Below are positions 1-64,000 of a DNA stretch of 64,000 bases, one piece after another. How positions within the stretch are numbered: position 1 is the first letter of the stretch; the number at the start of each line of letters is the position of its first letter. A model generated the notes under the pieces. The model did not search any database and was not told the origin of the DNA. It worked only from the letters and a program-made list of their open reading frames with translations. This stretch comes from Lama guanicoe (lineage: Eukaryota): assembly GCA_013239625.1 (NCBI GenBank), contig MU053588.1, positions 3,438,799-3,502,798 of the forward strand, read 5' to 3'. The translations under genes and the position numbers were made by a program.

Positions 1-334
1 TGCACATTCTGTTATCTCTCTGGGCCATCCTGGCCTCCGCTCAGGGCCTTGGATTCCCTGCACCCTCCCTTCTCCCTTTCTGGCCCTGTCTCTGTGTTTC
101 CTCCTTGTGGCTCTGACTTCTGCTTGTGGTTCTCTCTGGGCCTGTCCCCTTCCCAGTCTTTCTCTCCCTCTCCCCTTTTGTCCCCACTGCCACTCTCTAT
201 TTCTCTGGGTATATCTGTCTTCATCTCTGTCTCTCTCTTCTCCTCCATTTTTCTCCCCTGTCTCTTCTTATCATGGTGGTTCTCTCTCCTCTTTTTCTAT
301 CCCTTTTCTCCCCACCTACCATGTCTCTCCACAG

Positions 335-508
335 GCTGAGCCCCTACGAGTGGTATAACCCGCACCCGTGCCTGCGGGCGCGCCCCCACATCCTGGAGAA
401 TCAGTACACGTTGGGCAACAGTCTCTGGTTCCCCGTGGGGGGCTTCATGCAGCAGGGCTCGGAGATCATGCCCCGGGCGCTGTCCACACGCTGCGTCAGC
501 GGAGTCTG
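335..508 (+). CDS. GRIK5: GRIK5 exon (M2 pore loop)
   Basis: acag|G..TG|gtgag; [12 protein letters not shown]...[24 protein letters not shown]. Confidence 0.96.
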
Positions 509-3500
509 GTGAGAGGCTGTCTGTCTGCCCCACCTGGGGCTGGGGGCTGGGGGCTGGGGGACCCATTCCTGTTACACACGCCAGCTGTGTGACAGGGATG
601 CGGTGGGAAGCAGTGAGCCCCAGCTCTGCCACTCACTAGCTGTGTGACTTTGGGTTGGCTGTATGCCCTCTTCATGCCTCAGTCTCTTTGTCTGAGAAAT
701 GGGGATTAAAATGTCCATGTCTCAGGTTGTAAGGGTTCAGTGAGGCTATGATGGAAAAGTGCTCCTGCTGACCTGAGGGAGTATAATCAGGACAGCATCA
801 ATGTTATCACTGTCTTAGACATTGCCCGGGCAGTCACAGGGACTTAGGATCCTGGAGCCAGGACAGCCTTCACTGTCCAGAGACCGAGGCTGAGAGGCAC
901 TTGCTCCCTCAAAGTCCCACAGGGACCTAGTACCTTGGACAGAACTTATCATGCCCCCAAGACAAGCTTCAAGAAGCTACATGTCAGAGAGCAGATGCCG
1001 ATAACTGATGGTGTCTGGCCCATAGTTTAAATTTTTTTGAATTAGTTGGCATTTTAAAATTGGGCAAATTCACTCACACATTTAGATTTCTCACTCTTCT
1101 TGAAGACTCGGGAGACCTGGTAGTGCTCGGCTGGCATTCCCTCCTGGCATTGATGTCCGTTCCGTGGGCCTCGGCCACCTCTGCCCCGTCAGTCACTTTC
1201 GGGCCCAGCATCCACAAGCACTTGCATTTGCTGCCTTGTCATTCCAGGAGCAGCTGAGCTTGGTGGCAGCTCATGTAACCTTTCTCACCTCCTTTTCCTC
1301 ATTAGAACCACAGAAAGCTGAGGTGAATGTTTAGGACGAGGAATATTCTCCAGGTTTTATGAATTAGAAGACTGAGACCTGGAGAGAGGGAGTAATTTGC
1401 TAAAGAGCATGCATTCAGCTAGAGGCCGGGCCAGGCAGAGCCAGCCTTTCTCCCCAGTGCCACTCCCCCGGCAGGCCCTCAGCACTGCCTGTGCCCGGCC
1501 CTGCTCCCCCGGCCTTGGGTGGCCTCTCCAGGGCAGCCGAAGCATCGGGCCTTTTCAGGGAGTGCTTCCTCCTTGGCCTCCTCCCCGTCAGTCAGAATTC
1601 ACACATCAGTAGTCATTCAGCGACAGATGCTTCTCAGGCCTCTCCGTGTGCCAGGCACTCAGGTGAAAAATCAGCCCTCAAGAGGCAGAGTCGCTGAGAA
1701 TAAATGAACAAACAGATAAATAAACACAGGGACATCATATTTCATGTCAAGAATATGTCCCAAACATACTGTCTAATTCAAAACTTGTTTACTTGAGATT
1801 AACCATAATGGTGGCAGGTTTTTCTCTCCCCCAACCCAGTGAGACTAACTACTATCTGGCAGTCATTTGCAATTTGCTTAGTCCATTGGCTTTGAAACTT
1901 TTGAATCTTGATGATTTTTTGTTTAACACTTTGGAATTGGCATCATTTTGAGAGTTATACCCTGCATTCGTTCCCTATGGCTGCTGCGGTAAATCACCAC
2001 AAAATCAGTGGCTTAAAAACAACAACAGTTTATTCTCTTACAGTTCTGGAGATCAGAAGTCCAAAATAGATACCACTGTGCTAAAATCAAAGTGTTGGCA
2101 GGGCCGGTTCTTCTGCAGGCTCTAGGGGAGGATCCATTTCCTTGCCTTTTCCAGCTTTTAGAAGCTGCCTGTGTTCCTGGGCTTGTGGCCCCTTCCTCCG
2201 TGTTCAGAGCCAGCAGGGTAGCATATTCAGATCTCTCTCTCTGACTCTGACCTCCTTGTTCCACTTATAAGGACCCTTGTGATTCCACTGGGGCCCCCTG
2301 GATAATCCGGCCTACTCTCCCCATCACAAGATACTTAACTTAATCATGCCTGCCAAGACCCTTTTCCCCTGTGAGGGGACATACTCACAAGTTCCAGGGA
2401 TTAGGACGTAGACGTCTTTGGAGCAGGGCTTTCTTCTGCCTCCTACTGCGCACCCCGAGTGAACTTTGTTAATGTTTTCAATATAGTGATGTATCAGATG
2501 CGCGTAAATTGTGCTTTTTGAAGAACCAAACGGTGCAGTGAGAGAGAACCGTAGAGAATGGAGGTGCTCAGGGAAGGCCCCTCCGAGGAGGTGACATCTA
2601 GGCTGAGTCCTGAAGGTGAAAACAGAGGCATGCCTGCCGAGGAGAGGGAGGCACGCTCCAGCCAGACAGGAGAGGGCTGCGTGTGTGAGGAGGTAGCTGA
2701 GAGGACGTGAGGAGACCTGCCGTGACAAATCTGGCTGAGTCCCCCGGTCAGATGGGGGACCAGTGACCGCCTCTCTACAGGCCATCCTTTCTGCGCCTCT
2801 GCCAGAGACCCCCTTCTCCATCTGGGCATTCTATGCCCCCTTCCTTGCTGTCAACCTGGAAGCCCCCCATCCTGCCCCCTCCCTCACTGGGGCCTTTGAC
2901 CCCAGGCTCACTCTTACCTCCACCCTGAGTCCTCATTCGCTCATTCAACAGATGTTTCAGTAGATGTTTATTAATCTCCAAATGGGACCTTAGCCCGGTG
3001 ATTGAGCAGGCCTTAGCCAGTGGTAGGGCAGTGGGGGTGGGTGCCAGGACCCTGGGCACTTGGCTGCCACCTGAATTAGCAGCAGCCTGGCCAGATCCTG
3101 TCTCCAGAAACTGCACCCAAGGGCTCGGTGTCATTCAGGGCAGCTCTGCCTTGAAAGTCAGTGTTTCTGAGTTTACGTTCTGACCCTGTCCCTGTCCTTC
3201 CAGGGCTCTCCCTCAATCGCTGCCGTGAGGTGTGTCTTTTGATCTCCTTTCCTGTTCTCTGAGCCCCACCTGCTTTCATCTCTGTCCACCTAGGTAGGCT
3301 CCTAGGCCATTTCTTCAGGTGTTCCTTTGCCATTGTCCTCAACTTCTCCCACTTCTCCTTCCACTCCTCCTTTCCTCATGCCTTCCTGCAGGAAAGCTGC
3401 CAAACCTCACATCTGACCAGCAGCTTGGCTCCCCCACCCCCCGTTCCCCCAGGGCACATGGGCCCCCTTTATTGATGCGTCCAATACATACCCTGTTAGC

Positions 3501-6500
3501 TACCCTCTTTCTAGAAACTTTTTGCTTTTAGGCTGCTGTGTGCTTCTGGTTTCCTCCCACCTCTTTCGATCCTCTGTTTCATTTCACTGTGGGTTCCTTT
3601 GGCCCTTGCTCTCTCTCACCTGGAATGCCTCACTCCACACCAGTGATTTTTCAGTGCTCACAGACTCAGTGCCCTCTTTTTATAACAAATATTTTGTAAC
3701 ATCTCTTTTCCACCCTAGTGAAACTCAAGGATAATGTATCTACCTACACACCTACCTACTGATTAAAATCAATATAATGCTCTAATTGCAATACAGAGGA
3801 GAAAGGGGGCAGAGACTGATGATAAAACAATAGGATAGTACCATGTAAACGTGTGGGCAGGACTGTGCTGGAGGACCGAATGCAGTGCCTACGGGTGATG
3901 GATACGACTGGAATTATGAGAAGTAAGACCATTTAGTAGAATTATGTCGACACCTGAGACTTGACACTTTGAAATAGCTGGCAAATAAGTGTATTTGTAC
4001 AAATACAAATCACCGCGAGGGTGATGATTTCCCAATGCAGCTGGTCTGAGTGTCTTCACTTGGTGACTCAAATACCACAAGCAGTGTTGCTGTCAGAGAC
4101 GCAATTTCCCAAAATGGTGAACGGTTCTTGGCAAAGTTTCAAACAAAACAACATCCAGTTGTTCCTCAATCTAAACAATAGGTGTATTTCTAGAAATTTT
4201 GGTTTCTATTATAGCCATGCAAAAAATACTTCGGTTTTTGGGGTGGGGAGGGTATGGCTCAGTGGTAGAGCACATGGTTAGCATGCACGAGGTCCTAGGT
4301 TCAATCCCCAGTACCTCCATTTAAACAAACAAACAAACAAAACTTTGGTTTTTATGTGTCAAGGAGTTAGACTAAGGTAATCAAATACCAGATTTTCCCT
4401 GCGTTCAGACTGGGTTGCATTAGTCTATACCTGCCCCCACCCACTGACACCAGATGACCTCAATCACTCTGGCCATCAGAGTGCCCCACACCTAACCAAG
4501 CACCTTCCTCCAGCACCTCCCACCCCTGGGACACTATCCACCCAGGGACCACCACTCTGTACACTCCAGAGCCATCTCGTCCACCTGGGCTTCCTTTGCT
4601 CTTCATAACTGACACTTCCCAAGTCTGCATCTCCATACCTCTCCGAGCTCTTGTCATTACTCCCAAATCAGACTCCCCACCTGTGTTCCCCTGCTCTGTG
4701 AGTGGCCCCATCTCCCCCACCAGCACCACCACCAGTCAGCCACACTGCGTCCTCAGGATCTAGGAGGTGCCTTGTGTGTGTCAGGCTCTGAATAATTTTG
4801 TCTTGAGTGAATGACAGCATTGACCTATTGGATGGGTTTGGAGAAATTCGGTTTCCAGAGAGACTATTTCAGACCCCGGGTCTTTGTGTGTGTTAGGTTT
4901 TGGTTTTCTTTTGCAGAAGGCATGTTATCCATCCCCTTATCTTCCACTCCACCCCCATCCCAGTCCCTAGCACAGCACTGTGCATACGTGCTCAGCAAAG
5001 GACAGTGGCTGTTTTCTTCATTATCTGCTGGAGGAGGAGGTGGTCTGGGAGGCCCACTGAGCATCTCCCCTGTCCTCAGGCCCCACAAATGTGTACATCT
5101 GCAAGGAGACTGGCCACTCTCACCTCACCTCACCAGGCGGGAGGACAGAGAGGGCCAGGGTAGCTGCCTTTGGGTCTTTGAGCCAGGCCAGTGGGTGCCT
5201 CTTCTCCCAAGTCAGTCCTGAGTCACCAAGACAAGAGCACACACGTGCACGGCACTTGCTCTGTGCCAGATGTAACTCACTCTTACGACAGCCCTGTGAA
5301 GAGGGGCCTACGATTATACTTAACCTCACAGGTGAATCCAAGGTCTCACAGCTAGCCAGTGATGGAGGCAGGATTTGGGGATTTTCCACAGACCTTTCTG
5401 TTATTGATTTCTACTTTATCTCCACTGTGGTCAGAGAACATTCTCTGTAGGATTTTAATCCTTTGCAATTTATTGAGACTTGTTTTATGGCTCAGCATAT
5501 GGTCTGTCCTGGTAAATGTGCTATATGTACTCTCACAGTGTGTATCCTGCTGTTGGTGGGTGCAGTGTCTATAAATGGCAATTAGGGCCAGTGGGTTATT
5601 CATGTCTTCTGTGTGCTTACTGACTTTCTGTCTACTTGTTCTATCAATTATTAAGAGAGGAGTGTTGAGATCTCTACCTGTAATTGTGGAGAAATTGTAT
5701 CTATTTCTCTTTTCAGTTCTGTCAGTTTGTGCTTCATGACTTTTGAAGCTCTGTAATTAGGTGCATAAATGTTTAGGATTGTTGCATCCTCTTGCTGAAC
5801 TGACGCCTTTGTTATTATATAACATTCCTCTTTGTTCCTGGTAAATTCCTCGTTCTGAGGTTACCTTTATTTGATATTCATGTAGCCACACTCGCTTTCT
5901 TATTCTTAGTGTTTGCATAGTCTATCTTTTTCCCATCCTTTCACTGTCAGCCTACCTGTATTGTTACATTTAAACTGGGTTTCTTATAGGCAGCATACAC
6001 TTAGGCCTCGGACCAGGGTTGGCAAACACTTTCAGTATTGGGCCAAATAGTAAATCTTTTAGGCTTTTCTGGACATACAGTATCTGTTGCAACTACTCAA
6101 CTCTGTAGTGCGAAAGCAGCCATGATTGAATGAGTGTGGCTGTGTTCCAATAAAACTTTATGGACCCTGACACTGAAATTTAAATTTTATGTGTCGTGTG
6201 TCATGAACTATTACTCTTCTTTCATCATTAGCCATTTAAAAATGTGAAAATCATTCTTAGCTTGTGGGCTGTGCAAAAAGACAGCAAGTCAGATTTGGCC
6301 TGTGGGCCATAGTTTGCCTACCCCTGGCTGAGACCATTTACCTATAATGTAATTATTGACGTGGTTAGGTTTAAATCTGCCAACTTGCTGTTTGTTTTTT
6401 ATTTGTCTCTTCTTTGTTCTTTTTTCCCTCTTTTCCTCCTTTCTTTCTGATTTATTGAGATTGTTAGGGTTCTGTTTTATGTCCACTATTGACTTATTAA

Positions 6501-9500
6501 CTATACTTCTTTTTTACATTTTTCTTAGTAGTTGCTCTGGGTTTACAATATGCATTTTTTAACTTACTGCAAAATGCTTTCAAGTAATATTATACCACTT
6601 CACATAAGATGTAAGAACTTATAATAGAATGCCTCCATCTCTGCCATCTTTTGGGCTGCTGTTGTCAGATATATTATTTCTGCATATCTTATGACCCACA
6701 CAGTATATTAGGCTTATGTATATGTGTGTTTGCTTAAGCAGTGTCTTTTAAAGAAACTGTAAAATGAGGACTATATCTTTTGTATTTGCTCACACATCTG
6801 CCATTTCTGGTGCTCTTCATTTCTTCATATACGTGCACATATCTATCCATCTAGTATTTTCCTTTTACCTGAAGAACTTCTTTTACTATTTCTTGAAGTG
6901 CAGGTCTGCTGGCAATTAGTTCTCCCAGCTTTTGTTTGTATGAATAATTTGTTAGTGTGCTTTCTTCTTTGAAGCATCTTTTTGCTGGACATGGGATTCT
7001 TCTTTCCACACATTGTTGCATTGTCTTCTGGCTTGCATGCTTTCTGACAGGAAGTCTACTGTCACTCTGTCTACTGGCAGTAGACTTTGCTTCTCTGTGT
7101 GTAATATGTTTTCTCCTTTTCTAGCTGCTTTTTGTTGTTTTTTTGTTTGTTTGTTTGTTTTGGGTGGGGGGCGGTAATTAGGCTTTTTTATGTATTTTTA
7201 GAAGAGGTACATGAGGATTCAACCCAGGACCTTGTGCATGCTAAGCATGTGCTCTGCCACTGGAGCTATACCCTCTCCCCTTTGAATGTATTACTTTAAA
7301 GAGTCTTGGACTCTTTCTAGAAGGCAGTTTAGTTACTTTGAATTTAGTTACTTTTGATCCTTTCCAGGCCTGTTTTTAAGCTCTTTTGGGTAGGTTTAGC
7401 CTAGCCTTTATTCTACAGCTAACAACTCTATTTCTAACGTGTTATCCCTTTGGGTCTCTACTGAATGGCTTTTGTATTCAGTGAAGTCTCTCTACTCTGG
7501 TTGGAGGGAGCTCAAAAGAGTCCCAGCCCTGTGTGAGCCCTGGGAATTGTTCTTTCTTTGCAAACTGTTTTTATATAACCCCTTGGCGTTTTACCCCATA
7601 CATACACAGATTGATATTTGGCCAAAAGGACTCCATGCAGATTTCTAGAGCTCTCTGTGTGCAACTCCTCCCTCTTGGCCTTCTTGATCTCTGGTCTGAT
7701 CTCCATCTCCGCAACTCAGTGAGATTGCCAGACTATTTAGGTTTTCCTTCCTGGCACTACAGTCTGTAAGTTAAATCCAAGCAGACAGCCTGGGAAATGA
7801 CAAGTCTCACTTCATTTGTTTCTCTTTTCTCAGGGATCGCTGTCCTGTGATGCCTGTTGTCCTTTGTCTTTGTCATTTCCTATATTCTGTTCAGTTTTCT
7901 AGTTCACAGCGGGAGGATATTTCCAGACCATCTTATTCTCTTGTGTCTGGGAAGAGAAATCTCTGGAAGTAATATTTAAACCCAGAGAGTCTGGCTCCAG
8001 AATCTATCCTCTCAGCCTCTCCCCTAGTCAGCAGTCAGTGAGCCTTCTAGATGCTGGGGTCACTGAAGGGGCACACCACCAATGGGGCGCATGACCACTG
8101 GGGCCGGGTGGCAGGTATGGCTCCAGCCTGTAGCTCACCCCTCCCACCCCTCAGGTGGGCCTTCACTTTGATCATCATCTCCTCCTACACGGCCAACCTG
8201 GCCGCCTTCCTCACCGTGCAGCGCATGGAGGTGCCCGTGGAGTCGGCTGACGACCTGGCAGACCAGACCAACATTGAGTATGGCACCATCCACGCTGGCT
8301 CCACCATGACCTTCTTTCAGGTGGGGCCACCAGAGCCACCCGGGCTTGGTGTTGGGATCCCCGCCACACACAGCAGCTCAGGATGGGGCAGGGTATTCCT
8401 CAGAAGGTTCCCGCAGGGCCTACTGGAAGTCAGCTGGCCTACTTGGCATGGATGGGGGTCTTCCTGAACTAGGCTGGGCCCTGGGGAGAAATGGGGGTTG
8501 AGCGTCTTCTCCCAGCTTCTGTGAAGAAGTCCTGGGAACACCAGGAAGGCAGGGCTGGGTGTCAAGCTGAGCTGAGGCCCAGGGGTGGAAGAGAACAAAA
8601 GGCTTGAAAAATAGACTGTGCCCCCTTCCTCCCAAGCCTTCAGTCCTCAGGGTCCTTGCTTGGCTGGTGGGTGTGGGGATAACTTGGACTTGGCATTGAG
8701 CAGTCTGCCTGTCTTCCTCTGGTCTCCTCACTCTCTTGGGTTGAGGGAGACTTCCTGGAGGGCAGGGGACAGGGCTCAGGAGAGAGGAAAGTGGACAGAC
8801 CCTCACCTGTCTTCCCCTTGTGCCCCCTCTGCCCAGAATTCACGGTATCAGACGTATCAGCGTATGTGGAACTACATGCAGTCAAAGCAGCCAAGCGTGT
8901 TTGTCAAGAGCACAGAGGAGGGCATTGCCCGCGTCCTCAACTCCCGCTACGCCTTCCTGCTCGAGTCCACCATGAACGAGTACCACCGGCGCCTCAACTG
9001 CAACCTCACCCAGATCGGGGGCCTCCTCGACACCAAGGGCTACGGCATCGGCATGCCGCTGGGTATGGCAGCAGCGGGGCTGGGGGTGCGTGGGGGCCCT
9101 GGGTGTCCGAAACCAAGCCCTGCGAACAGGCCGGGGAGTGGGCCAGGCCCTCCCAGTGGCAGGCTGGGTGTGCTGTGTGTGGCCTCCCATGTGTATGGCC
9201 TTGGGCAAGTGACTTCCTCAACCTGCAGAAACAGGCCTGGTAGCAGTCAGTTCCAGCCCCGCAGGGCTGTTGGGAGAACCCAGTGAGACTGCGCACAACT
9301 CGGTGCGTGTCAGTGCACGTGGGCCATGAGGCTTGCCGCCTTCCCGCTTTGGCCTTCAGGCCCCTGAGACTGAGGACCTGATTTTATTTGCTTCATACTC
9401 TCTGCACCAAACCCAAAGCCTGGCTTGCAGAGCAGGCGCTCAGGAAATGGATAATGGATGCCATTGGATGGATGGAAGGGAGAGAGGGAGGGGAATGATG

Positions 9501-12500
9501 GATGGCTCTGCCACGGAGACGGACATGCTTTTCCATGGCTCGGTGCTGGGACATCACCACCAATTTTGTCACCAAATTTTGGCATTTTGGTTTCTAAACC
9601 CATCTATATTCAGGTGACGGCTACATTACCTACCTTTAACTGCATAATCAGTTACTCCAGGTCTTAGTAGCTTTGTGGTAGGGTCAGTGCTGTGCTGGGG
9701 AAGCAGTGGAGACTGCTGCTTTGGTCATCTGTTGAGTCAGGGAGGAAGCTGGGATCTGAATTCAGGTTGATGTGACTTTAGAGCCTGGACTGAAGTAAGG
9801 AAAGGAACATTCCAGGTGGAGGCAAAGGTCCTAAGGGAGCCCCAGGTGGCGGGACCAGTAAAAGCAGGATCCTGTTGGCTGAGGAAAGAACGTTTTTTTC
9901 AAGTTGCAACCAGAAGCCATTGGAAAGTTTTAAGCACCAGAGAGGCATGATCTATGCTTTTGTTTCTGAAATTGTCACTCTGGCTGCTGTACTGGGTGGG
10001 GGGTGAGGGGAGGCCATAGGGAGGGGGTGGTGACAGATGTAACATCTGGGGGCTTGGCCCAGGGTGGTCACAGGGGAGGTGGCAAGCAACAGCCAGACTC
10101 GAAGGTAGATGGGGGATGCGGCAGAGCCAGGAGGAGAGGCCATGGTGAGAGAACACTTGGAGTTTGGGTGGGCAGGGCTCCGGGGCCCCAATGGCCAGTC
10201 CACCCCGTCGTGTGCCCGGTCCAGGCTCCCCATTCCGGGATGAGATCACACTGGCCATCCTGCAGCTTCAGGAGAACAACCGGCTGGAGATCCTGAAGCG
10301 CAAGTGGTGGGAAGGGGGCCGGTGCCCCAAGGAGGAGGACCATCGAGCTAAAGGTCAGCCACCCCTGCACGCCGTGCCCTTCCCCAAGGCCCCTGCTGGC
10401 CCCTGGCCCACACGCCCCACACCTGGCTCCCCTTCTCGGCCCCCAGGTTTGGGCATGGAGAACATTGGCGGCATTTTTGTTGTGCTCATCTGTGGCCTCA
10501 TCATTGCTGTCTTCGTGGCTGTCATGGAGTTCATATGGTCCACGCGGAGGTCGGCAGAGTCTGAAGAGGTAAGGAGGCTGGTGAAGGGTGTGTGGGGGGA
10601 AGTGGGACCCCAGGGGCAGAGGGCAGGAAGACTGAGGCATTGGGAGGAATGCGAGAGGCTGGGATGAGCCTGGGAGGAGCCAGGGAGGTGAGAGAGGATC
10701 CAAGAGACTCCAGGGGTGGAGCAGATCCATGAAGAAGTGAGAGCAGAGGAAGCCAGCGTCCCCGGGCATGAGGGAGGGCAGAGGGAGAAGAGGGCGCAGG
10801 CAGAGATGAGGATGCAGGTGAGGGAGTGAGGAGGGGCAGAGAGAAGGATTCGGGGAGAGGCCTAGGTGGTAAAGCAAGAAGAAATAGGAGGAGAGACAGG
10901 TGAGGAGCATGCAGCTGAACGTGACAGCAAGAACACAGACTTGCTGGCTGGTCTCACGCTCTGTTCAGGCGTGGTGCTGTCCGGACCGTCATGCTCTGCT
11001 CTCCTACAGGATTGCGACTTCCCCATCTCTGCCAGCCTCCAACCCCTCCTCCCCTTCCTCGCTTTCAGCTGATGACCTTGCTTCTGCTCCTGCCTGAGGA
11101 AAGCAGGAGTCAAAGAGCATACCAAGACCCACCTCCACATTTAGCCACCTGCCTGCTTTCTCCACTCGCCCCATTAGTTACTCTAAATGAATATCCATGC
11201 TCCTTGCTAAGGCACCCTCCACTTGTGCCCCATCTCCTCTCTCACCTTGCCAAGGACATCCCTCAGCCGTTTTCTCCTTCCCTCCTGCATCATCAGTTTT
11301 CCTTTCTACTGGATCAAGCCTGGCAGCATATAAAGGTGCTGTCATTTCTTCCATCTTCAAGAAACCCTCTCTAGACCCCACTCCCCCTCCCAGCCACCAT
11401 CGCATTTCTCCCCTTCTGCTGCAGCCTTGTCAGAGTGTGTCCCTCTGCTGTTTCCAGTTTCTGTCCTCCCATTCATTCTTGGGCACACTCCCATCTAGCT
11501 TCTGTCCCCACCTCTCTACTGAAGCCAGTCTCATCACCAGCGACCTCCACATCTGAAATCCAGTGCCCCAGTCTCTGACCTCATCATGGTAAGGTAGCCA
11601 TGGGCTTTAGCACAGCCGATCGCTCTCTCCTCACAGCCCTCTCTTCCCTGCTCCTGCCCCATTGTCCTCCTACCTCTCCGGCACTCTTCTGTCAGGGGGC
11701 TCTAGGGCTCAGTCCTCGGACTGCTTCTCTTCTCTTTCTCCACTGCCTCGGTTATCCCATTCAGCCAATGATTCATAAGACCATCTGTATGCAGCTGACT
11801 CCTGTATTGTTATCTTTTGCCATGTAACAAATTATCCCTCAGGTTAGCAACTTAAAACAGCCAGCTTATATCAGTTCATAGTTTCTGTAGGTCAGGAATC
11901 TGGGAGCAGCTTAGCTGGGTGGTTCTGGCTGCCCAGTGTCTCTGGTGAGGTCATGGTCATGAGGTTGGCTGGGGCTGCTGTGGTCTGGAGGCCCGACTGG
12001 GGCTGGAGGATCCACTTCCAAGATGGTTCACTGTCTCAAAATATACCTGTAGGGCTTTAATTTGTGGAGGTGACTGAGTGATGACATGGAGGGGCCAATG
12101 TCATTGAAACAATGTATTACTCACATTACCTGAGAGGAGAGGGTCCACCATGCCATCTAGGGCCACAAGGGAAGCACCAGGTTTGGTCAGGGGGCAGATG
12201 GAGGGAGAGGGAAACCCAGGCCAGAGCCTTTTTCGGGCTTTCCATGGGAAGGGCAAGGCTGGTAGGAAAACAGCTTAGGATCGGGCAGTGTAAATACTGT
12301 CAGCAGGCTCTGGGCTACTGGGTGGTGGTCTTTAGTTGGGTCAGCTCTCGTCCTGGGTTGATTTAGGGCAGGGAAAATACTAGCTGGTGTGTGGAAGTCA
12401 GATATGAAAGGTATGAAAGGTGGGCTCCCAGCCCTTTGCTGTTCCTAAGAATTGGCTAGCTCTGGGAGGGCAGTCTCTCCCTGGATACCAAGATGTCAAA

Positions 12501-14599
12501 ACATCCTAAGATAGAATAAAAACTCATCACATGGCAGTTGGCAGGAGGCCTCAGTTCCTCACAAAGAGACCTTTCCGTAGGGCTGCTTGAGTGTCTTCAC
12601 GCCGTGGAAGCTGACTCCCCCTGGAGCGAGTGATCCAAGAGAGAGCCAAGCAGAAGCCAAAATGTCAGCTGACCTAGCTGTATTCTCTTGGTCACACAGC
12701 AACCCTCATATAAAGGCAAAGGGAATTACACAAGGGGGCAGGATGTGTATCCCTTACAGAGGCTTCTCCCTGAACCCGTGGTTTGTAAATTCAATTCTAT
12801 ACTCAACGTCCCACATGAATGTCCAACAGGTAGTGCTTGACGTCATGCGTCCAAAGCAGAGCTCCTGCCTGCTCACCACCAGGCAAATCCAGTTGCTCAG
12901 GCCAAAATATGTGGAGTCACCCTTCATTCCTCCTCTCTCATACCTTCTATCTAGTCTCTTAGCATAGATCTCTTTGGCTCCACCTTCAAAACATACCCAG
13001 AATTCTCACCTCCTTGGCCCCCGCTACCTTGGTCCAGCCACCACTGTCTCCTGCCTGGTGACAGTAGCAGCTTCCTAGTGGGCTCCCTGCTCTTGCCCTT
13101 GGCCTCCCTACAGTCTGTTCTCAACACAGCTCCAGAGTGATCCTGTCAAAGCACAGCAGTCCTATGCTTAAAACTCTCCAGCAGCTCCCATCTGACTCAG
13201 AGTGAAAGCCAAACCCTTATAGAGTCCTTTGGGCCTTATACAGCTGGCCCCCATTGCTCCCTGACCTCATCTCCTCTCCCCCTGCACACCCCACCCTGGC
13301 CCCCACCTGCTCCAGGCTCCTCCAGCACCTCATGCTGCTCCTGCCTCGGTGCCCCTGTGTCCTGCTGAGTTGTCTGCCTGCCCTCCTCCCAGGCCCCATG
13401 CAGCTCATCCCCCACTGCTTTTGTCTACTTGCAGGTCCTCTTCTCAACGAGTATTTCCTAACGCCCCATCTCAAAATTGAACATCACTCCCCACCTATGC
13501 CCCCACCTCTTTTCTCAATTTTATTTCTCTCCAAAGCACTTACCACCATCTAACATACTACTTATGGTTACAGATCTATTTTTTTGTCTCTGCACACTGG
13601 AATATAATCTCCACGAGAACAGACTGTTATTCTGTTCTCTGCTGTATCCTCAATGCCCAGAACAGTACCTGGGAAACAGCAGGTGGTCAACAAATATGTC
13701 TGGCAATACTGAATGCATGAATCAGTGGCAGAGGATAGAAAACAAGCAGGAGGGAAAGACGAGGCAATTAGGAACTTTCCGTGAAGACACGAGGAAAGAG
13801 CAGGAAGAGAGGAGCGTAGGTAGGAGGTGAAAGGCAGGTTTAAGAACAAGTCCAAAGAAAGGGAGACAGGAGAGAGCAATGGAGGAGAGAATGGAGTTGA
13901 TAGTTGGAGAGGTGAGAGCGGAAGGGCACGGGAAAATAAGGGAACTGTGAGGAAGGAGAATGGGAAGTGAGGAGAGGGTAGAAGGAAGGTGAAAGGGCTT
14001 TCTGGGAAAGAGGAAGAGGTGAAGAAAGAGGTGAGGCAGGTAGAGCAGGGAGGTGTGGAGAGGGCCTGTAAGAACGGAGAGGACGAGAAGGAAAGGGAGG
14101 GGGCAGGGGCGGCGGCGAGGAGCGTGCAGGAGGGTGACCTCCGCGCCCGCCCCGCCCGCGCCGCCCCCAGGTGTCCGTGTGCCAGGAGATGCTGCAGGAG
14201 CTGCGGCACGCGGTGTCCTGCCGCAAGACATCGCGTTCCCGCCGGCGCCGGCGCCCGGGCGGCCCGAGCCGGGCCCTGCTGTCGCTGCGCGCCGTCCGTG
14301 AGATGCGCCTCAGCAACGGCAAGCTCTATTCGGCCGGCGCGGGCGGGGACGCGGGCAGCGCGCACGGGGGCCCCCAGCGCCTCCTGGACGATCCGGGGCC
14401 GCCCGGCGGCGCCCGCCCCCCCGCCCCCACCCCCTGCACACACGTGCGTGTCTGCCAGGAGTGCCGGCGCATCCAGGCCCTGCGGGCCTCAGGGGCCGGC
14501 GCGCCCACGCGTGGCCTGGGCGCCCCTGCCGAAGCCACCAGCCCGCCCCGGCCACGACCTGGCCCCGCCGGTTCCCGCGAGCTGGCCGAGCACGAGTGA
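335..14599 (+). CDS. GRIK5: GRIK5 glutamate ionotropic receptor kainate type subunit 5 (GluK5/KA2), 3' part only; join(335..508,8155..8320,8837..9062,10225..10353,10447..10568,14171..14599)
   Basis: Spliced translation gives M2 pore loop ([14 protein letters not shown]), M3 (SYTANLAAF), S2, M4 ([13 protein letters not shown]) and the GluK5 tail ([10 protein letters not shown]...RELAEHE*). All introns are GT-AG and phase-compatible. The 5' exons lie left of the window. Confidence 0.97.
615..765 (+). mobile_element. MIR SINE
   Basis: CAGCTCTGCCACTCACTAGCTGTGTGACTTTGGG..GCCTCAGT..AAATGGGGAT. Confidence 0.75.
1963..2450 (-). mobile_element. MaLR solo LTR (MLT1D-like)
   Basis: GTGGCTTAAAA..CAGTTCTGGAG..AGAAGTCC core; flanks TACCC/CACCC. 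Confidence 0.8.
4240..4340 (+). mobile_element. tRNA-derived SINE (camelid vic-1-like)
   Basis: GGGGAGGGTATGGCTCAGTGGTAGAG (A box), GGTTCAATCCCC (B box), AAAC tail, imperfect TSD. Confidence 0.85.
6014..6326. mobile_element. hAT-Charlie MITE (MER58-like)
   Basis: TIRs CAGGGTTGGCAAAC ... GTTTGCCTACCCCTG. Confidence 0.75.
7129..7280 (-). mobile_element. tRNA-derived SINE (vic-1-like)
   Basis: Reverse complement of the same A/B-box head with a T-rich tail; inside an L1. Confidence 0.85.
8155..8320 (+). CDS. GRIK5: GRIK5 exon (M3, SYTANLAAF)
   Basis: tcag|G..CAG|gtggg; [24 protein letters not shown]...TMTFFQ. Confidence 0.96.
8837..9062 (+). CDS. GRIK5: GRIK5 exon (S2 ligand-binding)
   Basis: ccag|AAT..CTGG|gtatg; [14 protein letters not shown]...KGYGIGMPL. 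Confidence 0.96.
10225..10353 (+). CDS. GRIK5: GRIK5 exon (S2)
   Basis: ccag|GC..AAAG|gtcag; [28 protein letters not shown]. Confidence 0.96.
10447..10568 (+). CDS. GRIK5: GRIK5 exon (M4)
   Basis: ccag|GT..GAG|gtaag; [30 protein letters not shown]. Confidence 0.96.
11170..13725 (+). mobile_element. LINE-2 remnant interrupted by an MLT1 LTR (~11803-12740), which is itself interrupted by another LTR (12032-12526)
   Basis: C-rich L2-like text and L2 3' end (AAATATGT..GAATGCATGAAT); inner insert is TG...CA flanked by TCAC. Confidence 0.65.
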
Positions 14600-14830
14600 C
14601 CATGGGCAGGGCCGGGCGGGCGCCTGGACTGACCCCCGCCGCCCTGGCTTCCCCAGTGGGCGAGAGACGGGGCTTGTGCTCCCGCGCGCCGGACGCCGCG
14701 ATTTTGCCTTCGGTTCCCGGTGAAGTCCGAGGCCCGGCTCCGGAGCCTGCCTGCGCCGCCTAGTGGACTCGCCAGAGAGTGCCGCGGACGCCCGCACTCC
14801 GTCCCCCACTGCAGACAAGGGGAGCGCAGG
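14100..14830. other. CpG island over the GRIK5 last exon
   Basis: Very GC-rich with dense CpG. Confidence 0.85.
14171..14599 (+). CDS. GRIK5: GRIK5 terminal coding exon (cytoplasmic tail with poly-Arg ER-retention motif)
   Basis: ccag|[34 protein letters not shown]...LAEHE then TGA; lies in a CpG island. Confidence 0.96.
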   Translation: MSVCQEMLQELRHAVSCRKTSRSRRRRRPGGPSRALLSLRAVREMRLSNGKLYSAGAGGDAGSAHGGPQRLLDDPGPPGGARPPAPTPCTHVRVCQECRRIQALRASGAGAPTRGLGAPAEATSPPRPRPGPAGSRELAEHE

Positions 14831-15122
14831 AACCCAGGACTCCAGGGGCTGGGGACTGCAGGGGCTGTTCCCGGAAGCGGGAAGCAGTCCGTGGGGAGAG
14901 CCTCATTCTGGGACTGCTCAGGCTCCCCAAGACTTGATGCAGCCCTCCCCACTTCTGGAGGAGTGGAGGGCTTCTGGGCAAATGGGTGTCCCCTGGTGCC
15001 CCTCGACTCTTCTCTTTCTCTCTTTTTTTTGGGGAGAAACCTCGGAATTTCTATGAGACCCCCCACAGGGAGGGGGTCAGTTGGGCCCCCATCCCCCCCC
15101 GCCACACTCCAGTCCCTGTTGG

Positions 15123-15128
15123 AATAAA
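15123..15128 (+). terminator. GRIK5 polyadenylation signal AATAAA
   Basis: First AATAAA I found after the stop (~520 nt downstream), followed by a GT/T-rich stretch (GGTCTTGTTT). Confidence 0.7.
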
Positions 15129-18100
15129 AAAAAGTACAAAACCCCAAAACTGGGGATACCCGGGTCTTGTTTCCTGGGGGTGTGAGGACACGGAAAGCTT
15201 GGGGCCCCCGGGAATCTGCTGAGAACCACAAACAGGATGGTCACTCCGACATTCTCTTTGATTCTCCGCCCTGTCCACAGACAGCAGGTCAGTCCAGATC
15301 CAGTTAGCTGGCCCTTCACCACTGACCTTCTCCCAGGACAGAAGGAGGCTGCGACAGAGACCCTGAGACAGATGGAGAGAGATGCAGGGATCTGGAGAGG
15401 CGGAGACACCAGGAAAAGGAGACACAGAAAGACAGAAACCAGATGGGGCTGGGGGAGGGGAGGGCGAGTAAGCTGTTAAGTGTGGTGGTGCCTGGGGTGG
15501 CCTGTATGTGTGTCTGGGCTGGGGTAATTTGGCGACTTTACAGTCGTGTGTATGTGTATACGTCCGTGAGACCATCTTCAGCTGTCTGTGACTGTGATTC
15601 TGTGTTTCTGCGGAAAACGTACCTCCCCAGCCCCCAAGAGAGGAAATGAGAAATCCCAGTTGCGGGGGAGGTGGGGGGAACGCAAGGGAGGCTGAAGGGC
15701 TAGTTGAGCTGGGAGAACGGGTGGGTCTGCTTTCTGTCCCCGCCCTCCCCCGCCCCGCTGGAGGTTTCTGTGGAAACTGCAGCTGAGAAAGGACGAGTGA
15801 AGGTCACACAGCGAGAGCCAAAACGAGGCCGAGTAGAAGGGGGAGAGATGGAGAGGTGGGGAGAGAGAGATGGGGCAGGCATAGGGAAGAGACAGAGATG
15901 AGGAGAGACAATGGGAGGCAGAGAGGGATGGGAAAAGAGAGGGCAAAGAGGAGGAGACAGGGAGAGATACCATGATGAGTGGAAGAGAATGAGACAGAAT
16001 GGAGAAGGGGACGAGATGGATAGGCAGAGGGGGTTACAGGGGAAGCAGGACGTTGAGACCCAGGGAGTTGAAGCTAAGAGAAACAGAGATTGAGGTCGAA
16101 CAGAGACAGGTGGGAGACAAGAAGCCTTAGAAAACTAGATGGTGACTATAAGGAGCTGCAGCAGTGAGAAAAGCTAGACTGAGAGGGACGGAGCGAGGGA
16201 AAGGAGGGAGGCTGGGTCCCGCCCCTCGGGCAGGCGGCCCAGAGCACGGGAGCTGTCCGTTCAGCACCGGCCTGGTGGGCCTGGCACAAAGCATCTCCCT
16301 GTCTCCCCTGTAAGGCCTGCCTGACTAACTTTGCAGTGCTTAGGCGGGCCACACCCCAGGGGACCCTGCCTGGCACACAGCACCCCCAGTCTCCACCTGG
16401 CCCCTTCTGTGTCTCAGACACTTGTCATATGTGTGCCTCTCAGAGGCAGATGTGGGGGCAAACTTGTGTCTCAGGGTCCCTCAGTTGTTCCTACATCTCT
16501 TACAGACCCTAATCAATGTCTCTGCCCTTGGGCTGGACTGTTAGTCTGTCAAGGTGACTAGAATGTGATTGCAGACGTTTCTGGTCTCTCCCTCTCTCTG
16601 TTCAAATACCAAGCAGCAGATCTCCTCTGGGGTATCTCTGAGTCTCCCCAGTTTGCCAAACGTGTCTGCCTGGCTTTCTATGTCCCTGTGCCTCTTTGTC
16701 ACCTTCACTAAGTAGTTCTGTTGATCTATCTCCCTCTGTGTGTTTTCTTATTCTGTTTTTGTCAGTCTTTCTGTTCATATCTGCCTCTCTCTGCTTCTGA
16801 ACTGTGTGGGTCCATTTCTCCTCTTAAGTCTTTCCTTCTGTCTCTCTTGCTGAGTTCCCCGTCCCTGTTCATCCTGTGACCTTCATAAATCTTCCCTCCA
16901 CCCCACCCCCCCAACTTCTGCAGAGCATCGCACTGGGAGCACGATGCACAGTCATCAGTCTCAACAGACTGAGGAGAGAGTGCATAGGTGGGACATGAGC
17001 CTGTGTCTGGGGTGTGGTGTGGGGGACCAGGTCTCCCCCAACCTAGCTGGAGAGCAGGAGGGAAAGCCAAGAATCTCCTGGAATCCTGACACCTCTAGGC
17101 TTCTCTGAGCCCCCAATCCCCTTCCCCATGGTCCAGGCCCATCCCTGAAGGACGTGGTGTTAGGAGAGGAAAAGGATAATGTGTTGACAGGCCTTCCCTC
17201 CCTCCTTTCCCCTGGAAGGGGGCACAGTTGGGAAAGCGTCCTGGAGGCCAACTACCAGGGCTAGAAGATGTGGCTCCCCTCCCTCCCCAGTCTCCATGGA
17301 GACAGGCCAGGTCTGCAGGCCCAGCCTCCTTTGCTGCATCTGCAGCCTCCCTGTCACTATGGCAACAAGGGACAGCAGGGTGGGATGGGGACAGGTCAGA
17401 GAACAGGATTGGGCTGAGGCTCTGGGTGCTTGGGGAAGCCAGGGAACCCACTTCCCTGCCCCCTTCTGTTCTCTGGCCCCATCTCCCTGTCTATGCCCAT
17501 CTCTCAGTGGCTCTGAATCTCTGACTCTGTCTCTCTCGCCTTCGGCCTTTCACACATTTCTGTGACCAGTTCCTTAACCTTCACCACCTGCCTATACACA
17601 AGGCTCACTCTGGGCTGCTTGTCTGTCCCTCACACCTTCACTCCCATAGGTGGGGAGGATACCCACGTTCTAAGAAAGCTACAGAGACAGGCTATTGCTA
17701 GCTCTCTGCCCTTCTACTATCCTCAGAGAGAGTCTGGGAGTGTTCCTCATAGAGCAGAGAGGTGGGGGTGGGAGGCTGTAATTCCTCAGGCTCCAGTGGG
17801 TGGCTGATGAGGTGTTGTGTGTTATGTGGCAGGCCTGGAGTGTGGGTGCCAGCTATGCATCTGTGTGTGCATACACATACTGAGATGGGATATGCGTGGA
17901 GTGTGGGTGTGGGCATTGGGGGTGTGTTTGGAACTACAACAAAAGTGTATAAGATAGCATTTTGCAATATATGATGTGTGTAGTGTGCGAGGTGTGTGGG
18001 AAGGTGTCATGTGATCTGTGTCTGTGAATTATTGTCTTGTGTGAGTCCGTGTGCGCTTTTTGTCTGTCATTCACAATAGCAACGCTTTGGCCTTGCTAAT

Positions 18101-18989
18101 TTTGCACTTTGGGCCTTTGCTCATGCCCAGGTATATTGGGGAGGACTGCTTGTGATGATGTGTGTGATGTTGTATGACTATGCAACAGTGTCCACAAAGG
18201 TTCATGTAAGGTCTAGGGCAGTGTGAGACCTGTGCGTATGCGATGGTTCTGAGGGTGGATGTGTGTTGATTCATGGGTCCATGGGTTGTGTGGTTATAGG
18301 TCTGTATATGAGATGGTTCAAGGTCAGTGATGATGGAGTTGGTGATGTGTGTGTCTGCAATGTAGTGTTTTGAGGGTGTGTGTTAATCTACATAGCGTTT
18401 TATGACTGATTATGATTCTGTTGTGATGGAGGGTGCAAGGTGTGTGTTCTATGTGTGTTTCATTTCTACATGTTTGTGAGTCCTGGGTTGTTTGACGGGA
18501 TAGTATAGTGTGTGTGTGTGTGTGATGGAATGTGATTGTGCAATTGGTGGTGTGTGATGAAGTGGTGTATGTGTGTGTCTGCAGAATCTGTGCTAACTGG
18601 GTACTGGTCGTGTGTGAGTATGATGCTTGGTGAGATCCTTTGGCTGTGATGTGTCTCTTGGGTACCTGTGCTGTTGTGTCTCGTTGGCCATAATGTGTGT
18701 GGAGGACACACAGTGTGGGGGCCTGAGGGGTCCTCTCCCCTTTGCAGCATCCCTGCTCATTGTGGGGTCTTCCTTGTCTCTTGTGTCTCCTGAACAGCAC
18801 CCCCCCAGTCTTCAGGGTTCCCCCTGCCTCACTGCAGAGGGAGGTGCTCTGGCCCCCTGCCTAATTGCTGTAGTTTAAGGGGCTTTCCTCCCACCTGGTG
18901 TCCACTTTCCACCGCGCACCCATCTATCTGGTGGCCTACCCCCACAATGAGGGGACTTCCAGGGCCCTCCCACCCTCAGCGCTCTCTCC

Positions 18990-19640
18990 TTGGAGGCGAC
19001 ACCCCACACTGCGGGGGTCTCCAGGCCCCTCATTGCGGAGGTCTCGGGGATCTCCGCCTCCCGCAGCGCTCCCCCTTCTCCGCGGCGCCGCCACTTTGCG
19101 GAGGCTAGAGGGCGGGGAGGACAGCTGCAGTACCGGGGGCGGGGCCGCGGGCCATCCATCAGGGCGATGGCGCCCCTGATTGGTCGGCTCTGGCCCCCCC
19201 GCGGGCGCGGGCATATGAGGAGGCGGAGGCGGCGGCCACCGCAGACTCTGTGCGGTAGGGCTGACGGCCGGACGGACCCTCGGACCAAGGCGCGGGCGCT
19301 GCAGAGGCCCCCAGCCCGAGCCCGCGCCTGAGCCCTCCCTGAGGCCCCTGCCCCGGCCCCCGCCCCGAGTGCTCGGGCCGGCCAAGAGATGCGTGTGGGT
19401 GACACTGTGGGTCCAGTGACATTGGGTATCTGTGGGGGGCGGGGGCTCTGGGACCCCTGCTCTCCGGGACCCCGGTGCAGGACCCTGTGAGCCGGCTGAC
19501 CCGGCCTGTCCGTGTGGTGTGTCTCTGGTTGAATGTGTCCCTGGGGCCCCGCGTGGGTCAGCGGGGGTCTGTGGCGCATGTTGGTATGTCCTTTGTGTGC
19601 GGGATCCGCGGGGCACGGACCGGCCCTCAGCATATCTGCC
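18990..19640 (+). promoter_or_regulatory. ATP1A3: ATP1A3 CpG-island promoter and exon 1 5'UTR
   Basis: GC boxes (GGGGCGGGG), inverted CCAAT (ATTGG 19179-19183), CATATGA at ~19212. 19243-19365 resembles the ATP1A3 5'UTR as I recall it (CTCTGTGCGG...GGCGCGGGCGCTGCAGAGG...CCTGAGCCC). Confidence 0.85.
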
Positions 19641-19667
19641 TGACCTAGTGCGGTTGCCTGCTCAGTC

Positions 19668-19670
<3 letters not shown>

Positions 19671-19702
<32 letters not shown>
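19671..19702. repeat. (TG)16 microsatellite
   Basis: Perfect dinucleotide run in ATP1A3 intron 1. Confidence 0.95.
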
Positions 19703-19704
<2 letters not shown>

Positions 19705-22239
19705 CTCCTGGCTGTCAAGCACTGCGGCACCGTTTGCCTACGATTGTGTGGCCTGGGTTGTGTCTGAGTGCCCACAACCATGTCTAGGTGTGTCTGAAAG
19801 CTGGTGTTTGTGTTTGGAGGTGTTGAAGCCTGTCTGCTTCCCTAGCCAGGTGGGGACAAGTCCAGACTATGGGGTGAGCACTAGATGACCTCTCTTTCTC
19901 CTTCCAGGCCTGCCTGGATGGGGAGGGTTCTGCAGTGTGGAGCAGCCTGGGGCTGCCGTGTGTGTCTAGCCCCTAATCTGGGGGGGCAGATATGGGGTGC
20001 TGGGAGGAGCAGGAGAGCCATGGCAGGGAGACTGAGTGCCTGGCTGAGGGTGTATGTGTGCAAATGCGTGTGTGTGCAGCTGGGGGAGGGTGGTGTTGTG
20101 CATGCCTGGCTATGCCCTTGCCTCCGTGTCCGTGTGTCCTTGTCTGTCTGTGAGTCTCTCCAGCAGATGCCGCCTCCTTCCCTGGCTGACCACCTGACCC
20201 CCGCTGCAGCCCTGGATTCCTCCCTGAGTGTCTGGGGCGGGGCCATAAGGGGTTGGGAAGGAGGGGAGTGGGCTGGGAGGGGTGGGATGAAGACAGAGAG
20301 AGGGTTGGGATGGGCGAGGCTAATGAAGAGGGAATAAGAGGGGTGGGGAGAAAAATGGCGGATGAAGGCTGATGGGCCCAGGGATGGAAGTGGGGGATGG
20401 GGCTACAGATCTGTGGATTGGGGTGGGCAAGGGGGGAGGGGAAGAAGAATTGGGTGGGGAGAGGACAGGGAGAGAGAAGGGGGAGGTGGGAAACAGTGAT
20501 GGCTTCCAGGTAAGTGAAAATGGAGGGGAAGCCGTGGGCAGATTGGAGGAGAGGACTGGGGCTAAGTGACTTAGAGAAGAAAGGAGGGGGTCTTAGGAAA
20601 AGACATGGGGACAGGAGGAGAAGTGAGGCGCTTTAAACATGGGAGGCAGAGACTGAGAGGCAGAGACATAGAAAGGGGAAATGGGCAGACACAGAGAGAT
20701 GCTCTGAAAGAGACATAGACAAAGAGAGACAGAGAGACATGGAAAGATAAAGAGAGACATGGGGGAGACATAAACATGGAGAGACAAAGAGAGAAACCGA
20801 GGCTAAGGTGAAGAGACCCAAGGACAGATGTTTCCTATCCAGAGACAACCAGAGGCGTCCTGAATGATAGCAAGAGGGAGCAGGGGGGAAAAAGAGGAGG
20901 TCTAGGGAGAGATGCTGTGCTGAGGCCTCAGACACCTTGAAAGGGGGAGGGAGAGGCTGGCTGAGGTGCAGAGGCTGCATGAGCTGGAGGGCGTCAGGGG
21001 AGGCAGACAGCATGGAAAATGGCGAGGAGCTGCAGAGGCAGGCTGCAGCGAGACAGGCGTGTCCCCCACCCTCGGAGGTGCTCCCGCCCCGCAGTGCGCC
21101 CATCTGGGCCTCCTGCCTTGACTGGGAAAGCCTCAGCTCCCCCTCCAACAGATGGAAGCCCGCCCCCAAGGGAGTCTGGTCATGGCAAGGGCAAGCGGGA
21201 GCCAAGGCTCGCCTGCCAGGGACTGGGGTATCCCAGCCCCTCCTCCCTCAGACCCAGGAATCTTGAGTCCCCAGCCCTAGGCCTCACAGGGACCCAAGCA
21301 TCAGCTCCCCAGCCTTCCCTGGGTTTCAGGGGTGGGCAGCTGGTTTTCTCACCAAATTCTGCCAGGCCTCCATTTCTCTCCTCTCCTGCCTTCCCCCTCA
21401 TATCTTTAACTTGACCCCATCACGTTATATCTCCACTCTCCATCCTTGGGTCTACTTTGTGGAGTCTGAGACCCCTCCTGGGGCAAGGGGTGGAGGAGTG
21501 TCCTCCCTGTCCCCCAAAACTCTGTGTTTCCATGTCAGACGCAGTGCTGCTGCAGGGCTGGCGCAGGGCCAAGCCTCCCTCCCACCCCATGAAACCTTCT
21601 TAGGGGCTCGCAGGCCTCCAGGCTGCAGTAGCCCCCAGGCTCAGCCTCTGGGTCTGGGGGCAGACAGCAGGCAGCTCAGCCCTCTACAAGGTCACGAGGG
21701 GATTAGCGCTGAGCTGTGCTGAGCCTGGGATCCCAGCTTGGCCCTGGGCCCGTAGGATCTGTCAGCAGCCCTCTACCAGCACCCGGCCTCGCCCCACCCC
21801 TCCTGCCAGTCTCCGAGGACACTGACTCCCCATCTGCCCAGGCCCCCAAACTGGAACTTCAATTACTCCCCCTCACACTACATCCACTTCAAGCCACGGG
21901 CTCTGCCTCTTGCCCTACTGCACCCCAAATCCCAGCCAGCTCCTAGTCTGTCCTCCAGAGACCTAACTATGCCCACCCCCTGTTTAAACCTACTCATGGC
22001 TCCCACCCACTCCCAGGAGAGAGACTAAGGCCCACAGTTTGTCAATCCAGACCCTCAAGACTGACAGCATATCCAGCCGGACCACCATCCCTGTGCACAG
22101 CAGGCTGCCTCCAGACTGTTTTCCCAACTGTGACTAACATCTGGAGTGCCCTTTCCCCTTCCTTTCTGCCATGCCAGTGAAGTCTCCCAAGATTTTCTGG
22201 GTCCTTTGAGAGACAGAGACATCCATGGGGTTGGGGAAA

Positions 22240-23230
22240 AGAGCCAGACAGAAAAGACCAGGAGAGTGGCATATGGGGAGACCTGGAGCTGGAACAGAGG
22301 ACAGAGATGCTGAGATGGACTCAGAGAGAGAGAGACAGGGATAGAGAGGAAGATGGAAGAGCGAGACTGTGAGAGATGATTGAAGCAGGAGAGACAGATA
22401 AGGAGAAACACACCAAGCATTACAGAGAAGGAGGAAGCCTGAGAAATGAAGACAGAGACACAGTGCCGGAGAAGCAGAGATAAGGATGGAGAAAGACATA
22501 GAGACAGAAAATATTGACACTTGGAGACAGTTTGAGATCCCAACACACCAACTTGGAAAGAGATAGGAACCCAGAGAGAACCCAGAGAGACAGATTCAGC
22601 CAGACTCGGGAAGAGTTCAAGAGATAAAGACAGATATTGTATGAGACAGAAAACATAAAGAACCAGAGATCAGAGGGAGACAAAATTATAGAGAGATACA
22701 CGCAGAGAGACTCAGACAGAGAGAAAGACAGACAACACAAAATGGTGAGGGAGGGAGAGATCAATGAAACAGCCACAGAGATACAGAGATACACACAGAT
22801 GCAGAGATGGAGAGATAAGAGGTACAAGGAGACAGAGAGAACCAAACTAGAATAAGGCAGAGAGGCATAGAGGCCTGGAGAGGCAGATCCAGAGAGAGAG
22901 ACAGATAGACAAAAAAAGATACATGGAGAGAAAGACAGACACAGTGAGAGACAGACACTCATGGAGGTGGGGCAGGCCCAGGGAGAGAGGGAAGGAGACA
23001 GAAAGAGACACACAGATAAAAAGACTCAGAGACTGAAAGGGAGAGACCCACAGAGAGAGAGAGAGAGGCACAGACAGATCCAGAGACCCTCAGGGACAGA
23101 GACTGAGAGATACACAGAGCCAGAGACGAGGAGGCCAAAGGGAAGAGATGAGACTTGGGAGTTCTGAGAGACACCCAGAGCCAGAGGGAAGCCCAGAGAC
23201 ACAGGGCAGAGACAGACTGAGCCCCAGAGT
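22240..23230. repeat. GA-rich low-complexity purine tract
   Basis: AGAGAC/AGAGAG-rich for ~1 kb. Confidence 0.85.
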
Positions 23231-23347
23231 CAGCCCCTGGCCAGAGTCACAGCTGCACAGACAGGCACACAGGGCCGGTGTCCCCTCGTAACCCCTTCTC
23301 GCCCGCAGTCTGGTGGCTCTGACAGCTATCGTGTCGCCACCTCGCAG

Positions 23348-38051
<14,704 letters not shown>

Positions 38052-38309
38052 CCTCAACCCCACCACAACCACATCGCGGTCTCTTCCCTGCCCCGCCCCC
38101 CAAGCCCAGGACAGCCCACTCCAGTCCCCACCCATTTTGTAATTTGGGGGAAGGGGCACCTGCCTCTCTCCTCTCTCTTTTGTGTGTGTCTGTTCTTCTC
38201 CCTCTCCTCACCCCTGCTTCCCAGCCTCCTCTCGACCCCCTCCCTGGGCTCTTTTTTACTCCCCCTTCACCCCCTGGCTGATGCCATCTCTGGTTCTGGA
38301 CAATTATCA

Positions 38310-38315
38310 AATATA
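38310..38315 (+). terminator. Probable ATP1A3 variant poly(A) signal AATATA
   Basis: No AATAAA seen near the stop; AATATA is followed ~20 nt later by a GT/T-rich element (GGTGTGTGTGTCGTGCTTCTTTTCT). Confidence 0.6.
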
Positions 38316-38624
38316 TCAGTGGGGAGAGAAGCGGTGTGTGTGTCGTGCTTCTTTTCTGGCCCAGGGGCGTGGGCAGGGCGGCATCCCCTGGGCTGGCCCC
38401 CGTGGCTGGGTGATTCACGAAACCCCAGGAATTTAGCCTCACAGGAGCTTGGGAGTCATGGAATCTCGAAGACGTCAAATCATGGAGTTTTAGATCCAAC
38501 AAGAGTTAGAGTGACAGCAGCTTGAATTCACCAGGTGATGGGATCCTGGGATCAGAACAGGGAAGCGGAAGAGAATCCAAATCTGTGTCCTCTCTTATTA
38601 GAGAGGACCCTGGGGAGGCGATGA

Positions 38625-39450
38625 TAATGTGCTAATGATTCACTGAGAACCTACTCTGTGCTCTGCCCTCTTCTAAGCACTCTACGTGTATTAGCTCATT
38701 TAATCCTCACAAGGCACAGAGAGGGAAAGTGACTTGCTCAAGGTCACACAGCTGAGAGATGACAAATCTGGGATTTGAACCTAGGCTGCCCAAGCTCTAA
38801 GTCGCTATGCTCTTCTTCCTCTTTTTGTTGAGATAAACTTTCATACAGTGAAGTGCACAAATCTCAAGGGCACAGCTCAAGGATTTAAAAAATTACATCC
38901 ATGGACCCACCATCCATATTAAGGTATGGAATGTTTCCATCCACCTGGAAAGTTCTGCTGATCAGATTTCTGTCACCATTCTTTAGTGTGCCTGTCCTTG
39001 GGCTTTGTAGAAATGAAATCTTACAGCAGGCTGCTTCCTATGTCTGGCTTCTTGTCCTCAACATCACATCTCTAAGCATCACCAGCGGTGTCACGTGTAT
39101 TGGTGGCCTACTCTTTTTCATGGCTACAGAGTATTCCACTGTGTGACTATCATACAATTTGCTGATCCATTCTCCTGCGGTTGGACATTTTATTTTCCAT
39201 TTTGGGAGCATCTAGGAAGACAAACATTCTAGTAATATCCTCTGATGACACACATCTGCATCTCTGTTGGGTACATGACTAGGAATGGAATTACTGATCA
39301 GGGCACAGTCTGTGTTTATCTTTAATAGAAACAGCCTCACCCTTTTCGAAGCTCTTGGGTCATTGCACATTCCCACGGTGTATGAAAGTTCTAGTTGTTT
39401 CACACCCTTGTCAACACTTGGTACTGTCAGTCTTCTGAATGTTAGCCACT
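38625..39450 (-). mobile_element. MIR (38625-38800) followed by an L1M fragment
   Basis: MIR core GTGACTTGCTCAAGGTCACACAG..GGATTTGAAC; L1M 3'UTR-like text. Confidence 0.65.
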
Positions 39451-41714
39451 CTGGCTGGGCAGCACCACCCCTTCCCTCGAGGCAGCCTTTCTAATACAGC
39501 CCAAAGATGGGAGTGAGAGGAGGGCCTGGGGCTGGACCCAGTCCTGACTGCTTCCCAGCACAGGTGTCTGGGTGGCCGGGATGCTGAGAGCCTACGTTAG
39601 TGTGAGTGCGCGCACACGCCCGCTGCACAAGACAATGCTGTGGAGTGCCTGAGTCTGAGGGGGAGGGCAGTCAGAGGGCAGGGGCCACATGTGCCAGACA
39701 CTGCTTGTGATGCCTAGGACAGAGTGTGGGCCTGGTAAGTGCTGTGTGAGCCTGGACCTCTCCTAGGGAGGCCAGAGAAACTACTTTATTCTTCAAGTAC
39801 AGGGAAAAAAATATTCCCATAAACAATTGGACAACCTGACACCCAGAGAGGGCAGGGGCTTCCTTGAGATCACACAGCAGAACTATAACCCAGGTTTCTG
39901 ACTGTCTATGGTAATGTCCTCCTACCCTCCCAGCTCTATTCCCTCCAGGGATCCAAGAGGCAGGAAGAAGGCCTCAGTCTGGAAGGACCACAGGGCCAGG
40001 GCCCATCTCTCACAATCTTTTCAGGTACCTCCTCCTTGTCTCCCACCATCCCCTGAATTCAGGGTCCACCTGCCCTAGGCCCCTTCTCCCCCCATATCTC
40101 CCACTGTCTCCCTGTCTCAGAGATCCTCCATAGGGCCTCCTCACCCACAATCCCTGTTTCAAGGGGCTCCTCCTCCACATTGCCCCTACATCAAGGCTCC
40201 ATCCCTCAAAATCCCAATTCAAAGTTCCCCTCCTGTCCTACTCAGAGGGTCCCTCCCTACAATGGCCTTCTTCTGGACCCCACTATCCACGGCCCATGCT
40301 GCTCAATACCTCCAGGCCTTTGCCCATATAGCCTCTGTTCAGAACAGGTCCTGGCAGGTTATGGAGTGAAACAGCTTTCATTTGTGTTCCTATAAGGAAA
40401 TCCCAAGAGCTTTCCTAACAAAAGTCAAACCCCAATGTCCCAAGGTTGGCCATGGGAGAAGGCAGCTGGATCTCTGCCTCTAACTCTCCTCTCCCCAAGA
40501 TTCATCTTCCTCTTGGGGGGCTCCTCTGGTTACCTCTGCTGGCCCCATCACTTTGAACTCAGGTATTGATCCCCCCAGGAGTGCTCTGGGCTGTGTACTC
40601 ACAGTCCTCCTTTGATTTCCTGAAGCCAAGCTGGACTCAAGTGGGAAATCTGAACAAGCTTCTACTAAAAGCCTGGGGCTGACAAAGGGAAATAACAGTA
40701 ACAAGCCAACCTGACCTTCAAGTATGGCCCATTCAGTTTCAGCTTGGGACTCCCCCGACAGGGGGCCTCCCTGTCTACTGGTCCACCAGCCCCTTTGGCA
40801 GGCGCCATCTTCCCTACCTTGTGGGGATGCCACCCAGCAGGTCTCAAAGCCCAAACCCCAAAGGGATATGGATGTTGGAAGACAGAGTTGGAGTTAGAGT
40901 CACCTAGACATCACATGTGGGCTTTCTCCTTCGGCCCCACCCAGCCTTGGAAAATGAGGACCTCAGTCCATGTAGAGTGTCCCAACACACATTTCTTGAG
41001 GCCATTCTGATGCACCCCTTTAGAATTCTGGCCAATTTCCCACAACTCACTCGGGCAGGGGCAAAGACAGAGAGAACTATGGCTGTGGGAACTAGGAGAA
41101 AGAAAGGTCCATGTCTCAGATGCCAGCCACTCTTTGGGACATCCAAGGTGTTCTGTTACATTGGAGAAGGCTGAACTCTAGAAATAATTGTAATATTCGT
41201 GATAATGCAGTGGCAGGAACATGGACTACCATTTGAAATGAGCATGTGAAATATCAAGGCTCTTTCAAGTACTTTATGTGGATCATTCAAACCCAATCTT
41301 AACCCCATGAATGTGGTACCATCAGGATCCCACTGTTCAGATGAAGTCACTGAGGTTCAGGGAGGTGATGAGGTCAACCCCGCCTGGACTTTGACCTCTG
41401 ACTGCAGAATCCCAGCTCTTTTAGTTATAACAACTCTCTTTTAAAAATTCTCACCCCTGCCTCAATAAAACAGGAAGACAAAAAGATAAAATGAAAAAAA
41501 ATACACAAAAAACTCAACTCTTTCCTTTTCCCTACTGCCCTTCTTCTTACCCAAAGCAGGGATGTCCTTAGGTCCCTAGTCCTAACCCATTTATCCCTGG
41601 GAGCCCAAGGGTTGTGGGGAGCTCTGATCCCCTCTCAGCTATCCACCTCTAGCAACCATGGCCCCCTCATTAGCCTCTCGAAGAAGGAAGGAATAGTTGC
41701 CCACGAGTTGTCTA

Positions 41715-41830
41715 CAGTCTTGCTATTCAAAATGCGGTCCATGGACCAGAAGCCTCAGCATCACCTAGGAATTTGTTAGAAATGCAGATCTCACCCCAAA
41801 TCTGAGAATCAGAACATCTGAGTGTTTCAT
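41715..41830. mobile_element. MER5A-like DNA transposon fragment
   Basis: CAGCATCACCTAGGAATTTGTTAGAAATGCAGA. Confidence 0.65.
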
Positions 41831-42009
41831 CAAGAGTTTTTTCATACCATCTAGAGTCAGAATGGCAGCTCTACATAGTCCCCATTTTACCCTGCACAGG
41901 ACAGTACACAACGTCTGCTTCTACCTTTAGAGCTCCTGCTTTTGACTTTGGGGCTCCCATAACACCCTGACTCCTGGCACACTACCTTCCCCGACTTCAC
42001 AAGTCCAGC

Positions 42010-42290
42010 TTCTGAAACTACAATTCCCACAATGCCAGAGACGCTCAGCGTCGCTTTACCCGACTACATCTCCCATGTGCTTCGCGAGCCACACCATCAT
42101 AACTCTCACTCTCCCTGACTGCATCAGGACTACAACTCCCACAATGCTCGGCGGCAGAACTACAGCTCCCAGCGGCTCCCGAACGGCGCCACGTCCGCTC
42201 CCGCTCGGCTGGTAAAGCCGGGCTCGGGCGGGGCCGGCGGGTGCTGCACGGCCCCAGGCTCGTTACAGCGGTTCTTCCCCTCACAACACA
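42010..42290 (+). promoter_or_regulatory. RABAC1: RABAC1 promoter with four ACTACAnnTCCCA (ZNF143/THAP11-type) motifs
   Basis: Motifs start at 42017, 42063, 42129 and 42159; CpG-rich; GC box at ~42226. Confidence 0.8.
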
Positions 42291-42293
42291 GAC

Positions 42294-42349
42294 ATGGCAA
42301 CCGAGAAGGACCAGCAGAAGGATGCGGAGGCGGAAGGGCTGAGCGCCAC
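42294..42349 (+). CDS. RABAC1: RABAC1 exon 1
   Basis: gacATGG Kozak; AC|gtgag. Confidence 0.95.
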
Positions 42350-44808
42350 GTGAGCAAGCCAGATCTAGCACCCACGACCGAGATATGGGAGTCTTGGGTC
42401 CCCGCCCCCTCCTCCCTGGGGTCCTAGGAATCTGGGCCTCCAGACACATGAGTCTGGGCCCTTATGCCCTCTTCGAGAACTCTGGAGTCTGGGCCCTCAG
42501 TCTCTTCCTCCCCTGGGATCCAGGAGTTTGGGGCCTTATCCCCCCAAGAACCCCGGAGTCCGGGCCCCCCTCGGTCCCCTCCTTGCGCGGGGTTCCGGGC
42601 TCCATCCCGTCTACCGCTGATCTGGCTCTGCACCCGCTAGGACCCTGCTGCCGAAACTGATTCCATCTGGCGCGGGCCGTGAGTGGCTAGAGCGGCGCCG
42701 TGCGACCATCCGGCCCTGGGGCTCGTTCGTGGACCAGCGGCGCTTCTCACGGCCCCGCAACCTGGGCGAGCTGTGCCAGCGCCTCGTACGCAATGTGGAG
42801 TACTACCAGAGCAACTACGTGTTCGTGTTCCTGGGCCTCATCCTGTACTGTGTGTGAGTGCGTCTCCAGCCCCCACCAGGCTGACCTGCCGGCACTGGCC
42901 GGCCGCGCCCTCAGCATCCTGGCCCTCCTCTCACTGGCCAGGCCCCGCCCCTATGAGAGAGCTCTGCGGCACTTTTTTACTGAAGAGCCGAGTCCCTACT
43001 CCCCCATAGCCGGGCCAGGATGAAGTGTGACCAGATGTGATCTAGCCTTGCCCGGCCCCAAGGATGTAGCCTGCTATCCACCGGTGTAGGTCGGGCCCCC
43101 GTGTCTGGCCCAGCCCCAGCAGCCTGACCGATGCCTCCCTGTCCTCCTCCAGGGTGACATCCCCCATGCTGCTGGTAGCTCTGGCTGTCTTCTTTGGCGC
43201 CTGTTACATCCTCTATCTGCGCACGTTGCAGTCCAAGTTTGTGCTGTTTGGTGAGAAATCCCCTGCCCAGACTCCTCAAATCCTGGTCTGTTGGAATGCA
43301 AGCCTTAGAGCCCAAACCTAATTCCTTTTGAACCCAAGTGTGCCCCAAGCCTAGATCTACACTAGATCCCTTAAAGTCTCAGACAACCTGATGCTCCCGC
43401 CCACTCTCAGCCTCCCAAGTTGCTATTCCCCAAGCCCAGAAGATACCCCAGAACCCACTCTCCGCTTAGCCCTGTCCCTTAAACCTTTCTTCCCTCTCCC
43501 TCCCTCACCTCTTGCCAAAAGCATCAGTTGCTGGTACCCACACTGGACACCAGGTGGCGACCTTACACTGGCCTAGTTCTGTCCTCTCCTTTCCTGCTTC
43601 CTGGGTTGGGAGTAGAAACATCATGGGACTTCTCAGAGGGGGAAACTGAGGCCTGTGTCTCATGTGGTCCCAGACTGGCACCAAGCACTATTAGGAAGAA
43701 AATGGAGCCTGAGTTTCCAACTAGGGGAGGCTGAAGGTTTGGAGTAGGGATAAGGGGGAGTTGGGATCAGACAAACAGGTGCACCTAAGACAGAATCCTT
43801 CAGAAGACTGCCAGTTATGTACATAACGGAGGTGGGCTGGGTGGAGGGGCGTGTTGGGCAAGCACAGGGCATGGAGTTTAAGCACAGCTTGGCTTCAGCC
43901 TCTGCTGCCACCATGGCATACAGACCCGCCCTTCCAGTCTGCCACAAGAAGCCAGATATCTATACAGCCGTCCCTCGCCTGTTCCAGGGTCCCTGGCAGA
44001 TACCAACATCTGAGGATGCTCAAGTCCCTTTTATAAAATAGTATAGTACAATGATCCATGGGTTTCCATCCATGGATACAGAGTATTATGTGAAATCATT
44101 CAGTTTCTTGGTCACCCACAAATCAAATCAAATTCTTGTGGAATAATATGCAGACTCAAAACACACATCTGCAGGTCAGACTTGGCCTCTGGGCCACCAG
44201 TTTGAGACTCCAGGTCTACGTGAGTGCAGGTTGGAGCTGGAGAGCGGTAATCGGGGGGGGAGAGGAGGGAGAGGGAGGCTGGGAACTTCCTAGCAGAAGT
44301 GGGGTTGAAGGGCAGAGGGTGAAGGGCCGAGGAAGGCATGCTGTATTCCAGGGGAGAGTGGGTGGGGCTGTGGGAGAAATGGGTGGGGCCAGGACTTGGA
44401 GGGCCTTGGGAAGAGTTTAGATCCTGAGGCTCTAGGAACTTGTGACACCAGATTGTTAGGGGACATCATGGGTTCCTCTGGAAGAAGGCATGAGTTTTGA
44501 AACAGCTGCCCTAATGCCATTCTGACCCCCGCCAGGCCGAGAGGTGACCCCAGCCCACCAGTATGCTCTGGCCGGGGCCGTCTCCTTTCCCTTCTTCTGG
44601 CTAGCTGGTGCCGGCTCCGCCGTCTTCTGGGTCCTAGGTGAGTACAGGGTCTGGGTAGAGCGGTGGGCATTGGGGGCCAGGAGAGGGGGCGAGGCCCTGA
44701 ACTGCCCGTTTTCCTGCAGGAGCCACACTCGTGGTCATCGGCTCCCACGCTGCCTTCCACCAGACAGAGGCCGTGGAGGGGGAGGAGCTGCAGATGGAAC
44801 CTGTGTGA
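42294..44808 (+). CDS. RABAC1: RABAC1 prenylated Rab acceptor 1 (PRA1), 185 aa; join(42294..42349,42641..42853,43153..43250,44536..44637,44720..44808)
   Basis: MATEKDQQKDAEAEGLSATTLLPKLIPSGAGREWLERRRATIRPW...RNVEYYQSNY...GSHAAFHQTEAVEGEELQMEPV*; 558 nt; all introns GT-AG. Confidence 0.97.
42641..42853 (+). CDS. RABAC1: RABAC1 exon 2
   Basis: ctag|G..GT|gtgagt; NVEYYQSNYVFVFLGLILYC. Confidence 0.95.
43153..43250 (+). CDS. RABAC1: RABAC1 exon 3
   Basis: VTSPMLLVALAVFFGACYILYLRTLQSKFVLF. Confidence 0.95.
43962..44090. mobile_element. Tigger/MER2-like fragment
   Basis: TACAGCCGTCCCTC..GATACCAACATCTGAGGATGCTCAAGTCCCT. Confidence 0.55.
44536..44637 (+). CDS. RABAC1: RABAC1 exon 4
   Basis: REVTPAHQYALAGAVSFPFFWLAGAGSAVFWVL. 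Confidence 0.95.
44720..44808 (+). CDS. RABAC1: RABAC1 exon 5
   Basis: ATLVVIGSHAAFHQTEAVEGEELQMEPV then TGA. Confidence 0.95.
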
Positions 44809-44941
44809 GGGGTCTTCCAGGACCTGCCAGCCTCCCAAGCCAGCCGCCCCACGCCTGTTCACCCCTGTCCCGCACGGCTCTGCCGCTCTGGCCAAAGACC
44901 CCCTTCCCATCACAAGCCCAGGGAGGGACTCCTGCTTTAGA

Positions 44942-44947
44942 AATAAA
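44942..44947 (+). terminator. RABAC1 poly(A) signal AATAAA
   Basis: 133 nt after the stop, GT-rich downstream. Confidence 0.85.
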
Positions 44948-45180
44948 GCTGTTACAGTTGTCATTCAGCAAATATTCTCCCAGGATCTTCTGTGGGTCTG
45001 TGTGGGGTGAAGCTGGGAACCAGCAGAGACCAAGAAGGTGGTGGGGGTGGGCCTGGCGGGGCGGGCTGGGGGGAAAAGGGCCTGGCGGGGCGGGTTGGGG
45101 GGGAGGAGACAATAAACAAGATAAATAACTAAAATATGACAGGATGGCCAATGGTGACAAGTTCTGAGGAGAAGAGGGTA

Positions 45181-45925
45181 TGTTAGGGTCCCCAGGACCA
45201 CCCCCATGTCCAGGGATTTGCTGGGGGGACTCAAAACTCAGTATATAGTTGTACTCAAAGCTATGATTTTGAATTCACTGGAGCTAGGCCCTCGGATGAA
45301 GTGAAGACCGTTTGCAATCAAACCAGCCTGGGACCAGGATGTAGTGGGTCTGCTCCAGCCTGACCAGGAAAAACCAGCTGGTGTGGGGGGTCTCTTCCTT
45401 TGCTTTTAAGTCCTGATGTGACTTCTCCCCGCCCCCAAAGGTTGCTGATTAAAGAATAAGTTGTAAAAAAAAAAAAAACCCTGTGATTTATTATCATGAA
45501 AGGCAGAATCAGCAAAGGAGGCACAAGGGGCGAAGTCCAGAGGAACCCAGTGAAGGCTTCCCAGAGTCCTCTCCCAGGGGAGTCACCCAGGCTGAGTTTA
45601 ATTCCCCCAGTGGTGAGTGGTAACACATGTGAAACGTTGCCTGCCAGGGAAGCTCCTCTGAGACCCAGTACCGGGGCTGCTGCTGGGGAGGTGACCGCGT
45701 AAGCATCCCCTGCCTAGCGTGTGCCGGGATTCCAGACTCCCAGAAGGAAACAGGTGTTCGGCGTCAACAACATCGTTTGCAAACAGTTTAGGCAGCAGAG
45801 CCGCTCTTCCAGGGAGCAATGAGAACCCTGCTGAAAACTGGGTTCCCAATGCCAGCCAAGGGTCGCTACTCAGGCAGGTCTCTCTCAGGACAGCAGTCTC
45901 GGGCCTACTATGTCAACTCTTCTGG
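45181..45925 (-). mobile_element. ERV LTR (MER21-like) carrying a retrocopy insertion
   Basis: TGTTAGGGTCCCCAGGACCACCCCC...CAGAGTCCTCTCCCAGGGGAGTCAC...ACTCCCAGAAGGAAA. Confidence 0.65.
45270..45478 (+). pseudogene. 5'-truncated processed retrocopy (mRNA 3' end), parent gene not identified
   Basis: ATTAAA 45448-45453, A14 tail 45465-45478, degraded TSD AAAGCTATGATTT / AACCCTGTGATTT. Confidence 0.7.
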
Positions 45926-46479
45926 AGAAAGTTCTGGAGGTGAGTTACAGGTTAAAGCGAAGACTTAAATTGTGGGAGGGAGCAGCTGCAGATCCTTTAG
46001 AGGAAGAATATTCTGGGCCGAGGAAGCAGCAGGGCAAAGGCTTGAAGCCATCAGTGTGCCGGAGGTTTGAGGAACAGCGATGATGAGGCCGGCATGGCTG
46101 GAGCGGTTGAGGCGGGGCACAGGGAGACTGGCGCTCACTGCAGTGAGGGCTTCGGTTTTACTGAGTGAGGTACAAGTGACATGATTTGCTTTTCGTTGTA
46201 ACGTGAAGGCTGCCATGTGGGGATGCTGACAAAAGAGAAAAGCACCTGGCAGAGGAAGCCCTTGGCAGATGGGACAACAAAGCAAGGTGACAGAGAGGGC
46301 CTGAAAAGTGAATTTGGATGGGGCTGGCTGGGGAGGGGCTCTCTGAGGAGGCCACATTTCAGTGAGATCCAGGACACAGCCTGTCCAGCCTTGGTTCTCA
46401 TCACCAGAACTCACCGGTTCATCATTCACTCAGCGTTTATCAAGGGCCCACTGAGTACCCAGGATTTTTCTGGATTCCT

Positions 46480-46768
46480 TCTGTCATGTGTGGTGGCCGC
46501 CAGCCACATGGGGCTACTGAGTTCTTGAAACATGGCTGGTCCAGATCGAGATGTGCTACGAGTGTAAAATACACACCAGATTTCACACTAAGGTAGGAAG
46601 AGGCTGTGAAAATCTTTCATTAATAATATTTTATGTTGGTCATGTGTTGGAAGGATATGTTGGATGTGCTAGGGTAGATTATTTTCACTTTTTATTTTTT
46701 AAAATGATTAGGTAGAAAATACAAAATTACATCTGTAGCTCTTATCCTGTCTCTACTGGACACACTAG
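46480..46768. mobile_element. MER33-like hAT MITE within an L2 remnant (~45960-47480)
   Basis: AGCCACATGGGGCTACTGAG..GAGATGTGCT..AGTGTAAAATACAC..TGGACACACT. Confidence 0.7.
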
Positions 46769-47521
46769 CTTTGATGTTGGGGAAACAGCAGTGGCACACG
46801 GAGGGGGCCCTGCCCTCTGGGAGCTCACATTCCAAGGGGGAGGCTCCAGACACACAGGCCAAACAACAAACCAAAAGGAAGCTCTCAGACAGTGATAAGC
46901 CTCTGAAGTCAACAAAACAGGCAACTGGCCCAGGCTAGAGAGTAGAGGAAGAGGGAGTGGAGCTCACTTAAGAGCGGTGGGGCAAGGCCTTGCTGGGCAG
47001 TGGGGTGGAGATTGCCCCTCTGAGGTCAGGGGGAAGAGTGTTCCAGCCAGAGGGAACTGCAAGTGTAAAGGCCCTGAGGTAGGACCACTCAGTGACAAGA
47101 CAGCGGTAAAGGGAGTGATGTAGGAGATGATGGTGAGGAGGATGCTGGGGGCCAGATGCAGGACCTGCAAGCCATGGAGAGGTCTTTGGATTTAGTTTAA
47201 GGTAATGTGGAACTATGGAAAGGTTTTGAGCAGGGGTGGGACAGGGTCAGGTGTGAACGTCAGAAGTATCCCTTTGGGGTCTTATGAGGATGGGCTGGAG
47301 GGAGTGGGACCAGGGAGGATGAACCAAGCTGGGGAAGATGAGGCAGGGACATGGAATGGAAAGGACAGACAGGGAAAGAAGGGAAGGAGGAGGGTTGGGG
47401 CTTGGTGACTGGCCTGCGTGGGACCTGAGTGGGAGGGAGCAATTAAGGGTAACCCCCAGGTTTCAGGCTTCTGTCAAGATGGGAAGACCAGGGGACCTGG
47501 GTGTCTTGAGTGGACACACTG

Positions 47522-47698
47522 TTCCCAGTCACCAGGGGTGCACTTCCAGTGGCTGCCACCAGAGGGAGGAAAAGTGCTTCCTCCAGACCTTCTCCAGGCG
47601 GCTTGAGGGTCCTAGTCCACCCTATTCCCAGTCACTACAGGTGCACTTTCAGTGGCTGCCACCAGAGGGCAGAAAAGGGCTACTTCCAGACCTTCTCT
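47522..47698 (+). promoter_or_regulatory. Direct repeat (103-bp period), each copy carrying a CTCF motif
   Basis: GTGCACTT(C/T)CAGTGGCTGCCACCAGAGGG(AG/CA)G; cores at 47556 and 47659. Confidence 0.75.
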
Positions 47699-50600
47699 GG
47701 GGAAGGAGCCAGAAATGGACTTGTCCTGAAGGAGGAGACCTGAGGTGCCTGAGGTTGAGAGTTGGGCACCTGAGTCTACTCAGAGGCCAGGGTCCCAATC
47801 CCAAGTTGAGGATGGCACAGGGCGTTTAGTTTGTTAATCTAGAGGCCAGCATTCCCAGGGGAGACTGCCCACAGGGGAGGATGGTCACTCCGTCCAGTTT
47901 CCATTGCCGGGCCTGGAGTGAAAGTGGTCCATCTGACTTGTTTGGAGATGGCTGAGGCCGGGGACCCAGGGTCCTGGGGCTGAGATCACTGAGGGAGGTG
48001 ATCAGCAGCCTGGGTTTGGGGGTTGGTGGTGGGAGGCTGAGACTCAGTCCAGAGGCCTAATCTGGAGGTGACGGACCACAGGTCCCTGATTCTGATGCTG
48101 AGCTACTGAGATGCTGAGACCCGAAGCTTCCATGGGGGTGGTCAGGACTGCGGATCCAGTTCCCCATCTATCCCTTCCTGAATGACCTTGGGGTTGAGAG
48201 GTTTGGTTTGGGCACAGAAACTAGGGGGCTTGGTGTCTCATCAAGGAGACAGAAACCAAAGGTCTGCTCGTCTATTTTGGTGACAGAGGCTGGGGGTCCA
48301 GCTGGCTGATTGAGAGTGACACGTTGGGGATCTGATTGTCAACTTCATGATTAAAAAGCCTGTGAGCCCAAGCCTGGGGTGACAGGGACAAGGGATCGGC
48401 GTGTCCAGTGTGGAGTGACAGGGCCAGGAAATGCCCACACCTCACTGGGGTGTCAGACTGTTGTGTTGTTTTGGGTGACAGCCTGAAGTCCAGTGTCTGG
48501 TTTGGGGTAACAGAAACTGAGGGTCTGTTATCAACTTTGAAGTCATGTTATCTAGCTTGAGGTGACAGACTGGGCTTCCCGATGGCACGGGGTATGCAGG
48601 GCCCTAGTGTGGGTTGACAAGGTAGGTATCCCCTTGTCTGGAGGCAACCTGATCGGGGTCTGGTTGTTTTCTTGAGGTAGCAGAGCAAGCAGCACTGTCC
48701 GGTCGGTGTCACAAAGCCTGCGGGTTCTGTTCCATTTGGGACACCAGAGATTGGGGGCAATCTCTCTGCCCGGTGTGAAGTGACAGCAACTAGGAGGCCA
48801 CATTTTTTAGTTTTGAGAATGTCTGCTTGTCTAGTTTGAGGTTAAAAACACTGGGTCTAGTTCTCAAATTTTAAGTGACAGATTGGAGACTCTTTCGTCT
48901 GGCTGGGAGTGACAGGGACTGGAGTTGCTGGAGGGGCCAGAGTCTGGGGTTCTTGTCAGGCTGGAGTGATAGGAGCTATTCCAGTCTGGCGTGACAGCCT
49001 GGGGGTCTGATTATCTAGTCTTCAGGTGACCAAGACTGAGCCCTGGGGCTCCCCTGTGGCTGTCAGAGTTGGGAGTCTGCTCTTTTTTGGGGTGATAGAA
49101 TGGCAGTCTAGTTGCTAGATTGAGACACCAGAACATTAAAGTTTGGGATGCCAGACTGCGGGTTCAGTTACTAGTTTGGAGCAACAGAAATTAGGGGTCT
49201 GATAGACCCCATTGGGGTGTCTAATAGTTGTAGTCCAGTTGTTCCTTTTGGCGTGCCAGGGACACAAGGCTGATCGTCTAGCTTGGGACCAAGAGACTGG
49301 TTTTCAGTTTAGGGTGATGACACTGGGATTCGGGGCTGGGGCTGAAGTCAAAGACATTGGGTGACCACTTGGCTGGTTTGAAGAAGCAGACACTACAGGT
49401 CCAGTTGCCTGGTCGGAGGGACAGACTGACCGGGCTCCTATTATTCGGTTTGGGAGGCAGAGAGCAGCGAAGCTGCTGTCATGAGATTTCAGGGACCATG
49501 GGGTTTCTTTGTCTAGTGCGCAGTGCCTAAGCCTGGGGGTCCAGATGTCCAGTTTGGGACGTCAGAAGTAGGAGGTTCATTTGTCTAGATTGAGGTGGCA
49601 GAGGTTTGAGGGTCCAGGACCTGGCTCGGGGTGACAGAGACTAGGAGGTTAGTTGTCTCGTTTGTGATGACAGAGACTAGGACCCGCGGTCCAGTGAGGG
49701 CTGCATGCCTGGGCTCTGGGTCCAGTTTAGGGTGACACAGAATGGCAGTTTGCTCTCCTAGTTGGGCACGAGTGGGACCAGGGGTCTGGTTGTCCAGTTT
49801 AGGACGACAGACTGGAGTTTGGTTGACAAGAGGAAGGCCACAGGGCTATAAGGCCAGGTCTCTAGTTTTGAGGTGACATTTTATATATCCAGGGGCTCAG
49901 TGTGGAGTGAGAGAGCCTACAGGTACCATTGTCTTATTTGAGGGGGAGAGAAACTGCGTCCCAGGGCATATTTGGGGTGTTAGGGACTGAAGGTTTGGTT
50001 ATATCCTTCTGTGGGGTAAAAAACAGGTCCCAGGATCCATTCAGTTGCCGGACTCTGGAGGTCTGCTTGCCTAGTTTTGCGGGACAGAGATTAGGGTTCC
50101 ATGCATATGTGGAGTGACAGGCTGGGACCTGGCTCCCCAGTGCTGAGTGTCAAATTGGGGTTGCCAAGGAGTATTTGAAGGTTTGGCTGTGGGTCTAGTT
50201 GTCTAGTTTTAGCGATCACAAGGCATGGTTATCTAGTTCCAGGGGACAGAGAGCATCGTCCCAGGGTGGATTTGCGGTGATAATAATGGGGGTCTGGTTC
50301 TCTAGTCTGTGGGGATGGAGACTGTGGCCCTGGGGTCTGGTTGTCCAGTTTGCTAGGATAGTGACTGGGATCTTGGAATATTTGGGGGGTGGCAGAGACT
50401 GAAGTCTGATTGTCTGGTTTCGTGGAACAGAGACTCAGGTCCCTGTGGTGACAGAGATTGTGGTCTGGTTCTAATTATGTGTAAAAGAGACTGAGGTCTC
50501 AGGGAGCATTCAGGGTGACAAAGTCTGGGATGTGGTCTTCTGTTTTGTGGGACTGAGACTGACAAGTCCCAGGGCGTTTAGGGGGTGGCAGACTGGTTAA

Positions 50601-52862
50601 GACCAGAAGTTGGTGGTGTAGTCTGGGTGGGGGCCCGGTCCTCAGTTTGCTAACTGGTGGAGATAGTTTGCATGCTGGTTGTCTGGTCTGATGTGGCAGA
50701 TCTTATTCATCCATTGTCATGTTTGGGGTAACAGAGACTGTAGGTCTAGTTGCCCAGAGGGGTGACAGGAGCTGTTGGTCTTGTTTTCTAATTTGGGGTG
50801 ATCATAGCTGGGTCTCTTGTCTAGTTTGGGTTGACAGTGATTGGGGTCCAGTTGTCCATTGGGGGAGACAGGTACTTGGATCAGCTGTCTAGCTTGAGGT
50901 GACGAGACCAGATGCCAAAGGTGACGCATTGGGGTGGGTACCGTCTCTCAGTTCCAGGTGACAGAGACCTCCTGTCCCCGAGTCTGGGACCAATTTGTGT
51001 GAACAATGGTTCTGTTCAGGGTGACAAGAACGGTGGGAGGCCAGCCGCCTACTTCAGGATGAAAGAGTTGGGGTTCTCATAATATATTTGGGGGTGACGG
51101 TATGGGGGTAACAAGTTGGGGGTTCTGGTGGATGGTTGGAAGGAATTGCAGTGGGGGAACCAGCTTGCCTCCTGTGGATGATGCAGACCGAGGGTACTCT
51201 GTTGGGGTGCAGAGCCTGGGTTCCTGGGGCCTTCCAAATGCCGAGTGTGAGTGCTGATGCCGTGCTCCTGGGGTGACTGAGTCAGGGGTCTCCTGCCCGC
51301 AGGCGTGGGGACCCCGGATAAGTGGATTTCTGAGGAAGTGTGGCCTGGGCTGTGGGGCCCTGCTTGGGGGTTACTGAAGCTGGAAGTCTGGACATGTGGA
51401 ACCGGGGAGGTCAGGGCCCCAGGGCCCAGGATCCACTTGAGAGGTGTTTGGGTTTGGGGATGTCAGTGCCACAAAGGGCCAATGACTTTCAAGGCTGGGA
51501 CATCTCTGCACATGGGTGTGGAGGTGATGGACACTGGGGCAGAGATACCCAGGGTGGGGAGGGCTGAGAACGGGGCTGGATGCTGGGCTGGCGGGGTCTC
51601 TGAGGCTGGGGCACAGTGGGCTGAGGGGCTTTCTGGCTTGAGGGGCTCAGCTGCCTTTATCAAGCACAGCAGGGTCCTGAGGGTCAAAGTCCAGTTTGAG
51701 GGCACATGGTGGTTATGGTGGTCGAGATGCATTGTTGCGGGTGATGAACACTGGGAACCCAGATGCCTACTTTGGAGAGATACTGAATTTGGGGTGACTG
51801 GAGTCCCTCTTGCCAAGTTCTGGTGCTTGTGGGCCCATGTTCCTGATCTGGGGTGCCTAAAACCAGGCTCTAGATCTGTGACAGTGTGGACTTCCATGGG
51901 GGCCGGAGGTGGCCACAGAGACTTGCCTTAGTGCTGACAGTCGGGGGCCTAGGTGGCCACACTGGGGGAGCCTCCTGTCAAGTCTGGGTGAGTCCGGAGA
52001 CCCAGCTTTCCAGCTCAGAGTGACTAGTCTGGGTTTGGTAGTGATCACATTGGCAGCCCAACTGTTCATTTTGGGGTCCTATTGATTACTTCAGGGCTGA
52101 CTGAAGTTTGGGGCTCACTGAGCCTGGGTGTTCCCCACCCTGCTTTTGGGGGTATCTGACACTGGGAGGCCAGATGCCGGGCTTGTGGGCAACTAGTGTG
52201 GGGTTCAGATGCCTCTTCTGAGAGTGACTTGCTGTGGCTTTATGACAGTGGGGCCCCACAAGTAAATTTAGAGGTGAGTGAGACTGTGGCCTGAGTTCTA
52301 ATTTGAGGACTAAGCCTGGGGCCCTAAATGCCAAATTGGAGGTGACTTACCCTGGTGTCCAGATAGGCGGTTCTGGGGCTGGGGCCCAGAGCCCTAGTTC
52401 GGGGGTAGCCAAGGCAAACTGCTCAGATGTCTATTCAGAGGGGTCCACCTGCTGAGGTTGAGATCACCAACTGGGTGCCAGTCTGGGATGACAGCTGGGG
52501 CCCAGATGTCAAATTTGGCTGTGACCCCTCCTCAGTTGCCTGCAATTGCCTGTATCATCAGATGCCTCCCGGGGTGGGGGGGTTCTCATTCTTTGTGTAT
52601 CAGAAGCCTAGTTTTGGAGGGCATTTGAGAGTGGGGAATAGCTGCTTAGTTTGGGGGTTACTGATTAAGACTTCCTAATACTTACATACAATTTGGGGTT
52701 AAGGGGTGACTGACAGGCAGGCTCAGATCGTGGCAGGCCTACCTGCCTAGTTTAAGGGTGGCTTAAAGGGGGGTTCTGGATACTTAGTTTGGGGTGAACT
52801 AACCTCAGAGCCCAGATGCTGAGTTAGGGTTTAGCAACTAGAGGAGCTCTAATGCTTATTTT

Positions 52863-52983
52863 ATTTTATTTTTAACTGAAGTACAGTCAGTTATACTGTG
52901 TCAATTTCTGGTGTACAGCACAATGTCCCAGTCATGCACATACATACGTATATTCATTTTCATATTCTTTTTCATTAAAGGTA
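52863..52983 (-). mobile_element. 5'-truncated L1 3' tail inserted in the array
   Basis: TSD TCTAATGCTTATTTTATTTT at 52848 and 52984; same family as 26826-26950. Confidence 0.8.
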
Positions 52984-53374
52984 TCTAATGCTTATTTTAT
53001 TTTGGGGGTGCTGATCCCAGGGGCCCAGCTGTCTCTTTTTGAGATGTCTCAATGTCAGGTGTCTGTTGAGGCTGTGGTGATGAAGAGGCTGAGGTTACTG
53101 CCTGTGGGTGGTCTCACTGCTCTTTTTCATGGTCATCCCAGCTGTGACTCCACAAACACGTTTCGGGGCTGAGTGAGCCTTGGGATCTAGTCAATAAATC
53201 TAGGGGTGGCCGTGAGTCCCTGATGCCCCAGTCTGTGGTGGCTACTTGGGCTGAGATCCAGAAGTTTGGTCTGGGGAATAGTGGGCTGGTTTGCGGCACC
53301 TGACTATGGGGGTCCATATCCCCAGTTTGGGGGGGTCACTGAGTTTAGGATACAGCGGCTTGATTTTGGGGAGT

Positions 53375-53798
53375 TGAATTAGTGTCCTGTGGCTAGTAAT
53401 AAACCAAGTGGCTTAAAACAGCAGAAATTCATTCTCTCACAGTTCTGGAGGCCAGAAGTCCAAAATCAAGGTGTCCGCAGGGCCACACTCCCTCCAAAGA
53501 TTCTGGGGGCGGATCCTTCCTCGCCTCTTCCAGCCTCTGGTGGCTGGCAGCCCTCCTGCCTCCCTCTGTCTTCCCATGGCCTCCTCCTCTGTGTGTCTCA
53601 TCTTCTTTCCTGCCTCTCATAAGGACATCAACATCATCACTGGATTCAGGGCGCCCCCAGGTGACACAGGGTGGTCTCATCTGGAGATCCCCCACTTCGT
53701 GGCATCTGCAAAGACTCTTTACCCGATAACATCACATTAGCAGGTTCCAGGGTTAGGACATGGATATATCTTTTGGGGGGCCACCACAACCCACTGCA
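53375..53798 (-). mobile_element. MaLR solo LTR (MLT1C-like) inserted in the array
   Basis: TG...CA ends; GTGGCTTAAAACAGCAGAAATTCATTCTCTCACAGTTCTGGAGGCCAGAAGTCC. Confidence 0.85.
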
Positions 53799-55149
53799 AG
53801 GGTTTTTGAGGCAGGCAACTTAAATTCTGTGTTTGAGGCCTCTAATTATTTAAATGCCCGTGTTTACTTTAGGAGGACTGACCTTGAAGGTCAGCTCTCC
53901 ATGCCTGATTTGGGGGTTCTTGACTTGATTTGGCTACTTTTAGGGTAACAGCCTGAGAGATACTAATGGTTAGTGTCGAGGTGACTGAAGTTTGGGAATC
54001 AGAGGTGTAGTCTGGGGATCACGGCTTCAGGGTCAGAGTCCTATCTTTGGGGCTGTGTGGGGTGGGAGGCCAGCTGCCTGGGTCATGGGCTAACTTCCCG
54101 AGGCGCTCCTCACTCTTATGAGGGGAGCTGACGGGGGAGCTCAGATGTGCATTTTAAGGGCAGCTGATGAGGGGTTCCAGATGCCAAGTGGGGAAGCTGT
54201 TAAAGCTGATTGTTCAAATGCCTAGGTTAGGGTTACCGGTGAGTAGGTCCAGATGCAAAGTTTGGGGGTGGCAGTAGAGAACCAGATGTCTACCGTCAGG
54301 GTGACTTGCTGGCGGTGGGGAAGTTCCTGTTTTAGTGGAAACAATCTGGGCAGCCAGCTGTCTAGTCTGGGGGAGACTTAAGCTGGGTGGGGCCCAGATC
54401 CCAAGTTTGGGTTGATTGAGTCTGGGGATCCAGATGTCAGGATCAGAGTTGCTTAGTTTAGGGGTGACTGAGTTTCCGTCCTAGTTTGTATTGAGAATGG
54501 GGGTCATGCCCTGAGTGTGCTGACAGCAGCTGGGGGACCATTTGTCTAGACAACAGGTGACTTATCTCAAGGTCCTGATGTTTGTTTGGGGGCCAGTGAG
54601 GAAAGTTAGGTTCAGGTATAACAACTTCAGGGCCTCTGATGCCTAATTTTGGGGTGACTGACTCTGGGGGAATCCATGCCTATTTTAGGGGGAGCCTGTA
54701 GTTACTGACTTATTTTGGGGTGACTGATCTAAGGCCCATCTTCCTTATCAGTGTCTTGGGCTGGAGGTTTGGGGTGAATGGAGCCCCAAATCCTCATTTT
54801 GGGATGTCTGCGGCTGGGCTGTGGGTACTATCCTTGGCGTTTCTGAGTCTGGGTAACTTTATATGGCCTGGGGTGGGGTCAAGGTATCAGGCTGATACTA
54901 GGGGTCTCCAGTCTGCTTGCAGGTTTCTGAGAGACGGTGGGGACTCACATGCCTGGTTTGAGGGTTTCTAGGCGCCTCCTTTGGGGGAATCTGAGACTGG
55001 GGACAGAAGTGCTAAAGACCTGTCCCCAGGTCTGGGGACCCCAGCCCCAGTGCTACCCCCAAGGCCGGGCCTCTCCTGTGGATCTTCGAGGGGGTGTGGC
55101 AATCCATTTCTGGAGTGACTGATCTGGGGGTCACACGCCTGTCATACGT

Positions 55150-56200
55150 AGTTCTGGAGGGCACCGAGGGGGCCAGGGCGGGCGGGAGTCGGGGCGCTGC
55201 GGTGCAGAGCCGGCCTGCGCCCCCGGGGCTGGCTGCGGCGCGGGGTTCCCGCGGGAAGCAGAGCGCGGCGGGGCAGCCGGCGGCGGGAGGGCGAGCGCCG
55301 GAGTGACAGGAGAGGAAGAAAAATGGGCCGAGAAATCAGAGTGGACGCGCGGGGAGCGCGAGGCCGGGAGCGGGCGGCGGCAGCGGGCGATGGGTGGGGG
55401 CGCGCCTCTGCCTCGGGGGACGCGCCCGTAGGCCTTCCCTGGGCCCCCGCCCTGGAGGCCGACCCCTCCCCTAATTCCAGCCCCGCGCCCCCCCACTACG
55501 TTCCCATCCCTCCCGCGTTCCAAGTCCCCTCTCGCGTTTTATGTGCCCCTCCCGAGTTCTTCCTCCCCCCGGGGAGTTCTATTTACTTTCTCCACGTCCT
55601 GACCCCTCCGCACAGCGAGCTGCTCCCCCCTCCGCCTGCTTTCTATCTCAGTCGCCCACGTTCTGAACTCTGCCTCTGCTGCCTAACCCCCTTTCCCTCC
55701 GCGTCCTGCAACCCCTCCTCCTTTTCTAATTCTGTCCCCGCACTTCAGCTCCCTCTTTCTTCCATCCCACCCCCATATTCTCCCCCCAACCCCGCCCCAT
55801 CCCTTCCAAAGGTTTGAAGCGGAAATGGNNNNNNNNNNNNNNNNNNNNNNNNNNNNNNNNNNNNNNNNNNNNNNNNNNNNNNNNNNNNNNNNNNNNNNNN
55901 NNNNNNNNNNNNNNNNNNNNNNNNNNNNNNNNNNNNNNNNNNNNNNNNNNNNNNNNNNNNNNNNNNNNNNNNNNNNNNNNNNNNNNNNNNNNNCGGGCCT
56001 CCCCCTCGCCCGGCCCGGCCTCCCCCCGCCCCCGCCGCCCGGACACCTGATGAAGCCGTCAGCCGGGCGGGAGGGGCGGGAGGCCGACCGAGAAGGCCCT
56101 GGCAGAGACCGAACGAGACGGCCAGACGGAGACGCCGAGATGACGAAGGGAAAGTTCTGGGGACGCGGAGTCAGGGACCGTGGGAGGGAGTTGAGGGAAG
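55150..56200. promoter_or_regulatory. CpG island (promoter-like), partly in a gap
   Basis: Dense CpG and GC boxes; no recognisable CDS. Confidence 0.75.
55829..55993. other. Assembly gap (165 N)
   Basis: Run of n. Confidence 1.
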
Positions 56201-56489
56201 GGTCTGACTAGCAGCCAAAGGAGCCCCCCAATAGCGAATCGATCCTTAATTCTCTGCCCGAGAGACTGGGAAGGGAGTGTGGGGGGGGGTCCCTGCCAAG
56301 GCTGGAGGAGTCAAGGCCTTCAGAGGTTTGAGGGGGAAAAGAAAGTTCCGGGTGGAGGGGGTCCGGAAACCTGGATCTGGGAGGGAGGTCGACTCGGCTC
56401 GGAACTCGGGGTCCGAGAAGGCCAGGAGCCCGGACTCCTGGGCCCTAGGCTGGGAGCTTGTCATGGGGGCGGTGGGTGCTGGGTTGGGA

Positions 56490-56680
56490 GGCCCCTGATT
56501 GATTTCTGTTTACCGGCTGTCCCCGGCGGGCGGAAGAGCGAATCGCGCCCCATCCATCAACAGGCTCGCAGCCTCCCTAATAAAAACATTTTACTCCTAA
56601 ATGATCTCGAACTAATTAACTCAAAGTGTTAATTAAAGTTTGCACAGACAGCATTGTCATCAGGGAGGGCGGTGGATCCA
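56490..56680. promoter_or_regulatory. Putative conserved non-coding enhancer
   Basis: TGATTGAT, ATCCATCA, two TAATTA, TGTCA. Confidence 0.6.
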
Positions 56681-56783
56681 TCTTCCTGAGAGAGAGACAG
56701 GGTTGGGGGGAGGATGTGGAGAGGAAGGCAGAGCTCCCCATCCCCCCCCTCACTGATCCCAGTCCGCTGCTGGCGAGGGGTGG

Positions 56784-57132
56784 NNNNNNNNNNNNNNNNN
56801 NNNNNNNNNNNNNNNNNNNNNNNNNNNNNNNNNNNNNNNNNNNNNNNNNNNNNNNNNNNNNNNNNNNNNNNNNNNNNNNNNNNNNNNNNNNNNNNNNNNN
56901 NNNNNNNNNNNNNNNNNNNNNNNNNNNNNNNNNNNNNNNNNNNNNNNNNNNNNNNNNNNNNNNNNNNNNNNNNNNNNNNNNNNNNNNNNNNNNNNNNNNN
57001 NNNNNNNNNNNNNNNNNNNNNNNNNNNNNNNNNNNNNNNNNNNNNNNNNNNNNNNNNNNNNNNNNNNNNNNNNNNNNNNNNNNNNNNNNNNNNNNNNNNN
57101 NNNNNNNNNNNNNNNNNNNNNNNNNNNNNNNN
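56784..57132. other. Assembly gap (349 N), flanked by GGGGT repeats
   Basis: Run of n. Confidence 1.
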
Positions 57133-59229
57133 GGGGTGGGGTGGGGGTGGGGTGGGGGCGGGCAATTCTCCTCACAGCCTCCCCTAGCTTTTCCCTTTGC
57201 ATCTCTGTCTCTGAGTTTTTCTCTGTTGCTCCTTTTACCTGCCTGTGTCTCTTCCATCTCTGTCACTGTGTCAGTCTCTGTCTCAGAGTTTCTGCATCTG
57301 TCTCTGTCTCTTACGATCTCTTGTGCCAGGAGGCAGTTTCCCAACATTGCTCCCACCTCCCATTAATGGGATGCCTTTATTTGTGTGTCGGTGTGCATCT
57401 TGGAGTTTTGTGTGCCGACACGTGTGTGTCAGAATGTGTATGTGGACATGTGTGCCAGAGTTTGTGTGAATGTGTGTTTGAGTCCAGGGGTAAGTGTTGG
57501 ACACCTGATTGTTGGGCTTTGTGTGTGGACTCGTGTGTCCGGGCTTGCACGTGCACAGGTATTCGTGAGCCCAGCAGTATGTGGGTCGGCATGTGAGTGT
57601 CTCCATGTGTGTGATCGGTGCTGACAGGAGGGCTGCGGGACTCTAGCATGGTGTCCCTGAGACAGTGAGGACCTCTGCGGAGATCTCTGGGGCCAGGGCC
57701 AGGGCCAGGGTTCCCTTCCTATCTCCCTCAGGCACAGGCGGGTGGGAGCAGGCCTGCAGGTCCACTAGGTAAGTGAGTGACCAGGCGTGAACTCAACTGT
57801 GAACTCAGGTGAACTCGTGCACACGAGTGTGTGCAGCCGCCCCCTCTGTCCCTGGACAGGGCCTCCTCCTCCCCAGCCCCGCTCTCCTCTTCCCCCTCTT
57901 CCACAGCCGACAGCCAGCCAGGCAAGGGAACTGAGGCCAGGACAGGCCACCAGGCCATGGGCATCCGTGGGGTGGCTGGCTGGGCGGCCCCGATGTGAGC
58001 TCATACATCAGGGCTGACAGGCTCCGAAAGCCCCGGAATTAAAACCTAAATCGAATATTGATCACCCGCTCCGGCCGTGGCGCCCACTGCAGCCCCCCCA
58101 GCTCCCTCACGCTCGCTCCCTGCTCCCGGGCGTCACCGTCCCCGCTGTCCTGTCTTTCCCTCTGTCTTTCTTGCCTCCTCTCTCCCCTGCTTCTCCCCAC
58201 CCTGGCCCTGACTGTTCTGGTGATTCGTCTCCAACCCCAGCAGATGCCCTCTCAGCTAGAGACAGAGAAAGGAAGCCCCAGAGATTGAAAGAGAGAGAGA
58301 GAGACACAGGGTCACAGACACCCAGGGATGCACAAAACAGATCCAGACAGGAAAAGTTCAACACAGACCCGCAGACAGACCCAGAGCAAGCAACAGAGAG
58401 ACACAAACCCAGGCAGACAGACAGACACAGGCACACAGGCTCCCAGAAATGCACACAGGAAGTCACATATAGTCACATCCTGAAAGTCACAGAGACACAC
58501 ACACAATTACTATACACAAGAGGCACGTGGAGAAAGTTACACTCAGACACCCACAGGCAGACAGACAGACACAGGCCCAGGAGTTACAGCCATACACACA
58601 GGATCACATAGGCATGGGGGAGGTGACACACAGAGACAGGTACAGTCACACAGCAGTTACAGCAACTCTGGCAGAGTGAGACAGAGACAGAAAGTACCAT
58701 TATCCCTGCAAGGAAGACAGACCCACAGGCTGAACTCCAGAGTGACAGAAAGCATACACACCTTCCCTGTTCCCCCCACTTCCCCACTCATCCTGACCTA
58801 CCGCCACCTCCCACTGACTTCCCCTGTCCCACCCCATGCCACCTCTGCTGCTGGATCCAGAAACCAGAAAGGCTTCTGCACAGGAGGAGGCCCTCAGACC
58901 TCATCCCTGCCGCCCTAGACCCACTGAGTAGCCCCCTCCACACCCCAAGGTCCTGGGCTGGGCCAGGAAGGGAGCTGGAGAGGTAGACCCCAGAGGGGCT
59001 CCCTAGGAGAAGGGCAGGGTCAAGGTCTACTGTCCCCGCTGATCCAGGGATCTGGGGTCCTGTTCTCTGGGACCACCTGTGGGATGGAGGCCAGACAGTG
59101 GGAAGAACTTCCCTGGGCCAGGAGGGCTGGGGTCCTACGGAGTGGGCAGGGCACGGCCCCCGCCCCCACCCCCACCCCATGGCTTCCAGGCTTGGGGCGG
59201 GCGGCGGTGGAGGCGGGCGGTGGCGGCTG

Positions 59230-59380
59230 CCGGGGAGAAGATGAATCTTTCATGAGTGATTTGCGGCCGCCTCTTCTCGTCCCGTGTTGTTTAATGTTTC
59301 AATTTGGGCGAAAGCAAAACATTCAATCAGGCGGATTAAGTGCGTAATGCGTCTCATCGCTCAATCTGTCGCCTCCGCCG
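59230..59380. promoter_or_regulatory. Putative conserved non-coding enhancer
   Basis: AT-rich, CpG-retaining block with GGATTA, TAAT, TGTTT. Confidence 0.6.
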
Positions 59381-61604
59381 GGCAGCCCGCCGGGTGGGGG
59401 GGTATTAGGAGGGGGGTGGCGGGCAGAGACCCCGACCAGGGGAGCCCTGTCCCCAGCGCCACTCCAAAGCTGTGCCTTGGGAAGTCCCTCAGCCTGGAAC
59501 CTCTGCCAGGCCAGAGTCTCCCCCAGTCCTGGGTTCAGCCTCCCGCACACCTACTGCTTTCTGCTCCGACTCTGGGTGTCCGTTTGGCTTTTGGGGCCCA
59601 GGCCTCTCTGTACCCCTCTGCCCACCTGTCTTTCTCTGTCTACCTCTTTCTTATCTTTCTGAGTGTGTCTGACTGTTGTCCATCTGTCCGTCCACGAGAC
59701 ATGTCCATCTGTTTGTCCTTTGCTCTATGTTCCCCCCTACTTCCTTCATCTCACTGTGTCCACCTGACTTCTCTCTGCCTGCTCCCTGGGTTTTTTCTTC
59801 TTCTTTACATCTCCCTTCATCTCTCTTCTTTAGATCTATTTGCCGTCCCACTGCCATGCTGTCCTTCTGTCCACGTGGCTCCTGTCTCTCATGCTATCTG
59901 TATCTGAGTCTTCCCACCAGCCTCTCTCTGTCCAACGGCAGTCTCTCTGTCACCCTTACTCTGTGTCCACGCTCTGTGGGCAGACCCCCATTGTCCCCCA
60001 TCTTTCCCAATCCCTCTCTAATTCAGCCCCTGTGTCCATGTCCTCTCTCTCCCCCTCTCTCTTTCAACCAGGATCTCAGTCCTCTGCCAGATCCTCGTCC
60101 CTTTATCTGCCTATTTCACTGTCCTCTATTCATCTCTCTTCCTGTCTGTGTCCACCTGTTTCTCTGCCCAAATCTCTCAGTCTCTGTTTCCATTGGGGTC
60201 TGTCCTTCTGCCTTCCCTTCCCGGGGTTCCTTGACCGTCAGCTCCCAGTCCCTTGGCTGGACCAATACTCATGTCCACTAGGGGGCAGCAGGTACAGGCT
60301 TTTCTGGTGGGGAGCTTCCCAGCCAGTCCCACTGCCTGTCTGCAGACCATCTGGTTCAGGAGTATCCAAGCCAACCAGCCCCCTCCTCCCTCAGACCCAG
60401 AGTGCAGCCCCTCAACCTCCTCCTCCCTCAGACCTGGGAGCTGGGGTCCCTAGTCACCTTCTCTCTCAGAACCCAGGGATCCTATCCTCCAGCCCCCTCT
60501 TTCCTCAATTTCAAGCAGCCTGTGACCTGCTCAGGGATAAATGGAGATTTCAGCTGGGGGACTGACAGGCACTAACCAGAAATGTTGTCACCACTGCCTG
60601 CTGCTGAGACCCATGGGACTGCAAGGCCAGGGACCCACAGCGTGTGCAGGCACAGGGACAGGGACACACACAGATGGATTCCGGGAAACACACAAGTAAT
60701 GGGATTTCATCATAACACGCAAGGGCACACAGAGACCCCTGCCCCAGGCACACCTCGGGAGCCCAGGGTCAGACCCCTTGCCTCCCAGAGAAGCTCACAA
60801 ACACACAACACACACACTCACACGACATCTCAACCAGCCCTGTAGTTTGGACTATGCCACACAAATAAGTACACACACACACACACACACACTCCCCCCT
60901 GCTTCAGTGACTTTGGGGGACAGTACTGGCAGAGCAGGAGGCTCTCCCCAGACGCCATCTCTCTGTGCGTACTCGGGCAGGGACCCTGCTCAGCCTGTTG
61001 CCCCTCCCCCTCCCCCTCTGCAGCCTCTCTCCCCACTCCTCCTCTCTGCCCCCCACCCCTCCTCTCTCCTTTCCTTTTTCCCTCCTCTCTGTTGCTCACA
61101 CTCCCCTCAGTCTCTCTCCCCAGATCCTTAAGTTTCTCCTCTCCTCTCACTTTCAGTATCTATTCCGTCTGTCTGTCTCTGTCAGTTTCTCCTGCCTCTT
61201 TCTCCATCTTTCTTTCTTTGAATTCGTCTTTGTCCATTTCTTTGTACCTCTGTGGCAAGTCTCTGACATCTGGGTTTCTCTCTCAGAGACGCTCTCAATT
61301 TGTCTGTCTTGATTTCTTATCCCCCCCATCCTGTCTCTTTATCTCTGAGTCTCTTGGAATATCTCTCTCTCTGTCTCTGTCTCCCTCTCTGTAACTCCAG
61401 GCTTTGCAGTCTCTGTGTCTCTCTGTGTTTCCGTGTCTCTGCAGATCTCTGTCTCCCCCCGCCCCCCCCCGCCCCACAGTCTCTCTCACTGTCCCTCTCT
61501 ATGTCTCTCTGTCTCTGTCTCTCTGTCCATCCATCTCTCTCTCCTCCCAGCCCCTCCCTCCCTCCCCCTCTCTCCCTCTCTGTCTCACTCTTCGCCTCTC
61601 TCTT

Positions 61605-61930
61605 TTCTCTCTCAAGTGTTTTCAATTTTATTCTGAGTGGAATTAACTACCCCTGATGTCAAATTGCCGCCGAAATCGATAATAATATCTTTACAAAAGA
61701 GGATATTCTTCTCTCGGAGAACGGCCTCTGAAAAATGGAAAATTTAGTCGAAATTGATTCATTACTTGACACTTTATAGAACGGCTGCGTATTGATCGCA
61801 CCTGTCATGTCCCATCTCCCCTAATCGAAGCTGAAGGCCGGCTCCGATGCCTGCTATTTTTCATAATTCCACCGCAGCCGACAGCTCCACAAACACCGCC
61901 GCTCTCCCGGCCTCCGCCTCCCCGCTCTGG
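61605..61930. promoter_or_regulatory. Putative ultraconserved-type non-coding element
   Basis: ~300-bp high-complexity AT-rich block with many CpGs and a sharp left border against CT repeats. Confidence 0.65.
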
Positions 61931-62904
61931 CCGCCGCCGCGCGCGCCCTCGGCCTGGCCCCGGCCTCGCGGGCCGCGCCTGCACGGCCGTCCCACCGGTG
62001 TCCATCTGTCCGCCAGCTCCCTGCATGTCCTCTGTCCGTCCTCCCCTGACACGTGGCCAGTCTCCCCCGCCGTCTGCCTGTCCTCCCCACCCCAGCCCTA
62101 AGTCTGTCCGTCCTTTTCCTGGGACCCCTCCCCCCATCTGTCCACCAGTCTTCTCAACACTCCGCCTTTGTCCGTCTGTCTGACTCCCACCCCACCCCCA
62201 ACACAGGCTAATGCCCTGGCTGGCTGCCTCACGGGTCTTCCCGACGGCCTGTGTGGCTGTCTGTCTGTCCTTCCTGTCATCCCCTGCCTGCATCCTTCCG
62301 CCACCTTCCAGGGGTTACGGGGGAGGGGTGGGGGAGGGGTGGGATGCGATTTGCTCCCCATCCCCCAGCAGACCTGACTCCCCAGGCTCTGGATTCTCTT
62401 CGTGTTCCCCCACGCCCTGGGTGCGGCCTGGGCCAGTTCCAGCCCTGCTCCCCCTGCCACCTTCCTAGGAACTCAGGGCTGCCTGTCCTCCTCCCTGAAC
62501 CCCTCTTAACTGCTTCTCCCCTTCTAGCCTCCCTGCTCCCCTTAACGGCCTCCCCTTCCCTCCCTTCTACCCCACCCTCCCCTCCCTCCCTTCCTAATCC
62601 TCCCTGTGCCAAGCTCTGCCCTCAGGGGGGATCCAGAGGTGAATCAGACACAGGCCTTGCCCTCAGGAGACTTGAGTCAGCCAGGGACCCCCGGGGTGGG
62701 AGTGGGGGTGGCACACTGTGTCAGAAGAAGTTCAGAGCGCCTAGGGGGTAGGGTGGGGGGATGTCAATCAGTGCTGAGAATCAGAGTCTAATCTGCAGTA
62801 GTGTACACAGCAGGGTACTTTAGCCAGGTGGTTAGGAACACAGACAGCCCCCTTCCCCCCAGTTCACCCTCCTCCCGCCCGGCCAGGCTGCCTTGGCCCG
62901 CTTC

Positions 62905-63100
62905 CAACACTAGCTAGCTGAGCAACAGCGGGCAAGGACTTTGGCGTCTCAGTTTCCTCACCTGTAAAATCGGGACGATGCTAATATCAGCACCTTCCTC
63001 ATAGGGCTGTTGCTGAGAGAAGTAAAAGAGTTAATCTGTGTGTAGAGTTTGGGCCAGTGCCTGCTCAGAGCAAATACCATTAACGTGCTCATTGTCATGG
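62905..63100 (+). mobile_element. MIR SINE
   Basis: CTCAGTTTCCTCACCTGTAAAAT..ATAGGGCTGTTG core. Confidence 0.7.
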
Positions 63101-64000
63101 CTCTTGTAACTGTGCACAGACCCTGTTCAGCCCAGGCCCATCCTCCATCCCCCACCTCCACCCGGGAATCTTGTGTTCCTATGGTTCAGGGAGGGCTGTG
63201 GCAGGGGGTAGTTTAGGGAGATAGATTCTTGAGGGGAGGGAGTCAGCTTACACCCTTCCTGGTTTCACCCTCAGTCACCTTTAGTGATGTTCAGGCACCT
63301 GGAGGCCTCTTTCAAGGGTGTTACCTGCAATCTAAAGGGATGAGTTAGCACTCACAGAGGGGTCCTTGCGCTCCTTGGGGGTTTAAAAAGATTCTAATGG
63401 ATGTTACAGACACTAGAGATGTTGTCTCTCCTTCTCGGGTAGTAAGTTCAGTCCACTGGGTGCTACAGGCTGGTAAGGGTATTGTCTCTCTTCCTCTCCC
63501 TCTCTCTTTTGTAGGGGGCATTAAACACCCTGAGGGTGTTCCCTCTCAGCGGGGTGTTAATGATAGTCTTCTGCTATTGCAGCCTCCCCGGGGATGTTAA
63601 GTACAGCTTAATGGTTCCCCTAGTGTGAGATGCTTCCTTCAAGTCAAGTAGGTGTAGGTGATACTGCTAACGAGTAAACACACTGAATACACAGCCGCAG
63701 CGGGTGTCACGCTCCCCCTCTCCTCGGAAATGCGGTACAGCAAGAACTCTGGCTTTTACTGAGCAGCTACTGTGTGCTCACAGAGCAGGACACACTCTGA
63801 TGTCCATCTTCCCAACCACCTGGGGCTCAGAGAGGGAACATAGCTTGCCCAAAGATGCAGAGCCCAAAAGGTGTTACAGAAATCAGGAAGGTGTCTTCTC
63901 TGGAGGGGAGTTCTGAGCAGTCAGATGGGTGATGTACATCAGTGTGACGTACAGCCTATCTGGTCCTGGCCACTGAGGGCATTAGAGCTCTCCTTGGGGT

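Follow-up and report, generated by a model that had tools for sequence, protein, structure and literature searches.

The G/T-rich tract at 47926-55132 of the window, the 64,000-nucleotide stretch of Lama guanicoe DNA analysed here, is a 7-kb head-to-tail tandem array of a 36-bp unit that occurs on the + strand only. It is probably an old, single-locus minisatellite that is eroding neutrally, rather than a working element. The array and its surroundings comprise the following features.

42696-43282, + strand: two exons of the PRA1 family, belonging to a RABAC1-type gene
44942, 45111 and 45448: candidate poly(A) signals of the RABAC1-type gene
47510-47716, + strand: tandemly duplicated segment of about 100 bp, both copies carrying a CTCF-like core
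47926-51100, + strand: left block of the array, with units of the ...GTCTGGTTGTCTAGTTTGGGGTGACAGAGACTG type (n = 79; 0.69 identity to their own consensus), the best-kept part
49950-50560, + strand: stretch in which two unit variants alternate, with a weak dimeric period of about 70-72 bp
51350-55132, + strand: right block of the array, with units of the ...CCAGATGCCTAGTTTGGGGTGACTGAG.CTG type (n = 65; 0.66 identity to their own consensus)
52868-52983, unstranded: young 116-bp retroposon fragment within the array, with a perfect target-site duplication of 20 bp on its two sides (52848-52867 and 52984-53003)
53375-53798, + strand: old solo LTR with TG...CA ends, a dispersed element lying in the right block
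55150-56780, unstranded: CpG island of about 1.5 kb (GC 0.61-0.73, CpG o/e 0.7-0.9), interrupted by a run of N

Detection of the array rests on a wraparound profile trained by expectation-maximisation (EM), started from the consensus of the preliminary description and used with an entry penalty of 25 bits. The profile scores the array at 1189-1194 bits with 5155 matched bases, skipping the 116-bp retroposon fragment. In the controls, for which the profile was started from a consensus drawn from the real array, the score is 0 bits in all 12 dinucleotide shuffles and in all 10 other stretches of the window, on both strands. The tandem array with a unit of about 35 bp that had been described earlier is therefore real (1194 bits versus 0 in every shuffle and control), and its period is 36 bp. 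Scanning both strands of the full 64 kb with the fixed profile returns 24 segments (5244 nt), every one of them within 47926-55132 on the + strand and none inside the solo LTR or the young insert; the left edge, previously placed at 48190, thus moves to near 47926. To the right of the CpG island, no inverted copy of the unit family is found: with the penalty at 25 bits, the score of the minus strand is 0, and weak 15-bit matches on this strand are no denser there than elsewhere. With a single unit as query, nhmmer gives 28-31 matches at E ≤ 1, which lie without exception on the + strand and in 48214-54549. Of the simpler checks suggested beforehand, TRF sees only 2.3 copies of a 33-bp unit (50759-50837). 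Plain autocorrelation does peak at lag 36 (z 6.3), followed by lags 35 (z 4.7) and 72 (z 4.4), but it is not decisive and is weak taken alone because control stretches give similar z values at other lags.

The array contains 144 recognisable units (at least 24 of 36 columns matched) and 152 anchor positions, counts which, like the unit identities given below, lean towards the model because the alignment is fitted to the profile. The spacing between units has its mode at 36, with most values at 33-38. In total, the array holds about 150-190 units, or some 185 unit-equivalents by length, so that the earlier estimate of 150-200 units was a fair one. Its consensus, GGGGTCCAGTTGTCTAGTTTGGGGTGACAGAGACTG, departs at 2 of 36 positions from the one first proposed. 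The zone at 51.1-52.0 kb is the most decayed of the array. The dimeric period of the alternating-variant stretch is based on the unit table, the peak at lag 72 and slightly higher identity at even separations.

The array is heavily decayed. The units have a mean identity of 0.66 to the consensus (about 34% diverged), and the mean pairwise identity is 0.51 for neighbours, 0.50 at a separation of 30 units and 0.47 at 110 units. Neighbouring units are thus no more alike than distant ones, and there has therefore been no recent homogenisation. Since the turnover expected of a minisatellite is not seen in the comparison of neighbours with units 30 apart, we call the array a fossil. At columns 7-8 of the unit, the 144 units carry CA in 54 cases, TG in 31, TA in 11 and CG in none, a pattern that is the signature of a methylated ancestral CpG which has fully decayed.

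The solo LTR gives a relative date. At least 3689 candidate copies of its family are present in the genome, and the LTR itself is 74-81% identical to 11 near-full-length copies. All four of the longer alignments stop at 53798 and one begins at 53375, while three of the five bases of a candidate target-site duplication match in a by-eye reading. The LTR reported previously at this position is thus indeed a dispersed element with TG...CA ends, which we take to be a member of MLT1/MaLR. Because units of the same subtype flank it on both sides, the array is older than the LTR. The great age proposed earlier is in agreement with this order of events, the array predating an element whose copies are only 74-81% identical.

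The preliminary description had regarded the kept period as unusual for neutral DNA. The indel load of the array amounts to 0.133 per substitution and 0.045 per site relative to the consensus, compared with 0.168 per substitution and 0.038 per site for LTR pairs, the latter counted over two lineages together. We simulated a perfect array decaying neutrally at the indel-to-substitution ratio of the LTR, with d = 0.27-0.35 substitutions per site. The simulated arrays score 1076-2714 bits (observed 1189-1194), with a matched fraction of 0.71-0.89 (observed 0.78), a share of 36-bp spacings of 0.20-0.35 (observed 0.26) and a spacing SD of 2.7-3.6 (observed 3.1). Period retention is therefore not unusual, as a neutrally decayed array reproduces both the score and the period spread, and the real array carries an indel load per site at least as high as that of the LTR. 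The function inferred earlier from this feature finds no support, given the mutual unit identity of about 50%, the lost CpG and the neutral-like indel load. Conservation is nearly even along the unit, with a per-column SD of 0.068 against 0.041-0.063 in the simulations; this column spread sits at the upper edge of the simulated values. The 6-mers of the TTTGGGGTGAC core occur at 1.3-1.8 times the average frequency of the unit's 6-mers. The array may be under mild or structural constraint acting on its G-skew, length or G-run spacing, constraint being judged here within one genome.

The base composition of the + strand (A 0.20, C 0.20, G 0.33, T 0.27) corresponds to a GC skew of +0.25 and an AT skew of -0.16, which bears out the G/T skew noted at the outset. 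The CpG o/e of the array is 0.20. Runs of at least three G reach 34.7 per kb, compared with about 21 per kb over the window's first 40 kb. The 7.2-kb array contains no canonical G4 motif, and six when loops of up to 12 nt are admitted; a G-quadruplex array was dropped as a candidate for lack of canonical motifs. The longest stop-free frames have 216 codons on the + strand and 154 on the - strand. None of the 30 open frames that reach 70 aa has a Pfam match, and no Rfam family is found in the array. Three sequencing runs labelled as RNA share 5-10% of the words sampled from the stretch, a measure of word sharing only and not evidence of transcription.

The array starts about 2.5-3 kb downstream of the PRA1 (RABAC1) gene and its candidate poly(A) signals, on the same strand. 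The ARHGEF1-type gene is on the minus strand and convergent with the RABAC1-type gene; human RABAC1 and ARHGEF1 presumably lie at 19q13.2. At its other end, the last unit abuts the CpG island, in which no protein or RNA family was found. The island at 55150 was described as having no gene, and its GC and CpG values together with this negative search are in line with that description. The co-oriented G-skew begins inside RABAC1 and reaches the CpG island between the two convergent genes, a suggestive position. Upstream of the array, the CTCF-like core at 47659-47673 differs from CCASYAGRKGGCRSY at one position, and its counterpart near 47556 at two in a by-eye reading. CTCF-like motifs in the window number 4 versus 1.5 expected, which is within chance, as 11 of 100 shuffles reach 4. 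The flank at 47300-47925, searched as a possible transposon, is unique, with no other copy in the genome. A literature search yielded no publication on a tandem repeat at the RABAC1-ARHGEF1 locus.

The strand asymmetry of the array could be read as that of a G-skewed termination buffer, in which RABAC1 read-through RNA would form R-loops and slow the polymerase before the CpG-island cluster and the convergent ARHGEF1. The G-rich strand would then be the non-template strand, and the G-skew would be kept while the unit sequence would not. We consider this reading unlikely. It draws on a GC skew of +0.15 to +0.40 that runs continuously over about 43.6-55.2 kb on the RABAC1 sense strand, co-oriented with the upstream PRA1 gene at and after its 3' end, on the raised density of G-runs and on the mirroring C-skew (-0.33) of 59.6-62.8 kb, towards the ARHGEF1-type gene of the minus strand. 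In the available text of Ginno et al. (2013, PMC3787257), co-oriented terminal GC skew is described at nearly 2000 human genes, more so in gene-dense regions, and terminal-skew R-loops are reported, also at convergent gene ends. The likeness to these zones lies in the co-oriented G-skew past a gene end among dense convergent genes. However, the tract here is 7 kb long, far longer than the gene-end peaks of the same text, and begins 2.5-3 kb past the candidate poly(A) signals, when the skew peaks start within about 3 kb around the gene end (PMC3787257). It is also CpG-depleted (o/e 0.20), whereas terminal skew is tied there to partial protection from methylation (PMC3787257). Moreover, canonical G4 motifs are absent at a G content of 33%, and the skew, which stems from a single repeated unit, is fully accounted for by the founding unit's composition. 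Rather improbable, too, is an extended version in which an array as old as placental mammals would have been retained for its strand asymmetry. It would form a 7-kb G-skewed, R-loop-prone buffer stopping RABAC1 read-through before the orphan CpG islands and constrained-looking elements, and the C-skew on the ARHGEF1 side would mirror it, the paired zones insulating both genes. If the buffer reading were true, the locus would provide a clean natural case in which to ask whether extended G-skewed sequence separating convergent genes is under selection as a termination or R-loop buffer.

Readings in which the units themselves matter fare less well. By analogy with XIST and FIRRE, the array could be the body of a repeat-built lncRNA transcribed leftward from the CpG island on the minus strand, the units of the C/A-rich RNA serving as multivalent binding sites; we hold this to be quite improbable. 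The last unit does abut a 1.5-kb CpG island without a protein or RNA family, as in the XIST repeats and the FIRRE RRD, which are also tandem arrays beside a CpG island without a coding gene. In addition, minus-strand poly(A) hexamers occur only at the young insert (52860, 52865 and 52996), so that leftward transcription would run for about 2 kb before reaching one. Known scaffold repeats, however, keep their units alike, and those of the array are only about 50% identical to each other, decaying like neutral DNA as the simulation reproduces it. The minus-strand splice-donor consensus CTYACCT has no match in the array, and retroelements are tolerated within it. A periodic DNA-binding platform, with a TALE/MEIS-type, SMAD-type or KRAB zinc-finger protein reading part of the unit, appears very improbable from the motif counts. 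The array holds the words GGTGAC, TGACAG, GTCTAG and TTTGGGG at densities about 9-27 times those of the remaining window sequence, solely on the + strand, and no part of the unit is kept better than the TTTGGGGTGAC core, but this enrichment follows from the repetition of a unit that contains the words. TGACAG and GTCTAG, singled out previously as possible binding words, number 16 and 11 in the left block, where the unit's 6-mers average 10.8 (SD 3.8); both are within 1.4 SD of this mean and, being simply parts of the unit, are kept no better than its other 6-mers. Any given 5- or 6-mer is kept in only about a quarter to a third of the units, as neutral decay predicts. We give almost no credence to the array being the wreck of a coding tandem repeat with 12 codons per unit, from a lost gene driven by the CpG island. 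The unit length is divisible by 3, a by-eye reading of the consensus leaves two of its three minus-strand frames open, and open frames of 70-154 codons occur commonly on the minus strand of the array, but such frames are expected by chance on a C/A-rich strand. A coding repeat was rejected on the unit lengths and the lack of Pfam matches (0/30): exactly 36 bp is found in 35 of 144 units, and 33, 36 or 39 bp in 55 of 144, near the one third given by chance and thus without bias to multiples of three.

At the scale of the genome, the array unit is confined to a single locus in 2 Gb. A 1-kb piece of the array matches only itself, and a 20-mer of the consensus, with up to two mismatches allowed, has 26 matches compared with 23 for the reversed control. 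None of the 20 loci inspected among the 24 other 20-mer match loci contains an array, in a search whose sensitivity is low for decayed arrays. The position between the PRA1/RABAC1-type and ARHGEF1-type genes, which we take to be at 19q13.2 in human, would fit another classification under the same mechanism, that of a local, decayed representative of the MSR1 family of minisatellites, which we find doubtful. MSR1 is presented in the available text of its descriptions as a minisatellite of 36-38 bp, densest on 19q13, with mammalian age and locus-specific conservation (PMC6112826, PMC4725990). The 36-bp unit falls inside this range (PMC6112826), and the likeness extends to mammalian age and probably to the chromosomal neighbourhood. 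MSR1 differs, however, in forming dispersed short clusters (PMC6112826, PMC4725990), when the array here occupies one locus over 7 kb and the searches above find no dispersal of its unit, within their low sensitivity for decayed arrays. The sites predicted for MSR1 (SP1, RREB1 and PLAG1) in the same available text also suggest a unit richer in C/G.

The fossil minisatellite remains the best explanation of the array. Its founding expansion would have occurred by replication slippage or unequal exchange before the old LTR landed. Turnover probably ended tens of millions of years ago, and the array would have eroded neutrally since. The G/T skew, the G-runs and the TGACAG and GTCTAG words would then be a legacy of the founding unit and not maintained features. 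Today, the array probably has no sequence-specific job, providing at most a passive G-skew downstream of RABAC1. It tolerates insertions, as seen with the solo LTR and the 116-bp retroposon piece. Like classical G-rich minisatellites (VNTRs), it is non-coding and confined to one locus, has a unit tens of bases long and combines strong purine/pyrimidine strand asymmetry with G-runs in a GC-rich, gene-dense region, and its head-to-tail units fall within 10-100 bp. Unlike these minisatellites, it has no sign of turnover or ongoing homogenisation, is about 34% diverged and has retroelements inside.

Read in this way, the array is an ordinary relic, and the useful result is the calibration that it offers: a 36-bp period is still detectable after about 0.3 substitutions per site at normal indel rates. 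A kept period is no evidence of function by itself, because averaging over some 190 units keeps the period detectable.

The preliminary description had proposed a ~35-bp tandem array in the RABAC1-ARHGEF1 interval, and a dedicated profile both confirms and sharpens it. General repeat detection is nearly blind to the array: TRF reports only 50759-50837 (period 33, 2.3 copies, 75% matches), and the peaks of the autocorrelation (lag 36, z 6.3; lag 35, z 4.7; lag 72, z 4.4) are equalled at other lags in control stretches of the window. In contrast, a wraparound profile with 36 columns, a background state and a 25-bit entry penalty, EM-trained from the earlier by-eye consensus (itself derived from the real array), gives the array 1194 bits over 5155 matched bases, and a score of 0 in 12 of 12 dinucleotide shuffles and in 10 of 10 further pieces of 7.2 kb from the window, on both strands. 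With the profile fixed, both strands of the 64 kb yield 24 segments totalling 5244 nt; every one lies on the + strand inside 47926-55132, and none falls in either insertion or beyond these two limits. A one-unit nhmmer model returns 28-31 hits at E<=1, all + and all inside 48214-54549. Inside the array, words of the unit such as GGTGAC, TTTGGGG and GTCTAG reach about 8-27 times the density seen outside, and the GGTGAC-type anchor occurs nearly exclusively on the + strand, whose composition is A 0.20, C 0.20, G 0.33 and T 0.27 (GC skew +0.25, AT skew -0.16).

Since the RABAC1-type exons are on the + strand and the ARHGEF1-type exons on the minus strand, the array lies between convergent genes, as had been assumed. 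The human RABAC1/ARHGEF1 locus presumably maps to 19q13.2; our literature search found nothing on a tandem repeat at this locus. The main features are:

42696-42851 and 43142-43282, + strand: exons of a RABAC1-type gene of the PRA1 family
44942, 45111 and 45448: candidate poly(A) signals
47510-47716: about 100 bp duplicated in tandem (77 of 109 columns identical) with a CTCF-like core per copy, both +
array start to about 51.1 kb: left block, TGACAG and GTCTGGTTGTC unit variants
right block of the array: TGACTG and CCAGATGCC unit variants
52868-52983: young retroposon fragment of 116 bp with a T-rich left end and a perfect 20-bp target-site duplication (span 52848-53003)
53375-53798: LTR with TG...CA ends
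55091-55126: last unit, adjoining the CpG island
about 55.15-56.8 kb: CpG island (GC 0.61-0.73, CpG o/e 0.7-0.9)
59600-62800: C/T-rich low-complexity tract on the ARHGEF1 side (GC skew -0.33, AT skew -0.29) with many CTCTGTCTC-type runs
31.5-34.4 kb past the window's right end, minus strand: RGS-like domain exons, as in ARHGEF1

The unit consensus is GGGGTCCAGTTGTCTAGTTTGGGGTGACAGAGACTG, with which the by-eye version agrees at 34 of 36 positions. In 144 units at least 24 of the 36 columns match, anchors were located at 152 positions, and the array length minus the two insertions could hold about 185 units. Spacing is most often 36 (35 cases), the majority of the remainder falling at 33-38, and a weak period of about 72 bp arises because two unit variants alternate at about 49.95-50.56 kb. 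The CpG island expected at the array's end touches the last unit. At its edge, 55127-55170 still looks unit-like and carries CpGs (ACG, CGT) where other units have TG/CA, suggesting that the unmethylated shore of the island protected them.

The LTR is present there as a single copy, and the units previously noticed on both sides of it are of the right-block type; the array is therefore older than the insertion, which indirectly supports the old age first proposed. One inter-copy alignment starts at 53375 and 4 of 4 longer-flank alignments stop at 53798, marking its ends. The family, which we take to be MLT1/MaLR, active before the radiation, is dispersed (at least 3689 first-look candidates, 40 of them scored). 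Against 11 near-full-length copies picked from those scored, identity is 74-81% and pooled mismatches 22.7%, or about 0.13-0.14 substitutions per site per copy after Jukes-Cantor correction; at a typical mammalian neutral rate, this divergence would place the LTR at several tens of millions of years. The retroposon fragment entered the old array recently.

Searches of the genome (2.05 Gb, 55,231 contigs) point to a single locus. A 1-kb array piece matches only itself, and a consensus 20-mer with up to 2 mismatches has 26 hits, 2 of them in the array, versus 23 for the reversed control. No array was found in the 3 kb fetched around 20 of the 24 other hits, four on one contig being omitted (profile scores <=2.1 bits, against 180-773 bits for 3-kb array pieces).

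Mean unit identity to the consensus is 0.66, a value that, like every identity taken from the fitted alignment, is biased towards the model. Units are nearly equally similar as neighbours (0.51), at 30 units (0.50) and at 110 units (0.47), so homogenisation has not acted on them recently. Columns 7-8 of the 144 units read CA in 54, TG in 31, TA in 11 and CG in 0, the trace of mutational decay at a methylated CpG; array CpG o/e is 0.20. Relative to the consensus, the array has 0.34 substitutions/site and 0.045 indel events/site (0.133 events per substitution), and LTR pairs, two lineages summed, have 0.227 and 0.038 (0.168 events per substitution). We simulated neutral decay of a perfect 190-unit array, taking the indel ratio and the lengths of gaps from the LTR, in three replicates per level. 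At d = 0.27-0.35 substitutions/site, the score is 1076-2714 (observed 1189), the matched fraction 0.71-0.89 (0.78), the share of spacings equal to 36 0.20-0.35 (0.26), their SD 2.7-3.6 (3.1) and the share within +/-1 0.44-0.56 (0.53). The observed identity falls slightly under the simulated 0.71-0.80, as would follow from founding units that were not identical at the start, there being two subtypes. The period had been thought unusually well kept for neutral DNA; averaging over about 190 units, rather than any protection, is what keeps it detectable. Taken together, the array is probably a neutrally decaying, single-locus fossil minisatellite.

The argument for function, with the array as the body of a repeat-built lncRNA or as a DNA-binding platform, is not supported: no defining feature of either reading could be shown, and the units are not kept alike. 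TGACAG and GTCTAG are indeed present in the left block (16 and 11 times), both counts lying within 1.4 SD of the mean for the 6-mers of the unit (10.8, SD 3.8). Best kept within the unit is TTTGGGGTGAC (left block 14-19, right block 11-24), and column conservation, with five subtype columns excluded, has an SD of 0.068 versus a simulated 0.041-0.063, at the upper edge; together these leave room for a weak effect without demonstrating one. The array contains no canonical G4 motif (6 with loops up to 12 nt), no Rfam family, no Pfam family among 30 open frames (70 aa or longer) and no triplet bias in unit lengths.

On the left, the duplication with two CTCF-like cores lies about 210 bp ahead of the first recognisable unit, and only one core is within one mismatch of CCASYAGRKGGCRSY. 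The whole window holds 4 such matches versus 1.5 expected, a number reached by 11 of 100 shuffles; a further perfect match lies at 60275-60289 (+). The flank 47300-47925 is unique in the genome. On the right, N runs of 165 and 349 bases within 55.8-57.2 kb break the CpG-island cluster, so that the island centre, where GC skew changes sign, is unreadable. Four AT-rich blocks in or beside the cluster (56540-56660, 58020-58060, 59240-59370 and 61620-61870) retain numerous CpGs as well as words resembling TAAT/ATCGAT (CpG o/e 1.25 in 61601-62000) and, judged by sequence, look like non-coding elements under strong constraint; 61610-61880 occurs only once in the genome. The 67 open frames of 55-64 kb contain no Pfam family, and no Rfam family was found there. 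Elsewhere, in the left part of the window, four Rfam tRNA-family matches (40-47 bits; 4248-4319, 26590-26655, 32885-32957 and 34668-34739) probably represent SINEs derived from tRNA, not tRNA genes.

By the size of its unit, its tandem arrangement and its lack of coding content, the array qualifies as a minisatellite, but it shows no ongoing turnover, hence the name fossil minisatellite. According to passages of PMC6112826 and PMC4725990, MSR1 is a 36-38-bp minisatellite of mammalian age, densest on human 19q13 and conserved in a locus-specific manner. The array resembles it in unit length and probable neighbourhood, as compared by these descriptions rather than by unit sequence, but differs in that its unit is not dispersed in the genome (1-kb piece, 20-mer and 20 fetched loci).

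A minority reading is that the G-skew itself matters and that the array may serve as a co-oriented terminal-skew or R-loop zone after RABAC1. On the sense strand of RABAC1, GC skew stays positive from about 43.6 kb across the array up to 55.2 kb, and the C-skewed tract at 59600-62800 is G-rich when read in the sense direction of the ARHGEF1-type gene, which lies on the minus strand. That tract, which we presume may be MSR1-like, has a TRF match of period 36 at 61373-61457 (2.4 copies) and no match to the array's profile; purine-rich mirror tracts lie at 58270-58760. Together with these skews, the basis of the reading is Ginno et al. (2013; PMC3787257), who describe terminal co-oriented GC skew, accompanied by R-loops, at nearly 2000 human genes, with enrichment among closely packed genes, convergent pairs included. 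However, the array starts 2.5-3 kb beyond the candidate poly(A) signals, is CpG-depleted, and owes its skew to one repeated unit. As a fossil minisatellite, the array would be of low interest, unless the G-skew itself matters.
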